From the NCBI GenBank assembly GCA_963843755.1, contig CAWJLS010000001.1, positions 27,749-91,748 on the forward strand: a stretch of DNA of 64,000 bases, in the 5' to 3' direction. The position numbers were made by a program, and so were the translations under genes. Positions 1 to 64,000 of the stretch are shown here, piece by piece. Below the pieces are notes generated by a model, which had not been told where the DNA came from, did no database searches, and saw only the letters and a list, made by a program, of their open reading frames with translations. The stretch comes from an uncultured Acidobacteriota bacterium (GTDB taxonomy: Bacteria > Acidobacteriota > Thermoanaerobaculia > Multivoradales > DATKCC01). The stretch's first letter is position 1. Every line of letters begins with the position of its first letter.

Positions 1-410
1 CCATGCGGGTCACCGAGCAGATCGACGCCCTCGAAGTCATGGCGACCGATCCGGTCCACTACCTGATGGTGCCGCGGGTCTGGGCCCTCACCCTGATGCT
101 GCCGGCCCTGGTGCTGATGGGCGACATCATCGGCATCGTCGGCGGCTACCTGGTGGCGGTGGTGCTGATGGGCTCGAACCCGGTGGTCTATGTCGACAAC
201 AGCTTCCAGTACATGGACCTCTGGGACCTGGGCCAGGGCCTGGTCAAGGCGGCCTTCTTCGGCCTGCTGGTGGCGGTGATCGGCTGCCAGAAGGGCTACT
301 TCACGACCGGCGGCGCCGAGGGCGTCGGCCGCTCGACGACCCGCGCCGTGGTGGCGGCCTCGATCGCCATCCTGCTCTCCGACTTCTTCCTCACCAAGGT
401 GCTGTCGTGA
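1..410 (+). CDS. mlaE: MlaE-family ABC permease (5'-truncated by window edge)
   Basis: Hydrophobic ORF with EQIDALEVMA..DP and GGAEGVGRSTTRAVV motifs typical of MlaE; stop overlaps mlaF start. Confidence 0.92.
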   Translation, partial: MRVTEQIDALEVMATDPVHYLMVPRVWALTLMLPALVLMGDIIGIVGGYLVAVVLMGSNPVVYVDNSFQYMDLWDLGQGLVKAAFFGLLVAVIGCQKGYFTTGGAEGVGRSTTRAVVAASIAILLSDFFLTKVLS

Positions 411-1219
411 GCGTGGCGGAGGAGCGGACGGGGCGGGACGAGGTGGTCCTGGAAGATCTCCACAAGTCGTTCGGCTCGCTCACCGTGCTCGACGGGCTCG
501 ATCTCTCGATCCGGCGCGGCGAATCGATGGTGGTGATCGGCGGCTCCGGCCAGGGCAAGAGCGTGCTGCTCAAGCACATCATCGGGCTGCTCGCCCCGGA
601 CAGCGGCCGGGTGGAGGTCGACGGCGTCGACCTTTCGACCCTGACCTCGCGCGAGCTCACCCGCTTCCGGCAGCGCTTCGGCATGGCCTTCCAGGAGGGC
701 GCGCTGTTCGACTCCATGACCGTCGCCGAAAACGTCGGCTTCGCCCTGAGCCGCCTGACCGACCTGTCGGCGAAGGCGATCCGCGAGCGCGTCGACGAGT
801 GCCTGCGCATGGTGCGTCTCGAAGGGGTGGGGGAGAAGCTCCCGTCGCAGCTCTCCGGCGGCATGCGCCGGCGGGTCGGCTTCGCCCGCGCCATCGCCCA
901 CGAGCCCCAGATCCTGCTCTTCGACGAGCCGACCACCGGCCTCGACCCGGTGATCACCGCGCTCATCGACGAGATCATCAACGACCTCTCGGACAACCTC
1001 CACACCACGACCATCACCATCACCCACGACATGACCAGCGCCTTCCGCATCGCCGACCGCATCGGCCTGCTGTTCGAAGGTAGGATCGTGGCCCTCGACG
1101 CGCCGGAGGAGTTCCGGCGGCTCGACGATCCCCGGGTCCAGCAGTTCATCCACGGTGAGGCGGAGGGACCGCTCACCGAGTCGGCACGATCGAGCCAACG
1201 CGTAGAAAGGGAAAGTTGA
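407..1219 (+). CDS. mlaF: MlaF-family ABC ATPase
   Basis: Walker A GGSGQGKS, LSGGMRRRV signature, LLFDEPTTGLDP; lies between mlaE and the MCE gene. Confidence 0.93.
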   Translation: MSVAEERTGRDEVVLEDLHKSFGSLTVLDGLDLSIRRGESMVVIGGSGQGKSVLLKHIIGLLAPDSGRVEVDGVDLSTLTSRELTRFRQRFGMAFQEGALFDSMTVAENVGFALSRLTDLSAKAIRERVDECLRMVRLEGVGEKLPSQLSGGMRRRVGFARAIAHEPQILLFDEPTTGLDPVITALIDEIINDLSDNLHTTTITITHDMTSAFRIADRIGLLFEGRIVALDAPEEFRRLDDPRVQQFIHGEAEGPLTESARSSQRVERES

Positions 1220-2703
1220 TGTCCAACGCTTTCAAGGTCGGCCTGTTCGCGATCGTCGTTCTGGTGCTCCTGGCCGCCATGATCCTCCGGATCGAGGACA
1301 TCCACCTCTTCGGAGGCCCCCAGCGGAGCGTCTATGCGGCGTTCGACAACGTCGCCGGGCTCGACGACAAGGCGACCGTGCGCATCGCCGGCGTCCGTGT
1401 CGGGCGGGTCGACGGCATCCACCTGGCCGACCGCAAGGCCCGGGTCCGCCTGGTGCTCGAGGACGCAGGAGAGCAGCTCAACGAGGGCACGGTGGCCCGC
1501 ATCGCCAACATGGGGCTGCTGGGCGACAAGTACGTGGTGCTCGAGCCCGGCCCGTCGGACGCGCCGCCCCTCGCCGACGGAGCGACCATCCCCGGGTTCA
1601 CGCCGCCGACCTTCGATCAGGCCCTGGCCAAGTTCAGCAACCTGGGGGACTCCCTGGGCAACCTGGGCAAGACCCTCACCGAGGCCAACGGCGAAACCCC
1701 CCTCGACCGGCTGATCCGGAATCTCGAGGCGATGAGCGGTGAGCTGCGCACCATGGTGGAGCAGAACCGGGGCAAGGTCGAATCGACCCTCTCCAACGCC
1801 AGCGCCGTCAGCGCCACCCTGGCTCAAGAGCTGCCCCGGCTGACGCGCCAGATGACCGGCATCCTCGACCGGGTCGACCGCACCCTGGCCCAGGTCCAGG
1901 GGACCGTCGTCGAAGGGCGCCCGGACTTCCAGGCGTCGCTCGCCAACATGCGCAAGCTGACCGAAAAGGCCCAGACCTCGGTCGACAACATCAACGAGAT
2001 CACCACCCGCATGGCCGAGGGCAAGGGCACCATCGGCAAGCTGCTGAGTTCCGACGAGGCCCACGACGAGCTGGTCGGCGCCCTCAAGTCGGTCGAGTCC
2101 GGCGTCGGCAGCCTCAAAGAGGCGTTCGCCGGCATCCAGCGCATCCAGCTCGAGCTGGGCATCGAGAGCTACTACCTGAGCGACCCGGGCGAGTCCCGCA
2201 GCTCGCTCAACGTCGACATCGACACCCAGAGCGGCGGCCCGCTCTACCGGGTCGGCGTGATCGACTCGCCGAACGGCAAGACCGACACCGACACCCGGCG
2301 GTACACGATCACCAACCCGGACGGCAGCGTCGACACCACGACCGTGGAGACCTTCGACCAGACCGACGACCTGACCTTCTCGGCCCTGGTCGGCTTCCAC
2401 CTGTTCGACGACAGCCGGATCTGGGCGGGCGTGATCGAGTCCAAAGGCGGCGTCCAGATCGAACAGCCGCTGCTCGACCACCGGCTCGCGCTCTCCGTCG
2501 AAGCCTTCGACTTCGACCGGCAAGACGACCTCGACCCCCACATTCGCCTCTCCGGCGTCTGGCACCTCAACGACCAGCTCTACCTCAAGGCCGGCTACGA
2601 CGACCTGCTGGTCGGCGACCAGAGGAGCCTGTTCTTCGGCGGCGGGATCAGGTGGCGCGACGACACGTTGAAGTATCTGTTGGGGTCGCTGCCGAAGCCG
2701 TGA
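1219..2703 (+). CDS. mlaD: MlaD/MCE-family protein with long helical region and beta-strand-rich C-terminal domain
   Basis: N-terminal TM helix, MCE motif (AGLDDKATVRIAGVRVGRV, LLGDKYV), coiled-coil middle, aromatic amphipathic strands at C-terminus; ATG at 1219 overlaps mlaF TGA. Confidence 0.85.
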   Translation: MSNAFKVGLFAIVVLVLLAAMILRIEDIHLFGGPQRSVYAAFDNVAGLDDKATVRIAGVRVGRVDGIHLADRKARVRLVLEDAGEQLNEGTVARIANMGLLGDKYVVLEPGPSDAPPLADGATIPGFTPPTFDQALAKFSNLGDSLGNLGKTLTEANGETPLDRLIRNLEAMSGELRTMVEQNRGKVESTLSNASAVSATLAQELPRLTRQMTGILDRVDRTLAQVQGTVVEGRPDFQASLANMRKLTEKAQTSVDNINEITTRMAEGKGTIGKLLSSDEAHDELVGALKSVESGVGSLKEAFAGIQRIQLELGIESYYLSDPGESRSSLNVDIDTQSGGPLYRVGVIDSPNGKTDTDTRRYTITNPDGSVDTTTVETFDQTDDLTFSALVGFHLFDDSRIWAGVIESKGGVQIEQPLLDHRLALSVEAFDFDRQDDLDPHIRLSGVWHLNDQLYLKAGYDDLLVGDQRSLFFGGGIRWRDDTLKYLLGSLPKP

Positions 2704-2751
2704 CGCCAGGCAATGTAGTTCTTCCTCTTCGCCGTTCTTCTCTTTTCCCTG

Positions 2752-2787
2752 GGAGGGGAGACGTCCCCTCCGAGCCCCTCCCTCCCG
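2752..2787. repeat. GC-rich extragenic hairpin, REP-like
   Basis: GGAGGGGA-GACG-TCCCCTCC hairpin between convergent genes; reverse complement resembles 43578-43602. Confidence 0.5.
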
Positions 2788-2838
2788 GCCGCTCCCGACA
2801 GACCCCTCGCCCTCGCGTTCGCCCCCGGCCCGCCCTCG

Positions 2839-3750
2839 CTACAGCTCGGGCTCCGCCCCGACCAGCCGCCGGTAGGCCTCGACGTAGCGCTCGAGCGTCC
2901 CCTCGACCACGTCGGCCGGCAGCTCCGGCGGCTCCGACTCGTGGTCCCAGCCGGATGCGTCCAGCCAGTTGCGCACGAACTGCTTGTCGAACGACGCCGG
3001 CTCCTCGCCGGGGCTCCAGGTCGACACTTCCCAGTAGCGCGACGAGTCCGGCGTCAACGCCTCGTCGACCAGGATGAGCTCGCCGTCGAGCAGGCCGAAC
3101 TCGAACTTCGTGTCCGCCAGGATGAGATCGCGCTCCGCCGCATGCTCCGTCCCCCGCCGGTAGAGCTCCAGAGTCAGCCGGCGCAGGTTGCCGGCGAGCT
3201 GGGGGCCGAGCTCACCCTCCATGACCTCGAACGGCACGTTGACGTCGTGACGCCCCTCGGTCTCCTTGGTCGCCGGGGTGAAGATCGGCTCCGGCAGCCG
3301 GCTCGCGCGGACCAGGCCGTCGGGCAGCGCCACGCCGCACACGGCACCGCCGTCGCGGTACTCCCGGAAGCCGCTGCCGGCGAGAAACCCCCGCGCGACA
3401 CATTCGAACGGCACCACCCGCGCCTTGCGCACCAGCGCCGAGCGCCCGGCGATCTGGGCCGCGTCGGCCCCCAGGCGGTCCCGGAGGGCGGCGGGGAAGT
3501 CCTCGACCCGGACGGCCAGCAGGTGGTTCGGCACGACGTCGGCGAGCCGGTCGAACCAGAAGGCCGAGAGCTGGTGGAGAACCTTGCCCTTGCCCGGGAT
3601 GCCCGGCGCCAGGATGTGGTCGTAGGCCGAGATCCGGTCGGTGGCGACGATCAGCAGCTCGTCGCCCAGGTCGTAGACGTCGCGTACCTTGCCGCGGAAC
3701 GGCGTGGGCAGACCGGGCAGGTGGCTGGTACGAAGCGCTTCGGCGGTCAT
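2839..3750 (-). CDS. purC: Phosphoribosylaminoimidazole-succinocarboxamide (SAICAR) synthase
   Basis: GKVRDVY, TDRISAYD, ADTKFEFG, DEALTPDSSRYW, SFDKQFVR motifs; GGAGG upstream of ATG 3750. Confidence 0.96.
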   Translation of the reverse strand: MTAEALRTSHLPGLPTPFRGKVRDVYDLGDELLIVATDRISAYDHILAPGIPGKGKVLHQLSAFWFDRLADVVPNHLLAVRVEDFPAALRDRLGADAAQIAGRSALVRKARVVPFECVARGFLAGSGFREYRDGGAVCGVALPDGLVRASRLPEPIFTPATKETEGRHDVNVPFEVMEGELGPQLAGNLRRLTLELYRRGTEHAAERDLILADTKFEFGLLDGELILVDEALTPDSSRYWEVSTWSPGEEPASFDKQFVRNWLDASGWDHESEPPELPADVVEGTLERYVEAYRRLVGAEPEL

Positions 3751-3843
3751 CGGCGACACCTCCGGGGGGACAGAAATCTGCGGGGATCAGAAGGATCGTG
3801 CTGGATCGGGCTGAATCTTGACGAGCCGGACCGAGCGGTCGGA

Positions 3844-5898
3844 TCAGATCGGCACCGTGCCTTCATTTTCGGCGCTCTCGAGGCCGCCGAAGCGGCTGGC
3901 CGCGTCGCGCTCGATGGCGGCGGTCAGCCCGGGGCCGTGCATCGGGGTCAGATCCTGGAGGGTCAGGTCGCCCAGGTCGACCACTTCGAACACCGCCAGC
4001 TTGTCGAGCCCTTTGAGCGAGGCCACGCCGAGGCGCCGGATGCCGATGGTCAGGGTCTCGCCGTTGCGGCCGCCGGCCGCCGCGTCGTGGAGCGAGACCG
4101 CCACCCAGGTCCGGTCGTGGGCCCGGGCCCGCCGCAGGTCGGTGAACCGGTTCTCGGCGTCGAGCTGATCGAGGAACGAGGCGGTGGCGACGATCCCTTC
4201 GTTGACCAGGTTGCCGTTGCGGTTGATGTAGGCGAAGAAGCTCCGGGTCTCTTCACGCTGGTCGATCGTGTCGACGTTCTTGGTCAGGACCGGCGCGAAG
4301 AAGCGGTGGACGACGTCCTGGCGGTAGCCCAGGTTGACCAGCATCGTCTTGATCTCTTCGATCTCCCGGGTCGCCTTGCCGGTGGTCAGGCGGGAGAGCT
4401 CGACCAGGCCGTGGCCGAAGAACTCGTAGCGCTCGGTGCCGGGCGAGCCGGTGTGGATCGGGATCAGCCGGTACTGCCCGAAGTTGAGGGCGACCCGCAA
4501 GCCGTGGTCGAACGGGAAGCCTTCGGCGACCGCCTGGGCGTAGAGGCGCTGGATCTGGATCGCCGCCACCAGCATCTGGCCGCCCTGGCGGCTGGAGTAG
4601 AAGGCGCCGTCGCCGAGGTACTTCTCGAGCTTCAGGCGCCGGTCGTCCGCCAGCCGGTTGATCCGCCGCTGGAACCGGAACATGCGCCGGAAGGAGCTGT
4701 CCTGGGTGTCGGAGCCGGAGCGCCGCAGGACCGACACCACTTCGGAGAAGTCGGCGATGTCGTAGATCATGCCGAAGCGGTGCACCAGGGGATCGACCAC
4801 CCAGGGCGCCATGAAGTCCATCGGCCGGGTGGTGGGGGAGAGGCGCAGCTCGCCGCGCCCGACCATCGTCCGGTTGAGCGACTTGCGGCTGGTGACGTAG
4901 GCGTCGCCGGAGGCCTCGACCGGCATGATCATGCGCCGCAGGGCGTGGTAGAGCTCGAACTCCTTGAGCTTGAGCAGCAGGCTCTCCCACACCGCGATCG
5001 AGGCCGGCGGCAGCAGGCGGTCGGGCAGCCAGCCCGGACGGCTGGAGAGGAACGTGACGTAGCCGGGGCGAACCAGCAGGTCGCGGGGGTGCTCCGGGTC
5101 GCCGCCGAGCAGATGGCGCACGGCGAGGGTCAGGTCCCGGTCGTCCCGGAGCTGCTCCCGGTGCCAGGTGTTGAGCTCATCGAGCCGGCGGCGCAGGTCG
5201 CGCCCGTCGATCCGCAGGTGGCCGGCGAAGTAGCTGTTGAGCTCGGCCAGGTTCGGGCTGACGTGATCCTCGGTCAGGATCAGGACGTTGTCGACCATGC
5301 GCGTGAGCAGGCGCGGAAAGAGCTCCTCCTCGAGCGCGTCGGTGTCCGTCGCCAGCCGCTGCATCAGGTCGTAGACCGTCGACTGGATGCGATCGACGTA
5401 GCGGTCGTAGACCCGGTACTTGATCTCGTCGCCGTGGGCCCGCCCGAGCTCCAGGTCCTCCCGGGTCACCCGCCGGGGTGTCTCCTTGAGCAGCGCCGAG
5501 AGATCGAGCGAGTGCTGGAGCCAGAACAGCGCCGGGAAGCGCCGGCCGTAGCTCGAGATGGTGACGTTCTCGACCGCCCGGCAGAGCTGGCTGCGGTAGG
5601 TCTCCCACGCCTGGTTGTAGGCGGTGCGGTCGGCGGGCTGGCGGCGGTAGATGCCGAGCTGCAGCATCTCCTCCTGGGTGACGTAGCGGATCAGCGCCTG
5701 GCGCAGAGCCCGCAAGCGCTCCGAGACCAGGACCGGGAAGCCGTGGAGCGGCGTCGAGACCTCGTCTTCGAGGAAGATTCTCTGGGGATGGGGGAGCGAG
5801 ACCGGCGCGTCGCCCATCAAGCGCCGCAGCTCTTCGGGCTCCAGCCGGAGGAAGTTGAACGGGCCTTGGAGCTGCTGCAGGATGGCGGGTTCGTTCAT
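3844..5898 (-). CDS. Cytoplasmic protein with divergent class III adenylate/guanylate cyclase domain
   Basis: YDIADFS, EKYLGDG, LRVALNFG, FFGHGLVELSRL and LKG motifs occur in class III cyclase order; start moved to ATG 5898. Confidence 0.65.
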   Translation of the reverse strand: MNEPAILQQLQGPFNFLRLEPEELRRLMGDAPVSLPHPQRIFLEDEVSTPLHGFPVLVSERLRALRQALIRYVTQEEMLQLGIYRRQPADRTAYNQAWETYRSQLCRAVENVTISSYGRRFPALFWLQHSLDLSALLKETPRRVTREDLELGRAHGDEIKYRVYDRYVDRIQSTVYDLMQRLATDTDALEEELFPRLLTRMVDNVLILTEDHVSPNLAELNSYFAGHLRIDGRDLRRRLDELNTWHREQLRDDRDLTLAVRHLLGGDPEHPRDLLVRPGYVTFLSSRPGWLPDRLLPPASIAVWESLLLKLKEFELYHALRRMIMPVEASGDAYVTSRKSLNRTMVGRGELRLSPTTRPMDFMAPWVVDPLVHRFGMIYDIADFSEVVSVLRRSGSDTQDSSFRRMFRFQRRINRLADDRRLKLEKYLGDGAFYSSRQGGQMLVAAIQIQRLYAQAVAEGFPFDHGLRVALNFGQYRLIPIHTGSPGTERYEFFGHGLVELSRLTTGKATREIEEIKTMLVNLGYRQDVVHRFFAPVLTKNVDTIDQREETRSFFAYINRNGNLVNEGIVATASFLDQLDAENRFTDLRRARAHDRTWVAVSLHDAAAGGRNGETLTIGIRRLGVASLKGLDKLAVFEVVDLGDLTLQDLTPMHGPGLTAAIERDAASRFGGLESAENEGTVPI

Positions 5899-6042
5899 GA
5901 CGGGTCGATCGGTGCCGTGATCGGGGACGGCTCGGTACGCGGCGAGATATAGCATACCCGTTCGCACGGCCCGGGCGCCGCGTCCGGCCCGACGGCAGCG
6001 CCTCCGGGCGGCGCCCGGGCGCCCCGTCCGCACGGCGTCGGC

Positions 6043-6051
6043 TGTTACACT
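6043..6051 (+). promoter_or_regulatory. Extended -10 promoter for pepA
   Basis: TG-T-TACACT 33 nt upstream of the pepA ATG, with [10 protein letters not shown]. Confidence 0.55.
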
Positions 6052-6084
6052 CTTGCGGCAATTGCGGGGAGGAGAAAGACCACG

Positions 6085-7620
6085 ATGACCCGGCTCGTGA
6101 ACCTAGAGATCGTGCCCGGCGCGACACCCGGAACCGCCGGGGACGAGAGCGCGGCGACCGCCGGATCGCGGGCGGCGGAGCTGCCGCCCGCGGACCTCTT
6201 GGTCGTCGGCTGCTTCCAAGGGGAACCGCCGGCGACCGACGGGCTGCCGGACGCGCTCGGCCGAGCCGTCGCTCGCTGCGCGGAGCGCGACGGCTTCGAA
6301 GGGCGGGAGAAGCAGCGTGTCGACGCCTCGTCGGAGGACGGACCGGTGACCGCGCTGGCGGTCCACGGCCTGGGCCGCCGCGACGACTTCGACGACCGCG
6401 GCCTGGCGGCCTGGATCGAGCGCACCCTCGAAGGCCTGCGGATCAACGGCGTCGCCCGGGCGCTCTGGCTCCTGCCCGACGCGCCGGAGACCCGCGGCCG
6501 CGCCGCCGCCGAACGCGTCTGCCGGCGCCTGGCCCTCGGCGCCTACCGTTTCGACCGCTACAAGGGCGAGTCCGGCCGGCCGCCGCTCCGCCTCTCCTGG
6601 ACCGGCGTCCTGCCGCCGGCCGGCGAGGCCGCGACCTACCGAGACGCGGCCGGGGAGGTCGTCCCGCTCGCCGAAGGGGTGGCCTTCACCCGCGACCTGG
6701 CCAACAGCCCGGCGAACGTCGCCGATCCGGCCTGGATGGAGGAGCAGGCCCGCGCCCTCGCCGACGAGCTGGCGATGGAGATCACCGTCCTCGACCGGCC
6801 GCAGCTCGAGGAGCGGGGCATGGGCGGTCTGCTGGCCGTCGGCCAAGGCTCCGCCGTGCCGCCCCGCCTGGTCCGCCTGGCCTGGGGGAGCGAAGGGCCG
6901 GTGATCGCCCTGGTCGGCAAGGGGGTGACCTTCGACACCGGCGGCATCTCGATCAAGCCGGCCGCGCGCCTCGACGAGATGAAGTACGACAAGACCGGCG
7001 CCTGCACCGTCCTGGGAGTCGCCCGGACCGTCGCCCGGCTCGGGCTGCCGGTCCGTCTGAGGGCCTACGTCGCCCTGGCGGAGAACATGCCCGACGGCGC
7101 GGCCTACCGGCCAGGCGACATCATCCGCTGCTACAACGGCAAGAGCGTCGAGATCATGAACACCGACGCCGAGGGGCGGCTGATCCTGGCCGACGCCCTG
7201 GCCCTGGCGGTCGAGGACGGCTGTGACGCCCTGGTCGAGCTGTCGACCCTCACCGGCGCCTGTGTCGTCGCCCTCGGCTTTCACGGCGCCGGTCTGTTCA
7301 CCCCCGACGACGCGCTGGCCGGTGCCCTGCTCGATGCCGCCGAGGAGGCGGGCGAGCGGCTCTGGCGGCTGCCGCTGTGGGACGAGTTCGTCGAGGAGAT
7401 GCAGGGCACCCACGCCGACCTCAAGAACAGCGGCGGGCGCTGGGGGGGCGCGAGCACGGCCGCGGCGTTCCTCTCCCAGTTCGTCGGCGGCCATCCCCAC
7501 TGGGCCCACCTGGACATCGCCGGACCGGCCCAGATCCCGAAGGAGCAGGGCGGCTCCCAGGGGGCCACCGGCTACGGCGTCTCCCTGCTGGTCCGCTGGC
7601 TCCGCGGCCTGGCGGTCTAG
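6085..7620 (+). CDS. pepA: Leucyl aminopeptidase (M17)
   Basis: KGVTFDTGGISIK, MKYD, NTDAEGRL, AHLDIAG motifs. Confidence 0.95.
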   Translation: MTRLVNLEIVPGATPGTAGDESAATAGSRAAELPPADLLVVGCFQGEPPATDGLPDALGRAVARCAERDGFEGREKQRVDASSEDGPVTALAVHGLGRRDDFDDRGLAAWIERTLEGLRINGVARALWLLPDAPETRGRAAAERVCRRLALGAYRFDRYKGESGRPPLRLSWTGVLPPAGEAATYRDAAGEVVPLAEGVAFTRDLANSPANVADPAWMEEQARALADELAMEITVLDRPQLEERGMGGLLAVGQGSAVPPRLVRLAWGSEGPVIALVGKGVTFDTGGISIKPAARLDEMKYDKTGACTVLGVARTVARLGLPVRLRAYVALAENMPDGAAYRPGDIIRCYNGKSVEIMNTDAEGRLILADALALAVEDGCDALVELSTLTGACVVALGFHGAGLFTPDDALAGALLDAAEEAGERLWRLPLWDEFVEEMQGTHADLKNSGGRWGGASTAAAFLSQFVGGHPHWAHLDIAGPAQIPKEQGGSQGATGYGVSLLVRWLRGLAV

Positions 7621-7702
7621 CCTGCACGGCCGGCACCCGGCCGCGACCGAGACCTCTCCCCCTCGACGCCTCTCCTCATTGACCCCTCTCTTCACCGACC
7701 CC

Positions 7703-8578
7703 GTGCCCGACCTGCTCGCGATCGACCGCCTGAGCGTCTGCACCAGCGCGCGCGCGGCCCGCCGCGCCCGCACCGGCCAGGGGACGGGCGGGATGCTGGT
7801 CGACCGGGTCTCGCTCACCGTCGGCGCCGGCGAGATCGTCGGCCTGGTCGGCGCCTCGGGCGCCGGCAAGAGCCTCACCGCCTACGCGGTGCTCGACCTG
7901 CTGCCGCCGGGGGTCGAGCGCTGCGGCGGCCGGATCGTGCTCGACGGTGTCGACCTGACCACCCTCGGCCCCCGGGCGCTGCGGCGGGTGCGGGGCCGCC
8001 GCATCGCCATGGTCTTCCAGGAGCCGGCCACGGCGTTGAACCCCACCTTCACCATCGGGTTCCAGGTGGCCGAGGCGATCCGTGCCCACCGGTCGCGGGA
8101 AGCAGGGCTCTCCCGCGAGGCTGTCCGCCGCGAGGTCGTCCGCCTGCTCGACCGGGTCGCCCTGCCCCAGGCCGGGCACCGCCTGCGCTCCTACCCCCAC
8201 GAGCTCTCCGGCGGCCAACGCCAGCGGGTCGTTCTGGCCATGGCCCTGGCCTGTGGACCGTCGCTCCTGCTGGCCGACGAGCCGACCACCGCCCTCGACG
8301 TGACCACCCAGGCGCAGATCCTCGACCTGCTGGAGGAGCTCCGGCGCGATCTCGGCCTGGGGGTGCTGCTGATCACCCACGACCTGCCGGTGGTGGCCGA
8401 GACCTGCGATCGGGTCGTGGTCCTCCACGGCGGCCGGGTGGTCGAGCAGGGCGACGTGGCCCGCGTCTTCGTCCACCCGGAAGACCACCATACGCAGGAG
8501 CTGCTGGCGGCGGCCGGTGCGGCGGCCCTCGGGAGCGCGCAAGAGGCCTCCTGGCAGGCTCCGGAGGGCGCGCCGTGA
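7703..8578 (+). CDS. Oligopeptide/dipeptide-type ABC ATPase (DppD/OppD-like)
   Basis: [36 protein letters not shown]; start uncertain (GTG 7703 or TTG 7679). Confidence 0.9.
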
Positions 8579-9447
8579 CCGCCCCGCTCCTGCTGGAGGC
8601 CCGCGGGCTGGTCAAGAGCTTCCCGCTCGGCGGCGGCCCCTGGCGCGGCGAGCGCGCGGCGGTCCGAGCGGTCGACGGCGTCGACCTGGCGCTGGCTGCC
8701 GGCGAGTGCCTCGCCCTGGTGGGGGAGTCGGGGAGCGGCAAGACGACCCTGGCCCGCTGCCTGATGCGCCTCGAGGAGCCGGACGCCGGCAGCGTGCGCT
8801 TCCAGGGGGAGGATCTGCTGGCGCTCGATGCGCGGTCCCTCCGGCGGCGGCGGCGGGGGTTCCAGATGGTCTTCCAGGACCCCCAGGAGAGCCTCAACCC
8901 GCGGATGCGGGTGGGCGCCCTGCTGGCCGAGCCGCTGGCGCTCCACCGGGTGGTGCCGCGGGAGCGGATCGCCGCCCGGGTCGCCGAGCTGCTCGAGACG
9001 GTCGGCCTGCCGGGCGACGCCGCCGACCGCTACCCGCACCAGTTCTCGGGCGGACAGCGCCAGCGGATCGGCATCGCGCGGGCTCTGGCGCCGGAGCCGG
9101 CGCTGCTGGTCGCCGACGAGCCGGTGTCGGCCCTCGACCTGCTGGTCCGTGCGCGGGTCATCGACCTGTTTCGCGACCTCCAGGAGCGCCTCGGCCTGGC
9201 GATCCTGTTCATCGCCCACGACCTGGCCCTGGTGGCGCGGCTGGCCCAGCGGGTAATGGTGCTCCACCGCGGGCGGGTGGTGGAGGAGGCGCCGACGGCC
9301 GAGATCTTCGCCCGTCCCGGCCATCCGTATACCCGGGAGCTGCTGCGCGCGATCCCGCGCCTGCGCCCGGGCTACCGCCGCCGCGCTCTGGCCGCGAGGC
9401 CCGAAACGACCGAACCGACAGGCCACGCGCCGCCGGAGCTGCCGTGA
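8575..9447 (+). CDS. Oligopeptide/dipeptide-type ABC ATPase (DppF/OppF-like)
   Basis: [41 protein letters not shown]. Confidence 0.92.
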
Positions 9448-9562
9448 GCCGTCCGCGCGCGGACGGATGCGTCCCGAAACCGGACGCGGCCACACTCCGG
9501 ATGCGGGTCGCGAACGCCGCCACGACCGGTTCGTAACCGACGGTTTCGGCCGCTCCGCGTGG

Positions 9563-9578
9563 TGGAGCGGCCCTTGCA
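9563..9578 (+). promoter_or_regulatory. Possible sigma54 (-24/-12) promoter for efflux operon
   Basis: TGGAGCG-GCCC-TTGCA has exact GG-N10-GC spacing versus consensus TGGCACG-N4-TTGC. Confidence 0.4.
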
Positions 9579-9726
9579 ACTGCGGCGCTCGGCCGAGGGG
9601 AAACCTTCGGAGCTCCGCGACGTACAGCAGTCAAAGTGAGCGGTTGCGCCGCCCGTCCGGTAGCGTGTGGGCCGACGACCGCGACTCCACGATGAACACG
9701 AGCCGATGAGAAGGGTGAGACAAGGC

Positions 9727-11436
9727 ATGACACCGAATCGACGCACTCTGCTCCCACGCCCGCTGCCGCGCGGCCGCGCGCTCCGCGCCGCCGCCGTCCT
9801 GGCCGTCGGGCTTCTGGGCCTGTTGTCGCTCGCGGGACCGGCCCCCGCGACCGACGTTCAGCTCTCGCCGACCGCGCTGGACTCCCTGCCGGACCCGAAC
9901 GTGACGGTCGACGACCAGGGGATCCACCTCACCCTCGACGACGCGGTGACCATCGCCTTGCGCCGTAACCTGGGGCTGGTGATCGAGCGCTACAACTGGA
10001 TTCAGCGCCGCCACGGCGTGCTCCAGAGCCTCGGCATCTACGACCTGGCGCTGAGCGGCGGTGCCCAGTACCGCGACACGACGTCGCCGACGGTGGCGGC
10101 CTACGAGGACACGCCGGTCACCCAGGAGACGGCGCAGAGCTATCAGCTCGGCCTCTCCCAGCTCCTCCCGACCGGCGGCGTCGCCGAGCTGACCACCTCG
10201 GCGTTCACCCTCGACACCAACCGGGCCGTGGTCCTGAACCCGCTCTACCAGGCGACCTCCGACCTCACCCTCACCCAGCCGCTGCTGCGCAATTTCGGCC
10301 GCCAGGCGACCGAGCGGAACATCCTGGTGGCGCGCGCCCAGGCCTCCCAGTCCCGGGAGACGGTCGAGCAGGAGGTCTCGAAGACGATCCAGGACGTCGA
10401 GTCCGCCTACTGGAACCTCGTCGATGCACGCAATCAGCTCGGTGTCGCCCAGGAGGCGCTCGACCTCGCCAAGACGCTCCACGAGCAGAACAAGGTACGG
10501 GTCGACGTCGGCACCCTGGCGCCCCTCGAGCTGGTCCAGAGCGAGGCGGGCATCGCCAGCCGGGAAGAGGACATCATCCGCGCCGAGGCCGCGATCGGCG
10601 ATGCCGCCGACCAGCTCCGCCAGCTCCTCAACCTGGACCAGGGACGGCTCTGGGAGGTTCCGATCGTGCCGGAGACCGACCCGGCCGCCGAGAAGATCGA
10701 CATCGACGTCGACGATGCGATCCAGACGGCGCTCGATCAGCGGCCGGAGATCTCGGCCGAGCTCGACCGTCTCCAGGTGCTCCAGATCGACAAGAAGTAC
10801 TTCCGCAACCAGGTCCTGCCGCAGCTCGACCTGGTGCTGAACTACAACCTGTCCGGCCTGTCCGGCGACATCCCGGCGGGCATCGACCCGACCACCGGCG
10901 CGCCGATCTCGGCCACGTCCGGCAGCTACGGCGACGCCTACACCCAGGTAGCCAACCGCGACTTCGAGGAGTGGCGGGTCCAGCTCCAGGTGACCTACCC
11001 GCTCCAGAACCGCGAGCGCCGCGAGCAGAGGCAGATCGCCGAGCTGGCGGTGGAGCAGGAGATGGCCGTGCTCCAGGACCTGCGGACCCAGATCGTCACC
11101 CAGGTGCGGACGGCCGCCCGCGCGGTGGAGACGGCGGCCAAGCAGATCGACTCCGCCAAGGTGTCGCGCCAGTTGGAGGAGAAGAACCTGGACGCCGAGC
11201 GCAAGCGCTACGAGAACGGCATGTCGTCGAGCTTCCGGGTGCTCCAGATCCAGGAAGACCTGACCCAGGCCCGCAGCCGCGAGGTCACAGCGGTGACCAC
11301 CTACCGGACCGCCCTGGCGAGCTACTACAACGCCATCGGCCGCCTGCTCGAGCAGAAGGGCGTGGAGCTCGACGAGGGCTCCTTCCCCAAGGGCAGCCGG
11401 TTCGGGCTGAACGCAATGTTCCACCGCGGGGAATAG
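9727..11436 (+). CDS. TolC-family outer membrane efflux protein
   Basis: Signal peptide, LTLDDAVTIALRRN, two OEP repeats (AYWNLV, RYENGMSS); ATG 9727. Confidence 0.9.
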   Translation: MTPNRRTLLPRPLPRGRALRAAAVLAVGLLGLLSLAGPAPATDVQLSPTALDSLPDPNVTVDDQGIHLTLDDAVTIALRRNLGLVIERYNWIQRRHGVLQSLGIYDLALSGGAQYRDTTSPTVAAYEDTPVTQETAQSYQLGLSQLLPTGGVAELTTSAFTLDTNRAVVLNPLYQATSDLTLTQPLLRNFGRQATERNILVARAQASQSRETVEQEVSKTIQDVESAYWNLVDARNQLGVAQEALDLAKTLHEQNKVRVDVGTLAPLELVQSEAGIASREEDIIRAEAAIGDAADQLRQLLNLDQGRLWEVPIVPETDPAAEKIDIDVDDAIQTALDQRPEISAELDRLQVLQIDKKYFRNQVLPQLDLVLNYNLSGLSGDIPAGIDPTTGAPISATSGSYGDAYTQVANRDFEEWRVQLQVTYPLQNRERREQRQIAELAVEQEMAVLQDLRTQIVTQVRTAARAVETAAKQIDSAKVSRQLEEKNLDAERKRYENGMSSSFRVLQIQEDLTQARSREVTAVTTYRTALASYYNAIGRLLEQKGVELDEGSFPKGSRFGLNAMFHRGE

Positions 11437-11467
11437 TCCGCGACGCCACCCAGTACCGGAAGGCATC

Positions 11468-12178
11468 ATGAGCTCATTCCAGCGCGTCATCTCGGTTCTC
11501 TTCCAGCCGACCAAGACCTTCCAGGAGCTCCGGGAGCGGCCCACGTGGGTCGCCCCGCTCCTGCTCCTCCTCCTGTGCAGCGGTGTGGCCGGCTGGGTCG
11601 CCGTTCACCACGTCGACCCCGACGCCCAGCGCCAGATGATCCGCAAGACGCTCGAGGATCGCGGCATGACTGGTGAGGACCTCGACCAGGGGGTGGAGCG
11701 GGGCGCGGCGTTCTACGAGAAGCTCCGTCCCTTCCTGCCGGTGATCGGCCTGGTCGGCGCCGTCGCGGTGTACCTCCTCGTGGCGCTGCTCTTCTGGGGC
11801 CTGTTCAACCTGGCCGGGGGCGAGAGCACGTTCCCGAGGGCGTTCTCGACCAACCTCCACGGCCTGATACCCCAGGCGCTCAAGGCGCTGGTGATGATCC
11901 CGATCATCCTCAGCAAGGGCGTTATCGACCCGAAGGCGCTCCAGTCGGGATCGCTCCTGGTCTCGAACCTGGCCTCCTTCGCCCCGGACGACGCGGCCCT
12001 CTGGGTCCGCACGCTGCTCTCGAGCGTCGACTTCTTCACCCTCTGGAGCCTCGTGCTCCTGGTGCTCGGGTTCAGCGTCACGACCAAGGTCAAGCGCGGC
12101 ACGTCGACGGCCGTCATCGTCGGCTGCTGGCTGGTGTGGGTCGCCGTGCACACCGGCTGGGCCGTATTCACCGGCTAG
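11468..12178 (+). CDS. Yip1-family membrane protein
   Basis: QPTKTFQELRERPTWVAP N-terminus and five hydrophobic segments; within efflux operon. Confidence 0.75.
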   Translation: MSSFQRVISVLFQPTKTFQELRERPTWVAPLLLLLLCSGVAGWVAVHHVDPDAQRQMIRKTLEDRGMTGEDLDQGVERGAAFYEKLRPFLPVIGLVGAVAVYLLVALLFWGLFNLAGGESTFPRAFSTNLHGLIPQALKALVMIPIILSKGVIDPKALQSGSLLVSNLASFAPDDAALWVRTLLSSVDFFTLWSLVLLVLGFSVTTKVKRGTSTAVIVGCWLVWVAVHTGWAVFTG

Positions 12179-12236
12179 AGAGCCGACGAACGATGAAGCG
12201 AACCACGAAGCGAACGACGAGACGAGGGGCGGAGAG

Positions 12237-13550
12237 GTGAAGAGAGCACTCATCGGGCTGGTGGTCGTCGCCGGCCTCGGACTGATCGTCTGGTCGAGCC
12301 TGCGCGGGGACAAGAAGGGCCGCGGCGAGGCGGTCTACACCCAGGCCGCCAGCCAACGGTCGATCACCCGGACGGTCACGGCCAGCGGCGCGATCGACGC
12401 GCGAGTGACCGTCGACCTGTCGGCCCACGTGGTCGCCAAGGTCGAGACCCTCTACGTCAAGGAGGGGCAGGAGGTCAAAGCGGGCCAGCCGATCCTCGAG
12501 CTGGAGAAGGACGTCTTCACCGCCGCGGTGGAGAGCTGGCGGGCCCAGCTACGCCAAGCCCAGTCGGCCGCCAAGCAGGCCGAGGTCGAGCTGGCCGACG
12601 CCAAGACCCGCATGAAGCGCATGGACCGGCTGACCGACCAGGGGATCGTGGCCACCGAGGACGTGGACTCCGCCCGTCTCAAGGAGGAGTCGGCCCGCCT
12701 CCAGCTCGACCAGGCCAAGGACCAGGTGCAGTACACCCAGGCCAACCTGACCAAGGCCCTCGACGACCTGAGCAAGACCACTATCTACTCGCCGATCGAC
12801 GGGCGGGTCGTCTCGCTCAACGCCGAGCCGGGCGAGGTCGTCGTCTCCGGCCTGATGAACAACCCGGCGACCAAGATCGCCACCATCGCCGACCTCTCCG
12901 AGCTGCTCGCCGAGCTCGACGTCGACGAGAACGAGATCGTCGCGGTCCAGCTCGGCCAGCCGGTCTCGGTCAAGGTCGACGCGGTCGCCGACCGCGAGCT
13001 CCACGGCAAGGTCGTCGAGGTCGGCAGCTCGGGCTCCACCCGGCCGGGCCAGGGCGACGTCACGTTCTTCGAGGTCGACGTGCTGCTCGACAAGCCCGAC
13101 CCGGACTTGCGCCCCGGCATGTCGGTGCGGGCGAACATCGAGGTGGCGACCCACGACGACGCCGTGGTGGTGCCGATCGAGTCGGTGGTGGAGCGGGATC
13201 CGAAGGCGGCGGACGACGGTGGAACGGATGCCGGGAAGGACGCGGGCCAGGACGCGGGCCCGAACGCGGGCAAAGCCGAGACCGTAGGAACATCGGGCGC
13301 CGACGACCACGCCGCCGCTGACTCGAGCGGCGGCAAGACCGAGCCGGTCGAGGTGGTCTACGTGGTCGAAGACGGCGTCGCCCACCGGCGCGCGGTGAAG
13401 ACCGGCATCTCGACCGTCACCGACGTCGAAATCGTCTCCGGGCTCGACGCCGGCGAGACGGTGATCACCGGACCGTTCCGAACCCTCCGCGATCTCAAAG
13501 ACGGCGACCCGGTCCACATCGAGAAAGAGAAAGAGGAAGAGAAGGAATGA
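12237..13550 (+). CDS. Efflux periplasmic adaptor (MacA/HlyD-like)
   Basis: N-terminal TM, lipoyl halves ([11 protein letters not shown]; [10 protein letters not shown]), [15 protein letters not shown]. Confidence 0.92.
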
Positions 13551-14257
13551 GCCTGATCGAGCTCGAAGACGTCCACCGGGTCTACACCATGGGGACCGAG
13601 GAGGTCCGCGCCCTCGACGGCGTCGACATGACGGTCGAGGAAGGGGAGTACCTGGCGATCATGGGGGCCTCCGGCAGCGGCAAGTCGACCCTGATGAACC
13701 TGCTCGGCTGTCTCGACACGCCGAGCACCGGCCGCTACGTCCTCCGGGGGACCGCGGTGGAGACGCTCGACGACAGCGAGCTGGCGGCGATCCGCAACCG
13801 GGAGATCGGCTTCGTCTTCCAGACCTTCAACCTGCTCGCCCGCACCTCGGCGCTCCACAACGTCGAGCTGCCGCTGGTCTACGCCGGCGTGGCGCGCAAG
13901 GAGCGCCGGCGCCAGGCGCTCGAGGCGTTGGAGAAGGTTGGCCTGGCCGAGCGCGTCGACCACCAGCCGAACGAGCTCTCCGGCGGCCAGCGCCAGCGGG
14001 TGGCGATCGCCCGCGCCCTGGTCAACCGGCCGTCGATCCTGCTGGCCGACGAACCGACCGGCAACCTGGACAGCGCCACCTCGGTCGAGATCATGGATCT
14101 TTTCGACCGGCTCCACGAGACGGGGAACACGGTGATCCTGGTGACCCACGAGCCCGACATCGCCGCCCACGCCGACCGCCAGGTGACGCTGCGCGACGGC
14201 AAGATCCTGTCCGACACGACCAGCGCTCGTCACCGCGGCGCCCCGGTCGGGGCGTGA
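13547..14257 (+). CDS. MacB/LolD-type ABC ATPase
   Basis: [48 protein letters not shown]. Confidence 0.94.
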
Positions 14258-14281
14258 CGGCGGAGCGCCGGAGCCGCTGAC

Positions 14282-15505
14282 GTGGTCATCGTCGAAAATG
14301 TCCGGATCGCCCTCGGGGCGCTCAGGGTCAACACCCTGCGCTCGATCCTCACCACCCTGGGGATCATCATCGGCGTCGCCGCGGTGGTCGCGGTGGTGTC
14401 GATCGTCCAGGGCCTGCAGTACATGATCACCAACCAGCTCGAAGGGGTCGGCGCGAGCTACGTCCGGGTCCTTCCCCGGGTGCAGTTCACCCGGCCGGGC
14501 CAGATCACCAAGCCGGTCGAGCTGACCTGGGACGACGGTCAGGCGCTCCAGCGCGAGGTGCCCGAGATCAAGGAGATCACGCCGCTGATCTTCGGCGGCG
14601 CCGTGGTCAAGTATCGGGACCGCTCCTACCGTCCGTTCGCCGTCCTCGGCGCCAACACCGCCTTTCAGGAGATGTCGCAGCAGTTCGTCGAGCGTGGCCG
14701 CTTCATCAGCGCCATCGATCTCGAGAGCCGGCGCAAGGTCGCCGTCGTCGGACAGACGGTGATCGACGAGCTCGAGATCGGCGGCGACCCGATCGGGCGC
14801 GAGATCTACGTCGGCCGGGTGCCGATGACGATCATCGGCGTGCTGGAGGAGAAGGGGCGGAACCTGGGCTTCGACCAGGACGACCAGGTGCAGGTGCCGT
14901 TCGACACCGCGCTGTCGCTCTTCGGACGCGAAGCGGGCAAGCAGGTGCAGCTCCACATGCAACTCGCCTCCACCGAGGACATGGACCGAACCAAGGACCG
15001 GATCGGGCGCGTGCTCCGGCGCCGCCACGAGCTCACCAAGGACCAGCCGGACGACTTCCTCATCCAGACCCAGGACGAGATCCTGGACAGCACCAACGCG
15101 ATCCTGCGCGGCGTCACCGGCGTGGTCGCCGGCATCGTCGGCATCGCCCTCCTGGTGGGCGGCATCGGCATCGCCAACATCATGCTGGTGTCGGTGACCG
15201 AGCGCACCCGCGAGATCGGCCTGCGCAAGGCGGTCGGCGCCAGGAAACGCGACGTGCTGGTGCAGTTCCTGATCGAGGCGATCACCCTGGCGCTCGCCGG
15301 CGGCGCGATCGGCATCGTCCTCGGCTACGGCCTGGGGGCGGTGGCCGTCCGCCTGATTCCGGGCGACCTGCCCCCGGCCCACGTGCCGCTCTGGGCGATC
15401 CTCCTGGCCGCGGGCTTCTCGGCCCTGGTCGGCATCGTCTTCGGTCTCTACCCGGCGGCCAAGGCCGCGGCCCTCGATCCGATCGAAGCGCTGCGCTACG
15501 AATAG
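14282..15505 (+). CDS. MacB/FtsX-type ABC permease
   Basis: RSILTTLGIIIGVAAV, VGGIGIANIMLVSVTERTREIG, LDPIEALRYE. Confidence 0.94.
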   Translation: MVIVENVRIALGALRVNTLRSILTTLGIIIGVAAVVAVVSIVQGLQYMITNQLEGVGASYVRVLPRVQFTRPGQITKPVELTWDDGQALQREVPEIKEITPLIFGGAVVKYRDRSYRPFAVLGANTAFQEMSQQFVERGRFISAIDLESRRKVAVVGQTVIDELEIGGDPIGREIYVGRVPMTIIGVLEEKGRNLGFDQDDQVQVPFDTALSLFGREAGKQVQLHMQLASTEDMDRTKDRIGRVLRRRHELTKDQPDDFLIQTQDEILDSTNAILRGVTGVVAGIVGIALLVGGIGIANIMLVSVTERTREIGLRKAVGARKRDVLVQFLIEAITLALAGGAIGIVLGYGLGAVAVRLIPGDLPPAHVPLWAILLAAGFSALVGIVFGLYPAAKAAALDPIEALRYE

Positions 15506-15516
15506 CCGCCCGACCG

Positions 15517-15545
15517 TTGCGCCGGGCGGCGCGGCGGCATACCAT
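15517..15545 (+). promoter_or_regulatory. Sigma70-type promoter for tRNA-Leu
   Basis: TTGCGC-N17-TACCAT, 9 nt before the tRNA 5' end. Confidence 0.55.
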
Positions 15546-15554
15546 CGTCCGGCT

Positions 15555-15640
15555 GCCGGAGTGGCGGAATGGGAGACGCAGGGGACTCAAAATCCCCCGG
15601 GGGCAACCCCGTGTGGGTTCGAATCCCACCTCCGGCACCA
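15555..15640 (+). tRNA. tRNA-Leu (anticodon CAA)
   Basis: Acceptor stem GCCGGAG/CTCCGGC, anticodon arm GGGGA-CTCAAAA-TCCCC, long variable arm, GGTTCGAATCC T-loop, encoded CCA. Confidence 0.97.
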
Positions 15641-15763
15641 CCCTCTCCCCGGTCACAGTCCCCGGTCACAATCCAGGTGCCGGGACCCCGCCGAGACGGC
15701 CTCGCCACAGCCGCCTCGACCCGTCGGAGCTCGCCCGTCACACGCCGGAAAGCCCCGTCCTCA

Positions 15764-15792
15764 TTGACTTTCGAGCACGGATCGTGTATAAG
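15764..15792 (+). promoter_or_regulatory. Near-consensus sigma70 promoter for carD
   Basis: TTGACT-N17-TATAAG in an AT-rich patch. Confidence 0.75.
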
Positions 15793-15879
15793 TAATACGG
15801 TGAGCCCAGGTATGACCCTGCTCCATCTCACCTTCATCCATTCATCGGCAATTCGAATCAAGGCAAGGGAGTCGGCAAC

Positions 15880-16401
15880 GTGTCATTCGATGTAGGCCAG
15901 AAGGTCGTGTATCCAAACCACGGCGTGAGCGTGATCGAGAAGATCGAAGAGGGGGAGATCGACGGCCACGAACAGACCTACTACCACCTCCGTCTGCTGT
16001 CCAACAACTCCAAGGTGATGATCCCGGCGGGCAACCTCGACCTCGTCGGCCTGCGCCCTCTGTGCTCCGAGAAAGCGGTCGACGCCCTCGTCGATCTGCT
16101 CGAAGACGGCAACGTCGACACCTACAAGGACTGGAAGGGCCGCTACAAGCAGAACCTGGACAAGATGAAGACGGGGGACCTGACCGAGGTCGCCAAGGTG
16201 CTCAAGAACCTCCGTCTCGTGAGCGAGAAGAAGAGCCTGTCGTTCCGGGAGAAGAAGATGTACGAGCGCGCCAAGTACTTCATCGTCAGCGAGATCGCCC
16301 ACGTCAAGGACATCCGCGAGAGCAAGGCGGAGGACCTGGTCGAGGACGCCCTCGACGCAAGCATCGAGAAGGTCCAGAAGGCCAAGGCGAAGGCGAGCTG
16401 A
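15880..16401 (+). CDS. carD: CarD/CdnL-family RNA polymerase-binding regulator
   Basis: FDVGQKVVYPNHGV, KVMIP...GLRPL, WKGRYKQNLDKMKTGD..EVAKV. Confidence 0.93.
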   Translation: MSFDVGQKVVYPNHGVSVIEKIEEGEIDGHEQTYYHLRLLSNNSKVMIPAGNLDLVGLRPLCSEKAVDALVDLLEDGNVDTYKDWKGRYKQNLDKMKTGDLTEVAKVLKNLRLVSEKKSLSFREKKMYERAKYFIVSEIAHVKDIRESKAEDLVEDALDASIEKVQKAKAKAS

Positions 16402-16443
16402 CCGCCCACGCTCTCCCGCACGCCCTGAGGACGCACGACTCCG

Positions 16444-16476
16444 AGGCCGCCCGCGCGATGCGGGCGGCCTTTCTTC
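16444..16476 (+). terminator. Intrinsic terminator after carD
   Basis: 11-bp stem AGGCCGCCCGC/GCGGGCGGCCT, 5-nt loop, followed by TTCTTC. Confidence 0.8.
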
Positions 16477-16481
16477 GTGGC

Positions 16482-16490
16482 TGCTAGAAT
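16482..16490 (+). promoter_or_regulatory. Extended -10 promoter for the TPR-priA block
   Basis: TG-C-TAGAAT directly after the carD terminator. Confidence 0.6.
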
Positions 16491-16606
16491 CACCCGCGGG
16501 TCGTCCGTCCGGCCAGCCCGGTCCGGGAGCCCCGAGGCAGTTCTTCGAAGACCATCACCGCAGCCAAAGATTCGACAGAGTTGGTAACGCCAGGGGGAGG
16601 CGCGAG

Positions 16607-17203
16607 TTGACCCGAGACAATGTCCTGTTCATTCTGATCGGCCTGCTGGCCGGGTTCATCGGTGGGTACCTCATGCACGAAGTGATGGCGGATCGCCAGC
16701 CCGCCCGCCTGGTCCACGGCGCGGGTGCCGCCGCGGCGACCGCGGGAGCCGCCGACGCCCAGGGCCAGCAGGCGGCCCAGGATCGGGCCCAGGAGATGCT
16801 CCAGCTCCAGAACTTCGTCCAGGCCAATCCGGACAACTCCGAGGCCGCCCTGCGCCTCGCCCACCTGGCCTACGACTCTCAAGCCTGGACGCTGTGCGTG
16901 AGCTCCTTCGAGCACTACCTCACTCTGGCCGAGGCGGACCCCGGGGTCCTGTCCGACCTGGGCGTCTGCTACCGCGAGGTCGGAAATACACAGAAGGCGC
17001 TCGACACGCTGGCCCAGGCCCAGAAGATCCAGCCCGACCACTGGCAGTCGCGCTACAACGAGGTGGTGATCCTCGCCTTCGACCTGGGCGACTTCGAGCG
17101 GGCCGACAAGGTGCTGGCCGAGCTGCGCAAGCTGCAACCCGACAACCCGGACGTCGACAAGCTCGCCGCAGAGGTCGCCCGCCGCGAGCAGGCCGCCTCC
17201 TAG
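16607..17203 (+). CDS. Membrane-anchored tetratricopeptide-repeat protein
   Basis: N-terminal TM helix; TPR patterns (ANPDNSEA, LSDLGVCYREVG..KAL, PDHWQSRYN). Confidence 0.8.
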   Translation: MTRDNVLFILIGLLAGFIGGYLMHEVMADRQPARLVHGAGAAAATAGAADAQGQQAAQDRAQEMLQLQNFVQANPDNSEAALRLAHLAYDSQAWTLCVSSFEHYLTLAEADPGVLSDLGVCYREVGNTQKALDTLAQAQKIQPDHWQSRYNEVVILAFDLGDFERADKVLAELRKLQPDNPDVDKLAAEVARREQAAS

Positions 17204-17252
17204 AGCGCGCAACGCCGGGAGCGTTCCCGCGCTCCCGGAAGCCCCCCCTCCG

Positions 17253-17627
17253 ATGCTCCGCCTGCTCGCCATCGTCGCCCTGGCGATCTTCTTCTGGCTG
17301 GTGCTGGACTGGCTGTTCACCCAGGTGAGGAGGGCCCTGGGGATCGCGCCTGCCGACCGCCGGGGCGCTCCGGGAGGCCGAGGCGCGCGGACGGGACACC
17401 GCGCCGGGGCCGCCGGAGCCCACCGTTCGAGCCCGAAAGGCGTGGCGGAAGCGCTCGTCCGGTGTCCGGCCTGCGGCACCTACGTGCCCACCTCGCGAAC
17501 GCTGCCGGTGGGCCGCTCCGGCGGAGTCGTCGCCTGCTCGGAGGAGTGCCGGGAACGGCTCCGGCAGGAGACGAAGGCCGGGGGCGATGCCGGAGCCGAT
17601 GCCGGGGTTGGGGCGGGACGCGCCTGA
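17253..17627 (+). CDS. Small membrane-anchored Cys-motif (putative zinc-binding, PP0621-like) protein
   Basis: N-terminal hydrophobic helix; CPACGTYVP...ACSEEC; TGA overlaps priA ATG. Confidence 0.65.
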   Translation: MLRLLAIVALAIFFWLVLDWLFTQVRRALGIAPADRRGAPGGRGARTGHRAGAAGAHRSSPKGVAEALVRCPACGTYVPTSRTLPVGRSGGVVACSEECRERLRQETKAGGDAGADAGVGAGRA

Positions 17628-20245
17628 TGGCGGACGATCCGGCCCGCGACGCCACCTCCAGGCCTTCCTCCCCAGCCGAGCCTTCCGCGTCCGCCCCGCC
17701 GGCGGACTCCCCGCGCCTCGCGCAGGTGGCCGTGCCGCTGCCTCTGCCGACCGCCCTGACCTACGTCGTCCCGGACCACCTCGCCCCGCGCGCTCTTCCG
17801 GGAGCCCGCGTGCGGGTGCGGGTAGGCCGCCAGCGCCAGGTGGGGGTGATCGTCGCCCTGACCCGTGAGGTTCCCGCGGGGGTGCCGGCCGGGGTCAAGC
17901 TCCGTCCCCTCGACGAGGTCCTCGACCGCGAGCCGGTGTTCCCCCCCGACCTGCTGGAGCTGGCCGAGTTCATCGCCTCCTACTACCGGGCGCCCCCGGG
18001 CGAGGTGTTCCGCGGCATGCTGCCCGGCGACCTGCCGCCCTGGGGCCACCAGCGCCTGCGCCTGACCTCGGCCGGCGCCATCGCCCCCGGGCGGGACCCG
18101 ATCGAGCGGGCCGTGGTCGAGACTCTCCACCAGGAGGGGAGGATGACCGCGTCCGATCTCGAGGCGCACCTGGCGTCCCCCGCGCGGAGGGAGGCGCTGG
18201 GGCTGGACCTGAGCGGCGGGTTGGCGGGCGCCCTGCCGGAGACCCTCGACCGCATGGCCGCGGCCGGACGGCTGGTGATCGAGAGCCGCCGGCCGCGCAC
18301 CGGCGCCCGCTATCTCACCGCGGTCGAGCTGGGGCGGGTGGGGCAGGGGAGCCTCGAAGAGCTCCTCGAAGCCTGCGGCCGTTCGGCGCCCGGCCGCGAG
18401 GTCGTCGAGCTGCTCGCCGCCCTCGGCCGTCCGGCGACCGTCGGGGAGCTGACCGCCGAGGTCGGCTGCACGCCGGCGGTGGTCCGCCGGCTGGTCAAGC
18501 TGGGCGTGCTCCGGCAGTTCTCCCAGATCGAGCGCCTGTCGCTGGCCCACCAGTCGCTCGGCTGGGGCGGCGACCGGAGCGGGCCCCACGGCACGCGGGG
18601 AGGCGATCCGGCACCGATCGTCCTCCGGGCCGACCAGGCGGCGGCGGTCGAGGCGATCGTCGCCGCGGTCGAGTCGGAGGCGTTCCGCCCGTTCCTGCTC
18701 GTCGGCATGACCGGCTCGGGCAAGACCGAGGTCTACCTACGGGCGGTCGCGGCGACCCTGGAGCGCGGCCGCTCGGCGATCCTCCTGGTGCCCGAGATCG
18801 CCCTGGTACCGGCCCTGGTGCGCGAGGTGGCGGCGCGCTTCGGCCGGCGGGTGGCGATCGTGCACTCCGCCCTCGGAGCCACCGAGCGCCACCAGGAGTG
18901 GGAGCGCATCCGCCGAGGCGAGGCCCGGGTCGTGGTCGGACCCCGCTCGGCGCTGTTCGCGCCGGTCCGGAACCTGGGGCTGCTGGTGGTCGACGAGGAG
19001 CAGGACCCGGCCTACAAGCAGGACTCGACGCCGCGCTACCACGGCCGCGACATCGCCCTGGTCCGTGCCCAGCGCGCCGGCGCCGCGGCGCTCCTGGTGT
19101 CGGCCACGCCGAGCCTGGAGAGCCGGCTCAACAGCGAGCGCGGCAAGCTCTCCCCCCTCCACCTGACCCAGCGGGCGGGGCAGGGGAGGCTGCCCGAGGG
19201 CATCCTGGTCGACCTGCGCGAGGAGGCCACGGCGCCCCGTCGCCCGGGCGAGATCGCCTTCTCCGAGACCCTCCAGGAGGAGATCCGCCGGGCCGCCGCG
19301 GACGGCGACCAGATGATCCTGCTGCGCAACCGCCGCGGCTACGCGCCGGTGCTGCTGTGCCGGGCATGTGGCGAGGACCACCGCTGCGACGCGTGCGGGT
19401 TGCCGCGCACCCTCCACCGGCGCCGCGGCATGCTGATCTGCCACTACTGCGGCTCGGCCACGGCCGTGCCGACGCGCTGCGCGGCGTGCGGCGAGGAGGC
19501 GCTCGAAGCGATCGGAGCCGGCACGGAGCGGGTGGAGGAGACCTTCCGCGAGCTCTTCCCCGACATCCCCGTCGACGTCCTCGACCGCGACACGGTACGG
19601 CGCAAGGGCGGGCCGGCGGCGGTCCTCGCCCGCTTCGCCCGCGGCGAGAGCCAGGCCCTGGTCGGGACCCAGATGGTGTCCAAGGGGCACCACTTCCCGG
19701 GGGTCGCCCTGACCGCGGTGCTCTCGGCCGACACCTATCTCGGCTTCGCCGACTTCCGGGCGGTCGAACGCACCTACACCCTGCTGACCCAGCTCGCCGG
19801 CCGGGCTGGACGCGGTGAGCGCCCCGGACGGGTGGTGATCCAGACCTACCACCCGGACCACTACGCCATCCAGGCGGCGCTGAACAACGACGACCAGCGG
19901 TTCGCCGCCGAGGAGATGCGCTTCCGGCGCGTGTTCCACTACCCGCCGTACACCCGGCTGGTGCAGATCCTGGTGCGCGACGAGGACCGGGAACGGGCCG
20001 AGGCCCAGGCGGAGGAGATCGCCCGCGCCGTCAACCGGGTGCGCAAGCACAACCCCCGGGCCCGGGAAACCCGGGTCGCCGGCCCGGCACCGGCCCCGTT
20101 CGAACGCCTGCGCAACCAGTGGCGTTTCCAGATCCTGCTGCGCCACCCGTCGATCGGCACCCTCCACGAGCTGCTCGACGCCGCTTTGACGGAAAAGCTG
20201 CCCGCCTCGGTGGTGGTCGACGTCGATCCGTACCAGTTGCTCTGA
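17627..20245 (+). CDS. priA: Primosomal protein N' (replication restart helicase)
   Basis: GMTGSGKTEVY, LVPEIAL, DEEQD, YHGRD, SATPSLES, CxxC zinc motifs, QLAGRAGR, VDVDPYQLL; ATG 17627. Confidence 0.97.
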   Translation: MADDPARDATSRPSSPAEPSASAPPADSPRLAQVAVPLPLPTALTYVVPDHLAPRALPGARVRVRVGRQRQVGVIVALTREVPAGVPAGVKLRPLDEVLDREPVFPPDLLELAEFIASYYRAPPGEVFRGMLPGDLPPWGHQRLRLTSAGAIAPGRDPIERAVVETLHQEGRMTASDLEAHLASPARREALGLDLSGGLAGALPETLDRMAAAGRLVIESRRPRTGARYLTAVELGRVGQGSLEELLEACGRSAPGREVVELLAALGRPATVGELTAEVGCTPAVVRRLVKLGVLRQFSQIERLSLAHQSLGWGGDRSGPHGTRGGDPAPIVLRADQAAAVEAIVAAVESEAFRPFLLVGMTGSGKTEVYLRAVAATLERGRSAILLVPEIALVPALVREVAARFGRRVAIVHSALGATERHQEWERIRRGEARVVVGPRSALFAPVRNLGLLVVDEEQDPAYKQDSTPRYHGRDIALVRAQRAGAAALLVSATPSLESRLNSERGKLSPLHLTQRAGQGRLPEGILVDLREEATAPRRPGEIAFSETLQEEIRRAAADGDQMILLRNRRGYAPVLLCRACGEDHRCDACGLPRTLHRRRGMLICHYCGSATAVPTRCAACGEEALEAIGAGTERVEETFRELFPDIPVDVLDRDTVRRKGGPAAVLARFARGESQALVGTQMVSKGHHFPGVALTAVLSADTYLGFADFRAVERTYTLLTQLAGRAGRGERPGRVVIQTYHPDHYAIQAALNNDDQRFAAEEMRFRRVFHYPPYTRLVQILVRDEDRERAEAQAEEIARAVNRVRKHNPRARETRVAGPAPAPFERLRNQWRFQILLRHPSIGTLHELLDAALTEKLPASVVVDVDPYQLL

Positions 20246-20276
20246 GGCACCGGCTCTGCTACGGTCGCCCCTCGTC

Positions 20277-21230
20277 ATGTGCGCCACTGAAGCCTCTTTC
20301 GACGAGCCCCTGGTGGAGCTCCGCCGCCGCATCGAAGAGCTCGAGGAGTACCCCGAGGACCCGGCCAAGGTGAAGGAGGTCGAGCGCCTCCGCAAGAGCC
20401 TGGAGAGGTCGACTGCGGAGGTCTACTCGAACCTCGACCGCTGGCAGAAGACCCTCGTCGCCCGCCACCGGGAGCGCCCCTACACCCTCGACTACATCCG
20501 CCTGTTGATGGACGACTGGGTGGAGGTGCACGGCGACCGGGCGTTCGCCGACGACCCGGCGATCGTCGCCGGCTTCGCCACCTTCCGCGGCCGCGACGTG
20601 GCGGTGATCGGTCACGAGAAGGGGCGCGACACGAAGGAGCGCATCCTGCGCAACTTCGGCCAGGCCCGTCCGGAGGGGTATCGTAAGGCGCTCCGGGTGA
20701 TGAAGCTCGCCGAGCGCTTCCGCCTGCCGGTGCTGACCTTCGTCGACACCGCCGGCGCCCACCCCGGGATCGGTGCCGAGGAGCGAGGGCAGGCCGAAGC
20801 GATCGCCCGCAACCTGATCGAGATGGCCGCGCTCCAGGTACCGATCGTGGTCACCGTCACCGGCGAAGGGGGCAGCGGCGGCGCCCTCGCCCTGGGCGTC
20901 GGGAACCGGGTCTACGTCCTCGAGTACTCCACCTACTCGGTGATCTCCCCGGAAGGGTGTGCCGCGATCCTCTGGAAGGACCAGAGCCAGCGGGCCCAAG
21001 CCGCCGAGGCGATGAAGATCACCGCTCCCGACCTGCTCTCCCTGAACGTGGTCGACGCCGTCATCTCCGAGCCTGTGGGCGGCGCCCACACCGACCACAC
21101 CGTGATGGCCCGGCGGGTCGGCGACACCATCGAGGACGCGCTCGACGAGCTGTCCGCCCTCTCCCCCGAAGAGCTGATCCGCCAGCGCTACGACCGCTTC
21201 CGTCACCTCGGCGTCTACGAAGAGGCCTGA
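20277..21230 (+). CDS. accA: Acetyl-CoA carboxylase carboxyltransferase alpha subunit
   Basis: ARHRERPYTLDY, HGDRAFADD, PEGYRKA, GEGGSGGALA, YSVISPEGCAAILWKD. Confidence 0.97.
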   Translation: MCATEASFDEPLVELRRRIEELEEYPEDPAKVKEVERLRKSLERSTAEVYSNLDRWQKTLVARHRERPYTLDYIRLLMDDWVEVHGDRAFADDPAIVAGFATFRGRDVAVIGHEKGRDTKERILRNFGQARPEGYRKALRVMKLAERFRLPVLTFVDTAGAHPGIGAEERGQAEAIARNLIEMAALQVPIVVTVTGEGGSGGALALGVGNRVYVLEYSTYSVISPEGCAAILWKDQSQRAQAAEAMKITAPDLLSLNVVDAVISEPVGGAHTDHTVMARRVGDTIEDALDELSALSPEELIRQRYDRFRHLGVYEEA

Positions 21231-21281
21231 GATGGACGGTGAAGCTTCGCCCCGAACCCCCGAGACGCTCGGGTGGGGGCG

Positions 21282-21312
21282 TCCCCTTCCCCCCGTGAGG
21301 GAGGGAAGGGGA
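21282..21312. repeat. GC-rich extragenic hairpin (terminator or REP-like)
   Basis: 10-bp stem TCCCCTTCCC/GGGAAGGGGA between accA and recJ. Confidence 0.5.
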
Positions 21313-21418
21313 TCGAGGGGATGGGGGGCGATCCAGTGGATCATCCGGGTTGATCGGTGCGGCGAAACAGACGACGCGAGCGAGCTCGGCTCACTCGTCA
21401 CGAAGTCGGTCTTTGTAA

Positions 21419-23134
21419 ATGCCTGACGCCCTGTGGGTCCCGGCGCCGGTGCCGGAGACCGCGGCGGAGCTCGTCCGCGCAGGCGTCGCCGAGCACCTGG
21501 CGGCGCTGCTCGCGCGCCGTGGCGTGACCAGCGCCGCCGAGGCGGAGACCTTCTTCTCGCCCGCCCTCGATCAGCTCCACGAACCGTTCGAGCTCGCCGG
21601 CGTTTCCGAGGCGGTCGAACGGCTACTGCGCGCTCGCGAGCAGGGCGAACGGGTGGCCATCGTCGGCGACTACGACGTCGACGGGGTCAGCGGCACGGCC
21701 CTTCTCCTGGCGGTGCTCCGCTTCTGCGGCCTCGACGCCGACCCGATCCTGCCGCACCGCATGCGGGAGGGCTACGGCTTCCAGCCGGTCCATGCCGAGC
21801 GCGCCGCGGAGGACGGCCGCACCCTGGTGGTGACCGTCGACTGTGGCACCACCTCGGTCGCCGCCGCCCGGCGGGCGCTTGAGCTCGGCCTCGACGTCAT
21901 CGTCACCGACCACCACATCCCCGGGCCCGCGTTGCCCGACGGCGTGATCCAGGTCAACCCGCGCCAGGAGGGCTGCGCCTACCCGTTCCCCGACCTCTCC
22001 GGCGCCGGCATCGCGCTCAAGCTCGCCCAGGCGCTCGGCCGCCGGGTCGGCAAGGAGCCGGACCCGACCGCCCTCCTGCGCATGGCCTGCCTCGGAACGG
22101 TCGCCGACATGGTGCCGCTGCTGGGGGAGAACCGGACGATCGCCGCCCTCGGCCTGGCCGCCCTGCCGTCGAGCCCGTCGGTAGGGCTCCAGGCGCTGAT
22201 GCGCCAGGCCGGCGTCAAGGCGCCGCTCCAGGCGGAGGACATCGGCTTCCGGCTCGGACCGCGGATCAACGCCGCCGGCCGCCTGGACGACGCCCGCCAC
22301 GCGCTCGACCTGCTGCTCTGCCGCGACCAGGCCACCGCCGAACGCCTCGCCGCCGACCTCGAGCAGTGGAACCGGGAGCGCCAGGAGGAGGAGCGACGCG
22401 TTGTCGACGAGGCGCGGGAGCTGGTGCTGGCCCGCGCCGGCGGAGACGGCGACGGGAGCGGGGAGGAGGTGGCGCCGATCCTGGTCGCCTGGAGCGAGTC
22501 GTGGCACCGAGGGGTGGTCGGCATCGCCGCCGGCCGGTTGATGCGCGAGTTCCACCGCCCGGCCATCCTGCTGGCGGTGGAGGAGGGGGAGGCGGTCGGC
22601 TCGGGGCGGAGCGTCCCCGGCATCGAGCTCCACAGCTTCCTCGGCCGCTGGCGCGAGCAGCTCGCCCGGTTCGGCGGTCACGCCCAGGCGGTCGGCCTGT
22701 CGGTGCCTCTCGATCGGCTGGAGGCGCTCCGCGACGACTGGGAGGCCTCCGCCGGCGTGTGGCCCGGCGAGCTCCTCCGGCGGCGCTTCGAGTACGAGCT
22801 CGAGCTGGCGCCGGCGACCCTGAGCCTCGACCTGCTGGGCGAGCTCTCGTGCCTCGGACCGCACGGCCAGAGCAACCCCCAGCCGCTGCTGCGGGTCGGT
22901 CCCCTGGCCCTGACCGGCACGCCGCGCGTCTTCGGCCGCACCGCGCGCAAGCATCTCTCGGCCACCGCCGCCGGGCCGGACGGCAGCTCCATCCAGCTCC
23001 TGGCCTGGGGCTGGGGAGAGCAGTCGGAGCGTCTCGACGGCACCTTCGAAGCCCTCGGTCACCTGGAAGAGGACCGCTACACCAACCGCCCGGTCCTCCG
23101 GCTGGTCGACACGCGTCGCTCCGACGACCGATAA
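21419..23134 (+). CDS. recJ: Single-stranded-DNA exonuclease RecJ
   Basis: GDYDVDG, TVDCG, TDHH, GTVADMVPL, GPRINAAGRL, GSGRS, FGGH motifs. Confidence 0.96.
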   Translation: MPDALWVPAPVPETAAELVRAGVAEHLAALLARRGVTSAAEAETFFSPALDQLHEPFELAGVSEAVERLLRAREQGERVAIVGDYDVDGVSGTALLLAVLRFCGLDADPILPHRMREGYGFQPVHAERAAEDGRTLVVTVDCGTTSVAAARRALELGLDVIVTDHHIPGPALPDGVIQVNPRQEGCAYPFPDLSGAGIALKLAQALGRRVGKEPDPTALLRMACLGTVADMVPLLGENRTIAALGLAALPSSPSVGLQALMRQAGVKAPLQAEDIGFRLGPRINAAGRLDDARHALDLLLCRDQATAERLAADLEQWNRERQEEERRVVDEARELVLARAGGDGDGSGEEVAPILVAWSESWHRGVVGIAAGRLMREFHRPAILLAVEEGEAVGSGRSVPGIELHSFLGRWREQLARFGGHAQAVGLSVPLDRLEALRDDWEASAGVWPGELLRRRFEYELELAPATLSLDLLGELSCLGPHGQSNPQPLLRVGPLALTGTPRVFGRTARKHLSATAAGPDGSSIQLLAWGWGEQSERLDGTFEALGHLEEDRYTNRPVLRLVDTRRSDDR

Positions 23135-23318
23135 TCGGACCACGGGGGTGCCCACCGGACCGTCGTCAGGGGCCCGCCCTGTGACGCAGGCCGGCCGGTC
23201 CCCGAGCCCGACCAAGCCACCGACCCGAACCGATGACCTCACCCACCTCCTCCTCACCGCCCCCCTTCTTCCCCGGGACGACGTTCGCCCCGCCGCCCGC
23301 GACGGGGGGGCGCCGCTG

Positions 23319-25913
23319 ATGGCGCGCAGCCGAGAAGCGCGCAAGAACCGGCGGATCCAAGCCGTGCGGTTCCTCTTCCTCGCCGCCCTGGTGGCCACCG
23401 TGGGCGGTCTGGTCGCGTTCCTGATCCGCAGCCACCTGGAGAAGGAGGCGCCGCCGCCGGCGGCCCAGGTGGGCCCGGAAGAGATGGAGGCGGACGGCGA
23501 GACGCTGACCGTCGGCGAGGGGTTTGAGCGGACGATGAGCGAAGGCGACCGGGCGCTGTTCACGGTCCGGGGCGAGCGGTACTCGGTCACCCGGGGCAAC
23601 GTCGTCCACCTCGAAGGGGTCGACATCACGGTTTACGACGACTCCGGCCGCTCCTACGAGATCACCAGCCCCGAAGCCTGGTTCCAGCCGGACAAGCGGG
23701 AGGCACGGCTGGTCGGCGGCGTCGAGGTCCACGGCCCCAACGGCCTGCGCGCGGTCACCGAGGCGCTCTTCGTCCGCAACCGGGGGCGCCTGATCACCAG
23801 CAAGAAGGGGCAGATCTACATCCGTTTCGGCGACCGGTTCCACGCCCGGGCCGACGTGCTGCGGGTCGAGCTGGCCAACCAGCGTTTCCGCCTTCAAGGG
23901 CACGCCAGGGTGCTCAGCCTGGAGGGCTCGCCGGTTCCGTTCGAGATGAAGACCCAGCTCCTGACCATCGACCGGTCGCGGCACCTGCTCGAAGGCGAGG
24001 GCGGCCCGGTCGACGTCAGCCATCAGCAGGACTGGCTCGTGGCCTCGAACGTCACCGCCTTCCTCGATGACGATGAGAAGCGGGTGCAGTTCATCCGGGC
24101 CCAGGGACGGGTCGTGGCCGAGCTCCGCTCCGACCGGGCCCTGGGGCGGACGATCGAACCGCTGGAGGTGCCGCCGGAAGTGACGGAGGGCGCCGACGCG
24201 GGGGCGGAGACCGCCGAGCCCGCGGCCAGCGGGGCTGAATCGGTCGAAGGCGAGACGACCGGTGAAGCCGCCGGCGACCAGGCCGGCTCCGGCGAGGCTG
24301 CGACCGGCCAGGCCGTCGCCGGGCGGACCGCTGCCGCCGACGGCGCCACCAGCCAACCCACGGCCGCCGAAGCCACCACGAGCCAGGGCGCCGCCGACAA
24401 CCAGCCGCAGCTCGGCCGCATCCTGGTCAACACCGACCACCTGGAGCTCGAGCTGAGCGACGACGGCAGCCAGGCCCGCGCGGTCCACCTGGAGGGCGGG
24501 CCCAACGGCCTGGCGGCGCTGCGCGCGTTCACCGTCAACCGCGGGCCGATCCACCGCCTGCGTGCCCCGCGAATCGACGGCACCTTCACCGACGGGCGGC
24601 CGGAAACCTTCCTCGCCAAGGAAGAGATCGAGCTGCTCGAGATCGACCGCCAGCCGATGAGCGTCGCCGAGGAGATCCAAGACGAGCTCGACTCGTCCGG
24701 TCCAGAGGACGAGCTCGACTCGTCCGGTCCAGTCAGCGAGCTCGACGAGGGCCTGCCGGAGGAGGGGCGCAAGCAGCCCGCCCCCGAACGCCGGGTCGCG
24801 CGCCGGGCGACCGCCCGGACCGCCGAAGCCACCTTCGACGCCGGTGGCGAGCTCTCGACGGTGGTGCTGTCCGACCGGGTGCGGATGGTCGACCACGGCA
24901 CCGGGACCGAGCAGCCGACCTGGGCCCGCGGCGACCGCGGCGTCTTCTCCCTGAGCGAGGACTCCCTGACCCTCACCGGCATCCCGGCGCGGATCGAGTC
25001 CTCCCGCGGCACCATGGAGGCGCCGACCCTGGTCTACACCCGGGCGGACGGCATCCTCCGCGGCAACGACGGCGTCCGCGCCCGGCTGGAGAAGGACCAG
25101 GCCGCGGCCCTTCGGGGCAGCCCCCTCGCCTCCGGCGACGGCCCGGTCTGGGTCGAGGCCGAGAAGGGGTTCCTGCGCGACCAGCCGCGGAGCTTCCTGT
25201 TCATCGGCTCGGTCCGGGCCTGGCGGGGGACCGACCTGCTGACCGCGGACCAGCTCCGCGGCGACGACGCCGACCAGCACCTCCAGGCGTCCGGCTCCGT
25301 CCGGACCCTGTGGACTCCCGAGCCCGGCCAGCAGGGCGCCGGGCAGGGCTCGGACAAGGGCTCGAAACAGGGCGCCGCCGAGGAGGGCGGGCCGCTCGAA
25401 GTGACGTCGAAGGAGATGGACTTCCGCCAGGCCGACCGCCTCCTGACCTACACCGGCGACGTGGTGAGCACCCAGCAGGAGCGTGTCGTCCGCTGCCAGG
25501 AGATGAACCTCTTCCTCGCTCCGGAGGACCGGCCGGCCGGGAAGGGCGGGGGGTCGATCGAGAAGCTCGTCTTCACCGGCGACGTCGAGGTCACCGATCC
25601 GCCCACCACGGTCGACGGCAAGCCGGCGGGCGGGCGCACCCTGACCGGCCACCAGGCCGTCTACCTGCCGGGGCCGCGGACGATCGAGGTGGAGGCCGAC
25701 GGCGACGGCAAGGTGACCATGAAGGACCGGGACGGCAACGTGATCGAGGGGCCGCGGATGATCTACGAGATCGACAAGGACCGGGTGCAGGTGCTCAAGA
25801 AGGCCACGGACGACAGTCCGGAGGACGCGGGCAGCGCCGGCAGCGGGGGGGCCAAGGGCCCCCGGGGCGACGCGGCTCCGGCCGGTGGGAGCGCGGGGGA
25901 GGAGGGGCCATGA
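23319..25913 (+). CDS. Very long LptC/LptA-like LPS transport bridge protein
   Basis: Single N-terminal TM, repeated beta-jellyroll-like segments (LTYTGDV, GPRMIY), directly upstream of lptB; ATG 23319. Confidence 0.75.
24681..24732 (+). repeat. 27-bp in-frame tandem duplication (DELDSSGP x2)
   Basis: GACGAGCTCGACTCGTCCGGTCCAG at 24681 and 24708. Confidence 0.9.
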
Positions 25914-26641
25914 GCGAGGTCCGCGCACTCTCGACCCGGGGCCTGCGCAAGGTCTACCGTGGTCGCGCCGTCGTTCAGGCCGTCGACCTGGAGGTCGCCC
26001 CGGGGGAGATCGTCGGCCTGCTCGGGCCGAACGGGGCCGGCAAGACCACCACCTTCTACATGGTGGTCGGCGTCATTCCGCCGGACGAGGGGCGCGTCTT
26101 CCTGGGCGAGGAGGAGATCACCGACCTGCCCATGTACCTGCGGGCGCAGCGGGGCATCAGCTACCTGCCCCAGGAGCCGTCCGTCTTCCGCAAGCTGTCG
26201 GTGGAGAACAACCTGCGCTCGATCTTCGAGACCCTCGACCTGCCCCACGGCGAGCAGGAGCGCCGCATCGCCCAGTTGCTCGCGGACTTCGGACTCGAGC
26301 GGGTGTCGAAGACGCCGGGGTACGCGCTGTCCGGCGGCGAGCGCCGGCGGGTGGAGATCGCCCGGGCGTTGGTCATCAACCCGTGGTATATCCTCCTGGA
26401 CGAGCCCTTCGCGGGCATCGACCCGATCGCGGTGCTCGACATTCAGCGGATCGTCAGACACCTCAAGGCGATGGGCATCGGGGTCCTGATCACCGATCAT
26501 AACGTACGGGAAACATTGAAAATAACCGACCGAGCCTATATCATCAACGACGGTGAGATTCTCCGCGCCGGCACCCCCGAAGAGCTCTCGCAGGACCCCC
26601 AGGTGAGGAAGGTCTACCTGGGGGAGGAGTTCACCCTCTAG
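25910..26641 (+). CDS. lptB: LPS export ABC ATPase LptB
   Basis: [58 protein letters not shown]. Confidence 0.97.
26516..26544 (+). promoter_or_regulatory. Internal sigma70 promoter in lptB for rpoN
   Basis: TTGAAA-N17-TATCAT within a run of AT-rich rare codons. Confidence 0.65.
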
Positions 26642-26656
26642 CTTTCGACGTATCGC

Positions 26657-28147
26657 ATGGCACTCGAACAAAAGCTGTCCCTCAAGCTCACCCAGAAGCT
26701 GGTGATGACGCCATCACTGCAGCAGGCGATCAAGCTGCTGCAGATGACGCGGATGGAGCTCGAGGGCGTCATCACCCAGGAGATGATCGAGAACCCGACC
26801 CTCGAGGAGGCTCGCCTCGAGGCGCCGGACGAGCAGGCGCAGGACGAGCCGCCGGAGAAGGAGAAGGAGACCAAGGACGACGAGCTCGACCACGAGGAGT
26901 CGCTCGAAAACATCGACCTGGACGAGTTTTTCGGTGACTACCTGGATGGCTCCGGCTACGCCTCCGTGACTGAGCACCGGGAGGCGCCGCCGCTCGAAAA
27001 CACCCTCACGCGGACGCCCGACCTGTACGACCATCTGCTCTGGCAGCTCCACATGACCGACATCCCGGAGCGCGACCGGGAGATCGCCGAGCTGATCATC
27101 GGCAACCTCGATCCCCAGGGCTTCCTGGTCGCCGACCTGGAAGAGATCCGGGTGCTCGGCGACCGCCAGGTGGGCGACCCGTCCGACGGCGACGAGGACG
27201 ACTCGCCGTACACCCTGGACGAAGTGGAGAAGGCGCTCGAGAGGGTCCGGAGCTTCGATCCGCCCGGGGTCGGCTACGCCACGCTGCGCGAGAGCCTGGT
27301 GGCCCAGCTCGACCGGGCCGGCGTCGAGGGCGAGGTCGACGCGCTCGCCCGGCAGATGATCGACGAGTACTGGGACCTGTTCCTCAAGCGCCAGTACCCG
27401 GCGATCGCCAAGAAGCTCGGCGTCGAGCTCCACACCCTGGAGCCGGCGGTCGAGCGGATCAAGAACCTGGAGACCCGGCCCGGCCGGGGCTACAACACGG
27501 AGCGGGCCCACTACATCGAGCCGGACGTCTACGTGCGCCGGGTCGGCGACGAGTGGGTGATCCAGATCAACGACGACGGCATGCCGCGCCTGCGGGTGAG
27601 CCGGGCCTACCGGAAGATGCTCGCCAAGATGCGCAAAGAGGGGCGGCAGGCCGAAGCCCAACAGTTCATCAAGGACAAGATCCGCTCCGCCGTCTGGCTG
27701 ATCAAGAGCATCGACCAGCGCCAGCGCACCATCCACAAGGTCGCCAACTCGATCGTCCACCAGCAGCAGGAGTTCCTGGAGCACGGCATCGACCGCCTGC
27801 GGCCGATGGTGCTGCGCGACGTGGCCGAAGACATCGGCATGCACGAGTCGACCGTCAGCCGGGTGGTGTCCAACAAGTACATCCACACGCCGCGCGGCGT
27901 GCTGCCGATGAAGTACTTCTTCCACAGCGGAATCGACCGCGAGTACGGCGAGGACATCTCGTCGTTGACCGTCAAGCGCAAGATCGAGCAGATGATCGGG
28001 AACGAGGACCCCAAGGACCCGCTCTCCGACAGCGAGCTCATGCGCATGCTCAACCGCGAGGGGATTCAGATCGCGCGCCGCACGGTCGCCAAGTACCGCG
28101 ACGAGCTCAACATCCCGTCGTCGACCGACCGCAAGCAGATCTTCTAG
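26657..28147 (+). CDS. rpoN: RNA polymerase sigma-54 factor
   Basis: MTPSLQQAIKLLQM, HESTVSR, RpoN box ARRTVAKYR. Confidence 0.98.
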   Translation: MALEQKLSLKLTQKLVMTPSLQQAIKLLQMTRMELEGVITQEMIENPTLEEARLEAPDEQAQDEPPEKEKETKDDELDHEESLENIDLDEFFGDYLDGSGYASVTEHREAPPLENTLTRTPDLYDHLLWQLHMTDIPERDREIAELIIGNLDPQGFLVADLEEIRVLGDRQVGDPSDGDEDDSPYTLDEVEKALERVRSFDPPGVGYATLRESLVAQLDRAGVEGEVDALARQMIDEYWDLFLKRQYPAIAKKLGVELHTLEPAVERIKNLETRPGRGYNTERAHYIEPDVYVRRVGDEWVIQINDDGMPRLRVSRAYRKMLAKMRKEGRQAEAQQFIKDKIRSAVWLIKSIDQRQRTIHKVANSIVHQQQEFLEHGIDRLRPMVLRDVAEDIGMHESTVSRVVSNKYIHTPRGVLPMKYFFHSGIDREYGEDISSLTVKRKIEQMIGNEDPKDPLSDSELMRMLNREGIQIARRTVAKYRDELNIPSSTDRKQIF

Positions 28148-28300
28148 AGAGAGCTCCCCGAGAGACCTCGTGACGCGATTCCGCCGGCAACCCGACCCTT
28201 TCCCTGGCCTCCCACCCCGGGAGACCGTTCCCGTCACCACGACAACGGGCCCAGAGGCCGCCACCCTCGCAGTGGTCCCTCCGGGCCGAAGGGAGCGCGC

Positions 28301-28852
28301 ATGAACATCGAATACGTGGGTAGGAACTACACCGTGGACGACAGCGTCCGGGCATATATCGAGGGCAAGCTGGGCAAGGTGAGCAAGTTCGTCCAGGAGC
28401 CGGTCGAGATCCGGGTGACCCTCGAGACCGAAAAACACCGCCACATCGCGGAGCTCCACATCGCGCACAAGAACGGGGTCTTCCAGGCCACCGAAGAGAC
28501 GGGGGACATGTACGACGCCCTCAACATGGCCCTCGAGAAGCTCGAAAAGCAGGTCCGGCGGTCGAAGAAGAAGGCGATCGACCGCCGTCGGCGCGCCGAC
28601 AGAACTGAGACCAACGGCCAGCGGTGGCCGCTCGAGGTGTTCGCCCCGGGCAGCTTCGCGGCCGGCGCCGAGCGCAAGATCATCAAGACCACCCATCTGC
28701 CCATCAAGCCGATGTCCATCGAGGAGGCCGCCCTCCTTCTCGAAGGGGCGAAGAACGAGTTCATCGTCTTCCGCGACTCCACCACCGACCGGGTGAGCGT
28801 CCTCTACAAGCGCAAGGACGAGAACTACGGCCTGATCGCGCCCGAGTTCTGA
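28301..28852 (+). CDS. hpf: Ribosome hibernation promoting factor (long HPF)
   Basis: Ribosomal S30AE N-domain (DMYDALNMALEKLEKQVRR) plus C-terminal KPMSIEEA...YKRKDENYGLI. Confidence 0.93.
   Translation: MNIEYVGRNYTVDDSVRAYIEGKLGKVSKFVQEPVEIRVTLETEKHRHIAELHIAHKNGVFQATEETGDMYDALNMALEKLEKQVRRSKKKAIDRRRRADRTETNGQRWPLEVFAPGSFAAGAERKIIKTTHLPIKPMSIEEAALLLEGAKNEFIVFRDSTTDRVSVLYKRKDENYGLIAPEF
28586..28601. promoter_or_regulatory. parS-like palindrome copy inside hpf
   Basis: CGTCGGCGCGCCGACA, 15/16 match to TGTCGGCGCGCCGACA. Confidence 0.55.
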
Positions 28853-28948
28853 CCCTTGCCGTCAGCCGATGGACCTTTGTGACGAAATGAGCGGAGCGGC
28901 GGGCCCCGACGGCCCGCCGCCCTGCCCTCTGCAGCGGGGCTAGCACCG

Positions 28949-29401
28949 ATGCGCCTCGAAAACCTGACCCAACCCGAGCTCATCTTTCCGGCGCTCGACG
29001 CCACGGACCGCGACGCGGTGCTCCGCGACTTCTCCGAGCACCTGCGGGAGCTCGGCCTGGTGGCGGACGCCGACGAGCTCTTCGCCAAGCTGCTCGAGCG
29101 CGAGCAGCTCGGCTCGACCGGCATCGGCGCCGGCGTCGCCATCCCTCACTGCAAGCTCAAGAGCCTGACCAAGGCGGTGCTCGCCGTCGGCATCTGCCGC
29201 GACGGGGTCGACTTCGGCTCTCCCGACGCCGTGCCGGTCCGCCTCTTCTTCCTGGTCGTCTCGCCGACCGACGCGCCCGCCGTCCACCTCCAGGTGCTGG
29301 CGGCGATCTCCAAGTGGATCAAGGCCGACCACCACGTGTCCCGGATGCTCAAGCTCCGGGACCGGGGCGCGATCTACCACATGCTCGAGGAGAAAGGTTG
29401 A
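28949..29401 (+). CDS. ptsN: PTS EIIA (Ntr/Fru type)
   Basis: REQLGSTGIGAGVAIPH motif; position in the rpoN cluster. Confidence 0.88.
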   Translation: MRLENLTQPELIFPALDATDRDAVLRDFSEHLRELGLVADADELFAKLLEREQLGSTGIGAGVAIPHCKLKSLTKAVLAVGICRDGVDFGSPDAVPVRLFFLVVSPTDAPAVHLQVLAAISKWIKADHHVSRMLKLRDRGAIYHMLEEKG

Positions 29402-29408
29402 GGCCACC

Positions 29409-30371
29409 GTGCCCGGCTCCGACGCGTACGTCACCGTCGCCGACCTGCTCGGAGAAGACCTCTCCGACCTGCACCTGAGGGTCCTCTCGGGCGAGCAGCA
29501 CCTGGACAACCGGATCACCAACCCCCGGGTCCAGAAGCCGGGGCTGGCGTTCGCCGGCTACTACGAGTACATCAAGCCGGGGCGTGTGCAGATCGTCGGC
29601 GAGAGCGAGACCGCCTACCTCGAGACCCTGCCGCGAGCCGAGCGGGCCGAGCGCTTCGACACGATCACCGCCCTGCCGGTGCCGGTCTTCGTGATCACCA
29701 AGAACCTGGCGCCGCTCGACGGCTTCCTCAAGCGCTGCCAGGTGCGCGAGGTGCCGGTGCTGTCGTCGACCGAGCTCTCCTCGACGGTGATCAAGCGGCT
29801 GAGCGACTTCCTGGAGCAGTTCCTGGTGCCACGGACGCGCATCCACGGCGTGCTGCTCGACATCTACGGCCTCGGCGTGCTGCTGATCGGCGGCAGCGGC
29901 GTCGGCAAGAGCGAGTGCGCCCTCGACCTCATCGCCCGCGGCCACAGCCTGGTCTCCGACGACCGGGTGACGGTCAAGCGCTATCCCAACGGCGGGGTGG
30001 TCGGGGTCTCGGAGGGGCCGCTGCGCCACCACATGGAGCTGCGCGGCCTGGGGATCGTCAACGTCCAGGATCTCTTCGGCCTCGCCGCCGTGCGCGAGCG
30101 CAAGTCGATCGACCTGGTGATCGAGCTCGAGCACTGGCGCGAAGGGGAGAGCTACGATCGCCTCGGCCTCGACGAGACCCTGTACGAGCTGCTCGGCACC
30201 CCCTGCCCGTACATCAAGATGCCGGTCGCCCTCGGCCGCAACGTCTCCATCCTGGTCGAGATCGCCGCCCGCAACCACGTGCTCAAGCTCCAGGGCCACC
30301 ACTCCGCGCGCGAGTTCGCCCGCACGCTGGAGGAAGAGCTCGATCGCAAACGCAGTGAGGAAGGCGACTGA
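29409..30371 (+). CDS. hprK: HPr(Ser) kinase/phosphorylase
   Basis: GGSGVGKSECALDL, LVSDD, HHMELRGLGIVNV, GRNVSILVEIA. Confidence 0.96.
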   Translation: MPGSDAYVTVADLLGEDLSDLHLRVLSGEQHLDNRITNPRVQKPGLAFAGYYEYIKPGRVQIVGESETAYLETLPRAERAERFDTITALPVPVFVITKNLAPLDGFLKRCQVREVPVLSSTELSSTVIKRLSDFLEQFLVPRTRIHGVLLDIYGLGVLLIGGSGVGKSECALDLIARGHSLVSDDRVTVKRYPNGGVVGVSEGPLRHHMELRGLGIVNVQDLFGLAAVRERKSIDLVIELEHWREGESYDRLGLDETLYELLGTPCPYIKMPVALGRNVSILVEIAARNHVLKLQGHHSAREFARTLEEELDRKRSEEGD

Positions 30372-30372
30372 C

Positions 30373-31257
30373 GTGACGACCCACGACACGGCGGAGACGC
30401 GGGCACGGCTGGTGCTGATCACCGGGCTCTCGGGCTCGGGCAAGAGCTCGGTGGCCAAGTGCTTCGAGGATCTGGGCTACCACACGGTCGACAACCTGCC
30501 GCTGCCCCTGCTGCGGGACTTCCTCGCCCGCCCCCTCGACCTGGTCGAGGGCAACGACCGCATCGCCGTGGTCACCGACATCCGGGCGCCCCGGTTCGCC
30601 GAGGAGTTCCCGCGGATGGTGCGCGACGTCGATTCCGACCAGGTGGAGCCGGTGCTGCTCTTCCTGGAAGCATCGGACGAGGCGCTGGTCCGCCGCTTCT
30701 CCGAGACCCGCCGCCCCCATCCGCTGGCCGGCGACCGGCCGGTGACCGAGGGCATCCGGCGCGAGCGGCGCCTGCTCGCCGACGTCCGCGGCAGCGCCGA
30801 TATGGTGCTCGACACGAGCGAGTGGACCATCCACGAGATCCGCTCGCAGATCTTCCGGGAGTTCGCCGAGCACCCGGAAGGGCCGGCGATGGTCGTCACC
30901 CTGATGAGCTTCGGCTTCAAGCACGGCGTCCCCCACGGCACCGACCTGCTGTTCGACGTCCGCTTCCTGCCCAACCCCCATTTCGTCCCGGGGCTGCGCG
31001 AGCAGACCGGCCTGGACGCGCCGGTCCGCGAGTTCCTGGAGGGGCAGGAAGAGTACGGCGAGCTGGTGCGCCGTCTGGCGGACCTGCTGGGCTACCTGCT
31101 GCCCCGCTTTCGCCGTGAGCACCGGGCCTATCTCACGGTCGCCGTCGGCTGCACCGGCGGCCGTCACCGCTCGGTGGCGGTGGCCGAAGCCCTGCGCGAG
31201 CACATCGCCGGCGACGGCTGGGCGGTGCGGGTGATCCATCGCGACGTCGAAGAGTAG
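30373..31257 (+). CDS. rapZ: RNase adapter RapZ / P-loop NTPase
   Basis: TGLSGSGKS, VDNLP, RRFSETRRPHPL, SFGFKHG, DVRFLPNP, GCTGGRHRSV; GTG 30373. Confidence 0.95.
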   Translation: MTTHDTAETRARLVLITGLSGSGKSSVAKCFEDLGYHTVDNLPLPLLRDFLARPLDLVEGNDRIAVVTDIRAPRFAEEFPRMVRDVDSDQVEPVLLFLEASDEALVRRFSETRRPHPLAGDRPVTEGIRRERRLLADVRGSADMVLDTSEWTIHEIRSQIFREFAEHPEGPAMVVTLMSFGFKHGVPHGTDLLFDVRFLPNPHFVPGLREQTGLDAPVREFLEGQEEYGELVRRLADLLGYLLPRFRREHRAYLTVAVGCTGGRHRSVAVAEALREHIAGDGWAVRVIHRDVEE

Positions 31258-31475
31258 GGGAGCGTCTGGCGGCGCGGGTACCGCGTCGGCCTGCCACGTG
31301 GAAGGTTTCCGGCACCGCAGCGGTTTGCTCTCATGAGGACTGTCGTGGGTCTGGTACTCTTTCAGCTCAGCCATCACCGAAGATCGACCATTTCGATCCG
31401 GCGAGCTGCGTAGCGAGGCACCGCCGACCCGCGACCTGATCGAGTACCTGGAAACGTTCGGACGGACAGATCCGC

Positions 31476-31979
31476 ATGATCGGAACTCTCATCCTGAGCC
31501 ACGGCCGGCTCGCCGATGAGCTGCTCACCGCCGGGACCACCATCGCCGGCGGTCTCCCGGGATTCGAAGCGGTCTCGCTCGACTGGAGTGAGAGCTTTGA
31601 GCACGCTCAGGCGAAGGTCCACGCCGCCATCGACCGGTTGGATACGGGCGACGGCGTCCTGATCCTCACCGACATGTTCGGCGGCACGCCGTGCAACATC
31701 GCCTTGACCTTCTTGCAACCCGGCAGGGTGGAGATCGTCACCGGGGTCAACCTGCCGATGGTCGTTCGCCTGGGCTGCCTCGGGTTGCGGGAGAAGCCGC
31801 TCACCGAGGCCGCGCACTGGTTGCGGGACAAGACGCGGAGCAGCGTCTGCGTGGCCAGCGACGTCCAGTCGGGCAAGCTCGCCGCCTGCTGCGGCGACCT
31901 CGCGGAGACCGAGACGAGCCCGAAGGTCACGGCGGCGCTGCCGCAGGCCGTCGGCGTCGGTAGCGAGGGCGGCGGGTGA
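31476..31979 (+). CDS. Stand-alone PTS EIIA, mannose/fructose family
   Basis: LSHG, GVLILTDMFGGTPCN, TGVNLPM motifs. Confidence 0.9.
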   Translation: MIGTLILSHGRLADELLTAGTTIAGGLPGFEAVSLDWSESFEHAQAKVHAAIDRLDTGDGVLILTDMFGGTPCNIALTFLQPGRVEIVTGVNLPMVVRLGCLGLREKPLTEAAHWLRDKTRSSVCVASDVQSGKLAACCGDLAETETSPKVTAALPQAVGVGSEGGG

Positions 31980-32245
31980 TCGAGCGGGACGTCGAGATCG
32001 TCAACCGCCTCGGTCTCCACGCCCGCGCCGCCGCCAAGCTGGTCCACCTGGCGGGACGTTTCCAGAGCGACGTCTCTCTGGTCCTGGACGGTGAAGTGGT
32101 GGATGCCAAGAGCATCCTCGGGATCCTGCTCCTCGCCGCCGGGCAGGGGACGCGGCTGAGCGTCCGCTGCGCCGGCGAGGACGAAGGGGAGGCGACCGAA
32201 GCGATCACCACGATCTTCGCCGACGGCTTCGGCGAGGAGAGCTGA
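31976..32245 (+). CDS. ptsH: Phosphocarrier protein HPr
   Basis: GLHARAAAKLV (His15) and DAKSILG (Ser46). Confidence 0.95.
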   Translation: MIERDVEIVNRLGLHARAAAKLVHLAGRFQSDVSLVLDGEVVDAKSILGILLLAAGQGTRLSVRCAGEDEGEATEAITTIFADGFGEES

Positions 32246-32279
32246 CCGGCCACCGACGGACGGCCGCACCGAGGGCGCA

Positions 32280-34076
32280 TTGACCGTAGAGAGGATCGAC
32301 GAGACCATGGCCGAACGGGCCGAGATGCAGACCCTCCGGGGACTGGGCGTTTCGGGCGGAATCGCCATCGGCCGCGCCGTGGTCATCGAGACCCGGGTCA
32401 TGGACGTCATCCGCCTGCCGCTCCCGGAGCCGGAGGTGGAGGACGAGGTGGCGCGCTTCCTGAGCGCGGTCGAGCAGTCCCGGGTCGAAGTTTCGCGGAC
32501 CCGGGAGCGCGCGTCCGAGGATCTCGGCGAGCACCTCGGGGCGATCTTCGATGCCCACCTGCTGGTGCTCTGCGACACTGGATTCCTCGATCGGGTCGCC
32601 GAACGCATCCGCGACGAGCGGGTCAACGCCGAATGGGCGGTCTACCGCGCCTCGGAGGAGTACGCGGAGCGGTTCGCGGCGCTCGAGAACGAGTACTTCC
32701 GTGAGCGCCAGGCCGACCTCGAGGACGTGGTCCACCACCTGCTCCGCCGCCTCAAGGGGATCTCGCACCACGAGCTCTCGGACGTCCACGGGCCGGTGGT
32801 GATCGTCGCCGACGACCTGACGCCGTCCGAGGCCGTCCGCCTGGGCCGCGAGCGGGCCGTCGGCTTCGCCCTCGAAGGGGGCGGCAAGACCTCCCACACC
32901 ACGATCATCGCCCGCTCACTCAAGCTGCCGGCGGTTGCCGGCCTGGGCACGATCACCGACCTGGTCACCGACGAAGACCCGGTGATCATCGACGGGGAGC
33001 AGGGGCTCGTCATCCTTCACCCCACCCCGGAGGTGCTCGAGATGTACCAGGAACGGATCCGGCTCATCGAGGACCGCGAGGTCTCCTTTTTCGAGACCCG
33101 CGAGCTCCCCTCCCGGACCCGTGACGGCGTCGACATCCAGCTCATGGCCAACATCGACCTGGTGGAAGAGCTGGACGACGTGCTGTGCTTCGGTGCCCGG
33201 GGCATCGGCCTCTACCGGAGCGAGTTCCTCTACATCGAGAAGTCGCCCGACCTGCCGACCGAGGACGATCACGTCGCCCTCTACCGGACCCTGGTCGAGA
33301 CCGCCGCGCCCCACCCGGTGATCATCCGTACCTACGACCTGGGCGGCCGCAAGCTCGCCGCCGAGCTGCTGGAGATGCACGAGGACAACCCGGTCCTCGG
33401 CCTCCGCGGCATCCGCCTGACCCTGGCGAAACGGGGCATCTTCCGCACCCAGGTGCGCGCCCTCTACCGCGCCGCCGTCCACGGCGACCTGCGCGTGATG
33501 CTGCCGATGATCTCCGAGGTCGGCGAGGTCCGCGCCTACCGCGCCTTCGCCGAGGAGGTGATGGAGGAGCTCGCCGCCGAGGGGAAGGAGTTCCGGAGCG
33601 ACGTCCCGCTCGGGGTGATGATCGAGGTGCCGTCGGCGGCGATGACCGCCGACATCCTGGCCGAGGAAGCGGACTTCTTCTCGATCGGGACCAACGACCT
33701 GATCCAGTACGCGGTCGCGGTCGATCGCAACAACGAGAACGTGGCGGACCTCTACCAGCCGGTTCACCCGGCGATCCTGCGCCTGCTCCGGTTCGTGGTC
33801 GAGAGCGCAAACGCGGCGGGAATCGAGCTCGGTCTGTGCGGCGAGATGGCGTCCGACGTGCGCTACGCCCCGCTGCTCCTCGGGCTCGGGCTCCGGCGCC
33901 TGTCGGTCACCCCCCGGGCGGTGCCGACCCTCAAGACACGTCTCGGCCAGCTCTCCTTGCGCGACCTCGAAGCCCTGGCCGACCGGAGCCTCGGGCTCCG
34001 GACGAGCTGCGAGGTCGAGGAGCATCTCGCCACGACCCTCGAGACCCTGCTCACGCCACCGTCCTCCGGGAGGTGA
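32280..34076 (+). CDS. ptsI: PEP-protein phosphotransferase (PTS enzyme I)
   Basis: TSHTTII phospho-His, GIGLYRSEF, NPVLGLRGIR, GVMIEVP, SIGTNDLIQY, CGEMA; start may be ATG 32307. Confidence 0.96.
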   Translation: MTVERIDETMAERAEMQTLRGLGVSGGIAIGRAVVIETRVMDVIRLPLPEPEVEDEVARFLSAVEQSRVEVSRTRERASEDLGEHLGAIFDAHLLVLCDTGFLDRVAERIRDERVNAEWAVYRASEEYAERFAALENEYFRERQADLEDVVHHLLRRLKGISHHELSDVHGPVVIVADDLTPSEAVRLGRERAVGFALEGGGKTSHTTIIARSLKLPAVAGLGTITDLVTDEDPVIIDGEQGLVILHPTPEVLEMYQERIRLIEDREVSFFETRELPSRTRDGVDIQLMANIDLVEELDDVLCFGARGIGLYRSEFLYIEKSPDLPTEDDHVALYRTLVETAAPHPVIIRTYDLGGRKLAAELLEMHEDNPVLGLRGIRLTLAKRGIFRTQVRALYRAAVHGDLRVMLPMISEVGEVRAYRAFAEEVMEELAAEGKEFRSDVPLGVMIEVPSAAMTADILAEEADFFSIGTNDLIQYAVAVDRNNENVADLYQPVHPAILRLLRFVVESANAAGIELGLCGEMASDVRYAPLLLGLGLRRLSVTPRAVPTLKTRLGQLSLRDLEALADRSLGLRTSCEVEEHLATTLETLLTPPSSGR

Positions 34077-34079
34077 ACC

Positions 34080-35222
34080 GTGGTCCGTCGATGCCGTGAG
34101 ACCCGAGTCCACCCGGCTCCCATCGCCGATCCGGCCGGGAGCCGGAACCGTCTCACCCCCCATGGGCTGACCGGACTGGTCGGGCTCGTCGGGCTGGGCG
34201 CGCTCTTCAGCCTGTCCGGCTGTTCGGCGACGCCGCCTCCGACGACCGCGGCCCAGACATCCCTGGCGGCCCCTTCGCCGCCGCTCGCGTCGGCCTCGCC
34301 CGACGGCGCGACGGAGCCGGCCGCGCCCGACGCCTCGGGCGACCCGTCCGACACCGATCTCGCGCCGTCGTCCCCGGCCGCGCCCCCTGCCACCCAGACG
34401 AGTGAAGCGGCCCCGACGGGCCCATCGGCCGGCGCCCGCACCCGGGACCAGGGCGGCGACCAGGCCGAGAACCAGGCCGAGGACGAGCCCGGCAGCCAGT
34501 CCTCGCACGTCATCGTGATCGACCCGGGAACCCGGGGCGGCCAGACGAGCCTCTGGCAGGCGGCCGTGGCCGAGCGCAAGCGCCGGGCGACGGCGAAGAA
34601 GGCGGTCGCGTCCGTCACCAACGAGAACCTTCACGAGTACCAGGACGCGGAGCTCACCTTCGCCCAACCGAAGGCCGGCAAGGAGGCCGCCCAAGGCGCC
34701 GGCCAAGGAGCCGCCGACGCGGGCGGGAGCGGCAAGGACCAGAGCGCACAGGGCGACCGGAGCGAAGCGAGCTCGGCTCCCCACGACGAGCAGTACTGGC
34801 GCCATCGGGTCCTCGACCTGCGGAGCCGGATGCGGGACGCCGCCGACACGATCGACGACCTCCAGGAGCGGGTCTCGACCCTCCGGCGCCGGTTCTACGC
34901 CGAGGACGACCCGTACGTCCGCGACGGCCAGATCAAGCCGTCGTGGGACCGGGCCCTCGACCGGCTCTCCCGGGAGCGAGACACCGTCCAGCGCCTGCGC
35001 ACCGAGCTCGCCAGCACCCTCGAAGAGGGACGGCAGGAAGGCGCCCTGCCCGGCTGGCTTCGCGAAGGCATCGACCTCGAGCCCACCTTCGACGACGACG
35101 CCGACCCCGGCGTCCGGCGCGACGGCGATCTCCGGATCTACGAACCGACCGAGCCGGATACCATCGACCCCGAAGACACTCGCAAGGGCGACGAGCCGAG
35201 CTCCCAGGAGCCGCCTCCCTGA
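34080..35222 (+). CDS. Putative lipoprotein, low-complexity N-half and coiled-coil C-half
   Basis: Hydrophobic stretch ending in LSGC lipobox; DEQYWR...GALPGWLR segment; genome-typical codon usage. Confidence 0.6.
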   Translation: MVRRCRETRVHPAPIADPAGSRNRLTPHGLTGLVGLVGLGALFSLSGCSATPPPTTAAQTSLAAPSPPLASASPDGATEPAAPDASGDPSDTDLAPSSPAAPPATQTSEAAPTGPSAGARTRDQGGDQAENQAEDEPGSQSSHVIVIDPGTRGGQTSLWQAAVAERKRRATAKKAVASVTNENLHEYQDAELTFAQPKAGKEAAQGAGQGAADAGGSGKDQSAQGDRSEASSAPHDEQYWRHRVLDLRSRMRDAADTIDDLQERVSTLRRRFYAEDDPYVRDGQIKPSWDRALDRLSRERDTVQRLRTELASTLEEGRQEGALPGWLREGIDLEPTFDDDADPGVRRDGDLRIYEPTEPDTIDPEDTRKGDEPSSQEPPP

Positions 35223-35283
35223 CGGCCCCGCCCCTGACCCCGCCGACACTCCCGAGACCTCTGACCGCCGGACCCGATCTCCC

Positions 35284-36705
35284 ATGACGCGAACACCACG
35301 CCGCTTCTTCATCGAAACCTGGGGCTGCCAGATGAACGAGCTGGACACCCAGCGCATGGCAGGCCAGCTCATGCAGCAGGGCATGCTCCCGACCCGGGAG
35401 GCGGCCGAGGCCGACCTGGTCCTGCTCAACTCGTGCAGCGTTCGTGAAAATGCGCAGAACAAGGTCTACTCGCGCATCGGGGAGTACCGGGCGTTCAAGA
35501 GCGAGCGGGAGGTGCTGATCGGCCTGTGCGGCTGCGTCGCCCAGCAGGAGGGGGAGGCCGCCCTCGACCGCGCCCCCGAGCTCGACTTCGTCCTCGGCCC
35601 GGCCCGGGTCGGCGAGCTCCGGGACATCGTCGCCCGCCGCCGGGCGGGGGAGCGGGTGGTGGCCACCGGCTTCCCGGAAGAGCGCGCGTTCGATCTCGAC
35701 GCCATCTCCCGCGACGGCGTCTACAAGGGCATGGTGACCTGCATCGAAGGGTGCGACAAGCGGTGCACCTTCTGCATCGTGCCCAGCACCCGCGGCCCCG
35801 AGCGCTGTCGCCCGATGGCCGAGATCCTGCGCGAGGTGCGCCACCTGGTCGACTACGGCTTCCGCGAGATCGAGCTCCTCGGCCAGACGATCAACCACTG
35901 GCGCGAGCCCGACCACCCGGCCGGGCCCTCGTCGAATAGTCCTAACCAACACAAAGGAAAGGACTTCGCCGACCTCCTGGACGCGGTGGCGACGATCCCC
36001 GGCGTCGAGCGGCTGCGCTTCATCACCTCCTACCCGCGGGACTTCACGCCCGCCATGATCGCCGCGTTCGCCCGGCACGAGGCCATCTGCCCCTACCTCC
36101 ACCTGCCGGTCCAGTCCGGCTCCGACCCGGTGCTGCGCCGCATGGGGCGGGGCTACACGGTGGGCTCCTACCTCGCGCTGATCGACCAGATCCGCGAGGC
36201 CCGCCCCGGCGTGGTCTTCTCGACCGACCTGATCGTCGGCTTCCCGGGAGAGACGGAGGAGCAGTTCGAAGAGACGGTGCGGCTGATCGAGCGGGTGCGC
36301 TACGGCTCGGTCTACGCCTTCAAGTACTCACCCCGGCCGGGGACCGCGGCGCCACGGCTCGACGGCACGGTCGACCCGGAGGTGGCCAACCGCCGGCTGA
36401 ACGACCTGTTCGCCGTCCAGGCCGAGATCCAGAGGGAGCTCAACGCGGCGCTGGTGGGGGAGCGGTTCGAGGTCATCGTCACCGGGTGGGGGAAGGAGCC
36501 CGGGTTCCAGACCGGCCGTACCCCGTGCCACCGCATGGTGAACTTCGCCGCCGGCCCCCACCCGACCGCCCTCGGCAGCCTGGTCGAGGTGGAGATCGAC
36601 CGGTCGTATCCTCATAGCCTGATCGGGCATCGAGTGGGCGTGGGGGCGGGGGAGGAGCAGGACGCGGCGACGGAGCGGGGGCCGCGCTTGGCCGTCTTGC
36701 GGTAG
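35284..36705 (+). CDS. miaB: tRNA-2-methylthio-N6-dimethylallyladenosine synthase
   Basis: TWGCQMN, NSCSVR, GCVAQ, radical SAM GCDKRCTFC, HLPVQSGS, YSPRPGT, TRAM domain. Confidence 0.95.
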   Translation: MTRTPRRFFIETWGCQMNELDTQRMAGQLMQQGMLPTREAAEADLVLLNSCSVRENAQNKVYSRIGEYRAFKSEREVLIGLCGCVAQQEGEAALDRAPELDFVLGPARVGELRDIVARRRAGERVVATGFPEERAFDLDAISRDGVYKGMVTCIEGCDKRCTFCIVPSTRGPERCRPMAEILREVRHLVDYGFREIELLGQTINHWREPDHPAGPSSNSPNQHKGKDFADLLDAVATIPGVERLRFITSYPRDFTPAMIAAFARHEAICPYLHLPVQSGSDPVLRRMGRGYTVGSYLALIDQIREARPGVVFSTDLIVGFPGETEEQFEETVRLIERVRYGSVYAFKYSPRPGTAAPRLDGTVDPEVANRRLNDLFAVQAEIQRELNAALVGERFEVIVTGWGKEPGFQTGRTPCHRMVNFAAGPHPTALGSLVEVEIDRSYPHSLIGHRVGVGAGEEQDAATERGPRLAVLR

Positions 36706-36729
36706 GTAGCGCGTGGGAGGGGTTCGCCG

Positions 36730-36893
36730 GAGCGGGTGGCGAGGGGACCGGCTCCGGGACGGCGCGACGAACCGGACGGGTGGGGGATCAACGCGCACCT
36801 CGGCATGGCCCGCGTCGGGGCGGGACGGACCGCTCTGACGCTACCGCGGACGCGGTCCATGACGCCCTCCACCGGTCCCCTCGCCACCCGCTC
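36730..36893. repeat. 164-bp element bounded by perfect 22-bp inverted repeats
   Basis: GAGCGGGTGGCGAGGGGACCGG (36730-36751) and its exact reverse complement (36872-36893). Confidence 0.8.
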
Positions 36894-37132
36894 GGTCCGG
36901 ACCGTCTGCCTCGGTCGGTCGACCTCTCGTCGCATTCGACAAGCCTCCGCCGCATTCGGCGGTGGAAGCCGCGAGCCGTGTCCTGGTGGGGAAGAGAATC
37001 GGGAACAGCGGCTGGACCGGCGACGACAGGCGAACGGTGTGCCCATGGAGCGTCCTCCCGGACGCTCCCGACAAACGCCCCGCGTTTCGACTCTCCCCTC
37101 TCCCCATTGTCGACAGGTCTTTCGCCCTTCGC

Positions 37133-37161
37133 TTGACCTCACCCGACCCCACGATCAGAAT
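37133..37161 (+). promoter_or_regulatory. Sigma70 promoter, likely leaderless transcript
   Basis: TTGACC-N17-CAGAAT-N6-ATG, no Shine-Dalgarno. Confidence 0.65.
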
Positions 37162-37167
37162 ACCCCC

Positions 37168-37668
37168 ATGACCGAAACCTCCGACGCGCTTCGCATGGAG
37201 ATCAAAGGGTTGATGCTCGACCCCGCCTCCAACGTGCCCATCGTCATCCTGCGCGACGAAGAGAGCGACGTCTTCCTCCCGATCTGGATCGGTGTGTTCG
37301 AGGCCAACGCCATCGCCCTGCGCATCGAAGGAGTCGAGCCGCCGCGCCCGATGACCCACGATCTCCTGCTGGCGACGCTCACCCATCTCGGCGCGGCGAT
37401 CGAGCGCATCGTCATCTCCGACCTGCGAGACAGCACCTTCTTCGCCCGCATCCACCTCGACCGCGGCGGGACCAAGATGACCCTCGACTCCCGCCCCAGC
37501 GACGCCATCGCCCTCGCCCTGCGCGCCGACGCCCCCATCTTCGTCCTGCGGGCCGTCCTCGAGAAGGCCCACGCCGTCGACCACTCCCACGAGGCCACCG
37601 AAGAAGAGAAGATCCGCAAGATGCTCGAAGAGCTCGGCCCCGAGGATCTCGGCAAGTACACCATGTAG
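37168..37668 (+). CDS. Bifunctional nuclease family (DUF151) protein
   Basis: LPIWIGVFEANAI, RPMTHDLL, FFARIHL, DSRPSDAIALALR. Confidence 0.92.
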   Translation: MTETSDALRMEIKGLMLDPASNVPIVILRDEESDVFLPIWIGVFEANAIALRIEGVEPPRPMTHDLLLATLTHLGAAIERIVISDLRDSTFFARIHLDRGGTKMTLDSRPSDAIALALRADAPIFVLRAVLEKAHAVDHSHEATEEEKIRKMLEELGPEDLGKYTM

Positions 37669-37672
37669 TCCC

Positions 37673-37717
37673 GGCCAGCGATCCCGCCCCTGTGGGCCCT
37701 CCGCGGGATCGCTGGCC
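37673..37717 (+). terminator. Strong hairpin after the DUF151 gene
   Basis: 15-bp perfect stem GGCCAGCGATCCCGC/GCGGGATCGCTGGCC; no U-tract. Confidence 0.6.
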
Positions 37718-37782
37718 CTGCCCACCCGCCCCCGCCCGTCCCCCAACGACGAAAGCCCTCCGTCCTCGGCCCCCGGAGTGTC

Positions 37783-37804
37783 GGATGTCGGCGCGCCGAC
37801 ATCC
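37783..37804. promoter_or_regulatory. parS-like palindrome copy 1 (22-bp perfect palindrome)
   Basis: GGATGTCGGCGCGCCGACATCC; 16-bp core at 37786-37801. Confidence 0.65.
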
Positions 37805-37863
37805 CGTCGGCGCCGCCGCCGTCCACTCCTCCAAGTCGCGCTGCCGCAAGAGGTTCCACTCGA

Positions 37864-37879
37864 TGTCGGCGCGCCGACA
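37864..37879. promoter_or_regulatory. parS-like palindrome copy 2
   Basis: TGTCGGCGCGCCGACA, perfect. Confidence 0.65.
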
Positions 37880-37995
37880 GACGACCGCGCGCGGCACCGT
37901 CGCGCGCCGGGCCGGTCGCGAGGGGCCCGGTGCACGGGGCCGTCCGGGCGTCCCCCCGCGCGCGAACCGGACCCCAGGCCACCGAGCGTTCGGGC

Positions 37996-38011
37996 GGTCG
38001 GCGCGCCGACA
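37996..38011. promoter_or_regulatory. parS-like palindrome copy 3
   Basis: GGTCGGCGCGCCGACA, 15/16. Confidence 0.6.
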
Positions 38012-38106
38012 GGGCCTCTGCCGCCCACCCGGACCCCGCCGGTCGCCACCCCGTACGCGCCCGTGCGCCGAACGCCTCCGCGGCGCCGCGATCCTGGTCC
38101 CGCGGG

Positions 38107-38135
38107 TTGACCTCGTCCGAGCCATTCTGTACATT
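38107..38135 (+). promoter_or_regulatory. Sigma70 promoter for parAB
   Basis: TTGACC-N17-TACATT, 11 nt before ATG, no Shine-Dalgarno. Confidence 0.7.
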
Positions 38136-38146
38136 CCCGCCGACCT

Positions 38147-38905
38147 ATGATCATCGCGATCACCAATCAGAAGGGCGGCGTCGGCAAGACCACGACCGCC
38201 ATCAACCTCTCCGCAGCGCTCGCCAACAAGGGGCTCAAGACTCTCCTGGTCGACCTCGATCCTCAGGCGAACAGCTCGATGTCCTTCATGGACGTCCACG
38301 ACCTGGGCCAGTCGATCTACGAGGCGCTCACCGAGCCCGAGATCACCGTCGAATCCATCACGCGGCCGGTCGAGCAGATTCCCCATCTCGACCTGGCGCC
38401 CGCGGCGATCTCTCTCGCCAAGATCGAGTCGAAGCTCCTGGGCGAGCTCGACAGTCACTTCCGGCTCAAGGACGAGCTCGCGTCGGTGCGGGACGTCTAC
38501 GACAACATCATCATCGACACGCCCCCGACGCTCGGCATCATCACGGTCAACGCCCTGGTGGCCGCGACCCACGTGCTGGTGCCGATCCAGTCGAGCTACT
38601 TCGCCCTGGAAGGGACCGACGACCTGCTGGAGACGATCGACAAGATCAAGCAGCGGGCCAACCCGGAGCTGCAGCTCCTGGGCGCGCTGATCACGCTCTA
38701 CGACAAGCGGACCCTGCTGTCGCGCGACATCCAGGACCAGATCAGCGGCGTGTTCGGCGACAAGGTGTTCAAGACGCTGATCACCAAGAGCGTCCGCCTC
38801 GAGGAGAGTCCGGCGTACCACGAGTCGATCTTCAGCTTCGCGCCCAACTCGAGCGGAGCCGCCGAGTACTACCAGTTGTCGGAAGAGGTTCTGAGCCGGG
38901 TCTGA
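38147..38905 (+). CDS. parA: ParA/Soj-family ATPase
   Basis: Deviant Walker A NQKGGVGKTT, LVDLDPQAN, IIDTPP, VLVPIQSSYFALEG; no N-terminal HTH. Confidence 0.95.
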   Translation: MIIAITNQKGGVGKTTTAINLSAALANKGLKTLLVDLDPQANSSMSFMDVHDLGQSIYEALTEPEITVESITRPVEQIPHLDLAPAAISLAKIESKLLGELDSHFRLKDELASVRDVYDNIIIDTPPTLGIITVNALVAATHVLVPIQSSYFALEGTDDLLETIDKIKQRANPELQLLGALITLYDKRTLLSRDIQDQISGVFGDKVFKTLITKSVRLEESPAYHESIFSFAPNSSGAAEYYQLSEEVLSRV

Positions 38906-39000
38906 GACCCGAACGCCGGACCGGGGCGGGCCGCGCGCCGGGCCCGAGCGGAGACCGGGCGCGGTCGCAGCCGAGACGGACGACGAGAGGAGACGCGGGG

Positions 39001-39903
39001 ATGACGACGAAGAAGCGCGGCTTGCCGGTGCGGGTCAAGATGCGGCACGACAACCACTTCGTGGAGGAGCTCACGACGCGCCACGAGGTGCCGGTCGGTC
39101 GCATGGTCGCCCTGGCGAACGTCGAGCCCGACCCCCACCAGCCGCGCACCATCATGGGCGACCTCGCCGACCTGGTGGCCTCGGTCCGGGAGCGCGGCGT
39201 CCTCGAGCCGATCCTCGTCCGCCGGATCGACACCGACGGCGACGGGGAGGAGGACGGCACCGACGACGACCGCGCGGATGCCGAGCGCGCCGAAACCTTC
39301 CGCATCATCTCCGGTGAGCGCCGCTACCGCGCCGCGCAGCAGGCCGGGCTGTTCGAGGTGCCGGTCATCGAGATGGAGGTGACCGAGCAAGAGGCGCTCG
39401 AGATCGCCCTGATCGAGAACCTCCAGCGCAAGGACCTCACCCCCTTCGAAGAGGCCGAGGGCTACCAGACCCTGGCCCAGCTCCACGGCTACACCCACGA
39501 GGAGATCTCCGAGGCGGTGGGGAAGTCCCGCACCGTGATCACCGAGAGCCTCGCCCTCCTCCAGATGCCGCCGCGGGTGCGCGACGCGGTCCAGGCCCTG
39601 GGGATCACCACCAAGTCGCTTCTGCTCGAGGTGTTGAAGGCGGGGAGCGAGGAGGAGATGATCCGCCTGCTCGAAGAGGTCTCGAGCCACGGCCTCAACC
39701 GCGACGACCTGCGCCAGCGTTTGCGCCGGCGCGACCGGGCGACCAGCAAGCCGCGGCGCACGCCCTACGCTTTCAAGTTCCGGGCCCCGGACAAGAGCTA
39801 CACCCTCAACCTCACCTTCCGCCAGAGCGAGGTCGACCGCCAGGATCTGATCCAGGCCCTGGAGCAGATCCTCGGCGAGCTCCGCCAGCAGGCGGCCAGC
39901 TAG
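39001..39903 (+). CDS. parB: ParB/Spo0J-family CTP clamp protein with divergent HTH
   Basis: PHQPR, GVLEPILVR, ISGERRYRA, IENLQRKDL..FEEA, HTH THEEISEAVGKSR; ATG 39001. Confidence 0.92.
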   Translation: MTTKKRGLPVRVKMRHDNHFVEELTTRHEVPVGRMVALANVEPDPHQPRTIMGDLADLVASVRERGVLEPILVRRIDTDGDGEEDGTDDDRADAERAETFRIISGERRYRAAQQAGLFEVPVIEMEVTEQEALEIALIENLQRKDLTPFEEAEGYQTLAQLHGYTHEEISEAVGKSRTVITESLALLQMPPRVRDAVQALGITTKSLLLEVLKAGSEEEMIRLLEEVSSHGLNRDDLRQRLRRRDRATSKPRRTPYAFKFRAPDKSYTLNLTFRQSEVDRQDLIQALEQILGELRQQAAS

Positions 39904-40197
39904 GAGTCGGCGCGGCAGGACCGCGCAGACTCTCCCAGGCTCCTTCCCGCGGCCGGCGCCCGGCCGCTCGCACCCCCTCCTCTCGGCCACCCGGCGGCCG
40001 TACCGAGCAGGGGAGAGGTCCGCCTGTCGGACGGGCCTCCCCTTGCCCGCGTCCCCTCCTCGTACCCCGTGCCGCGCAACAGAGAGAACCGACGGAGCCG
40101 GGCATGTCGAGGCGGACCAAGGAGGCCGAACCGTGCCCGGCATGCTGCACGCCGATCCTTATTGAGACGATGGCGTGACCGCATATTCGCGTCGGAC

Positions 40198-40217
40198 ATA
40201 TCCACAGGTCTTCCACA
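40198..40217 (+). promoter_or_regulatory. Two DnaA-box-like 9-mers, 11 bp apart
   Basis: ATATCCACA and TCTTCCACA, each one mismatch from TTWTNCACA. Confidence 0.35.
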
Positions 40218-40443
40218 GCATCCGCACCCCTCGCGAACGACGGCAGAGCGCCGCCTGGCCGAGGCGAATCGGCCCCTCCGCCGAAGCCAGAGAGACCCGA
40301 AAGCGGGGAGCCAGGACGCGCGCCCCAGGACGGAGCCAGAGAGCAGAGCGGGGCGACAGGGCGGGGCGAGGAGACCACCAGCCCGGCATCATCGACAGCC
40401 TTTCGTCGCGCCTCGCTCGCCGTCCCGCCTTGCTCGCTCCGTA

Positions 40444-40471
40444 ACTTTACATAATGTATCTTATCGGACCC
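40444..40471 (-). other. dif site (XerC/XerD chromosome dimer resolution)
   Basis: Minus strand GGGTCCGATAA-GATACA-TTATGTAAAGT: 11-6-11 layout; XerD arm 10/11 to B. subtilis TTATGTAAACT, 9/11 to E. coli TTATGTTAAAT; intergenic; gene strand bias flips here. Confidence 0.88.
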
Positions 40472-40613
40472 TGCGTTCGGCCGGGTCTCGGCTAGATCTC
40501 AGCCAGCTCTCGGCCCGGTCGACGCCCGGTCTGCGCTCGGTCCCGAGCCCTCGATCCGCCGTCCGGTCAGATCTGCCGACCCGCTGGCCGACGTCGTCTC
40601 ACCTCTGGTCTTT

Positions 40614-41051
40614 TCATCTCTGGCCGCTCGCTCCGTCCGGCCGCCACTCGGCAGCCAGATCTTCGTCCTCCTCGAGACGGAGCTTCGCCAGCTTCGCCGC
40701 GCCCGGGATGTGCTCCGCGAGCCGGCGTGCGATCCACTGGATGAGGTTCTCGCTCGACGGGATGTCCCGTCCCGGACCGAACGCCTCGATCGCCTCGTTG
40801 AGATGATGATGATCGAGCGGCTCGAGGACTTCCGAAGCGACCAGGAGGTCGAGCGCTCCGAGGTCGACCAGGAACCCGGTCTCCGGGTCGGGATCGCCGG
40901 CGACGGTCACGAACAGGCGGTAGTTGTGTCCGTGGCCCGGAAGGTTGGCGCACTTGCCGAACCGGCGGCGGTTTTCCTCCTCGGACCAGTCCGGCCGGCG
41001 GTACAGGTGACTCGCGCTGAATCGGTAGCGACGTTCCAGGTGAATGGGCAT
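40614..41051 (-). CDS. queD: 6-carboxy-tetrahydropterin synthase / PTPS family
   Basis: FSASH, GKCANLPGHGHNY, LDHHHLN, PSSENL; ATG 41051. QueD versus other PTPS roles not resolved. Confidence 0.85.
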   Translation of the reverse strand: MPIHLERRYRFSASHLYRRPDWSEEENRRRFGKCANLPGHGHNYRLFVTVAGDPDPETGFLVDLGALDLLVASEVLEPLDHHHLNEAIEAFGPGRDIPSSENLIQWIARRLAEHIPGAAKLAKLRLEEDEDLAAEWRPDGASGQR

Positions 41052-41075
41052 GGCGCTACTGTACAATCGGTCCCC
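41052..41075. promoter_or_regulatory. Overlapping divergent -10 elements
   Basis: 24-bp gap; TACAGT (minus, 41058-41063) is 6 nt from the queD ATG and TACAAT (plus, 41062-41067) is 8 nt from the lptFG GTG. Confidence 0.6.
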
Positions 41076-43463
41076 GTGCGGTGGTTGCTCGACCGGTACC
41101 TCCTTCGGGAAATCGCAGGCCCTCTTGGCCTCGGTTTCCTCGTCTACACGTTCATCCTCCTGCTGCAGGCGCTGTTCAAGTCGGCGGAGATGATCATCCG
41201 TCGGGGGCTCCCCGTGTCGACGGTCGGCGAGCTGCTGGCCCTGTCGCTGCCCAACATCGTCGTCCTCACCATCCCGATGTCGCTGCTTTTCGGGGTGCTG
41301 ATCGCCATCGGCCGGATGTCGTCGGACAGCGAGCTGGTGGCCATGCGGGCGACCGGCATCAGCCTGCTCAGCCTGTACCGGCCGATCCTCCTCCTCTCCA
41401 CCTTCTTCTTCCTGGTCAACACGGTGTTGATGGTCTGGGTGCTCCCCTGGGGCAACCACCGGCTGCAGCTCGAGCGGCTCGACATCCTCACCCAGAGCAT
41501 CTCGACCCAGGTCGAGCCGCGGATCTTCTGGGACGAGTGGGAGGACCAGGTGCTCTACGTCTTCGAGACCTCGGAGAGCGGAGACTCCTGGCGCGGCGTC
41601 TTCCTCGCCCAGTCGATCCCGTCGACCCACACCAACCAGGTGACCGTCGCCGAGCGCGGCCGGGTCCGGGTCGATCGCGACGGCGAACGGGTCGTGCTCG
41701 AGCTCTCGAACGCCCAGGTCCACGAGGTCGACCTGTCGAAGCCGGACTCCTACCAGATCAGCTCCCACGACAGCCTGGAGGTGGTGCTCGAAGACCAGTT
41801 CTCCACCGAGCAACGGGCGCAGATCTCCGCCTCGAAAGGAGTCCGGGAGCTCAGCCTGCCGGAGCTCACTCAGTGGATGCACGACCCGAAGCGCACGGCG
41901 GAGACCCGCCGCCTGGCCCGGGTCGAGATCCACAAGAAGTTCTCGATCCCGTTCGCCTGCATCGTGTTCGGGATCTTCGCGTTGCCGCTCGGCTTCGACA
42001 CCAGCCGCGGTGGCAAGGCGTCCGGGTTCGCGCTCTCGATCCTGGTGATCGTCGTCTACTGGGTGCTGCTCGACACCGGCGAGAAATCCGCGGAGGCCGG
42101 CAACCTGGCGCCGTGGCTCGCCATGTGGGGTCCCAACATCCTCCTGTCCGGCCTCGGGCTCTTCCTGCTCGCCCGGCGCAACCGCGACAAGAGCCTGCTG
42201 CTGACCAAGATCGACCGCTGGATCCGCCGGGATCTGTGGGCCCGGGTCCACTTCTTCCAGCGGCGCCGCCAGGAGCGGGCGGCCCGCCGGCGGGCCGTGC
42301 GGCTCGAGCGGGAGCGCGCGCGCCACGACGACCCGCACCTGGTCATCCGGCTCCCCCGCGTCCGGGTCTGGGTGCCGAACCTGATCGACCGCTACGTCTT
42401 CCGCGTCTTCACCAGCGTCTTCGGCCTGGTCCTCCTGTCGGGGCTCTCGATCTACCTGGTGGCGGACCTGACCGGCAAGGCGGACGAGATCATGAAGAAT
42501 CACGTCCCCCGATCGGTGATCCTGCAGTACTACAAGTACTCGTCGCTTCAGATGTTCTACGAGATCTCGCCGATCCTCGTGCTGGTGGCGACGCTCATCA
42601 CCTTCAGCCTGCTGTCGAAGTCCAACGAGGTCATGGCCTTCAAGGCGCTCGGCGTCAGCCTCTACCGGCTGGCCGTGCCGGCGGTGGCGGCGGCGCTGGC
42701 GATCACGATCTTCACCGCCTTCCTGGAGACCGAGGTCCTCCCCGCCTCCAACGAGAAGGTGGCGCGCCTCGACGACCGGATCCGCGGACGCGAGACCGCG
42801 CGGACCTATCGCCGCGCCGACAGGCAGTGGCTCTTCGGGCAGGACCGCTATATCTACAACTACATCCACTACGACCCCGAGCGCCAGACGCTCCACCGGC
42901 TGCAGGTGTTCGAGTTCGATCCGGACACCCACCAGCTCGTCGGCCGCCTGGTCGCCCAGCGTGCCACCTACGATCACGACGGATGGTGGAAGTTCGAGGA
43001 CGGCTGGTCGCGGACCTTCTCCGACAAGCGGGTCAGCCAGTACGACCGCTTCGCCGGCGACGTCCTCGGCCGCTTCCCCGAGGACCCCCACTACTTCGAC
43101 AGCGAGATCCGCCCGCCCGAGCAGATGAGCTACGGCCAGCTCAAGGACTACATCGGCGAGGTGGAACGGAGCGGCCAGTCGGTGCCGGAGCTCAAGGTGC
43201 AGCTCCAGAGCAAGATCGCCTACCCGGCGATCAGCCTGGTCATGGCGCTGGTCGCCCTCCCCTTCGCGTTCCGGCTGGGGCGGCAGGGCGCGCTCTACGG
43301 CGTCGGTCTGTCGATCGTCCTGGGGATGGTCTTCCTGGCGATCTACGCCTTCTTCACCACCCTCGGCGAGGCCGGTGCGCTGCCACCCATGGTCGCGGTA
43401 TGGAGCCCGAACGTGGTCTTCGGGCTGTTCGCGGTCTACCTCTTCCTCGGCGTCAGAACCTGA
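41076..43463 (+). CDS. lptFG: Fused LptF-LptG LPS export permease
   Basis: Two tandem YjgP/YjgQ modules (LDRYLLREI...SSDSELVAMRATGISL; IDRYVFR...KSNEVMAFKALGVSL). Confidence 0.92.
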   Translation: MRWLLDRYLLREIAGPLGLGFLVYTFILLLQALFKSAEMIIRRGLPVSTVGELLALSLPNIVVLTIPMSLLFGVLIAIGRMSSDSELVAMRATGISLLSLYRPILLLSTFFFLVNTVLMVWVLPWGNHRLQLERLDILTQSISTQVEPRIFWDEWEDQVLYVFETSESGDSWRGVFLAQSIPSTHTNQVTVAERGRVRVDRDGERVVLELSNAQVHEVDLSKPDSYQISSHDSLEVVLEDQFSTEQRAQISASKGVRELSLPELTQWMHDPKRTAETRRLARVEIHKKFSIPFACIVFGIFALPLGFDTSRGGKASGFALSILVIVVYWVLLDTGEKSAEAGNLAPWLAMWGPNILLSGLGLFLLARRNRDKSLLLTKIDRWIRRDLWARVHFFQRRRQERAARRRAVRLERERARHDDPHLVIRLPRVRVWVPNLIDRYVFRVFTSVFGLVLLSGLSIYLVADLTGKADEIMKNHVPRSVILQYYKYSSLQMFYEISPILVLVATLITFSLLSKSNEVMAFKALGVSLYRLAVPAVAAALAITIFTAFLETEVLPASNEKVARLDDRIRGRETARTYRRADRQWLFGQDRYIYNYIHYDPERQTLHRLQVFEFDPDTHQLVGRLVAQRATYDHDGWWKFEDGWSRTFSDKRVSQYDRFAGDVLGRFPEDPHYFDSEIRPPEQMSYGQLKDYIGEVERSGQSVPELKVQLQSKIAYPAISLVMALVALPFAFRLGRQGALYGVGLSIVLGMVFLAIYAFFTTLGEAGALPPMVAVWSPNVVFGLFAVYLFLGVRT

Positions 43464-43467
43464 CGCA

Positions 43468-43490
43468 CCCCTCCCAGGAGGGGAATTTCT
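43468..43490 (+). terminator. Possible intrinsic terminator after lptFG
   Basis: CCCCTC-CCAG-GAGGGG then AATTTCT. Confidence 0.5.
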
Positions 43491-43577
43491 ACCTGTCGCA
43501 TTCCAAGATTTTCAAGAACTTCGATGGAATGACGGCGAAGCTCCGCGTCACGACAGCGTCCAGCTCCGGTTGCCGCA

Positions 43578-43628
43578 GGGGAGGGAGTCAGGCTCGGAGG
43601 GGTCGTGGAAACCACAGCCCCTCCGAGC
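43578..43628. repeat. Extragenic hairpin related to the 2752 element
   Basis: 11-bp stem GCTCGGAGGGG/CCCCTCCGAGC with inner GTGG-AAA-CCAC. Confidence 0.55.
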
Positions 43629-43962
43629 GACCGGGTTCAAGGATCTTCCCGGATGAAGCGCGGAGAGTTGCGCAGGGAGAGCAACGAAGCAGTGTGGTTC
43701 CGGGCCCGGGAGCGCACCCCTGGTCCGGCGTGGGATCAGTTGGGGAAGGGTTGTCGTGTACATGGTAGGAAAACATCGGAAGGTCTCCGGCCTCTCTGAC
43801 CTGGCGCCGCGGTCCCCGTCGTGGGCCGAGCTCCTCAGAGCCCGGACACGGCAAGTCCGGCCGTAGCAGGACCAGTACCGTCAGCGTCGAGAGAGAGTTA
43901 CTGCAAAGTCGGGGCCACCGCCCTCCCCCGCCCGGGGAGGCGAACCGACAACGGAACGGAGG

Positions 43963-44505
43963 TCAGTCGTGGAGCAGGTCGCGGGAGAGACCCATGCGCC
44001 GGAGCTCACGGGTCAGGGCCACCAGGCTGGAGGTGGTGAGCTTGCGGATCTCGTCGGCCCCCTCCCCCATCTGCTCCGCCACTTCGGAGCTCTTACAACC
44101 GAGGCCGTAGCGCAGCCTGAGGAGATCCTGGTACCGGCTCGGGAGGCGGGAGATCGCCAGGTTCAGGTCGTGCCGGAGCTCGGTCTGGGACTGGGGCGGG
44201 TCGAGCGGCGTGGCGAAGGCGTCGAGCAGGGCCGCGTCGACGGCATCGTACAGGTCATCGCGCTTGCTGCGCCAGTAGAGGCTGCACCGGTTGCGCAGGG
44301 TCGAGAGCAGCCAGGCCTTCGGGTTGCGGATGTTCTCCCACTTGAACACCAGGGCGACGAACGTCTCCTGGAGCAGGTCTTCCGCATCCTCCTGGGGGAT
44401 GTGGTAGCGGGCGAGCAGCCGGATCATGTCGTCCCGGCAGCTCTCGAGTAGCCCTTCGAACGGGCGGGTCGTATCCACGACGGCCTGGCTGGTCGCTCTG
44501 CTCAT
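43963..44505 (-). CDS. ECF-like sigma-70 family factor (paralog B)
   Basis: Region 2 (DAEDLLQETF, AWL..TLRNRC) and region 4 (LP..YQDLLRLRY...EVAEQMG). Confidence 0.85.
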   Translation of the reverse strand: MSRATSQAVVDTTRPFEGLLESCRDDMIRLLARYHIPQEDAEDLLQETFVALVFKWENIRNPKAWLLSTLRNRCSLYWRSKRDDLYDAVDAALLDAFATPLDPPQSQTELRHDLNLAISRLPSRYQDLLRLRYGLGCKSSEVAEQMGEGADEIRKLTTSSLVALTRELRRMGLSRDLLHD

Positions 44506-44664
44506 CGGCTCACACCCGCCTGCTCGTGTCGACCGGCCTCGGTCCTGGCAGGTCCGTGCCCCGGGCGCGCAGATGCCGCGAGAGCGGCCCTGGGAGCGCC
44601 GCCGTTCGCACGGGGCGCTGGGACGCTCCGGTGTAGGTCCACCTGGAGCGAATCCCTCATGGTG

Positions 44665-45207
44665 TCAGGTCTCCTCGGATTCCTTGTAGAAGCCGGTCTC
44701 CGTGAGCTGCTTGGTGAGCGCCGCCAGGCAGCGGCTGGTGATCTTGCGGATGCTCGAGGCCTGGTACCCCATGCGCTCGGCGACCTCCGCGGGCTTGTAC
44801 CCGAGGCCGTACCGGAGCCGCAGAAGGGATCGGCACCGGTCCGGAAGCTCGGCGATCGCCCGCTCCAGATCGGCTCGGAGCTCACCGTTGAGCTGGGGTG
44901 TCCCGCCCGGTTTCGCCACCAGCTCGAGGATGCTGGTGTCGACCGCGTCGTACAGCCGGGACCGCTTGCTTCGCCAGTACATGAGGCAGCGATTTCTCAG
45001 TGTCGCCACCAGCCACGCCTCTGGGTCGCGGATCTTCGTCCGCTTGTAGATCAGCGTGAGCACTGCCTCTTGGAGGACGTCTTCCGAGTCCTGGGGCGGA
45101 ATCTGGTAGCGGAAGAGGATCCGCTCCAGGCGCCCCTGAAGGCGACGGAGGAGGTCGTCCAACGACCAGTCATCCTGCTGAGAGTCGAGATTCTGATCAA
45201 GAGCCAT
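44665..45207 (-). CDS. ECF-like sigma-70 family factor (paralog A)
   Basis: DSEDVLQE, AWLVATLRNRC, LPDRCRSLLRLRY...EVAERMG; ATG 45207 preferred because TG-C-TATTCT (45221-45229) lies upstream; ORF open to 45234. Confidence 0.85.
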   Translation of the reverse strand: MALDQNLDSQQDDWSLDDLLRRLQGRLERILFRYQIPPQDSEDVLQEAVLTLIYKRTKIRDPEAWLVATLRNRCLMYWRSKRSRLYDAVDTSILELVAKPGGTPQLNGELRADLERAIAELPDRCRSLLRLRYGLGYKPAEVAERMGYQASSIRKITSRCLAALTKQLTETGFYKESEET

Positions 45208-45261
45208 GGGAAGTCTCTTCAGAATAGCATTCATGAGATGCGCTGTCTACTCGGCGTCGGC

Positions 45262-46908
45262 CTATCGGCCACCCGCCCCGTGGGCGGAACGACCAGCTTG
45301 GTCCGGGCCGGGGATCTGCGCCAGATCACCGCCTGTCTTCTCGAGTCGAAGCTCGCGTCCGTCCGGTAGGTAAAATCGCCCGCTCACGGCGACACGGGCC
45401 GGCTGAGATCGCGCGTGCAAGGTCACCCGCGCGCTCCCGACCGACTGACCGCCGATAAGCATCGGTGTGTACAGCCTGACTTCGTCCGGCTCTCGCCATC
45501 CGACGCCGGGACGCACTTCACGTCCTTCACGCCAGAGGCTGTAGCGATTGAACTCCCCCGGGTCGACACGCTCTACGTAAGCACCCTCGGTTTCGACGGA
45601 CAGGTAGTTGCCGTCCGCCAGCGCCAGATCCGTGCTCAAGGAGCTTCGATTCTCGATCGCGACGTCGAGAATCACCGTTGAACCACGCCTCGACTGTACC
45701 ACGAGCGCGGGCGCGAGCGTCGGCTCTGGCGGTTCCTTCTCGAAGATGGCGGCCAGGGCGTCGGCCGGCGGCGAGAGCTCCTCCCCCGGGCTCGGCAGGC
45801 GCTGGACCAGTAGGCCGAGCAGGTGGCCGTCGTTCGCGTCGCTCAGCCGGCGCCGCAGATTCCAGACCAGCGACGGTGCCGTGCGCACGATCCGCACCGT
45901 CTCTCCCGGCGCCAGGTCCCAGCCGGCGACCCGCGTCCGCCGCTGGGCCTGGAAGCTGTAGACCAGGCGTCCCACGCCGGCGAAGGCGTCTCCGAGCGGC
46001 CGCCGCAGATCCGGGTTGGCGGCCAGGGCGGAGAGCGACGCACGGGTGGTGACGTCGACCACGTCGCCGGACGACCCCAGGCGGCTCGCCGTGCCGATGG
46101 TGCGCACTCCGACCAGGTAGTCGACCCCGAGCTCGCCGAGCTTCGCGGCCTCCCCCGCCACCAGCTCAGGGTCCCACGACTCGGGGCGGTCCGGGGCCCC
46201 GGGGGGCTCACCGTAGAGAAACGGCACGACGAAGTCGGCCGCGCCCGCGAGATCGTCCCAGTCCGGAGCGCCGATCCACGAGCGGTCGAGGGAGATCGAC
46301 AGGAAGAGGTCGGACGGGATTTCGTCGCGGAGCCTCTCGACCAGGTGCGCCAGCACGTCGAGGCCGGCCTCTTCGCCCGCCACGGCCGGCGGGTCGCCGT
46401 CGGCACCTCCCCCGGCGGTGCCCGCGTCCCGTTGCGGCTCGAAGTGGAGATGGATGCCGACCGGCAGCAGGCCGGCGCCCTCCGCCGCGGAACGGAGACC
46501 GGCGAGCCCGGCCGCCAGGGAGGTCGCGGCACGCGACGGATCGAACTCTTTGGCACCGCCGGCCGGCGGCCACGCGCCGACGACGGTGAGCGTCACCGGC
46601 GTATGGGCGGGCGCCGCGTCGGCCAGGTCGTCGGTCCAGGGGTCGATCGCCAGGGAGCGCGCGCCGCCATCCCCCTTCCCCTCGGCGACCATCTCCCCCG
46701 CCGCCACGAACAGCTCGTCGACCCCGGCCGAGCGCAGGGCGCGGGCAGCCGACGGGGCGAGCCCTCCCATGCGGGCATCGACCCACACCGCCGACCCCGC
46801 GGGGCGCCGCGGCCGGTCGCCGCCGCCGACGCCGCATCCGGCGAGCAGCCCCAGCGCCGTCGCCAGGACCGGCGCGAGCCACACGAACCTCCGCCTCAGG
46901 CGATTCAC
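45262..46908 (-). CDS. Putative lipoprotein with degenerate GH18-like TIM barrel
   Basis: LAGC lipobox; GIHLHFEP and DFVVPFLYG resemble the GH18 DxxDxDxE and D..xMxYD strands. Confidence 0.5.
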   Translation of the reverse strand: MNRLRRRFVWLAPVLATALGLLAGCGVGGGDRPRRPAGSAVWVDARMGGLAPSAARALRSAGVDELFVAAGEMVAEGKGDGGARSLAIDPWTDDLADAAPAHTPVTLTVVGAWPPAGGAKEFDPSRAATSLAAGLAGLRSAAEGAGLLPVGIHLHFEPQRDAGTAGGGADGDPPAVAGEEAGLDVLAHLVERLRDEIPSDLFLSISLDRSWIGAPDWDDLAGAADFVVPFLYGEPPGAPDRPESWDPELVAGEAAKLGELGVDYLVGVRTIGTASRLGSSGDVVDVTTRASLSALAANPDLRRPLGDAFAGVGRLVYSFQAQRRTRVAGWDLAPGETVRIVRTAPSLVWNLRRRLSDANDGHLLGLLVQRLPSPGEELSPPADALAAIFEKEPPEPTLAPALVVQSRRGSTVILDVAIENRSSLSTDLALADGNYLSVETEGAYVERVDPGEFNRYSLWREGREVRPGVGWREPDEVRLYTPMLIGGQSVGSARVTLHARSQPARVAVSGRFYLPDGRELRLEKTGGDLAQIPGPDQAGRSAHGAGGR

Positions 46909-49900
46909 AAGGGGATTCTAATGGTCACTTCCAGTCCGCCGCCAGCGCGGTTGCGCGCGACCACCGTTCCGCCGTGCTCCTCGGCGATCCGGCGGGCGAT
47001 CGGCAGGCCGAGCCCGGTGCCCGTGTCGTGGGTGGAGAAATTGGGGTCGAAGATCCTCGGCAAGAGCTCGGGCGGAACGCCGACGCCCTGGTCGCGGACC
47101 GAGATCACCGCCCAGCCGTCGGTGCGCTCGAGCCGGACCACCACCCGCCCGCCGGCGCTGCTCGCGCGCAGGGCGTTCTCGATCAGGTTGCGCACCGCGC
47201 GGGTCAACAGCCGGCCGTCGAACCGTGCCGGCAGCGTCTCGGACGGCCCCTCGCGGACCACCTCGACGCCGGTCGTCGCCGCGCTGCGATAGGACTCGAC
47301 CAGGTCGTCCATGGTGCTCGCCAGGTCGCCGGCCCGGGGCTCGATCCGCGGGATCGAGCTGAAGGTCGAGAACTCGGAGGCGATCTGGCGCAGCTCCTCC
47401 ACCTGTCCCAGGATGTTGCGGGTGCAGCGGTCGAAGACCTCGTCGAACGCCGCGCCGCCCTCCCGGTGCACCTCCCGCATGTGCTCGGTCGACAGGCGCA
47501 GCGGCGTCAGCGGGTTCTTGATCTCGTGGGCGATGATCCGGGCCATCTCGGCCCATGCCTGGAGCCGCTGGCTGCGCAGAACCTCCGTGGCGTCCTCCAC
47601 CACGAGCAGCGCGGTCGGCTCGCCGCTCCCCGGCACCGGCACCCAGACCAGCGACCACTCCCGCTCGTCGCCCTCGTCCGGGTCGGCGAGCCGGACGGTC
47701 GTCCGGGCCGGACGGTCGCGGCCGGCTTCGACCCGGCCGCGCACCTCGTCGAGGAACTCCCGCACCGGCGCCAGACGGTCGTCCTCGAGCGTCGCACCGG
47801 CCCGCGGCTCGCCCGGTCCGGCGGTGTCGCCACCGCCCGCCTCGCCGATCTCCCGGGCCTTCGGCCGCAGCACCCGGTCGATCGGCTCCCCCACCTCGAC
47901 GCCGAGGAGATCCCGCGCCACCCGGTTGTGCATCAGCACCCGGCCGTCGCGGTCGAGGGAGACCACGCCGGAGGTGATGTTCTCGACCATCCGCTCGACC
48001 ACCTGTTTCTCGCGCACCAGGCGCTCCCGGCTCTCCGCGATCCGCCGGGCCATGGCGTCGACCGCGTCGACCAGCGCCGCCAGCTCGAGCTCCCGCGGCG
48101 CCAGGTCGAGCGACGGCGCGCCGGCGGCGATCCGGCGGGTCCCCTCCACCAGCTCCTCGATCGGCTCGCTGAATCGGCGCGCCAGGGCCCCGCCGACCGC
48201 GATCAGCAGGCCGAAGAGCACCGCCGAGACCAGGACCGCCCGCCGCCTGAGCAGGCCGAGCTCCTCGGCCACCTCCTGCTGCTGTGCTAGCAGCGGGATC
48301 GACAGGAAGAGCCGCTCCTGGTCGGCCGGGCCGCCCGGGATGTGGAGCGGCGCGTAGATCTCTAGGTGTGCCGTCGAGCCGGTCAGGTTGGTGCGGGCGC
48401 CGCGGTCGTAGCGCAGCAGCGCCAGCCGGGAGTAGATCTCGCCGGGGATGCGCTCCGGCAACAGCCCGGCGGCGAACAGCTCGGGCTTGCTCGACGCCCA
48501 GATCGAGCTCCCCCAGTAGAGGTTGACCTGGTGGTGGACGACCCGGGAGACCCACATCAGCAGCTCGTCGTCGACCTGGGTGGTGAACCCGAACCCCGGC
48601 TCGAGCGACGCGACGTAGTCGCCGATCACCCGCTGGGCCGACGCCAGGGCCGCCTCGCCGGAGCTCCTCTGCTCGCGCAGCATGCGCTCCTCGGCGTCCG
48701 ACAGCACCACCAGGTTGAACAGCAGGAGCGGCACCAGGACCAGTACGGTCAGGACGATCATCAACCGCTTGGAGTAGGAGCGCAGCGTCCGGCCGAGCAG
48801 GTCGCGAAACGCCGGACGCGGCAGGGCGAGCAGCAGCACCAGGCCTGCCGCCAGGGCAACCGCCAGAAGGTCGCCGACGGCGTGGGCGCCGACCCGTTCG
48901 AGCGCCGCGACCGGCTCGAGGATCGGCAGGTAGAGGACCTCGACACCGTCGTCGCCGGTGCGCGACCAGGCCCAAGCGCGTCCGGTCGGCGTGTCGACGA
49001 TCTGTCGGCGCTTCGCCTCCGCGGACAGGGCGGCGGGCAACGGCGGCGACTCCGGCCAGGGCGAGATCAGGGCCCGCCCCTCGGCGGTGTAGAGGCCGTA
49101 GACCACCGACTCGGGCAGGCCGAGCACCTCCTGGTCGGCCGGCTGCCGGCTGCGCAGCAGGCCGAGCTCGATCGACTCGGAGGCATCGCCCCGGCCGAGG
49201 GAGAAACCGGGACGGGGCAGGAACCAGTAGTGCACCACCGCCCAGGGCGACCCCGCGTAGCGCAGCGTCGCCTCGCCGTAGGCCTGGGTGTCGTCCCAGG
49301 CGGGCAGGCTCAGCTCCTCCCACCGGGCCACCACCCAGTCCTCCGCGTTCGGTGCGACGTCGGTCGTCACCTGCGGCCCGAAAGCGAACACCGACCGGTC
49401 GCCGACGGCCGGCTGGATGAGCAGCGCCGACAGGGTGTTGGGGCGCGCCAGCGGGGAGCGGCGCCAGAGGGCGAACGCCAGATCCTCGCGGGCCAGGCCG
49501 TCCGGGTCGCGCGGCGCGATCCGGGCCAGGTCGACGCCGGCGAAGTAGGCCTGGAGGGAGGCCTCGAACGCCTGTCGCTCAGACTGCCCCGGCGGCGCCA
49601 TCTCCGCCAGCAGGCTCTTCCCCACCGCCCCCTTGATCGCCGCGCGGTGGGCACACTCCCAGCCGGTCGCCCCCAGGCCGGCCGCCAGCACGAGCACGAT
49701 CGCCGCGGTCCCCGCCGGACGGAGGCGGCGGCGCGTCACCCAGACGCCGGACGCGCCGCCGGCGACGACGAGCAGCGCCAGACCGGCCCAGGCGAAATCG
49801 TGGAGCGCCGCACCGACCAGCAGCGCGCCGAGCGCGCCCCACACCCAGGCGGTCGATCCCGCTCTCTCCTCCGGGCCGTCGCCGCCCGGCCGGTCGTGGA

Positions 49901-51308
49901 CCAGGAGCAACAGGCCGAGGGCCGCCGCGCCGACCCCGGCCCGCAGTGCCAGGCCGTCGATCCCCGGCCACATGCGGGCCGCCAGGTCGAAGCGGCCGAT
50001 CCGCTCGATCAACAGGCGGTCGAGGCCGAACAGTCCGGCCGCCCCCGCGGCGCCGAGACCGAACACCGCCCACCGCCCGGCACCGCGGATCAGCCGGGCG
50101 ACCCGGGGCGCCAGGGCGAGCGCGACGCCCGTGAGCATCAGCCCGCCGGCCAGCACCGCCGCCGGGGCGATCGCCGCACCCGCGGCCAGGGCCGCCGCCC
50201 CCAGCCCTACCCCGACGACGGCCGTCAGGGCGCCGCGGCGTCCCGGTGTTCCAGCACCGCCCCCGGCAGGTGCCGCCGACCCCGCCGGCTCGCGGGCCTC
50301 GAATGAATCGGCCGGGTCGAGGGGCAGGGCGAGCCGCAGCCCGCGGGCCACCGCCGCGCCGAGGACGAGGACCGCCAGAAACGCCCAGGCCGCCCGCCGC
50401 TCCGTATCGCGCCAGGGCAGGGCCCCGGCCATCTCGCCTTCCGGTGGGCTCCAGACCAGAATCGGAAGACCCTCCGGCGCGACCGTCCGGGCGCCGGGGG
50501 GCAGCGGCGTCCCGGGCCTGGCCACCGACCACCGGACGTGAGCGGTCCCGAGCCGGACGCGGGCCGCCGGGGGGAGAGCGAAGGGCAGTGTTTCGGTGCG
50601 GAAACTCCTCCCCGCCACCACGCGCCACGGCCGCCGGGAGTCGTCGAGGGGCTCGACCGCCAGCAGGGTCGCCGAGCCGAAGCTGGCCGACACGTCGTAG
50701 CCTTCGGGAAGGATCTCCTCGGGGGCGGGCTCGTTCAGCAGGCCCTCGCCGGCCCAGGCGACGGCTTCGCCGTCCGGATCGACCAGCAGCAGAGTCGGCC
50801 GGCCCGGCGAGGCGTCGGACCCTTCGTCGGGCGCCGGGCCGAGCAGCCGCTCCAGGGTCTCGAACGCATGGAGCCGCTCGGCGTCCCGGGTCGCCGGCAC
50901 CTCGAGCTCCCCGGCCGCCCTCTTTGCCTGGGCCCCCAGGCGACTCCACAGATCGACCCACCGCTCTTGGAACGCGGCGGCCACCACCTCGTCGCCACGG
51001 CTCGCGGTGATCCGCTCGAGCATCCAGGGCACGAGCAGCGAGAGCACGGCGCCGGCCAGCAGGCCGATCGCCGCGGCCCGGAGGCCGCCCCGCCGCCACC
51101 GCCGGGCGGAACCGGCATCCCGGTCGCCCTGCGGCCCTCCGTCCGGACGGTCGACCGCCCGCGAAGAGCGGCTCGCGGTCCACAGCCAGAGCGCCCCGAG
51201 CAGGGCGAGGACGACGGCGTTCCACGGCGCCCGCAGCAGCGGAGCGAGAGGCAGGGCGAGCAGCAGGACCGTGCCGAGCCAGAGCGCCCGCTGCCCCGGC
51301 ACGGTCAT
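46905..51308 (-). CDS. Very large multi-pass sensor histidine kinase (HAMP-PAS-HisKA-HATPase, NtrY-like C-terminus)
   Basis: [11 protein letters not shown]-box, NLIENAL N-box, DQGVG, GTGLGL; many TM segments N-terminally. Confidence 0.9.
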
Positions 51309-52981
51309 CGCCCGCCGGTGATCAGCGGCAGGTCGACGCCCCGCTCCCGGGCACAGTGGATCGCCTCCTCGTAGCCGGCGTCCGCATGCCGGGCGACGCC
51401 GCTCCCCGGATCACCGGTCAGGACCCGGTCGAGCCGCCGGGCGGCCGCGTCGGTCCCGTCGGCGACCACCACCATGCCGGCGTGCAGGCTGTAGCCGATG
51501 CCGACGCCGCCGCCGTGGTGGACCGAGACCCAGGTGGCGCCGTTGACCGCGTTGAGCATGGCGTTCAGGATCGGCCAGTCGGCGATGGCGTCCGAACCGT
51601 CGCGCATCCCCTCGGTCTCGCGGTTGGGCGACGCCACCGAGCCGGTGTCCAGGTGGTCGCGGCCGATGACGATCGGCGCCTTGACCCGGCCGGAGGCGAC
51701 CAGGTCGTTGAACACCTTGCCGGCCTTGGCACGCTCGCCGTAGCCGAGCCAGCAGATCCGCGACGGCAGCCCCTGGAAGGCGACCCGCTCCCGGGCCATC
51801 GGAATCCAGCGCGCCAGGGTCTGATCCTCGGGGAAGGTCTCGAGAATCGCCTCGTCGGTCGCCGCCAGGTCGTCCGGATCGCCGGAGAGCACCGCCCAGC
51901 GGAACGGCCCCTTGCCCTCGCAGAACAGCGGCCGGATGAACAGCGGCACGAAGCCCTGGAAGTCGAACGCGTTGTCGACCCCCGCCTCCTTGGCCTGGCC
52001 GCGCAGGTTGTTGCCGTAGTCGAAGGTGACCGCCCCCCGCTCCTGGAGGGTCAGCATGTGGCGCACGTGCTCGGCCATCGAGCCCATCGCCCGGCCGACG
52101 TACTCCTCCGGATCGCGGTCGCGCAGCGCCGACGCCTCCCGGTAGCTCAGGCCGTGGGGGACGTAGCGCAGGCTGTCGTGGGCCGAGGTCTGATCGGTCA
52201 GGGCGTCGGGAACGACGCCGCGCTCGATCAGCGCCGCCAGCAGGTCGACGGCGTTCGCCTCCACCCCGATCGAGACCGCCTCCCGGGCGTCCCGCGCCGC
52301 CAGCGCCGCCGCGATCCCCTCCTCCATCGACGGCGCCTTGCGGTCCAGGTAGCGGGTCTCCAGACGCCGGTCGATACGGCTCGCGTCGACCTCGGCCACC
52401 AGACAGACCCCCTCGTTCATGGTCACCGCCAGGGGCTGGGCGCCGCCCATGCCGCCGAGGCCCGCGGTCACCGTCAGCCGGCCGGCCAGCGAGCCGCCGA
52501 AATGCTGCCGCGCCAGGGCCGCCAGGGTCTCGTAGGTCCCCTGGAGGATCCCCTGGGTGCCGATGTAGATCCACGAGCCGGCCGTCATCTGGCCGTACAT
52601 GGTCAGCCCCAGCCCTTCGAGCCGCCGGAACTCGTCCGCCGTGGCCCACTTCGGCACCAGGAGCGAGTTCGCGATCAGCACCCGCGGGGCGTCGGCGTGG
52701 GTCCGGAACACCGCCACCGGCTTGCCCGACTGGACGAGCAGGGTCTCCTCGTTGCCCAGGCGCTTGAGCGTGGCGACGATCGCCTCGAAGCACTCCCAGT
52801 TGCGGGCCGCTTTACCGGAGCCGCCGTAGACGATCAGCTCCTCGGGGTGCTCGGCGACCTCCGGGTCCAGGTTGTTCATCAGCATGCGCAGGGCCGCCTC
52901 CTGCTGCCAGCCGCGGCAGGAGAGCGACGTGCCGCGCGGGGCACGGACGGTTCGGGGACCTGCTGTGATCGTGGTGCTCAT
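51305..52981 (-). CDS. hutU: Urocanate hydratase
   Basis: [61 protein letters not shown]. Confidence 0.98.
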
Positions 52982-53134
52982 GGGACCGATTGTAAATCAC
53001 GAGACCACGGCCCCGGGCGGGCGGGGTCGGGGGGATGTAGGGGGGAACCAGCGGGATCATCGAGGTCGATCGGAGCGGCGAGCTCGGCGGTACGACCCGG
53101 AACACCGCGGCGTCACGACTTCGATCGTCTCGAC

Positions 53135-55009
53135 CTAGCTCAACCGGTACTTGTCCATCTTCGCCGCCAGCGTGTTCCGCGAGATCTCGAGCAGGCGCGC
53201 CGCCTGGGACTTGTTGCCGCCGGTGCGCCGGAGCGCCTCGCGGATCGCAGACTCCTCGGCGCCGGCGACCAGGCGCTCGAGCTGGAGGTCGGAGGTCGCT
53301 TCGACCCGCGCCGCCGCCTGGATCGGGCTCTCCTTGACCGCCTCGGGCAGCAGGTTGAGGTCGACCGGCCGGCCGTGGGGGCAGAGATAGACCATCTGCC
53401 GGGCGATGTTCTCGAGCTCCTCGAGATTCCCGGGGTAGTCGTAGGCGAGCAGGGCGGTCATCGCCTTGGTGGTGATGCCCGCCACCCGCTTGCCGGTCTC
53501 GTGGCAGAACCGGTTGATGTACGACTGGATCAACAGCGGCAGGTCCGCCTTGCGGGTGCGCAGGGGCGGCACGTCGATGGCGAAGCGCGACAGCCGGTAG
53601 GCCAGGTCGACCCGGAACTCGTCCCGGGCCACCGCCGGCTCGAGCGGCGCGCCGCTCGCCGCCACCAGGCGCACGTCGGACTGCAGGACCTCCTGGCTGC
53701 CGGTCGGCTCGACCTCGTTCGAACGCAGGAACCGGACCAGCCGCGCCTGCAGGTCGAGCGGCAGACCGTCGACCTCGTCCAGGAAGAGCGTGCCGCCGTC
53801 GGCCAGGGTGAGCTTGCCCTCCCGCTTGACCGGCTCGCCGCCCCGCCCCGGGACCTCGGAGCCGAACAGGTCGGCGGCGATCTGGACCGGGTTGGCGCCG
53901 GAACCGGTGGCGACGATGAACGGGCCGTTGCGCCGCGGGCTCGACAGGTGGATCGAGCGCGCCAGGAGCTCCTTGCCGACGCCGGGCTCGCCGCGCAGCA
54001 GCACGTGGACCCCGGTGTCGACCGCCACCCGCAGCCGGTCAATCACCGCCTTCATGGCGTCCGACTCCCCCACCACCAGCCCGGGATCGAGGGTCAGGTC
54101 CTGAACCCCCCGGTTACCCGGCAGGATCGGTTCGTAGCGCCCGACATGGTGCACCAGGCCGAGCGAGAGCAGATCGCCCAGGGTGAACAGCGCCGCCTCC
54201 GGCGACCACGCGGTCGGATCGAACCGCGCCAGGGCGCAGACCATGAAGTAGGGGCGGTCGAGGGCGCTGAACACCCGGTGGAAGATCCAGGCGGGCGACG
54301 ACGACTCGCCGCGGACCTGCCCCACCGTGTCGACCTCCAGCCGGCCCTCGAAGAAGACGCCGGTGTCGGGCGTCTCGCCCGGCTCTCCCGCCGGCGCTCC
54401 CTGCTCCCGGCGAGCCTCTCGATGCTCCCGGATCTGCTCCAGCACCCGGTCGCCCGCGGCCATCCAGTTCGAGTCGGTCGAGCTGACGAACTTGATGCCT
54501 GCCTGGTCGAGGTCCCCCATGAAGAGGAACAGCGCACCGCCGCCGAACTCGAGCAGCAGATCCTCCATCAGAGACTCGAGCGTCGTGCGGCTCTCGGCGT
54601 CGGCGAGCACCCAGTTGCTCACCCGGGCCAGGTGCTGGATCATCCGGGGGGCGGTCATCACCGGCGCGCAGGTCGGCGACCTCTCGGCCGGAGGATCGTC
54701 GGCGCCCTCGGCCTCCTTCTCCGGGACCACGTCCTCCACGAGCAGGGTGACGCCTCCGACCCGCACCTCGTCGAGCACCTGAAGCTCCGCCTCCTTCACC
54801 CGCTGGCCGGCCACCAGCAGCCCCTTGCGGCTGCCCAGATCCTCCACCCGCAGCGTGCCGTCCTCATAGGTCAGCAGCGCGTGGCGCTGGGAGACACCGC
54901 TGTAGGGCAGAACGATGTCGCACTCCGGGCGGCTGCCGATGACCAGCTCGCGCCGGTTGACCGGGAACCGGCGCACCCCGTCCGGAGCGTAGGCGACGAG
55001 GCGCAGCAT
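53135..55009 (-). CDS. FHA-domain AAA+ (sigma54-activator-like) regulator lacking GAFTGA
   Basis: N-terminal FHA (IGSRPECDI...VSQRHA...DLGSRKG), GEPGVGKE, ADGGTLFLDE, FRVDLAYRL, YPGNLEEL, Fis-type HTH. Confidence 0.85.
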   Translation of the reverse strand: MLRLVAYAPDGVRRFPVNRRELVIGSRPECDIVLPYSGVSQRHALLTYEDGTLRVEDLGSRKGLLVAGQRVKEAELQVLDEVRVGGVTLLVEDVVPEKEAEGADDPPAERSPTCAPVMTAPRMIQHLARVSNWVLADAESRTTLESLMEDLLLEFGGGALFLFMGDLDQAGIKFVSSTDSNWMAAGDRVLEQIREHREARREQGAPAGEPGETPDTGVFFEGRLEVDTVGQVRGESSSPAWIFHRVFSALDRPYFMVCALARFDPTAWSPEAALFTLGDLLSLGLVHHVGRYEPILPGNRGVQDLTLDPGLVVGESDAMKAVIDRLRVAVDTGVHVLLRGEPGVGKELLARSIHLSSPRRNGPFIVATGSGANPVQIAADLFGSEVPGRGGEPVKREGKLTLADGGTLFLDEVDGLPLDLQARLVRFLRSNEVEPTGSQEVLQSDVRLVAASGAPLEPAVARDEFRVDLAYRLSRFAIDVPPLRTRKADLPLLIQSYINRFCHETGKRVAGITTKAMTALLAYDYPGNLEELENIARQMVYLCPHGRPVDLNLLPEAVKESPIQAAARVEATSDLQLERLVAGAEESAIREALRRTGGNKSQAARLLEISRNTLAAKMDKYRLS

Positions 55010-55015
55010 GGCCGG

Positions 55016-56563
55016 CTATCCGATCTCCGCGAGGTGGTCGTCGAGACCGTCGCCGATGAACGCTTCGGCCACCGCCAGGTCGGGAGCCATCTCCCGGTCC
55101 TCGGTCCACGGCGCCACCCGCTGGCGCAGCGCCCCGTGCAGCGCCTCGAGCGGCGTGCTCGAGGTGAGCGGCCGGAGCAGGTCGATCCCCTGGGCCGCCG
55201 CCAGCAGCTCGATGGCGAAGACCCGGCGCACGTTGGCCACCACCTGGCCGAGCTTGATCGCCGCCCACATGCCCATGGAGACGTGGTCCTCCTTGTCCGC
55301 CGAGGTCGGGATCGAATCGACCGACGCCGGGTGGCACAGGGTCTTGTTCTCGCTCACCAGGGCGGCGGCGACGACCTGGGCGATCATGAAGCCCGAGTTG
55401 AGCCCCGCGTCCTCGACCAGGAACGGCGGCAGGCCGGAGAAAGCGGCGTTGGTCAGCTTTTCGATCCGCCGCTCGGCGATCGACCCGAGCTCGGCGACGC
55501 CCACGGCCAGCACGTCCGCGGCCAGGGCCATCGGCTCGCCGTGGAAGTTGCCGCCCGAGAGCACCGCCCCTTCCCCACCCTCCTCCGGGAACACCAGGGG
55601 GTTGTCGGTGACCGCGTTGATCTCGATCGCGACCTTGCGCTCGACGTCGTCCAGCAGGTCGCGCACGGCGCCGTGCACCTGGGGCATGCAGCGCACGCAG
55701 TACGGGTCCTGGACCCGCACGTCGCCGTACCGGTGGGACTCCCGGATCGCCGAGCCGGCCAGCAGCCGGTACAGGTTGGCGGCGCTCGCCTGCTGCCCCG
55801 GGTGGGGGCGGAGCGCATGGAGCCGGGCCTCGAAGGCGGTGTCCGTTCCGCGTAGGGCGTCGGTCGAGAAGGCGCCCGCCAGGTCGGCCAGCCGGACCAG
55901 ACGCCGGACCTCGAGCACCGCCAGGGTGAGCAGCGCGGTGATCGCCTGGGTGCCGTTGATCAACGCCAGGCCCTCTTTCGGCGCCAGGGTGAGCGGCGCG
56001 AGATCGAGCCGGCCGAGCGCCTCGGCGGCCGGCAGCTCCACGCGCCGCCCCTCCTCGATCAGCCGCACCCGCCCCCGGCCGATCACCGGCAACGCCAGGT
56101 GGGCCAGGGGGGCCAGGTCGCCGCTCGCGCCGACCGATCCCCGGCTCGGCACCACCGGCAGAGCGTCACGCTCGAGCAGGGCGAGCAGGCGCTCGACGAC
56201 CAGAGGACGGATCCCCGAGTAACCCCGTGCCAGGGCGTTAGCGCGCAGCGCCAGCATCGCCCGCACCGCCCGGTCCGGCAGCGGCTCGCCCATCCCCGCG
56301 GCGTGGGAGAGGAGCAGGCGCTCCTGGAGCAGGGCCAGGCGCTCCGGCTCGATCCGCACCGTCGCCAGATCGCCGAAGCCGGTGTTGACTCCGTAGACCG
56401 CGTCGCCGCCTCCGGCGCAGCGCTCGATCACCGCCCGGGAGGCCGCCATCGCCTGCCGCGCGCCCGCCGGCAGGGCGCAGATCGCCCGGCCGTCGGCCAC
56501 CTCTCCCACGTCCTCGACGGTCAACGAGATCCCGTCGAGATGAATCGTTCGCTCAGCGCACAT
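55016..56563 (-). CDS. hutH: Histidine ammonia-lyase
   Basis: YGVNTGFG, MIO motif GASGDLAPLAH, KEGLALINGT, VQDPYCVRC, GGNFHG, KEDHVSMG. Confidence 0.95.
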   Translation of the reverse strand: MCAERTIHLDGISLTVEDVGEVADGRAICALPAGARQAMAASRAVIERCAGGGDAVYGVNTGFGDLATVRIEPERLALLQERLLLSHAAGMGEPLPDRAVRAMLALRANALARGYSGIRPLVVERLLALLERDALPVVPSRGSVGASGDLAPLAHLALPVIGRGRVRLIEEGRRVELPAAEALGRLDLAPLTLAPKEGLALINGTQAITALLTLAVLEVRRLVRLADLAGAFSTDALRGTDTAFEARLHALRPHPGQQASAANLYRLLAGSAIRESHRYGDVRVQDPYCVRCMPQVHGAVRDLLDDVERKVAIEINAVTDNPLVFPEEGGEGAVLSGGNFHGEPMALAADVLAVGVAELGSIAERRIEKLTNAAFSGLPPFLVEDAGLNSGFMIAQVVAAALVSENKTLCHPASVDSIPTSADKEDHVSMGMWAAIKLGQVVANVRRVFAIELLAAAQGIDLLRPLTSSTPLEALHGALRQRVAPWTEDREMAPDLAVAEAFIGDGLDDHLAEIG

Positions 56564-56674
56564 AGGACCCGAAGTATAGAGGCTGAGTCGCCGCCGGTTC
56601 TACCGGAAACCACCCCCTCCTTCCGCCGGTCCCACCTCCTGGGGGAGGCGGTTCCCTGCTATCCTCCCCCCGCC

Positions 56675-57709
56675 ATGAACGACCTTTTCCTACGCGAAGC
56701 ACGGGGCGAAGCGACCGAGCGCCGTCCCGTTTGGATGATGCGCCAGGCGGGCCGCTACCTCCCCGAGTACCGGGCCATCCGGGCGGAGACCGATTTCCTC
56801 ACCATGTGCCGGACGCCCGAGCTGGTCGCCGAGGTGACGCTCCAGCCCGTGCGCCTGGTCGGCGTCGACGCGGCGATCCTGTTCGCCGACATCCTGCTCC
56901 CCCTGGACGCCATGGGCTCGGAGCTCGTGTTCGTCCAGGGCGACGGGCCGACCTTCCCGGAGCCGGTTCGCAGCCGCGCCGACATCGCCCGCCTCCGGCA
57001 CCCGGACGTGGACGAGACCCTGGGCTACGTGTTCGAAGCGGTGCGCGCAACGCGCCAGGCGATCACCCGCCTCGACGAGCAGGTGCCGCTGATCGGGTTC
57101 GCCGGCACCCCCTGGACCCTGGCCGCCTACCTGACCGAGGGGCGCAGCTCGACCACCTATCCCCAGTTGATGACCTGGAGCTGGCAGAACCCGGACGGCC
57201 TCGAGGAGCTGCTCGGCCTGATCACCGACGTTTCGGTCGACTACCTGCTCGGCCAGATCGCCGCCGGCGCCCAGGCGGTCCAGCTGTTCGACACCTGGGG
57301 CGGCCTGCTGTCCGAAGCGCGCTGGCGCCGGTTCGCCATGCCCGGCGTGGTGAAGATCGCCGAGAGCCTGCGCGCCGCCCATCCGGACGTGCCGCTGATC
57401 TACTACGGCAAGGACACCGCCCATCTGTTGGGCGCCCTGGCCGAGCTGCCGGTGGACGTCCTGTCGGTCGACTGGCGCCAGCCGCTCTCGACCGTGCGCG
57501 GCCTCGTCGGGGACAAGGTGCTCCAGGGAAACCTGGACCCGACCGCCCTGCTCGCCCCGCCGGAGGTCATCGAGCGCCATGTGGCCGCGCTGCTCGAGGA
57601 AGGCGCGGGCGGCGGCCACATCGTCAACCTGGGGCACGGCATCTTGAAGACAACGCCGCCCGACCACGCCCGGACGTTCGTCGACGCGGTCAAGCGGCTG
57701 AGTCGCTGA
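56675..57709 (+). CDS. hemE: Uroporphyrinogen decarboxylase
   Basis: PVWMMRQAGRYLPEY, AILFADIL, QLFDTW, QGNLDP, NLGHGI; ATG 56675 after TG-C-TATCCT. Confidence 0.97.
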   Translation: MNDLFLREARGEATERRPVWMMRQAGRYLPEYRAIRAETDFLTMCRTPELVAEVTLQPVRLVGVDAAILFADILLPLDAMGSELVFVQGDGPTFPEPVRSRADIARLRHPDVDETLGYVFEAVRATRQAITRLDEQVPLIGFAGTPWTLAAYLTEGRSSTTYPQLMTWSWQNPDGLEELLGLITDVSVDYLLGQIAAGAQAVQLFDTWGGLLSEARWRRFAMPGVVKIAESLRAAHPDVPLIYYGKDTAHLLGALAELPVDVLSVDWRQPLSTVRGLVGDKVLQGNLDPTALLAPPEVIERHVAALLEEGAGGGHIVNLGHGILKTTPPDHARTFVDAVKRLSR

Positions 57710-57745
57710 CTCGACCGCCCGCTCAGCCGCAGAGACCAGGGCCCC

Positions 57746-57761
57746 CGTCGGCGCGCCGACG
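57746..57761. promoter_or_regulatory. parS-like palindrome copy (may double as terminator hairpin)
   Basis: CGTCGGCGCGCCGACG, with the identical 14-bp core, between convergent hemE and acyl-CoA dehydrogenase. Confidence 0.5.
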
Positions 57762-57783
57762 AGGGGTGCGGCGCGCTACCCTC

Positions 57784-59538
57784 CTACCTCGGTGGGCGCG
57801 GTGGGCACGCGGTCCGCGACGAGGGGCCGGTGGGCCGGTCGTCGGCCAGGGCGCGCGCTTCGTCCGGGTCGCTCGCTTCGAACCCCGCCAGCAGGTCGAT
57901 GCCATGGAGAGCCAGCCGCCGGGCGGCGGCTCGGGCCCGGCCATCCCCTTCCTGCTCGAGCGACCACTGGGCGTGGCGCACCAGCAGCGCCAGCTCGACC
58001 GCGCGGCCGAGGGTGAGGGCGAAGCGCCGCGCCCCGGCCTCCAGCCCGGCCCGCCCCGCGTCGCCGCCGGCCTGGTGCCCTTCGAGCCAGTCGCCCGCCC
58101 CGCGCACCGCCCGGAGCGCCCGGTCGCCGAGCGCCGCCAGGGCCGGGTCGCGGGCCGCCTCGGCGCACCGCGCCACCTCCGCCACCACCGCCGCGAACGC
58201 CCCCTCGGCGCGGAGCGCCCGGAGCGTGTCGAGGGCGAGGACGTTGGTGGTCCCCTCCCACACCGGCAGCACCTGGGCGTCCCGCACCAGGCCCGGGACG
58301 CCGGTGTCTTCGAGATAGCCTGCGCCACCGAACGTCTCCAGCGCCTCGGTGCTCCCCGCGACCGCCTGCTTGCCCGTGGTCAGCTTGGCCACCGGCGTCA
58401 GCACCCGCAGGAGCAGCGCCTCCCGGTCGTCGAGCGTCTCCGTCTCCTCGCGGCCGAGCAGCTCCACCACCCGGAAGGTCAGGTGGAACGCCCCCTCGTA
58501 CTCCGCCTGGAGGCCGGCGACCGTGTCCAGGTGGAGCGGCTGCTCGGCCAGCGGCGCGCCGAACGCCACCCGGCGCCGGGCGTAGTCCCGCGCCAGGGCG
58601 ATCCCCCGGCGAAGGAACGACACCGCCGAGACCGCGTTCCACAGCCGCGTGATGTTGAGCATCGGGGTGATGTTGCGCACCCCGTTCTCGGTCCCCGCGA
58701 CCGGGGTGGCGGGCGTCCCTTCGAGGAACAGCTCCGCGGTCGGTAGCTTGCGGGTGCCGAGCTTGTCCTTGAGGCGCTCGATCCGGAGGTCGCGCAGCCG
58801 GCCTTCGTCGTCGAAGCATTCGACGTAGAAGAGGGCCAACCCCCGGCCGCCCGGGCCGTTCCCTTCCGGGCGCGCCAGGGTCAGCGCCATCTGGGAGGTG
58901 GCGGCCGAGGTGAACCATTTGCGCCCGTCGAGGCGCCAGCCGCCGTCCGCCTCCGGATCGCGCCGGGCGACCGTCAGCGACCGCCCGACGTCGGACCCGC
59001 CGGAGGTCTCGGTCATCCACTGGCCGCTGGTCCAGAACTGCCGGGGATCGCGGCTGGTCAGGTGTGGAACGGCCCGCTCGATCAGCTCCCGGTGGCCGTG
59101 GACGTGGAGGGTCTTGGCCGCGCCGTCGGTCATCGCCAGGGGGCAGGTGTAGACGTCGCTCGACGCGTGCACCAGGTGCACCATGGCGAGCTGGTGGACC
59201 CGGGAGAGCGCCCCGTGGGTGCGCTCGTAGGCGGCGGCCACCAGCCCGTGCCGGGCGGCGAGCTCCTCCATCCGACGCCAGTGCGGAGTCAGCTCGATCC
59301 GGTCGATCCGCTCTCCCCAGGCGCTCCAGCGGGTCAGCCGGGGCTCGTTCAGCCGGTCGTCGAGCATCCCGCGGTAGAGCGCCCCGCCGGACAGGGCGCC
59401 GAGCTCGGAGAGCTCCGGCTCGAGGGCCGCCAGCACCTCCCGGGGCAGGACCCGGGAGAGGTAGGAACGGAGGACGCGATCGTCGTCGTACTGGTTGCCG
59501 AGGCCGGGCGGATCCTGGACGAAATCCCTGAGCTCCAT
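57784..59538 (-). CDS. Acyl-CoA dehydrogenase, AidB-like
   Basis: CPLAMTDGA, GQWMTETSGGSDV, RLKDKLGTR, GGAGYLE, RDAQVLPVWEGTTNV. Confidence 0.9.
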   Translation of the reverse strand: MELRDFVQDPPGLGNQYDDDRVLRSYLSRVLPREVLAALEPELSELGALSGGALYRGMLDDRLNEPRLTRWSAWGERIDRIELTPHWRRMEELAARHGLVAAAYERTHGALSRVHQLAMVHLVHASSDVYTCPLAMTDGAAKTLHVHGHRELIERAVPHLTSRDPRQFWTSGQWMTETSGGSDVGRSLTVARRDPEADGGWRLDGRKWFTSAATSQMALTLARPEGNGPGGRGLALFYVECFDDEGRLRDLRIERLKDKLGTRKLPTAELFLEGTPATPVAGTENGVRNITPMLNITRLWNAVSAVSFLRRGIALARDYARRRVAFGAPLAEQPLHLDTVAGLQAEYEGAFHLTFRVVELLGREETETLDDREALLLRVLTPVAKLTTGKQAVAGSTEALETFGGAGYLEDTGVPGLVRDAQVLPVWEGTTNVLALDTLRALRAEGAFAAVVAEVARCAEAARDPALAALGDRALRAVRGAGDWLEGHQAGGDAGRAGLEAGARRFALTLGRAVELALLVRHAQWSLEQEGDGRARAAARRLALHGIDLLAGFEASDPDEARALADDRPTGPSSRTACPPRPPR

Positions 59539-59628
59539 GATCCGTCCAGTCTACTCCCGGGGCCACGGTGCGGGCGCCGCCCGAAGGGACGAGCAGGCGG
59601 CGTCCGGGGAGCGACCGGAACGGGGGCG

Positions 59629-60864
59629 CTACTCGTAGCGGAGCGCTTCGATCGGGTCCAGGCCGGCCGCCCGATGGGCCGGGTAGATGCCCGACGCCAG
59701 GCCGACGGCCACCGCCACGCCGGTGGCCAGGATCACCGCGCCGGGGGTGACGACCGTGCTCCAGCCGGCCCAGGCGCCGACGCCCCAGGCGATCCCCACG
59801 CCGGCCGCGATCCCCGCCAGCCCGCCGAGCAGGCTGATCGAGAACGACTCGACCACGAACTGGAAGCGGATGTCGCGCTGGCGGGCGCCGACCGCCCGGC
59901 GGACGCCGATCTCCCGCGTCCGTTCGAGCACCGTCGCCAGCATGATGTTCATGATGCCGATGCCGCCGACCAGCAGCGAGATGCCGGCGATGGCGCCCAT
60001 CACCAGGTTGAACAACCGCTGGGTCCGCCGGCTCTGGGCCAGGAGCGCCTCGGGCACCACCAGCTCGTAATCGTCGGCGCCGGCGTGGAGACGCTCGAGC
60101 AGGCCGTCGACCACGCGCGCCGTCTCCGCCGCCGGCACCCCCGGCGCCAGGCGGACGATGATCTCGGTCAGAGGCGCCGCCAGCGGATCGCGGTCGAACT
60201 TGCGCCGGGCGGTGGTCACCGGCACCAGGATCTGGTCCGCCGTCGAGCCGACCGTCACCCCGCCGACCGAGCCGCTCGACGAGACGCCGCCGGAGAGCAC
60301 GCCGACGACGGTCAGCCAGACATCGTCGACCTTCAGCCGCTGGCCGACCGCCGGACCGTAGCCGAACAGGTCGCGGCGCACCCGCGGGCCGATCACGCAG
60401 ACCTGGGCGTGGCCGGCCTCGTCCATGGAGTCGAGGAAGCGCCCCTCGGCCAGCTCCATGTCCATCAGGTCCCGGTGGCGCTCGCTCACCCCCTCGACCG
60501 ACGCCTCGGTCTTGCCGTTGGCGGACAGCACCGACCAGGGGGTGATCTCGAGGGTCGGCGCAGCCAGCTCCACCCCCGGGACCGCCTCCTCGATGGCGTC
60601 GGCGTCCCGGGAGGAGACGCCGAGCGACTTGGCGCGCACCTCCTGGACCGCGTCCTGGGCCGGCTCGACCGACCGCACCAGGACGTTGCGCAGGCCGAGG
60701 CGCTCGATCATCGCCAGCGCCTGGCGCTCCGCCCCCTCGCCGATCGACAGCATGGCGATCACCGCGCCGACGCCGAAGATCATGCCCAGCATGGTGAGCG
60801 CCGAGCGCAGCTTGTGGGCCCGCAGGTTCTCGAGCGCCGAGCCCATCGCCTCGCCGAGTCTCAT
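59629..60864 (-). CDS. MacB/FtsX-type ABC permease
   Basis: KLRSALTMLGMIFGVGAV, GGIGIMNIMLATVLERTREIG, LDPIEALRYE. Confidence 0.93.
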   Translation of the reverse strand: MRLGEAMGSALENLRAHKLRSALTMLGMIFGVGAVIAMLSIGEGAERQALAMIERLGLRNVLVRSVEPAQDAVQEVRAKSLGVSSRDADAIEEAVPGVELAAPTLEITPWSVLSANGKTEASVEGVSERHRDLMDMELAEGRFLDSMDEAGHAQVCVIGPRVRRDLFGYGPAVGQRLKVDDVWLTVVGVLSGGVSSSGSVGGVTVGSTADQILVPVTTARRKFDRDPLAAPLTEIIVRLAPGVPAAETARVVDGLLERLHAGADDYELVVPEALLAQSRRTQRLFNLVMGAIAGISLLVGGIGIMNIMLATVLERTREIGVRRAVGARQRDIRFQFVVESFSISLLGGLAGIAAGVGIAWGVGAWAGWSTVVTPGAVILATGVAVAVGLASGIYPAHRAAGLDPIEALRYE

Positions 60865-62267
60865 CGTCCGTCCCCTCCCCCGCTGCCGGACGAGGCGGCA
60901 CCGGCGTCGGTCGAGCCCGCGCCGCCCGCCGGCCCGGAGCCGGCCGCCTTGGACGCCACGTCCGCCGCCTCCGATCCGTCGTCTGTCGAGTCGTTCGGTT
61001 CGGTCCTCTCGCCGGAGCCGGTCGTGCCGGCGGCGGCGTCCGCCAGCGCCACCCGGTCGCCGGCCTCGAGCCCGCCCTCGATCACCACCCGGCCGCGGCC
61101 GGCGGTGCGCACGGTCACCGGCACGTCCTCGAACCCGTCGCCGTCGCGGCGCCGAACGACCTGGTGCTCGCCCCGGTCGAACACCGCCTGCCGGGGCACG
61201 GTGAGGGCGTCGTCCAGGTCGTCGAGCAGGATCTCCACCCGCACCCCCAGGCCCGGCTTGAGCACCTCGGGGTCGGTCGCCTCGAGCGACAGGGAGACGG
61301 TGAAGTACTGGACGGGGCTCGCCCGGAACCGCGGCTTGGCCACGCTGTCCACCCGGGTGACCATCGCCTCGTACGAGCGGTCCGGCCGCGACTCGGGGTA
61401 CACCCGCGCCTTGCGGCCGGGCTCCAGCCCGCCGGCGTCCGCCTCCAGCACGTAGGCGTCCACCTCCATGGCACCGGCATGGGGAATCTCGGCCAGCGTC
61501 TGGCCGGGGAAGACCACCTGCCCCACCTCCGGCGGGTTGCCGCGGCGGCGGCGGTAGACCAGGTAGCCGGCCTTGGGCGAGCGCAGCTCCATCGAGGCGA
61601 GGGTCGCCTGGGCGGTTTCGAGCTCGCCGGCGATCTTGCGCCGGTCGATGGCCAGGATCTCGAGCTCGGTCTTCGCCAGGTCCTCCGCGCGCTTGCGGTC
61701 CTGCTCGGCGTGGGCCAGCCGCTCCCCCGCCAGCTCCTCATCGATGCGCGACTGGATGATCTCGACCCGGGAGTAGATGGTCTCGTCCCGGCTGGCGAAC
61801 TCCTTGGAGTGGGCCAGCTCCCGGCGGGCGACCTCGGCGTCCCGGTCGAGCTTCTCCAGGTCCGCCTGCTCCTTGCTCTTGCGCTGCTCCACCTTGAGCC
61901 GGTTGCTCTCCAGCTCGCCCATCTTGTCCTGGACCGTCGTCTCCACCTCGGACGGGTCGAAGCGGATCGCCACCTCGTCGGCCTCGAGGCGGGCTCCCTC
62001 CGGCGCCAGCCAGGCGATCCGGAGCGGCGCCCGGGAGGTCGTCGGCACCTGGAGAGGCGTCGACTCGGCGGCCCGCAGCTCACCGTCCGCCGGCACCCAG
62101 CGGGTGAAGGCCTCCCGCCGGACCACGGCCGTCGGCACCGAACCGCCGTCGTCCTTGGACACCAGCGCGCAGGCGCCGGCGGTCGCCACCAGGAGGGCGG
62201 CCAGCACGACCGAGCGTCCGGTCCGCACCCGCCGTCCGACGTCTCGCTTCCTCGGGCGTCCGGTCAC
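60861..62267 (-). CDS. Efflux periplasmic adaptor (HlyD/MFP) 1
   Basis: N-terminal TM, coiled coil, LRSPKAGYLVY, LKPGLGV, GLEAGDRV. Confidence 0.88.
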   Translation of the reverse strand: MTGRPRKRDVGRRVRTGRSVVLAALLVATAGACALVSKDDGGSVPTAVVRREAFTRWVPADGELRAAESTPLQVPTTSRAPLRIAWLAPEGARLEADEVAIRFDPSEVETTVQDKMGELESNRLKVEQRKSKEQADLEKLDRDAEVARRELAHSKEFASRDETIYSRVEIIQSRIDEELAGERLAHAEQDRKRAEDLAKTELEILAIDRRKIAGELETAQATLASMELRSPKAGYLVYRRRRGNPPEVGQVVFPGQTLAEIPHAGAMEVDAYVLEADAGGLEPGRKARVYPESRPDRSYEAMVTRVDSVAKPRFRASPVQYFTVSLSLEATDPEVLKPGLGVRVEILLDDLDDALTVPRQAVFDRGEHQVVRRRDGDGFEDVPVTVRTAGRGRVVIEGGLEAGDRVALADAAAGTTGSGERTEPNDSTDDGSEAADVASKAAGSGPAGGAGSTDAGAASSGSGGGDGR

Positions 62268-63556
62268 CAGGTCCCGCCTCCCACGCCGAGCCCCGGGCTC
62301 TCCGGCGCCGACGACTCGGTCCCCGTCGTGTCCGGTGCTTCGAGGAGCACCCGGTCGCCGGCCGACAGCCCGCTGACGATCTCGACCCGGTCCGGGGTCA
62401 CGCGGCCGAGCTTCGGATGGATCGCCTCCTGGCCGAACAGCGTCGCCCGGTAGACCGTCGGACCGGCGGCGGTCGACACCACCGCCGCGGCCGGCAGGGA
62501 CAGGACGCCCTGGTGGCTCTCCACCTCGACCTCGCCCTGGAAGCGCAGGCCGGGGCGCAGCCGCTCCGGGTCGGTCTCGTTCAGCTCGATCACCACCTTG
62601 ACCACCTTGCGCGGGTCGTCGGGCGAGCGCCGCTGGACGGTGCGGGCGATGCGGGCCAGGTGCCCGTGGTAGCGCACGTCCGGGTGGGCGTCGAGCCGCA
62701 GGGTCACCGGCTGGCCGACGGCGATGGCGGCGAGATCGGACTCATCGACCATGCCGGCGCCGCGCAGGTGAGAGAGATCCGGGATCTGGAGGATCGTCCG
62801 CCCGGGCCACACCTGGTCGCCGAGCTTGGGCTTCTCGCCCCGCCAGTCGGCCTCGTAGATGACGATGCCGCTCCGGGGCGCCGTCAACTGCATGCGCTCC
62901 GTGTAGCGGTCGATCTCGTCCACCCGGGACGCCGCCGCCGCACGCCGCTCCTCGAGCATGCCGAGCTCCGCCTTCGCCTGGCGGGCCAGCAGGTCGAGGC
63001 GCTCCTCCAGGTGCGCGATCTCCTTCTCGGCCAGATCCCGGTCGATCTTCTGCTGGGCGAGCTCGCTGGCAGCCATCAGCTCTTCCGGCGTCTCCAGCTC
63101 GAGCTTGGTCTTGCGCAGGCGCGCCCGCGTCTCGGCGAGCTGCAGCTCCACCTGCTCGCGCTCCTTGGCCAGGTCGGTGCGCCGCTTCTCGATCTGCTGG
63201 GCCGCCGAGTCCCGGTCGGCGACCCGCTGACGGAGCCGCTGCTCGAGCTCCTGGGTGTCGAAGGCCAGCACGCGATCCCCCTCGTGGACCGCCGCGCCCT
63301 CGGGTGCCATGAAGGAGATGCGGTAGTTCCAGATGCCGGGGACCGACGGCGGCGTCAAGGTGATCGGATCGACCGCCTCGACCGAGCCCTCGACGGCGAC
63401 GGTGACGGCCAGGTCGCCCCGCTCGACGACCGCCGTCGGACGGTCGGGCGCGGCCGCGCGGGCGCCGATCAGCCCGGCCGCCGCCACTACCACGGCGACG
63501 ATCAGGCTCGGGATCAGGCGGCGCGTCCAGAGGCGCTTGCGGCGGTCGTCACTCAC
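62264..63556 (-). CDS. Efflux periplasmic adaptor (HlyD/MFP) 2
   Basis: GTG 63556 followed by a TM helix; LTAPRSGIV, LRPGLRF, GLSAGDRV. Confidence 0.85.
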   Translation of the reverse strand: MSDDRRKRLWTRRLIPSLIVAVVVAAAGLIGARAAAPDRPTAVVERGDLAVTVAVEGSVEAVDPITLTPPSVPGIWNYRISFMAPEGAAVHEGDRVLAFDTQELEQRLRQRVADRDSAAQQIEKRRTDLAKEREQVELQLAETRARLRKTKLELETPEELMAASELAQQKIDRDLAEKEIAHLEERLDLLARQAKAELGMLEERRAAAASRVDEIDRYTERMQLTAPRSGIVIYEADWRGEKPKLGDQVWPGRTILQIPDLSHLRGAGMVDESDLAAIAVGQPVTLRLDAHPDVRYHGHLARIARTVQRRSPDDPRKVVKVVIELNETDPERLRPGLRFQGEVEVESHQGVLSLPAAAVVSTAAGPTVYRATLFGQEAIHPKLGRVTPDRVEIVSGLSAGDRVLLEAPDTTGTESSAPESPGLGVGGGTW

Positions 63557-64000
63557 GGCGCGGCCCCTTGCAGCACGTCGCCCGACCGTTCGGCGCCGCG
63601 CCCGACGGGGCCCGCCGAGCTCGCCAGGCGGGTCCCCTCGTCCACCCCGTCCTCCACCACGCACTCCAGGGCGTTGCAGGGGCCGAGGTGCACCGGGACG
63701 AGCTTGCCCGCTCGCCAGGCGCGCCCGGGTGGCGGGGCCCGCGTCCTCCCCCGCTCCAGCCGCCCCGGCGCCACCGGTCGGCGTCTCGCCCTCGTCCGGG
63801 ACCGGCAGGCGGAGATCGAGGCAGGTCCGGGGCGCGAGCAGGGCGTTCTCGACCGTGTCGCGGACCACCTCGACCCGTGCCGACATGCCCGGGATCATGT
63901 GCTCGGGGTCCGACGCATCGAGCGCCACCTGCACCCGGAAGAACCGCCGGAGCGACTCGCCGCCCTCCTCCTGGGCGATCGGCGTCACCGAGGACACCGA
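63553..64000 (-). CDS. Efflux periplasmic adaptor 3, C-terminal part, with apparent single-base frameshift
   Basis: MIPGMSARVEV...RARLASG in one frame continues as KLVPVHLGPCNALECVVEDGVDEG in another; switch at CCC 63707-63709. Confidence 0.7.

Follow-up and report, generated by a model that had tools for sequence, protein, structure and literature searches.

Why should a parA-parB pair with palindromic sites of its own lie beside dif, when ParABS in the textbook view sits at the origin of replication? A 2020 review treats ParABS solely as an origin-proximal system (PMC7333895), our literature search returned neither a description of a terminus-located ParABS nor a paper with both 'Acidobacteriota' and 'ParABS', and the organization and separation of the terminus outside enterobacteria is an open question. 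The pair considered here lies in a 64,000-nt stretch of DNA, hereafter the window, from an uncultured Acidobacteriota bacterium (GCA_963843755.1 CAWJLS010000001.1:27749-91748; contig C1). The assembly is a MAG of 5.05 Mb with an estimated completeness of 82%, and the motif copy counts given for it cover the assembled DNA.

Components of the locus

The locus and its two distal sites are composed of the following elements (positions in the window):

28586-28601, no strand: distal parS2-like site CGTCGGCGCGCCGACA, 15/16, 11.9 kb left of dif, within an hpf-like gene
36736-37668, + strand: bfn, a bifunctional-nuclease domain gene
37786-37801, no strand: parS2-a, perfect 16-bp palindrome TGTCGGCGCGCCGACA, an 18-bp palindrome with its A/T flanks
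37864-37879, no strand: parS2-b, perfect 16-bp palindrome TGTCGGCGCGCCGACA
37996-38011, no strand: parS2-c, GGTCGGCGCGCCGACA, with a perfect 14-bp core, 15/16 against the 16-mer
38107-38135, + strand: promoter-like site TTGACC-17-TACATT
38147-38905, + strand: parA2, Soj-type ParA ATPase of 252 aa with the deviant Walker A KGGVGKTT
39001-39903, + strand: parB2, divergent ParB of 300 aa
40444-40471, - strand: predicted dif, a 28-mer, GGGTCCGATAA-GATACA-TTATGTAAAGT (XerC arm, 6-bp spacer, XerD arm)
57746-57761, no strand: distal parS2-like site CGTCGGCGCGCCGACG, with an exact 14-bp core, 14/16, 17.3 kb right of dif

The palindromes, promoter, parA, parB and dif of the initial annotation were all recovered where it had placed them; its three 16-bp palindromes stand as three sites, but only two of these are perfect over 16 bp, the third being a perfect 14-bp core. 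The promoter-like site ends 11 nt before the ATG of parA2, which therefore has a very short leader, and both TTGACC and TACAYT recur at the same place upstream in relatives; an Rfam scan of positions 37600-40700 gave no match. The description of parA as Soj-like is borne out by matches to the AAA_31 profile (E=8.8e-57) and to the structures of Thermus thermophilus Soj (1wcv, E=4.8e-54) and ParA (8ray, E=2.8e-56), the best matches being Soj structures. ParA2 has the deviant Walker A motif of type Ia ParAs (KGGxxK[ST], here KGGVGKTT) and retains the VRL arginine. The neighboring bfn is a conserved neighbor, found in Thermoanaerobaculia, Holophagae, Vicinamibacterales and Polarisedimenticolia immediately 5' of parA2 or parB2; its ORF start as listed is probably too far upstream. 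The surroundings had been described as housekeeping genes lacking mobility functions, and the flanking genes are indeed of the housekeeping kind and kept in the same order; the conserved block ptsI-miaB-bfn-parA2-parB2-dif-PTPS-lptFG contains no integrase, rep or transposase.

ParB2 combines a ParB_N domain (3e-22) with an HTH_ParB domain (1e-17) and scores 138.7 against TIGR00180, whose cut-off is 58.45. Its CTP-binding motifs are QPR, GERRYRA (the motif that the annotation had called intact) and ENLQRKDL, and they are invariant as QPR, GERRxRA and ENLQRxDL in 39 ParB2 sequences; a variable acidic insert lies at about residues 77-98. An AF2 model of the protein (pLDDT 86.6) matches the folds of ParB-CTPgammaS (7bnr) and ParB-parS (6t1f), with further matches to Noc (7nfu, target-normalised TM 0.73) and KorB (8qa8/8qa9). 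At residues 256-299 it predicts a C-terminal beta-beta-alpha element (pLDDT 94-97), whose shape in this predicted model we take to be that of canonical ParB C-terminal domains. Judged by motifs and model, the CTPase motifs and ParB fold are intact. Two segments differ. At the N-terminus the peptide KRGLPxxxxMRHDxHFVEEL is found, in which KRGLPxxxxMRHDxHFV replaces the canonical LGRGLxALL and is invariant in carriers of parA2. The HTH is altered, as had been claimed: its recognition helix, GKSRTVITESLAL, departs from the canonical form, with G(K/R)(S/A)Rxx(V/I)TE kept phylum-wide versus the canonical GKSRSxVTNxLRLL.

The predicted dif has the 28-bp, 11-6-11 organization and the XerD arm TTATGTnAAnT, lies at the terminus, and is the only site of its kind in the assembly. 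It begins 541 bp past the parB2 stop, close to the 540 bp first estimated, and is the sole conserved element of a 710-bp intergenic region, the spacer of about 540 bp between parB2 and dif being otherwise unconserved. The XerD profile is matched with a score of 372 vs 329.6, and an XerC-like gene and an FtsK gamma domain are also present in the genome. Polar 8-mers converge on dif; they are confounded by the flip in coding strand and are therefore left out as evidence.

Position, paralogy and the palindrome

The locus is not the only par locus of this organism. On another contig, C11, an rsmG-parA1-parB1 locus lies 20 kb from dnaA; its ParB1 (ParB_N match at C11:129133-129411, 124.7 bits) has the canonical-type N-terminal GLGRGLDALL, and a near-canonical parS, TGTTTCCCGTGAAACA, is found at C11:127410. 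The second, canonical parAB/parS that the initial annotation had proposed to look for near dnaA is thus present, and parAB2 is not the sole pair but, given this canonical origin locus, a paralogue: ParB2 is 38% identical to ParB1 and ParA2 42% identical to ParA1. The canonical parS TGTTNCACGTGAAACA is found only at the origin locus and is absent at the terminus locus. A search of a plasmid collection yielded no close relative of ParB2; the best plasmid ParBs are 27-42% identical to it, no closer than ParB1.

The position of parAB2 was determined in 18 relatives, drawn from three classes, whose genomes are complete or nearly so. In 16 complete genomes parB2 is separated from dnaA by 0.42-0.51 of the circle, and in one Aminicenantes chromosome and one other acidobacterium by 0.41 and 0.47. 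The relative G141 has parAB2 and dif at 3.532-3.534 Mb, within the interval from 3.520 to 3.545 Mb over which its GC skew turns from + to -. The window's own contig has a GC skew near 0 on the left side of dif and below 0 on the right side, only the coding-strand bias flipping there, and by itself this skew is not decisive. The possibility that the locus maps to oriC is answered by the complete relatives, in which it lies opposite dnaA, and by the GC-skew switch in G141; parAB2 does not have the origin-proximal location of a chromosomal ParABS.

Synteny of parAB with dif is likewise conserved, within the class as well as in several further acidobacterial classes: the order parS2-parA2-parB2-dif is found repeatedly throughout Acidobacteriota, a ParB2-type match was found in 151/151 sampled genomes of the class, and the parAB2 pair is vertically conserved over several classes at 40-92% identity. 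Of the 14 complete genomes with a match to the dif-like site, 13 have it just once and beside parB2. Among loci of the class, dif is within about 1.6 kb in 18/20 and at 3.1 kb in one more; across the phylum it lies 29-605 bp 3' of parB2 in 39/64 loci, with 4 matches elsewhere in 547 kb, and the median distance from parB2 to dif in Acidobacteriota is 110 bp. At Terriglobia-type loci a search reaching 5 kb from parAB2 revealed neither parS2 nor dif, and therefore tight linkage is not universal.

The core of the palindrome, GTCGGCGCGCCGAC, has five exact copies in the 5.05-Mb assembly, all on C1 within 29.2 kb around dif, three of them upstream of the promoter, parA2 and parB2; by our own arithmetic the chance of the other four copies falling in the same 29 kb is about 1e-9. 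With one mismatch or fewer allowed, the 14-mer core occurs five times in the window, every copy exact, against 0.30 expected from shuffles, and the 16-mer with a free center and at most one mismatch gives four matches in the assembly, all in this region (reversed-pattern control, 0). An even spread around the genome can hence be set aside on the assembly search: the palindrome is confined to the neighborhood of dif. Of the distal sites, the one in the hpf-like gene (CGTCGGCGCGCCGACA) encodes R-R-R-A-D and has no positional counterpart in G141, and the one at 57746-57761 may also be a hairpin.

Among relatives, whose whole-genome motif searches used single-contig GTDB genomes, an exact 14-mer search of distant complete genomes initially gave no match; freeing the two central bases and permitting one mismatch revealed a conserved motif with a variable center. 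The resulting consensus, the 16-mer TGTCGGC-NN-GCCGACA (parS2), is conserved alongside the ParB2 recognition helix and is the putative ParB2 site. It is present in 14/15 same-order genomes at 1-4 copies each (control, 0), all copies but one just upstream of parA2; genomes of other orders and classes have this 16-mer within parB2 (in frame 0, encoding C-R-R/H-A-D), just 3' of parB2, or upstream of parA2. In most genomes the parS2 sites number no more than 1-3 and are all located at the operon itself. The two complete genomes of one genus (g40, family f10) each have one exact 16-mer, separated from the operon by 22 kb in one and 231 kb in the other but still in ter. Inverted tandem arrays upstream of parA2 at two loci (L014 and L016; units GGTTGC and GGGAGTCGG) were considered as alternative centromeres and dropped: two species of a single genus have different arrays, and in both genomes checked (G055 and G087) the exact 16-mer is present elsewhere in ter.

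Possible roles of the terminus module

From gene content, site conservation and position, we consider that parAB2-parS2 probably constitutes another ParABS-type system, paralogous to that of the origin and dedicated to the terminus of replication. Its most likely function would be the positioning or segregation of ter, with ParB2 clamps covering dif. In such a mechanism ParB2 would recognize its own palindrome, TGTCGGC-NN-GCCGACA, via the rewritten recognition helix, load at parS2 as a CTP-dependent sliding clamp and spread over the adjacent few kb; because the gap between parS2 and dif is never more than about 3 kb, the spreading zone would always include dif. The N-terminal KRGLP...MRHDxHFV peptide would stimulate ParA2, a predicted Soj-type nucleoid-binding ATPase, which in turn would position the ParB2-ter complex on the nucleoid and separate sister termini, as plasmid ParABS does with plasmids. 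The expected outcome is a dif correctly placed for FtsK/XerCD.

One lineage departs from this arrangement. Multivoraceae have lost parA2 and also the ParB2 N-terminal KRGLP...MRHDxHFV peptide, which is missing exactly in the lineage without parA2, while bfn-parB2-dif is kept. Each of their genomes has 5-12 parS2-like sites, most of them no farther than about 450 kb from dif and some up to 480 kb either side of parB2; 55/69 sites are separated from parB2 by 10% of genome length or less (pooled binomial 2.6e-26), and no intergenic operator was found at the locus. Since Multivoraceae keep ParB2, dif and many sites without ParA2, at least part of the ParB2 role is independent of a ParA motor. More tentatively, it is possible that Acidobacteriota organize ter with a ParB-family CTPase: ParB2 clamps from parS2 would coat dif and couple ter positioning to FtsK/XerCD dimer resolution and the division plane, the job done by MatP/matS in enterobacteria, with ParA2 separating sister termini in most lineages and Multivoraceae representing a form with the motor lost and a ter-wide, matS-like array.

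The same lineage also speaks for a different and rather unlikely reading, namely that ParB2 is chiefly an architectural or signaling protein of the terminus domain, a MatP/matS analogue or an inverse Noc: it would mark and condense ter and load or unload SMC, gate XerCD/FtsK at dif or tie ter to the divisome, with ParA2, in genomes that have it, only tuning this role and not driving the DNA. The retention of bfn-parB2-dif with 5-12 ter-biased sites in the absence of parA2 favors such a protein, and the constant presence of dif inside the expected ParB spreading range of parS2 is also in keeping with it. Outside Multivoraceae, however, parA2 is almost always present as a full Soj-type ATPase and co-varies with the ParB2 N-terminal peptide, a pattern characteristic of a functioning ParA-ParB motor pair. 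Moreover, ParB2 scores only 141.3 bits against the Noc equivalog TIGR04285, far below the cut-off of 315, and neither a membrane helix nor a divisome-binding motif was identified in it.

Much less probable is that the locus was left behind, in domesticated or selfish form, by a plasmid, chromid or IMEX that integrated at dif, and that it holds its position without any terminus function. Xer-mediated integration at dif is a known entry route for foreign DNA: parA/parB genes are present on the gonococcal GGI, an island with dif sites at its borders, and Vibrio chromosomes have reportedly been fused at dif by engineering; the lie of parS2 beside its own parAB also resembles a plasmid par cassette. 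Against such an origin, the genome has only one dif-like site and not the second dif, mobility genes and patchiness of an IMEX; the conserved block is devoid of integrase, rep and transposase; inheritance is vertical over several classes; and the best plasmid ParBs reach just 27-42% identity. The multiplication of sites over the Multivoraceae ter further implies selection for binding in the terminus region. We regard as equally improbable that ParB2 is merely an autoregulatory, KorB-like transcription factor, its palindromes operators and its position incidental: ParB-family repressors exist, KorB is among the structural matches, the 1-3 own-operon sites of most genomes would fit, and most same-order genomes have their sole 16-mers 60-330 bp 5' of the parA2 promoter, but the site lies within parB2 or 3' of its stop, away from promoters, in other classes, the single 16-mer of the g40 genomes is far from the operon and still in ter, Multivoraceae have ter-wide arrays without an intergenic operator, and a position of no consequence would not have been kept opposite dnaA and beside dif phylum-wide.

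The layout, a second, orthogonal ParABS-type module tied to dif in a major soil phylum, would imply active handling of the chromosome end by a partition-type machine. Should the more tentative reading, of an acidobacterial ter organized by ParB2, be true, it would provide the first natural example of a chromosome that is segregated by a pair of ParABS systems, one per pole of the replichore map. The defined 16-bp site, the rewritten helix and a natural ParA-less variant make ter handling directly testable, together with the diversification of ParB specificity, the insulation of two ParA/ParB pairs on one nucleoid and the effect of ParB spreading on Xer recombination. In practical terms, parB2 plus dif is a simple terminus marker for acidobacterial MAGs.

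Relationship to known systems

The best sequence and fold matches are to the chromosomal ParABS systems: Soj/Spo0J-parS of Bacillus subtilis and Thermus thermophilus, and ParAB-parS of Caulobacter crescentus and Myxococcus xanthus. The shared features are a Soj-type ParA, a ParB with a GERRxRA CTP domain, an HTH and a predicted C-terminal dimerisation domain, and, at or within the par operon, a 16-bp palindrome whose ends read TGT...ACA. The differences are the following: parAB2 lies beside dif at the terminus, in a cell that also has a canonical origin system; over its inner 10 bp the site reads CGGCNNGCCG in parS2 vs TTCACGTGAA in chromosomal parS; the recognition helix reads VTE-S/T-L vs VTN-x-LR; and the N-terminal peptide is KRGLPxxxxMRHDxHFV vs LGRGLxALL.

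With MatP/matS of enterobacteria, and also ZapT of Caulobacter, the system shares the limitation of its sites to a zone centered on dif. Escherichia coli has roughly 23 matS sites in its 800-kb Ter domain, a distribution which the Multivoraceae array (5-12 sites, about 450 kb each side) resembles. Unlike MatP, a ribbon-helix-helix protein with a 13-bp matS, the candidate site-binder here is a ParB-family CTPase, unrelated to ribbon-helix-helix or MerR proteins, usually paired with a ParA ATPase and mostly provided with 1-5 sites tightly at dif. Noc, the nucleoid occlusion factor of Firmicutes, is likewise a chromosomal ParB paralogue that has kept the CTPase and changed specificity via the recognition helix. 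However, Noc bears a membrane helix at its N-terminus and lacks a ParA of its own, unlike ParB2, and its sites are chromosome-wide except in ter, whereas parS2 is found only at ter; ParB2 has neither the equivalog score of Noc nor ter-free sites.

Finally, the ParABS systems of secondary replicons (Vibrio cholerae ParAB2, Burkholderia, Deinococcus) are also second par systems with a parS specificity of their own, and the gonococcal GGI also places par genes next to dif. In contrast to secondary replicons, a single chromosome here has both systems: parB2 and the only dnaA are on the same contig and antipodal in 16 single-contig relatives; and in contrast to both secondary replicons and the GGI, the conserved block has no second initiator gene, pseudo-dif or mobility gene, and is vertically inherited.

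The parAB2 locus and its origin counterpart

The locus is characterized by a ParA gene (parA2), a ParB gene (parB2), palindromic 16-mers of the form TGTCGGC-NN-GCCGACA (parS2) and a dif-like site. It is preceded by a gene with a bifunctional-nuclease domain (bfn). These features, with a distal parS2-like site, lie in the window as follows:

28586-28601: left distal parS2-like site, inside an hpf-like ribosome-hibernation gene, coding for R-R-R-A-D
36736-37668: bfn (BFN_dom, C-terminal LGKYxM), directly upstream of parA2
37786-37801 and 37864-37879: palindrome TGTCGGCGCGCCGACA, perfect over 16 bp
37996-38011: third palindrome copy, 14-bp core perfect, 15/16 match
38107-38135: sigma-70-like site TTGACC-17-TACATT, with 11 nt between its end and the parA2 start codon
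38147-38905: parA2 (AAA_31, 8.8e-57; Soj/ParA structures, 1e-54 to 1e-56)
39001-39903: parB2 (ParB_N, 3e-22; HTH_ParB, 1e-17)
40444-40471: minus strand, 28-bp dif-like site GGGTCCGATAA-GATACA-TTATGTAAAGT, 541 bp past the parB2 stop

All the elements listed at 37783-40471 by the initial annotation are present, but its 16-bp palindromes are perfect in only two of three cases. The position of the TACATT -10 element implies a leader of ~5 nt, i.e. a near leaderless parA2 (38130-38149); in relatives with TACACT...ATG the spacing to the parA2 start is unchanged. The bfn ORF of the window (310 aa) is probably over-extended at its 5' end, given the 157-166 aa of its counterparts in relatives.

ParB2 retains the CTPase motif attributed to it, with QPR, GERRxRA and ENLQRxDL invariant in 39 diverse ParB2 sequences, and the whole family shares the recognition helix G(K/R)(S/A)Rxx(V/I)TE. 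Between box I and GERR the ParB2s of the window's close relatives, and only these, have an acidic insert, which is variable. The protein is above the cut-off of the ParB/RepB/Spo0J model TIGR00180 (138.7 bits vs 58.45) but below that of the Noc equivalog (141 bits vs 315). Its AlphaFold2 model (mean pLDDT 86.6) has 30 disordered N-terminal residues, followed by the ParB N-domain and HTH, and a confident β-β-α C-terminal domain. The top Foldseek ranks are held by M. xanthus ParB-CTPγS, Noc, B. subtilis ParB-CDP and Caulobacter ParB-parS, the last with a target-normalised TM of 0.81. ParA2 aligns with Soj end to end and keeps the arginine of the VRL motif, which corresponds to the DNA-binding R189 of B. 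subtilis Soj.

A canonical system, rsmG-parA1-parB1, was found on contig C11 of the same assembly, about 20 kb from dnaA (at 108 kb), with a near-canonical parS, TGTTTCCCGTGAAACA, just upstream (C11:127410). The N-terminus of ParB1 is the classical KKRGLGRGLDALL, and its recognition helix, GKSRSTVTNALRLL, is canonical; ParB2 shares only 38% identity with ParB1, and ParA2 shares 42% with ParA1. Contig searches found the window palindrome absent from C11 and canonical parS absent from C1, the contig of the window. parAB2 is a second par system, paralogous to the origin system in the same genome. From dnaA to parAB1 (C11:105000-130000) the GC skew is +0.08 to +0.13 over about 25 kb, far stronger than at any other sampled place, which co-oriented genes of high expression near oriC might explain. 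A third ParA-like gene outside the window (contig C13:162757-163506), 38% identical to ParA2, has no ParB beside it in a ParB_N search; its product is possibly an orphan ParA/MinD-type positioning ATPase.

dif and the replication terminus

The 40444-40471 site has the 11-6-11 layout of XerC/XerD dif sites, and nothing else in the assembly matches the dif consensus of acidobacteria. The GC-rich spacer between parB2 and this site (39904-40443; 540 bp) matches nothing in Rfam and lacks conservation in a close relative: compared with a genome whose ParB2 is 79% identical, dif is the sole conserved island and the rest is unalignable. In most other lineages the spacer is only 30-150 bp. The genome encodes an XerD orthologue (372 bits, cut-off 329.6), an XerC-like paralogue and an FtsK with the γ domain. 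The site is a genuine dif, without a second copy in the assembly.

The distance between parB2 and dnaA is 0.42-0.51 of the circle in 16 class members with single-contig genomes (3.7-6.6 Mb, from four genera), 0.41 in a complete Aminicenantes chromosome and 0.47 in another acidobacterium. In these relatives the locus lies opposite dnaA, not at oriC. The closest complete relative with parA2 (G141, 5.22 Mb) was sampled for GC skew in twenty 20-kb pieces: between 1.04 and 3.52 Mb 10 of 11 samples have positive skew, and from 3.545 Mb around the circle to 0.26 Mb all are negative. The switch from positive to negative, between 3.520 and 3.545 Mb, brackets parAB2 and dif (3.532-3.534 Mb), and the opposite switch is near dnaA (0.893 Mb). 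C1, the contig of the window, shows a flip of coding-strand bias at dif; its GC skew is negative to the right of dif but only about zero to the left, and is thus compatible with a terminus without being decisive. The parAB2 locus is at the replication terminus.

Conservation and the distribution of parS2

ParB2 homologues number in the thousands, the closest being labelled Thermoanaerobaculia. As a search at E<=1e-10 also catches ParB1, the presence of ParB2-type proteins in 151/151 genomes sampled in the class rests on the best hits, all at 2e-37 or better and mostly full-length with 45-75% identity. The genomes compared here are related and not statistically independent. The order ptsI-miaB-bfn-parA2-parB2-dif-(PTPS)-lptFG recurs in relatives' contigs of 3-7.6 Mb. 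The statement that only housekeeping genes surround the locus holds: ptsI, miaB and lptFG keep their order across the class. The synteny with dif is likewise kept: of 20 loci from across the class, 18 have a dif-like site, in either orientation, no further than about 1.6 kb past parB2, and a nineteenth has it at 3.1 kb. None of 16 complete genomes has a second match to the dif pattern (control count, 0); of the 14 with a match, 13 have it adjoining parB2 and the other has it 24 kb off. An inserted group II intron (RVT_1 and GIIM reverse transcriptase; L005:7904-9127) in one 3.08-Mb relative leaves about 2.5 kb between the parB2 stop and dif; the module withstands insertions here. Two congeneric species (loci L014 and L016, about 3000-3230 in the oriented copies) have inverted arrays between bfn and parA2, built of short tandem units that are GGTTGC/GCAACC in one and GGGAGTCGG/CCGACTCCC in the other. 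We rejected these as centromeres because the unit differs between species of one genus; they probably belong to a dispersed hairpin-repeat family.

More than 587 relatives carry a ParB2-specific peptide, under the labels Thermoanaerobaculia, Vicinamibacteria, Holophagae, Aminicenantes, Polarisedimenticolia and Terriglobia; a few odd labels besides (Acidimicrobiia, Dormiibacterota, Eubacteriales) probably stem from errors of binning or naming. Where the flank was long enough (64 such loci), a dif-like site stands 29-605 bp (median 110 bp) past the parB2 stop in 39, with only 4 matches in the other 547 kb of these loci. Across at least four classes (loci L049, L059, L069, L073) bfn is always the gene immediately before parA2 (before parB2 in Multivoraceae), with miaB preceding it and a fused lptFG following dif; bfn could be a part of the module.

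The parS2 site, with constant TGTCGGC arms and two variable central bases, occurs at three positions: upstream of parA2; in parB2, around position +525, where it is in frame and encodes C-R-R/H-A-D just after the HTH; and within about 50 bp downstream of the parB2 stop. The second, encoding CRRAD, is the ancestral position. At these loci parS2 and dif are at most about 3 kb apart, and tens of bases in Polarisedimenticolia-type loci. Terriglobia-type loci keep parA2-parB2 and the recognition helix, with no parS2 or dif within 5 kb. In 14 of 15 same-order genomes the 16-mer has 1-4 copies (control 0 in all 15), all but one copy just upstream of parA2.

The host assembly is a metagenome-assembled genome (13 contigs, 5.05 Mb, 71% GC, estimated 82% complete). 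The core GTCGGCGCGCCGAC has 5 copies in the window against 0.30 expected (shuffles, <=1 mismatch), and the whole assembly holds the identical five and no others: rather than being spread round the genome, they span 29.2 kb on C1. The set brackets dif, its distal copies being 11.9 kb away on the left and 17.3 kb on the right. An assembly-wide search for the 16-mer, with two central bases free and 1 mismatch, gave 4 matches, all at the window locus, and the reversed-pattern control none. The hpf-like gene (RRRAD) and parB2 (CRRAD) are unrelated genes that have the DNA site in the same peptide word.

Genus g6 of family f5, represented by many complete genomes and, among matching records, by the labels Candidatus Multivorans or Multivoraceae, has the order ptsI-miaB-bfn-parB2-dif-lptFG, without parA2. 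Its ParB2 also lacks the N-terminal peptide (K/R)RGLPxxxxMRHDxHFV(E/D)xL, invariant wherever parA2 is present; this joint loss argues that the peptide is a putative ParA2 contact. The palindrome, mostly with a CCGG centre, has 5-12 copies in g6 genomes (control 0-2), and 55 of 69 mapped copies are no further from parB2 than 10% of genome length (pooled binomial 2.6e-26, although across related species). Copies reach up to 480 kb either side, with one conserved about 5.5 kb from dif. They are spread like matS of the MatP system, confined to ter; this shows that the motif tracks the terminus domain and is not just a par-operon operator.

Function and comparison with known systems

The best-supported reading, in which function is inferred, is that parAB2/parS2 is a terminus-dedicated ParABS-type system. 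ParB2 would load at parS2 and spread over dif as a CTP clamp, and ParA2 would position sister ter complexes on the nucleoid and move them apart. The main alternative is that ParB2 is chiefly an organiser or regulator of the ter domain in the style of MatP, as the lack of ParA2 in Multivoraceae suggests; it is weakened by ParA2 being otherwise near-universal, with a co-varying ParB2 peptide. It is also conceivable that parAB2 came from a plasmid or IMEX integrated at dif in the distant past, but such an origin leaves the present state unexplained: the assembly has a single dif, housekeeping genes flank the locus, the pair is inherited vertically across classes and plasmid ParBs are no closer to ParB2 than ParB1. 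Pure autoregulation of the par operon by the palindromes does not fit sites inside or after parB2, sites tens to hundreds of kb away or ter-wide arrays.

In the terminus-dedicated reading the system departs from the known ParABS scheme, wherein parS is origin-proximal and terminus segregation a separate step (PMC7333895). Full-text literature searches found no report of a terminus-located ParABS, in agreement with the initial annotation, in which no described system was known to have this arrangement, and no paper naming both Acidobacteriota and ParABS. New here are the proof that parAB2 is a paralogue of an origin system of the same genome, its mapping opposite dnaA together with the GC-skew switch, the three alternative parS2 positions and the ParA2-less variant with a ter-wide site array.

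Follow-up and report, generated by a model that had tools for sequence, protein, structure and literature searches.

A GC-rich palindrome beside dif as the putative parS of a second, terminus-located ParABS system in Acidobacteriota

Introduction

Chromosomal ParABS systems are treated as origin-segregation machines. For the terminus, active handling is, to our knowledge, documented chiefly through MatP/matS of Enterobacteria, an unrelated system. The canonical Soj/Spo0J system acts on parS (TGTTNCACGTGAAACA), a site that in B. subtilis is embedded in the spo0J gene itself. According to a review, parS sites are most often origin-proximal (PMC7333895). Noc of Firmicutes is a ParB-family CTPase paralogue whose DNA specificity has been rewired via the HTH/alpha6 region (PMC7383237). 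It coexists with ParB/parS and has its own 14-16-bp palindrome, NBS; no ParA is devoted to it, its gene stands next to parAB at the origin, and its sites keep clear of the terminus. MatP, found in Enterobacteria and Vibrio, belongs to a protein family unrelated to ParB, and its palindromic matS sites are confined around dif. Two orthogonal ParB/parS pairs share one cell in Vibrio cholerae (Chr2 ParAB2/parS2) and in Burkholderia (chromosomes 2 and 3), where they serve separate replicons near their origins. Finally, partition genes immediately beside dif are a trait of IMEX, the integrated elements that exploit Xer.

The locus described here lies in a 64-kb stretch of DNA (the window, C1:27749-91748 of the assembly, to which all coordinates refer unless another replicon is named), for which a sequence-only reading had proposed that a GC-rich palindrome upstream of a parAB pair is a non-canonical parS of the adjacent ParB. 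All the evidence short of a binding assay supports this proposal: the site is unique to the neighbourhood of this pair, ParAB2, both in this genome and in relatives, it stands upstream of parA2 in every relative of the class with enough upstream DNA, and it accompanies parB2 phylum-wide, even in the absence of ParA2; moreover, the ParB2 proteins group in a clade of their own and have a recognition helix peculiar to the family, and a separate canonical ParAB/parS is found at the origin.

Results

A palindrome clustered upstream of parA2

The 14-mer GTCGGCGCGCCGAC occurs in the window at 28587, 37787, 37865, 37997 and 57747, precisely the five exact copies that had been counted by hand, and the search of the whole genome (5.05 Mb, 13 contigs) returned these same five window copies only. 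The genome is a MAG of the class Thermoanaerobaculia, just 82% complete and in 13 contigs, and five copies must therefore be taken as a lower bound. The palindrome has the core GTCGGC-GC-GCCGAC and the full consensus ATGTCGGCGCGCCGACAT, and its perfect 16-mer form, TGTCGGCGCGCCGACA, is restricted to copies 1 and 2. The 478-bp spacer upstream of parA2, which begins at the bifunctional-nuclease (BFN) gene, holds three of the five copies. The features of the locus, with the putative site named parS2, are as follows:

28586-28601, no strand: secondary putative parS2 copy, CGTCGGCGCGCCGACA, 15/16 of the 16-mer, lying inside the hpf gene and read there as R-R-A-D
36736-37668, plus strand: BFN gene with a bifunctional-nuclease domain (PF02577, Pfam), conserved neighbour upstream of parAB2
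37673-37717, plus strand: hairpin after the BFN gene, inverted repeat with a 15-bp perfect stem, terminator-like, no T-run
37783-37804, no strand: putative parS2 copy 1, 22-bp perfect palindrome GGATGTCGGCGCGCCGACATCC, 16-mer core at 37786-37801
37862-37879, no strand: putative parS2 copy 2, GATGTCGGCGCGCCGACA, perfect 16-mer at 37864-37879
37994-38011, no strand: putative parS2 copy 3, GCGGTCGGCGCGCCGACA, 15/16 of the 16-mer (from 37996), parA2 start codon 150 bp downstream
38107-38135, plus strand: sigma-70-like promoter TTGACC-17-TACATT, ending 11 nt before the parA2 ATG, consensus match only
38147-38905, plus strand: parA2, 252-aa Soj-type ParA ATPase, deviant Walker A motif KGGVGKT
39001-39903, plus strand: parB2, 300-aa ParB CTPase, GERRYRA and IENLQRKDL boxes, HTH_ParB domain
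40444-40471, no strand: XerCD-type dif, ACTTTACATAA-TGTATC-TTATCGGACCC, AT-rich 28-mer, 540 bp after parB2
57746-57761, no strand: fifth copy, CGTCGGCGCGCCGACG, 14/16 of the 16-mer, between convergent genes

The hairpin stands between the BFN gene and the parS2/promoter region, and promoter-like sites were found twice against 0.0 expected from shuffles. The BFN gene adjoins parAB2 in 73 of 80 loci of the class and in all 20 loci taken from the phylum, and the window neighbours are housekeeping genes (rpoN, hpf, ptsN, hprK, rapZ, ptsI, a miaB-like gene and a fused lptFG).

Dinucleotide shuffles of the window gave 0.01 expected copies of the 14-mer, none of 100 shuffles containing five, so that the earlier zero-order estimate of 0.005 copies was of the right order of magnitude. 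On the genome scale Markov models of order 0-6 predict 0.4-1.5 copies, and five copies against about 1.2 expected amount to only ~4-fold enrichment. All five, however, fall within a span of 29.2 kb, or 0.6% of the genome (P about 6e-9), and it is the placement of the 14-mer, rather than its count, that is improbable. A genome-wide frequency equal to the Markov expectation had been named as what would refute the proposal; with copies this extremely clustered, the comparison does not refute it.

Other elements of the initial proposal carry less weight. The half-sites that flank copy 1 and the CGCCGAC at 38138-38144 are indeed present, but the 7-mer half-site occurs ~7,000 times in the genome (TGTCGGCG, 656 times) and they have no evidential value; the autoregulation that had been read from CGCCGAC at the parA start thus loses its support, although an operator role is consistent with where the full sites stand, shortly before the parA2 promoter. 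A variant at 42807 in lptFG, with 2 mismatches, was likewise treated as a chance match, since about 2 matches within 3 mismatches are expected per window. The fifth copy, whose stem is extended by CCCC/GGGG flanks, is included in the system solely because of its position, as one of the five genome copies and 17 kb from dif; it could be a weak parS2 and/or a terminator stem.

Two ParAB pairs in one genome

A tblastn search identified a second ParA (42% identical to ParA2) and a second ParB (39%) on contig C11, and an orphan ParA on C13. The order on C11 is recR-ybaB-dnaX ... yidC-jag-(three near-canonical parS)-rsmG-parA1-parB1, the sites being TGTTTCCCGTGAAACA and two variants, and ParB1 carries the canonical LGRGLDALL peptide and a GKSRSTVTNALRLL helix. 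This is the classical origin-proximal arrangement, and the window pair is therefore regarded as the second system. ParAB2 is not in a yidC/jag/rsmG/dnaA neighbourhood; its neighbours are miaB-like, BFN and lptFG genes, and canonical parS finds no match in the window within 3 mismatches. The ParB1 loci of relatives carry perfect canonical parS, and 19 of 20 lack a parS2-type site, the remaining locus (L210) having one copy. In four closed single-contig genomes ParB1 and ParB2 are separated by 42-49% of the chromosome. The best reading of these data is that ParAB2 is present beside an ordinary origin-proximal ParAB1/parS on the same Acidobacteriota chromosome. Two orthogonal ParB/parS pairs would thus share one cell as in V. 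cholerae and Burkholderia but, unlike the secondary-replicon systems, both are on one chromosome.

Location beside dif at the terminus

The dif assignment rests on a single-copy element of two ~11-bp arms around a 6-bp centre, its 23-mer core being unique in the genome up to 2 mismatches and its XerD-like arm reading TTATGTAAAGT on the minus strand. The genome encodes XerD (372 bits, above the cut-off) and a second Xer-like gene. An element of the form nGTTnACATAA-N6-TTATCGGAC follows parB2 at a distance of 50 bp to 3 kb in 71 of 80 loci of the class and in 17 of 20 distant ones, with conserved arms, a variable centre and an orientation that flips between lineages. The synteny miaB-like/BFN/parA2/parB2/dif/lptFG is kept class-wide and phylum-wide.

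The GC skew of closed relatives, sampled in intervals, places parB2 and dif at or near a terminus-type switch in three closed genomes. The change from positive to negative skew falls between the intervals at 3.30 and 3.53 Mb in G028 (parB2 at 3.533 Mb), between 3.40 and 3.64 Mb in G027 (parB2 at 3.665 Mb) and between 0.92 and 0.935 Mb in G145 (parB2 at 0.928 Mb), the latter from a different family elsewhere in the phylum. In G027 the reverse switch occurs across 1.04-1.08 Mb, an interval that encloses ParAB1; it also falls in the ParAB1 region of G028, where the signal is noisy, and of G145 (ParA1 at 3.99 Mb). In the contig of the window, C1, no sharp switch was seen at dif, the skew being clearly negative to the right and near zero or mixed over the 68 kb to the left. 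Therefore, the terminus assignment of this genome rests on the closed relatives and on the gene-strand bias of the window, which flips at about 43.7 kb.

The ParB2 family

ParA2 and ParB2 share with the canonical ParABS proteins a Soj-type ParA with a deviant Walker A motif, which fulfils the KGGxGK[ST] pattern (MIIAITNQKGGVGKTT; AAA_31 8.8e-57, CbiA 5e-27), and a ParB with GxxRxxA and ENLQR CTP boxes, HTH and a C-terminal dimerisation-like tail, which matches ParB_N (3e-22), HTH_ParB (1e-17) and TIGR00180 (138.7 bits against a cut-off of 58.45 bits). On the other hand, in a maximum-likelihood tree ParB2 is a long-branch clade apart from ParB1, with 100/100 support, and the ParBs of Thermus and Myxococcus group with acidobacterial ParB1 outside it. 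The ParB2 tree has a deep internal structure, and its members have uninterrupted reading frames.

The differences extend to the DNA-binding region. The recognition helix of the window ParB2 reads GKSRTVITESLALL, as opposed to GKxRSTVANALRLL in canonical ParB, and across the family the latter is replaced by GKSR[TS]x[IV]TE[SA]L[AS]L, with NALRLL turned into E[SA]L[AS]L; in the helix that follows, the conserved substitution is xxGHARALL to SKSxLL. The HTH-region residues altered in ParB2 belong to the region that encodes parS versus NBS specificity in ParB/Noc (PMC7383237). Inspection of the ParB2 alignment by eye revealed no co-variation between the central dinucleotide of the site (GC, CG, TG) and recognition-helix residues. 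The N-terminal peptide of ParB2, KKRGLPVRVKMRHDNHFVEEL (KKRGLPVRVK...), is conserved in the family and differs from canonical LGRGLDALL. Because it departs from the LGRGL ParA-stimulating motif, stimulation of ParA2 by ParB2 is presumed, not demonstrated.

ParB2 is like Noc a ParB-family CTPase paralogue with, as inferred from sequence, rewired HTH/alpha6 specificity and a palindrome of its own, and with a ParB/parS system at its side. With the Noc model TIGR04285 it scores 141 bits, below the 315-bit cut-off and, unlike Noc, it keeps a ParA partner (except in genus g15, see below) and its sites are confined to the terminus.

Distribution of ParAB2 and its site

Among the relatives, whose genomes are almost all MAGs, a ParB2 orthologue (53-86% identity) was found in 41 of 41 sampled genomes of the family and order, nearly all of which also have a canonical ParB (~40% identity). 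Across the phylum 84 of 151 genomes yielded a ParB2 match at E<=1e-40; this number is a lower bound, because a search at this cut-off overlooks the parAB2 of G042. Of 30 order-level ParB2 loci, 29 contain the exact 14-mer, the sole exception being devoid of upstream sequence. In the class-level survey (80 named loci) parS2 is found 57-176 bp upstream of the parA2 ATG, mostly at about 70-90 bp and with a mode of about 70-85 bp, in all loci with enough upstream DNA. Together with its flanks it becomes ATGTCGGCGCGCCGACAT and in many cases CGATGTCGGCGCGCCGACATCG, an 18-22-bp palindrome. Several variants of the site preserve its dyad symmetry (GTCGGCCGGCCGAC, TTCGGCGCGCCGAA).

Most relatives have one site, just upstream of the parA2 promoter. 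In 12 relatives the genome contains 0-3 exact copies, all but one of them at most 66 kb from parB2 (0-1 for the reversed control). The secondary copy of G028 lies in a RecJ-like gene, where it also encodes RRAD, as opposed to hpf in this genome; the secondary copies being non-orthologous, the sites must turn over yet stay near parAB2. In other classes GTCGGC-NN-GCCGAC is located inside parB2, immediately after it or upstream of parA2. The embedded form, which recalls the canonical site within parB, corresponds to the codons TGT CGG CNG GCC GAC AT (C-R-x-A-D-I), and these occurrences are confounded by protein-coding constraint. As for genomes without a ParB2 match, the motif count was at or below the reversed-pattern control in 10 of 12, and in the supposedly ParB2-negative G042 two close exact copies correctly predicted a parAB2 there. 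Since G042 carries parAB2, the ParB2-negative genomes do not make a clean negative control.

The most informative departures come from genus g15 (G017, G027 and G036, two of them closed), where ParA2 is absent genome-wide, BFN directly abuts parB2 with no promoter-proximal site, and ParB2 is without its N-terminal ~30 residues. These genomes have 10-15 GTCGGC-(CG/TG/CA)-GCCGAC sites, most of them no further than about 1 Mb from the terminus; in G027 all 13 fall between 2.91 and 4.20 Mb (1.29 Mb), around parB2 at 3.665 Mb. It follows that the sites are tied to ParB2, not to ParA2 or to a promoter, and from the joint loss that the N-terminal peptide is tied to ParA2. That this peptide is missing exactly in the genus that lost ParA2 is suggestive of a role in stimulation without proving it. 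In G145, where ParA2 is retained, 8 sites are found within 146 kb, centred on parB2.

Discussion

Comparison with the canonical systems delimits what is particular to this locus. The palindrome is a 16-bp dyad-symmetric site with the TGT...ACA ends of parS, as had been pointed out before, it is clustered at the par operon and in some ParAB2 lineages it is embedded in parB; apart from these ends the sequence bears no likeness to canonical parS, from which it differs at 10 of 16 positions. Unlike its canonical counterparts, ParAB2 is positioned at the terminus by dif, not at the origin, and coexists with canonical ParAB1/parS, whereas ParB2 is set apart by its separate clade, its altered recognition helix and its other N-terminal peptide. 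We consider it likely that the palindrome serves a second, terminus-located ParABS as its cognate centromere and operator, a reading in which binding is inferred from sequence. The existence of the site, its uniqueness, its conservation, its location at the terminus and its linkage to ParB2 are established by our observations. ParB2 binding, clamp spreading, ParA2-driven positioning, autoregulation and a role in dimer resolution are inferences, for which we have no binding, ChIP or localisation data.

A more modest interpretation would see in the palindrome a mere transcriptional operator for the autoregulation of parAB2, by ParB2 or by some other repressor, with no centromere or partition role. 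It could account for the single copy of most relatives, centred about 60-80 bp before the parA2 ATG, by the promoter, and PDB matches include ParB-family proteins such as KorB that are repressors. We nonetheless judge it unlikely, because additional copies are found far from the parAB2 promoters (in hpf, in the recJ-like gene, between convergent genes) and G145, G027 and G036 have 8-15 of them clustered no more than 0.15-1.3 Mb from the terminus, because genus g15 has many sites in the Ter region and none at the parB2 promoter, and because the ParA partner and intact CTP-clamp motifs have been kept phylum-wide. The site could also be bound by some other terminus factor, either a MatP-like organiser or a Xer/FtsK accessory protein, merely co-localised with parAB2: all sites are terminus-proximal with dif adjacent, and binding by ParB2 is itself only inferred. 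Yet the primary site is fixed relative to parA2 or lies inside parB2 while the distance and orientation of dif vary, no MatP homologue was detected in the genome with PF06303 (the E. coli control being positive), and ParB2, with its diverged recognition helix, has no other candidate site, ParB1 having canonical parS. A factor of this kind appears very improbable to us.

The proximity of partition genes and dif raises the additional suspicion of a decaying plasmid or IMEX remnant integrated at dif, in which the repeats would be without host function. Xer-exploiting elements do have this layout, but parAB2 comes without a second dif, the genome containing one dif-like site up to 2 mismatches, and the flanking core synteny, miaB-like to lptFG, is conserved in the class and the phylum. 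The inheritance of parAB2 looks vertical, with a deeply structured ParB2 tree and intact reading frames, and tblastn against PLSDB returned no plasmid ParB closer than about 42% over a partial match. An ancient origin from an integrated element is not excluded by these data, whereas a present-day lack of function is, and we give the remnant hypothesis scarcely any credit. Even less can be granted to a GC-rich palindrome arisen by chance, to a REP-like element or to the stem of an intrinsic terminator. A genome with 71% GC, a fifth copy whose extended stem lies between convergent genes and the small genome-wide excess noted above might all invite such an explanation; against it, the five copies are confined to that small fraction of the genome, the sequence is identical in relatives whose ParB2 is down to about 60% identical, the copies are not at the 3' ends of genes and have no T-runs, and no dispersed family exists elsewhere in the genome. 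An Rfam scan of 37000-41000 (E up to 0.1) was without matches as well. The distribution in the genome and the conservation in relatives effectively refute the terminator or REP reading.

If the palindrome is the parS2 of ParAB2, as we favour, a working model can be drawn by analogy. ParB2 dimers would recognise the two GTCGGC half-sites via the family-specific surface of their HTH recognition region, shut into CTP clamps and move outward along the DNA across the parA2 promoter, parAB2 and dif, so that a partition complex builds up at the terminus. ParA2-ATP on the nucleoid might then be stimulated by the basic peptide at the N terminus of ParB2 and would position the complex, a single one, plausibly at mid-nucleoid until termination and in separate places thereafter, and the three sites directly upstream of the promoter may double as an autoregulation operator. 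It is tempting to speculate further on a dedicated terminus centromere, a tentative hypothesis that we rate at somewhat less than an even chance. Clamps loaded at parS2 would coat the dif region, ParA2 would hold the unreplicated terminus at mid-nucleoid and separate the sister termini after XerCD/FtsK resolution, and in the lineages without ParA2 ParB2 could have evolved into a Noc/MatP-like organiser of the Ter domain with many dispersed sites.

Should this hold true, the terminus ParABS would represent a motor-driven counterpart of the passive MatP/Ter linkage, operating beside the origin ParABS, and ParB2 would be, after Noc, a second independent ParB CTPase repurposed from partitioning to domain marking. 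A second orthogonal ParABS beside dif across a phylum as poorly studied as Acidobacteriota would demonstrate that the terminus, too, can have ParA/ParB motors of its own. Such a system would also provide a new ParB/parS specificity pair, with potential as an orthogonal DNA-labelling tool, and the second natural case of ParB specificity reprogramming alongside Noc. What is new here is the parS specificity, the chromosomal location and the derived ParA-less form of ParABS; full-text searches of the literature brought up neither a ParABS at the terminus, nor a chromosome with two ParABS, nor the motif itself.

The likeness to MatP/matS is partial: the proteins are unrelated and in most Acidobacteriota ParB2 has an NTPase motor partner. 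The restriction of sites to the terminus is nonetheless common to both, as illustrated by this genome (5/5 within 29 kb beside dif), G027 and G145. The sequence-only reading had gone further and compared the copies on both sides of dif with the spread of matS; in this genome their 29-kb extent is parS-like instead, and most Acidobacteriota have 1-5 sites within tens of kb. The comparison does apply to some other lineages, which show a matS-like spread of sites, with 8-15 in 0.15-1.3 Mb of the terminus in G027, G017, G036 and G145. The phylum would thereby offer a natural series from centromere protein to domain organiser, running from genomes with ParA2 and 1-8 sites to genomes without ParA2 and 10-15 dispersed ones.

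The dif region and gene order around parAB2

The spacer between parB2 and dif in the window (39904-40443) has a lower GC content and measures 540 bp, compared with 50-250 bp in most relatives; neither an ORF with coding-type GC3 nor a match to Rfam was detected in it. Genes change from the plus to the minus strand at about 43.7 kb (40455-43700), placing dif roughly 3 kb to the left of this switch, with the fused lptFG gene in between. Among the parAB2 loci of relatives (L031-L110, L131-L150), the asymmetric dif flips its orientation relative to parB2 from lineage to lineage, and in a few genomes (loci L091, L093, L098, L106) the miaB-like gene and lptFG are found on exchanged sides. Taken together, these orientation flips and side swaps suggest recurrent inversions centred on the terminus.

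35284-37668 (window): miaB-like radical-SAM gene and bifunctional-nuclease-domain (PF02577) gene

Phylum-wide (window and loci L031-L150), these two genes regularly lie beside parAB2, and in the genus lacking ParA2 the nuclease gene directly abuts parB2. A functional tie between the PF02577 nuclease and the terminus system is possible.

39220-39290 (window): acidic stretch of ParB2, DTDGDGEEDGTDDDRADAERAE, residues about 75-97

This stretch is inserted in the ParB2 N-terminal domain, just N-terminal of the GERRYRA box; about 17 of its residues are missing from Thermus Spo0J and Myxococcus ParB.

Related loci elsewhere in the genome

C11:127405-129912 (outside the window): canonical origin locus, yidC-jag-[3 parS]-rsmG-parA1-parB1
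C13:162757-163506: orphan ParA-like ATPase gene, product 38% identical to ParA2
C1:1005-2280 (some 25 kb to the left of the window): extra Xer-like recombinase gene, 235 bits with the XerD model
C2:178043-180821: extra Xer-like recombinase gene, 229 bits with the XerD model
C1:2257-2280: one example of a palindrome from the dif XerC-type arm, GTCCGATAAGGCGCCTTATCGGAC

In place of the perfect canonical parS of relatives, TGTTTCACGTGAAACA, the C11 origin locus has asymmetric variants (TGTTTCCCGTGAAACA, AGTTTCCCGTGAAACC/G), with GTTGTTTCACCGTC before each of them. No ParB gene adjoins that of the orphan ATPase on C13. Both extra Xer-like genes are adjoined by palindromes made of the dif XerC-type arm, and may, with these, represent single-recombinase Xer modules or integrated elements.

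Follow-up and report, generated by a model that had tools for sequence, protein, structure and literature searches.

Does a ParB protein with altered DNA-contact residues have a DNA site of its own, and if so, where on the chromosome does it lie? This question is raised by an open reading frame at positions 39001-39903 (+) of a window of 64,000 nucleotides from the genome of an uncultured Acidobacteriota bacterium (assembly GCA_963843755.1, contig CAWJLS010000001.1). We conclude from sequence analyses that the gene encodes a second ParB, here called ParB2, which probably recognizes a new 16-bp palindrome, and that the protein, its own ParA and the palindrome lie beside the dif site at the replication terminus in much of the phylum Acidobacteriota, rather than at the origin where such systems normally work.

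The open reading frame translates to 300 amino acids with no stop, and matches ParB_N (PF02195, 3e-22), HTH_ParB (PF17762, 1e-17) and TIGR00180 (138.7 bits against a cut-off of 58.45). The protein was aligned with HMMER to T. thermophilus Spo0J (1vz0), M. xanthus ParB and Geobacillus Noc, and with MAFFT to the canonical ParB1 of the same genome. Both alignments placed GKSRTVITESLALLQMP opposite GKARSTVANALRLLQLP, and ITTKSLL opposite ITAGHAR. The recognition helix at 39520-39564 (+; residues 174-188) reads GKSRTVITESLALLQ, and is followed by KSLL at 39613-39624 (+; residues 205-208), where canonical ParB has GKSRSxVANxLRLL and SxGHAR. Counting from the GKSR motif gives R/S/Q/K at Caulobacter positions 173/179/184/201, with N178 changed to E and R181 to A, as stated in the preliminary description. 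Two further changes had not been listed, R204 to L and Q162 to H, both of which affect parS contacts conserved in ParB and in Noc (PMC7383237). In the numbering of ParB2, R177 corresponds to R173 (kept), E182 to N178, K205 to G201 and L208 to R204. These changes are not due to chance, since E182 is invariant, and K205, S206 and L208 are at least 90% conserved, across 44 family members that are only 46-82% identical overall. However, the position of the canonical Arg in LRLL is variable in the family and is not a conserved Ala.

The CTP-pocket motifs GERRYRAA (box II, residues 105-112) and ENLQRKDL (box III, residues 139-146) are located at 39313-39432 (+), and box I (QPR) at residues 47-49; Q47, P48, R49, G105, E106, R107, R108, E139, N140, Q142 and R143 are invariant. 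The acidic insertion in the N-terminal domain at 39226-39294 (+; about residues 76-98, DTDGDGEEDGTDDDRADAERAE), which had been noted in the preliminary description, is real and corresponds to a 17-residue gap against Spo0J. It is nevertheless found only in the close lineage of the window and in one relative, is absent from the rest of the family, is predicted to be a low-confidence, disordered loop (pLDDT 60-72), and carries no family-level meaning. The N-terminal peptide at 39001-39087 (+; residues 1-29), predicted to be disordered (pLDDT below 50), keeps KKRGLP and then carries the family-specific motif MRHDxH[FY]VEEL instead of GRGLxALL. Residues G7, L8, P9, M14, R15, H16, H19 and V21 are invariant in the 44 sequences, and the peptide is a candidate for ParA2-specific activation. 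The C-terminal domain at 39754-39900 (+; residues 252-300) is predicted to consist of two strands and a long helix, and is shared with relatives from mobile elements. Searches of the isolated N-terminal peptide and C-terminal domain against Pfam gave no significant family, and PHROGs gave only generic ParB and ParA matches. The AF2 model (pLDDT 86) had ParB, Noc and KorB as top Foldseek hits, and its DNA-binding domain superposed on Noc-NBS (6y93) at 1.7-1.9 Å and on ParB-parS (6s6h) at 2.5 Å, indicating that the predicted fold is unchanged.

The genome also contains a canonical rsmG-parA1-parB1-bactofilin locus with TGTTTCCCGTGAAACA, located on another contig, showing that the gene in the window is a paralogue. 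A recent duplication of ParB1 was rejected by the phylogenetic tree, in which the canonical clade (ParB1, the T. thermophilus and M. xanthus proteins and Noc) is separated by a branch with 100/99 support and ParB2 groups with uncharacterized ParBs from mobile elements. Membership in Noc was rejected by the score against TIGR04285 (141.3 bits against a cut-off of 315) and by the residues, and the N-terminus is basic and polar rather than a membrane-targeting helix. Among curated plasmids (PLSDB, tblastn), nothing that covers at least 80% of ParB2 exceeded about 32% identity, and the Isosphaeraceae pEP7_01 ParB has a different helix and no palindrome and does not belong to this clade.

We then searched for the DNA site. 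No canonical parS was found within 2 mismatches in the window, and the only 3-mismatch hit was at chance level. Instead, a perfect palindrome, TGTCGGCGCGCCGACA, is present at 37786-37801 and 37864-37879, and a third copy with 1 mismatch, GGTCGGCGCGCCGACA, at 37996-38011, all three upstream of parA2. We refer to this site as parS2. An outlying parS2-like site with 1 mismatch, CGTCGGCGCGCCGACA, lies at 28586-28601, about 12 kb left of dif. Two degenerate sites with 2 mismatches, TATCGCCGCGCCGACA at 42807-42822, right of dif, and CGTCGGCGCGCCGACG at 57746-57761, about 17 kb right of dif, are of doubtful function. These six are the only sites with up to 2 mismatches in the 5.05-Mb genome and lie within 29 kb around the gene, whereas 0.14 sites per window were expected from shuffled sequences.

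The same palindrome, TGTCGGCNNGCCGACA, was identified in 24 of 29 and 65 of 80 related loci at stereotyped positions, either -835 to -950 or +516 to +531 inside parB2. It was found in 87 of 201 genomes, as compared to 6 of 201 for the reversed control. Of these genomes, 86 were among the 119 ParB2-positive Acidobacteriota genomes and 1 among the 82 ParB2-negative genomes (Fisher p = 1e-27, not corrected for phylogeny), and the site was almost always located next to or inside parB2. However, 33 of the 119 ParB2-positive genomes lack an exact site, some loci showed none within 6 kb even when 2 mismatches were allowed, and in one family the single exact site lies 44-51 kb from parB2. Loci without a site within 1.5-6 kb mostly remained empty when rescanned at 2 mismatches. 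Inside parB2, synonymous codons are held to the palindrome, with TGT in 24/26, CGG in 24/26 and GCC in 23/26 sequences against backgrounds of 38%, 24% and 44%, and the three loci that break the in-gene site each have a perfect intergenic copy. Thus, the expectation in the preliminary description that the changed specificity residues imply a new DNA site is supported by position, co-occurrence and codon constraint. It is, however, not a switch of the parS-to-Noc type within chromosomal ParB, since the protein belongs to a separate clade and also changes residues that ParB and Noc share (N178 and R204).

The gene lies in a module, miaB-BFN-parA2-parB2, that ends at dif. Gene parA2 at 38147-38905 (+) encodes a 252-aa deviant-Walker-A ATPase of the ParA/Soj type, was found next to parB2 in 78 of 80 loci, and is preceded by a sigma-70-like promoter candidate at 38107-38135 (+; TTGACC-17-TACATT), which is a consensus match only, 12 bp upstream of the start codon. 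Upstream are the bifunctional-nuclease-domain (BFN) gene at 37156-37668 (+), followed by a 15-bp perfect hairpin at 37673-37717 and present in 71 of 80 loci, and miaB at 35284-36705 (+), present in 68 of 80 loci. As noted in the preliminary description, ParA2 has Ser at the position of the DNA-binding R218 of Soj (NSSGA, against KCRGA in ParA1). This position is Ser in 50-80% of 72 ParA2 sequences, and the Ser before it in at least 95%. The equivalent of R189 (SVRLEESP), which together with R218 is named as a residue for non-specific DNA binding (PMC3778016), is retained.

A dif-like XerC/D site, ACTTTACATAA-TGTATC-TTATCGGACCC, is located at 40444-40471 (+), 541 bp after the parB2 stop codon. 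Its core, CATAA-N6-TTAT[CG], occurs once in the 5.05-Mb genome, and XerD (372 bits) and paralogues are present. The same site follows parB2 in 20 of 30 and about 50 of 80 loci. In ten of ten complete or near-complete genomes, ParB1 is located 6-30 kb from dnaA, while ParB2 is located 0.42-0.49 genome lengths away. The GC skew on the contig of the window shifts in level at dif but does not change sign, which is weak evidence on its own, and a complete relative was therefore sampled. In that genome, the skew flips at 0.62-0.74 Mb with parB2 at 0.815 Mb, such that the switch lies about 60-190 kb from parB2 at coarse sampling. In complete genomes, the parS2 sites cluster around parB2. A second replicon was rejected, since the neighbors are housekeeping genes (miaB, lptFG, queD) and both ParBs are located on one chromosome in single-contig genomes.

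Taken together, we consider it likely, although every step from sequence to mechanism is inferred, that ParB2 is the centromere-binding subunit of a second ParABS system that does not overlap with the first. The helix-turn-helix keeps the canonical fold, as predicted, and the residues G-K-S-R, including the Arg that reads guanine 1 of parS, but replaces four other contacts (Q162H, N178E, G201K and R204L), from which we infer that it recognizes TGTCGGCNNGCCGACA and not TGTTNCACGTGAAACA. Site parS2 shares G1 and T2 with parS, and has C at position 6, as does the Noc site, where Noc uses a basic residue at position 201; which base each changed residue reads is reasoned from the Caulobacter and Noc structures. 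The system has probably been inherited vertically in Acidobacteriota since the capture of a par module of the mobile-element type. By analogy with studied ParBs, ParB2 dimers may load at parS2 as CTP-gated clamps, spread over the few kilobases that include dif, and stimulate the dedicated ATPase ParA2 through the family-specific N-terminal peptide. Since a ParA-driven positioning system holds a single cargo at mid-nucleoid and separates two cargoes, we hypothesize that the system keeps the unreplicated or unresolved terminus and dif at the future septum, and then separates the sister termini. A nucleoid-based ratchet is not assured, since ParA2 lacks one of the two Soj arginines needed for non-specific DNA binding.

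It is possible, although we regard it as somewhat less likely than not, that Acidobacteriota run two mitotic-like machines on one chromosome, with a canonical ParABS at the origin and a mobile-element-derived ParABS dedicated to the terminus, which actively positions and separates sister termini and couples dimer resolution and septum closure to a ParA motor. This would be the first motor-driven terminus segregation system, and a natural second ParB/parS pair that does not cross-react with the first. Reviews describe parS as origin-proximal and treat terminus segregation as a separate, ParABS-independent step (PMC7333895, PMC7022226). We found no published precedent for the 16-mer, its relatives or a terminus-located ParABS in the literature searched, and a Pelagibacter preprint matching terminus-proximal parS is unrelated. 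A conserved ParABS set fixed to dif across several classes would show that the ParB-CTP clamp and ParA motor have been recruited to the opposite end of the chromosome, offer a testable answer to how bacteria without MatP handle their termini, and represent a specificity change beyond the ParB-to-Noc path. A pair that does not cross-react would also be useful for multicolor labeling of DNA loci, for which ParB-parS and Noc-NBS are already used (PMC11109969, PMC11798528).

Of the alternatives, the one that survives best, although unlikely, is that ParA2 and ParB2 use the terminus only as a landmark to regulate cell division, in the manner of MipZ, PomZ or Noc, with ParA2 acting on FtsZ or the divisome and not on DNA transport. 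The Ser at the R218 position in most family members, the higher conservation of ParA2 than of ParB2 (61-79% against 43-71% identity), which fits an extra conserved partner, and the location at dif, where the septum closes, are consistent with this view. However, the R189-equivalent Arg and all ATPase motifs are kept, the best matches of ParA2 are segregation ParA/Soj structures (8ray, 1wcv), ParB2 has no N-terminal membrane-targeting helix such as that of Noc, and no FtsZ-related gene is linked.

A role mainly as a KorB-like autoregulator or local regulator, with parS2 as an operator for the parA2-parB2 promoter and no role in DNA positioning, is improbable. The site lies 70-100 bp upstream of parA2 in Thermoanaerobaculia, the three copies in the window lie 100-350 bp upstream of the promoter-like element, and plasmid-type par operons are probably often autoregulated. 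Yet, in many families the only site lies inside parB2, about 1.3 kb downstream of the promoter region, extra sites lie tens of kilobases away on both sides of dif, a dedicated ParA is co-encoded, and the CTP-clamp motifs are invariant. Even less probable is that the module is a leftover of a plasmid or Xer-integrating element that persists at dif without a chromosomal function. The nearest relatives outside the clade sit beside replication initiators, restriction-modification genes, toxin-antitoxin genes and transposases, the tree groups ParB2 with them, and dif may serve as an integration site for Xer-exploiting elements. Against this, the order miaB-BFN-parA2-parB2 is conserved in 68-78 of 80 loci across several classes, identity falls with taxonomic distance as expected for vertical descent, ParA2, the ParB2 motifs and the DNA site are under strong purifying selection, and no replication or mobility genes are nearby. 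Finally, neutral drift with retained binding to canonical parS is very unlikely despite the canonical fold, G-K-S-R and CTP motifs and the TGT...ACA ends of parS2, since G201, reported as absolutely conserved in extant ParB, and the conserved contacts N178 and R204 (PMC7383237) are all replaced by family-conserved residues, and the single canonical parS of the genome lies 1.7 kb from parB1 on a different contig from parB2.

Compared to canonical chromosomal ParABS (Soj/Spo0J-parS; e.g., T. thermophilus Spo0J 1vz0 and C. crescentus ParB 6t1f/6s6h), the system has the same domain architecture and predicted fold, an adjacent deviant-Walker-A ParA, and a 16-bp palindromic site with TGT...ACA ends, located inside or near parB with extra copies scattered over tens of kilobases. 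It differs in the four replaced DNA-contact residues, in the site core (CGGCNNGCCG and not TTNCACGTGAA), in the N-terminal peptide and C-terminal domain, in its location at dif and not near dnaA/rsmG, in its coexistence with a canonical system in the same chromosome, and in forming a separate clade (100/99 support). Noc-NBS of Firmicutes (6y93, 7nfu) is likewise a chromosomal ParB paralogue with altered specificity through changes in the same helix region, with a basic residue at position 201 and a site with C at position 6. However, Noc has Q173, K179, K184 and R201 and keeps N178 and R204, whereas ParB2 keeps R173 and changes N178 and R204. Noc also has no ParA of its own, has a membrane-targeting N-terminal helix, and binds many sites away from the terminus.

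Replicon-specific ParABS systems of multipartite genomes and plasmids, of which Vibrio cholerae ParAB2-parS2 and the Burkholderia systems are likely examples, also represent non-overlapping sets of ParA, ParB and site that coexist in one cell. The nearest relatives of ParB2 are par modules from mobile elements, and three of the four examined carry related in-gene palindromes, TGTCGGACGTCCGACA, TGTCGAACGTTCGACA and TGCCGGACGTCCGGCA. Here, both systems would act on one replicon, with ParB1 and ParB2 about half a genome apart on the same chromosome in single-contig genomes, and the second system marks the terminus and not a second origin. The system would work like the terminus organizers MatP-matS of enterobacteria and ZapT of Caulobacter, in that a sequence-specific protein bound to sites clustered around dif could position the terminus at the division site, and in one genus the sites are spaced about 85-100 kb apart over about 550 kb, which recalls the spread of matS sites. 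There is no homology. MatP is a ribbon-helix-helix protein and ZapT a MerR-type protein, neither with an NTPase motor, whereas the system described here has an inferred CTP clamp and an ATPase.

The region at 39001-39903 (+) is an open frame of 300 codons, matching Pfam ParB_N and HTH_ParB as well as NCBIfam TIGR00180, but scoring far below the Noc cut-off (141 against 315 bits). Because the G+C content is about 70%, long spurious ORFs overlap the real genes on several frames and strands in the region 37930-39903 and its neighbours, for example a 657-aa frame that runs through parA2 into parB2. Alignments of the homologues support the ATG at 39001 as the start of ParB2. HMMER alignments to solved ParB and Noc structures agreed with a MAFFT alignment that included the canonical ParB of the same genome: GKSRTVITESLALLQMP was placed opposite GK(A/S)RSTVxNALRLLxLP, and ITTKSLL was placed opposite (I/L)TAG(H/Q)AR. 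Counting from the GKSR motif, Caulobacter positions 173/179/184/201 read R/S/Q/K, while N178 becomes E and R181 becomes A. This result agrees with the preliminary description, which had assigned R/S/Q/K to these four positions.

According to Jalal et al. 2020 (PMC7383237), residues Q162, G170, K171, S172, N178 and R204 are parS contacts conserved in both ParB and Noc, R173 forms a hydrogen bond with guanine 1, and R201 of Noc reads C6:G-6. Thus, ParB2 keeps G-K-S-R and changes Q162H, N178E, G201K and R204L. These changes are not private. In 44 homologues that are only 46-82% identical overall, E182 is invariant and K205, S206 and L208 are at least 90% conserved, as are the CTP-pocket residues Q47, P48, R49, G105-E106-R107-R108, E139, N140, Q142 and R143. 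The AlphaFold2 model had a mean pLDDT of 86, and its DNA-binding domain superposed on Noc-NBS (6y93) at 1.7-1.9 A and on ParB-parS (6s6h) at 2.5 A. In the predicted structure the scaffold is unchanged and only the reading surface differs.

Other features of the preliminary description were refined. The acidic insertion, noted as about 20 residues in the CTPase domain, is real and spans residues 76-98, but it is confined to the close lineage of the window and one relative (locus L006) and is modelled as a low-confidence loop. The N-terminus, described as a partial ParA-activating KKRGL sequence, keeps KRGLP but then carries a family-invariant motif, MRHDxH[FY]VEEL, in place of GRGLxALL. ParA2 (38147-38905) has the deviant Walker A motif and the Arg equivalent to R189 of Soj. 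At the R218 position it has Ser, as had been noted, and this is the majority residue in 72 ParA2 sequences. R189 and R218 are the non-specific DNA-binding residues of Soj (PMC3778016).

The 5.05-Mb assembly has a second, higher-scoring ParB (189 bits) on another contig, C11, showing that ParB2 is a paralogue. The second protein is encoded in a canonical origin-type locus at C11:127410-131157, with the order rsmG-parA1-parB1 followed by a bactofilin gene (PF04519, 6e-28), an arrangement that recalls Myxococcus. It contains KKRGLGRGLDALL and GKSRSTVTNALRLL...TAGQARPLL. The only near-canonical parS of the genome, TGTTTCCCGTGAAACA, which has C at the seventh base, is located 1.7 kb upstream of this ParB, whereas no parS within 2 mismatches was found in the window. 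Some Acidobacteriota carry a third ParB (G160:C2:49548-49997 and G039:C2:800313, where G and C numbers denote sampled genomes and their contigs). In G160 it lies on a separate ~1-Mb contig, possibly a second replicon with its own partition system.

The new DNA site expected from the changed specificity residues exists. The 480-bp spacer upstream of parA2 contains TGTCGGCGCGCCGACA twice, plus a one-mismatch copy. Allowing 2 mismatches, six sites were found in the whole genome, all within 29 kb around parB2. Shuffles of the window expect 0.14 sites per window. One of the six, a one-mismatch parS2-like site at 28586-28601, 12 kb left of dif, lies inside a coding region. The palindrome TGTCGGC-NN-GCCGACA recurs in 24 of 29 loci from sampled phylum genomes, and in 65 of 80 named Acidobacteriota loci from Thermoanaerobaculia, Holophagales, Blastocatellia, Vicinamibacterales and one Terriglobia. 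Its positions are stereotyped, being either just upstream of parA2 or inside parB2 at the codons C-R-(R/L)-A-D-I just before the KS motif. Among 201 phylum genomes the exact pattern occurs in 87, as compared to 6 for the reversed control. Set against the presence of ParB2, the split is 86/33/1/81 (both, ParB2 only, site only, neither; Fisher p = 1e-27, not corrected for phylogeny). About 40% of the sampled phylum genomes, grouped in whole families (f26, f28, f35, f38 and f54 in our sampling), have only the canonical ParB and no parS2. The terminus system was therefore lost, or never gained, in some lineages, which make natural comparison groups. Where the site is in-gene, the codons are TGT in 24/26, CGG in 24/26 and GCC in 23/26 cases, against a background use in the same ORFs of 38%, 24% and 44%. 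The three loci that break the in-gene site (L100, L102 and L111) each have a perfect intergenic copy. Thus, the DNA sequence itself is under selection.

A dif-like site, ACTTTACATAA-TGTATC-TTATCGGACCC, is located 541 bp after the parB2 stop codon. Its core, CATAA-N6-TTAT[CG], occurs once in the entire genome, and XerD and paralogues are present. The same dif consensus follows parB2 in 20 of 30 and about 50 of 80 loci, mostly 30-300 bp after the stop codon. Synteny of miaB-BFN-parA2-parB2-dif(-lptFG) holds in 68-78 of 80 loci. The bifunctional-nuclease-domain gene (PF02577) sits immediately upstream of parA2 in 71 of 80 loci across the phylum, and is here followed by a perfect 15-bp hairpin (gene and hairpin at 37156-37717, hairpin at 37673-37717).

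In ten complete or near-complete genomes, ParB1 is 6-30 kb from dnaA, whereas ParB2 is 0.42-0.49 genome lengths away. In the complete genome G093, the sampled GC skew turns from + to - between 0.62 and 0.74 Mb, with parB2 at 0.815 Mb, and from - to + at about 3.7 Mb, with dnaA at 3.665 Mb. On the contig of the window the skew only shifts in level at dif, and a crude gene call gave 32+/16- on the left and 10+/20- on the right. In complete genomes the sites cluster around parB2, with 7 of 9 within 130 kb in G110 and 5 of 6 within 81 kb in G160. In one genus of the order to which the window belongs (G196:C1 3,166,871-3,717,401 and G186:C1 739,092-1,068,259) the sites have a changed outer base (GTCGGCCGGCCGAC core). 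In G196 seven sites are spaced about 85-100 kb apart across about 550 kb around parB2, which resembles a terminus-domain array more than a tight centromere cluster. Its ParB2 has an extra residue in the KS motif (AKKS).

A profile search of 1.84 billion representatives identified about 40-60 full-length ParB2 clusters. Below these were relatives that share the helix Glu, the KS motif and the C-terminal domain but lack the N-terminal motif. All four such relatives that we looked up lie in mobile-element contexts, their parA-parB pairs being located beside RepA_N/HTH_36, RPA, Phage_rep_O or Replic_Relax genes, or among restriction-modification genes, toxin-antitoxin genes and transposases. Three of the four, all uncharacterised, carry related 16-bp palindromes inside parB at the homologous codons, namely TGCCGGACGTCCGGCA, TGTCGAACGTTCGACA and TGTCGGACGTCCGACA (loci L134, at 4759 and 6553; L136/L137, at 6541/3671; and L140, at 8547 and 9865). 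Some have a second copy nearby, and together they represent a natural series of helix and site variants. A maximum-likelihood tree separated canonical ParB plus Noc (100/99 support) from a group that holds the monophyletic ParB2 clade (100/99) and these relatives. Identity to the protein of the window falls with taxonomic distance, from 58-68% within the order to about 47-50% within the class and 40-51% within the phylum, consistent with one ancient capture followed by vertical descent. Among matches in curated plasmids that cover at least 80% of the protein, nothing was closer than about 32% identity.

The rewritten reading surface, a cognate-looking palindrome, a dedicated ParA, linkage to dif and the terminus, and phylum-wide conservation are at least strongly supported. 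By analogy with studied ParABS systems, we infer CTP-gated loading of ParB2 at parS2 and spreading over dif, stimulation of ParA2 by the new N-terminal peptide, and no cross-reaction with ParABS1. ParA-type systems hold one cargo at mid-nucleoid and separate two. We therefore propose that the system would keep the terminus and dif at the future septum and then pull the resolved termini apart. The Ser at the R218 position of ParA2 leaves room for an alternative, in which the proteins serve as a division regulator in the manner of MipZ or PomZ. An operator-only role and a relic role are less likely, given the in-gene and distant sites and the depth of conservation.

Full-text searches of the literature found no mention of the 16-mer or its relatives, nor of a terminus-located ParABS, and reviews describe parS as origin-proximal. 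In the numbering of Jalal et al., parS2 reads G1 T2 C3 G4 G5 C6, and it is only inferred that E182 reads a cytosine in the new C3-G5 core. G1 and T2 are shared with parS, which fits the retained R173, and C6 is shared with the Noc site, which fits a basic residue at position 201.

Follow-up and report, generated by a model that had tools for sequence, protein, structure and literature searches.

A 28-bp sequence at positions 40444-40471 of the analysed window is very probably the chromosomal dif site of an Acidobacteriota genome, lying in the region where its replication terminates, as judged from comparison of the sequence with relatives and with characterised sites. The window is a 64,000-nt stretch of DNA (G000:C1:27749-91748) from a 13-contig draft genome of 5.05 Mb and 71% GC, which is Thermoanaerobaculia-like and represents a poorly studied, uncultured lineage of Acidobacteriota. 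A terminus at this position had been proposed in a sequence-only reading of the DNA, and it is now supported by a unique and conserved site, by the location of the site roughly opposite dnaA in related genomes, by the convergence of polar motifs upon it, and by the Xer and FtsK genes that the genome encodes. While dif belongs to textbook biology, what is new here is the predicted site and its polar word in a Thermoanaerobaculia-like lineage. The site assigns the terminus to contig C1 and the origin to contig C11, which anchors the replication map of an uncultured draft genome, and it serves as a fixed landmark for a more unusual ParAB system that adjoins it.

Layout and conservation of the 28-bp site

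Read on the minus strand, the site consists of an XerC arm, a 6-bp centre and an XerD arm (GGGTCCGATAA - GATACA - TTATGTAAAGT), with the inner ATAA and TTAT inverted around the centre. On contig C1 it occupies positions 68192-68219. Its parts, in window coordinates, are as follows:

40444-40471, minus strand: dif site, 28 bp (11-bp XerC arm, 6-bp centre and 11-bp XerD arm), conserved and the sole match genome-wide
40444-40454, minus strand: predicted XerD-binding arm, TTATGTAAAGT, with 9/11 identity to the E. coli XerD arm and fitting the form TTATGTNAANT
40455-40460, minus strand: central 6-bp strand-exchange region, GATACA on the minus and TGTATC on the plus strand, the part that varies among relatives while the arms are fixed
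40461-40471, minus strand: predicted XerC-binding arm, GGGTCCGATAA, with 7/11 identity to E. coli and 9/11 to the Ellin345 prediction

Direct reading of the 28-mer confirmed two proposals of the sequence-only reading, the XerC/XerD layout (11-6-11 with inner ATAA/TTAT) and the agreement of a 15-base plus-strand core with E. coli dif at 14 of 15 positions. The arm order that it had implied did not stand. Because the 15-base core is nearly palindromic, the orientation is decided by the outer arms, and these put the XerD arm left and the XerC arm right of the centre: the minus strand matches E. coli dif at 19/28 positions (XerC arm 7/11, centre 3/6, XerD arm 9/11), as against 16/28 by hand count for the plus strand. 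In a scan of all contigs on both strands, no other 28-mer reached at least 18/28 identity together with at least 8/11 in the XerD arm, and thus no better dif match, which had been named as evidence that would speak against the site, was found elsewhere. This one match concerns 5.05 Mb of a draft whose completeness is estimated at 82%; roughly 18% of the genome may be unassembled, where a second copy is possible. Within the window, the XerD arm with up to one mismatch occurred once, compared with no occurrence in 100 shuffles. Neither the genome-wide 28-mer scan nor the XerD-arm scan of the window revealed second or degenerate dif copies or an IMEX.

The site is shared with relatives at several levels of stringency. 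Of 41 genomes of the same order, 10 contain the 28-mer with up to three mismatches, each exactly once, and the reversed-pattern controls had no match. When the arms were searched with a free 6-bp centre and up to two mismatches, matches were obtained in 38 of the 41 genomes (33 of the 34 of high quality), mostly in single copy. Both arms are fixed and the 6-bp centre varies among the relatives, which is the pattern expected of Xer sites; the XerD arm has the form TTATGTNAANT in all of them and the XerC-arm core GTCCGATAA is invariant. An alignment of 15 spacers contained dif (about 26 bp) as its only conserved block, the rest being unalignable. Beyond the order, more than 120 species genomes carry a 24-mer family pattern, matched once in each locus; their labels are Thermoanaerobaculia, Holophagae, other Acidobacteriota, Nitrospirota, Desulfobacterota and Myxococcota.

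Sites of this kind have been predicted in the phylum before. Kono et al. (2011; BMC Genomics 12:19; PMC3025954) predicted dif in three Acidobacteria, and also in Nitrospirae and Deltaproteobacteria, from HMM searches and GC skew only; the Thermoanaerobaculia-like MAG lineage was not included in their survey. Each arm of their Ellin345 prediction (PMC3025954 supplement) is identical to the site described here at 9 of 11 positions, with a different central region, and their predicted sites in Geobacter bemidjiensis and Solibacter usitatus (PMC3025954) have the same form as this one.

Some relatives carry further dif-like sequences. In four loci (L002, L003, L004 and L065), an inverted extra XerD arm with part of the centre (16 nt) is located about 60 nt from dif; these loci come from three genomes of genus g6, since L065 and L004 have the same sequence over the aligned spacer. 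An XerD-arm scan found no such extra half-site near dif in this window. One relative with a 10-Mb genome (G015) has seven dif-like matches spread over several contigs, several of them with a GATTA variant arm; the matches could be xrs sites from plasmids, or mobile elements exploiting Xer.

Gene setting and the adjoining ParAB system

The site is located in a non-coding spacer between convergent genes, and two larger gene blocks point at it from either side:

6085-39903, plus strand: left gene block, nearly all on plus and pointing at dif (codon-position GC and family searches)
37786-37801, 37864-37879, 37996-38011, 28586-28601 and 57746-57761: palindromes GTCGGCGCGCCGAC (genome-wide count)
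38147-38905, plus strand: parA2, ParA-family ATPase, first gene of a pair always on the XerD-arm side of dif (Pfam AAA_31/CbiA; synteny)
39001-39903, plus strand: parB2, divergent ParB, with a start codon that is not fixed, 38902-39903 having been used for searches (ParB_N, HTH_ParB, TIGR00180; synteny)
39904-40613, no strand: non-coding spacer of 710 bp holding dif, between the convergent genes parB2 and queD, without codon-position GC periodicity
40614-41054, minus strand: queD-like gene (6-carboxytetrahydropterin synthase family), converging on dif from the right (matches below curated cut-offs; frame analysis)
41100-43463, plus strand: fused lptF-lptG permease gene, conserved right neighbour of dif, with an approximate start (Pfam LptF_LptG in two stretches; synteny)
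43963-64000, minus strand: right gene block, mainly on minus and pointing at dif (codon-position GC and family searches)

Members of the left block are priA, accA, recJ, an lptA-like gene (LptA-domain), lptB, rpoN, ptsI, a MiaB-like gene, a BFN-domain gene, parA2 and parB2, the stop codon of the last being 540 bp from dif. The right block contains two ECF sigma factors, a large histidine kinase, hutU and others. The presence of priA, recJ, rpoN, lpt and accA near the site had been noted earlier, and NCBIfam and Pfam upheld the identities of priA, accA, recJ, lptB, rpoN and a fused lptFG. The previously described switch in coding strand, with 32 of 34 genes on plus to the left and 13 of 15 on minus to the right, was upheld as well, frame-specific GC giving two exceptions per side. 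By this measure, plus-strand coding extends from 6.2 to 39.9 kb, with one 3-kb minus block at 2.85-5.85 kb, and minus-strand coding from 44 to 64 kb, with lptFG at 41.25-43.25 kb and a block at 56.85-57.65 kb as exceptions. Because only about 57% of genes genome-wide are co-oriented with replication, the strand bias around dif, uniform over about 30 kb on each side, is a strong local feature.

The spacer itself matched no Rfam family at either gathering or E-value thresholds, and it yielded no promoter-like site and nothing relevant in the terminator scan. About 250 nt from dif toward parB2, on the XerD-arm side, a second conserved block of about 40 nt (window 40175-40225) is common to several relatives of the same family (L001, L004, L006 and L065) and is without an Rfam match. 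On the other side, three to four imperfect 11-nt direct repeats with 73% identity (window 40477-40520) begin 6 nt beyond the right-hand edge of the XerC arm.

The order of genes around dif is widely kept. We found parA2-parB2-dif-(queD)-lptFG in 10 of the 10 relatives recovered, which belong to four families of the same order, and parA2-parB2-dif-lptFG was syntenic in 29 of the 120 dif-bearing loci of the species collection. All labelled loci among these 29 are from Acidobacteriota, and none of the loci labelled Nitrospirota, Desulfobacterota or Myxococcota within the 120 had this order. The XerD arm faces parB2 in every syntenic locus. The order is conserved across Acidobacteriota classes, and since relatives from across the phylum have dif between these same neighbours, the arrangement is ancestral. 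The lptF and lptG genes form one open reading frame with two LptF_LptG stretches, a fusion that is kept beside dif across the Acidobacteriota loci.

Five copies of a 14-bp GC-rich palindrome, GTCGGCGCGCCGAC, were counted in the genome, all between -12 and +17 kb of dif, and the palindrome is present upstream of parA2. The confinement of all copies to the neighbourhood of dif supports the view of this region as a specialised chromosomal landmark. We tentatively suggest that dif in Acidobacteriota may be part of a conserved terminus module composed of parS2-like palindromes, parA2, parB2, dif and lptFG, with a second ParABS-type system acting on the terminus, which on the strength of gene order, motif placement and the position of the canonical parS and parB beside dnaA on another contig we regard as possible rather than probable. 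If true, this system might position or segregate the dif region, or coordinate with FtsK/XerCD.

Replication signals around the site

Strand-polar words were learned on seven other contigs, oriented by their own GC skew, and the top family was GGGGGAG, with 80-85% of its occurrences on the leading strand of these training contigs. On C1, this word occurs 26 times on plus and 6 times on minus to the left of the site, and 9 times on plus and 66 times on minus to the right (Fisher 6e-12), with corresponding counts of 19/4 versus 2/42 for the 8-mer YGGGGGAG. The maximum-likelihood change point brackets dif:

36648-42351 (C1:64396-70099), no strand: interval of the plus-to-minus change of GGGGGAG

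No contig besides C1 has a plus-to-minus flip of the word. Because the leading-strand bias persists in lagging-strand genes (263 versus 133), GGGGGAG follows replication and not transcription; in the plus-strand genes of C1 alone, it is found 17 times on plus and 3 times on minus to the left, and 4 and 12 times to the right. The flip is repeated at the dif of two closed relatives from another family (23/4 versus 4/14, and 17/2 versus 4/8). An inversion of KOPS polarity at the site, suggested earlier as a check, was seen only weakly for the E. coli KOPS GGGNAGGG (10/8 left versus 14/33 right, p=0.08); GGGGGAG inverts there with p=6e-12. On account of this weak polarity, GGGNAGGG was rejected as the polar word of the lineage. 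GGGGGAG is likely to be its FtsK-orienting word.

Distances between dif and the origin come from relatives, the host genome being a 13-contig draft with dnaA on C11 and dif on C1. The two loci, dif and dnaA, are separated by 0.486 of the chromosome length in a Thermoanaerobaculia chromosome of 3.82 Mb, by 0.472 in a contig of 4.1 Mb and by 0.469 in a chromosome of 9.2 Mb; for two single-contig genomes from the same order, the values are 0.494 and 0.455. Altogether, five of the six single-contig genomes carrying the motif have dif at 0.455-0.494 of the chromosome from dnaA. The exception is a distant genome, the chromosome of Desulfosarcina alkanivorans PL12 (L083), in which the dif 24-mer is 0.145 from dnaA. 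In the host genome, C11 has the origin markers, with dnaA at 108 kb, the canonical parB at 129 kb and a single canonical parS at C11:127410, which is the only genomic copy, none being present near dif. The same contig shows an origin-type GC skew minimum.

Cumulative GC skew, which the sequence-only reading had put forward as a further check, did not mark the site. The raw curve falls monotonically through the window without an inflection at the site, and its maximum on C1 is near 15 kb, 53 kb to the left. Using 10-kb bins on C1 as well as the whole genome, we estimated a coding-strand third-codon C-bias component of about -0.13 and a replication component of about +0.05. Raw skew fails to mark the site because the coding-strand C3 bias outweighs the replication bias, and the two effects largely cancel because gene orientation and replication direction flip at the same place. 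In this genome of 71% GC, raw GC skew reflects the orientation of genes to the same degree as replication and is misleading. With gene strand fitted as a covariate, the best breakpoint for total skew is at C1:60-66 kb, 2-8 kb from the site. Strand-corrected skew of GC3 only has a broad optimum with a breakpoint at C1:12-28 kb, 40-56 kb from the site, and was rejected as a terminus locator for being both broad and distant. Overall, skew supports a terminus somewhere in C1:10-70 kb without pinpointing it. A clear plus-to-minus switch in raw skew was also seen on C13 at about 195 kb. It was rejected as a terminus, since GGGGGAG polarity does not flip with it, and it may be a recent inversion or acquired DNA.

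These skew results bear on whether forks meet at the site. It could be a true dif and the point of FtsK/KOPS convergence without being the physical terminus, if forks usually met tens of kb to its left (C1:10-60 kb), as the raw skew maximum at about 15 kb of C1 and the strand-corrected GC3 breakpoint at C1:12-28 kb would have it. Termination need not occur at dif according to Kono et al. (2011; PMC3025954). We nevertheless consider a displaced meeting place unlikely, since the strand-corrected total skew has its breakpoint at C1:60-66 kb, both the polar motif and the orientation of genes change over at the site itself, and skew is a weak, noisy signal whose replication component is only about 0.05.

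Other explanations would deny that the site is the dif of the host. A protein-binding or regulatory element that merely resembles dif, for example a ParB2 site or an lptFG operator, is suggested by the constant adjacency of the block to parA2-parB2 and lptFG in Acidobacteriota. We judge it very improbable, as the 24-mer is found once per genome in Nitrospirota, Desulfobacterota and Myxococcota loci without a parB2 or lptFG match within up to 8 kb, and fixed arms around a variable 6-bp centre are the layout of an Xer site. In addition, the 14-bp GC-rich palindrome is a better candidate site for ParB2, and in this genome the site is downstream of both flanking genes. Single occurrence, which leaves no attL/attR pair, speaks against an attachment site of an Xer-exploiting mobile element (IMEX or plasmid-type xrs) in place of a host dimer-resolution site, as do the flanking housekeeping genes in phylum-wide conserved synteny and the lack of any integrase, rep or transposase gene identified beside the site. 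Despite the dif-like sites that IMEX and plasmid elements carry, and the seven dif-like matches in the 10-Mb relative, this origin is extremely improbable. Finally, the sequence might be a transcription terminator between convergent genes, or an AT-rich quasi-palindrome that arose by chance. It does lie between convergent genes and is AT-rich in a 71% GC genome, but from base composition alone we expect about 1e-9 chance occurrences of the family pattern's 22 specified bases in this genome, and the terminator scan did not call the site. Conservation across the order and beyond effectively refutes this last explanation, to which we give next to no weight. A chromosomal dif in the terminus region is thus the reading that we adopt.

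Recombination genes and the predicted mechanism

The genome encodes the proteins that a dif site would require. XerD is encoded on C10 with 370 bits, compared with a TIGR02225 equivalog cut-off of 329.6, and a recombinase on C4 scores best as XerC, with 317.5 bits being just under the cut-off of 335. For FtsK, the 4TM, alpha and motor domains are encoded, along with a gamma domain (101.6 bits) that in the assembly is in another reading frame than the motor domains and is absent from theirs. The two frames of this ftsK gene (G000:C12:33375-35921; L131:943-3582, minus strand) diverge at a poly-Arg/poly-Gly simple-sequence run. The frame change may be an artefact of the assembly, and errors of this type could be part of the reason for the low completeness estimate of 82%.

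The site most likely resolves chromosome dimers. Characterised XerCD/dif/FtsK-KOPS systems of E. coli, Vibrio and Bacillus provide the model for the mechanism. Homologous recombination would leave sister chromosomes joined as a dimer, and FtsK anchored at the septum would pump the DNA in a direction set by GGGGGAG-type words that point at dif from both sides, bringing two dif copies together. XerD would occupy the left arm and XerC the right one. Activation of XerD by the FtsK gamma domain would lead to an XerD-first strand exchange, and the dimer would be resolved by two pairs of exchanges over the 6-bp centre. In this scheme, we infer XerCD binding, recombination, the recognition of GGGGGAG by FtsK and the exact meeting place of the forks.

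In comparison with the E. coli dif/XerC-XerD/FtsK-KOPS system, the site described here has the same 28-bp 11-6-11 structure with inner ATAA/TTAT, and an XerD arm identical at 9/11 positions; it occurs once, where G-rich polar motifs and gene orientation converge, and is accompanied by xerD, an xerC-like gene and ftsK with a gamma domain. It differs from E. coli in the XerC arm (7/11) and the centre (3/6), in having a GGGGGAG-type polar word and not GGGNAGGG, and in that raw GC skew does not mark it. Polar sequences known to orient FtsK include E. coli KOPS, B. subtilis SRS and the KOPS-like sequence of Lactococcus, and Hendrickson and Lawrence reportedly described 'architecture imparting sequences'. 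Similar to such lineage-specific FtsK-orienting sequences, GGGGGAG is a short G-rich word that is biased to the leading strand and flips at dif independently of gene strand, whereas the word itself is different and its skew is below that of E. coli KOPS.
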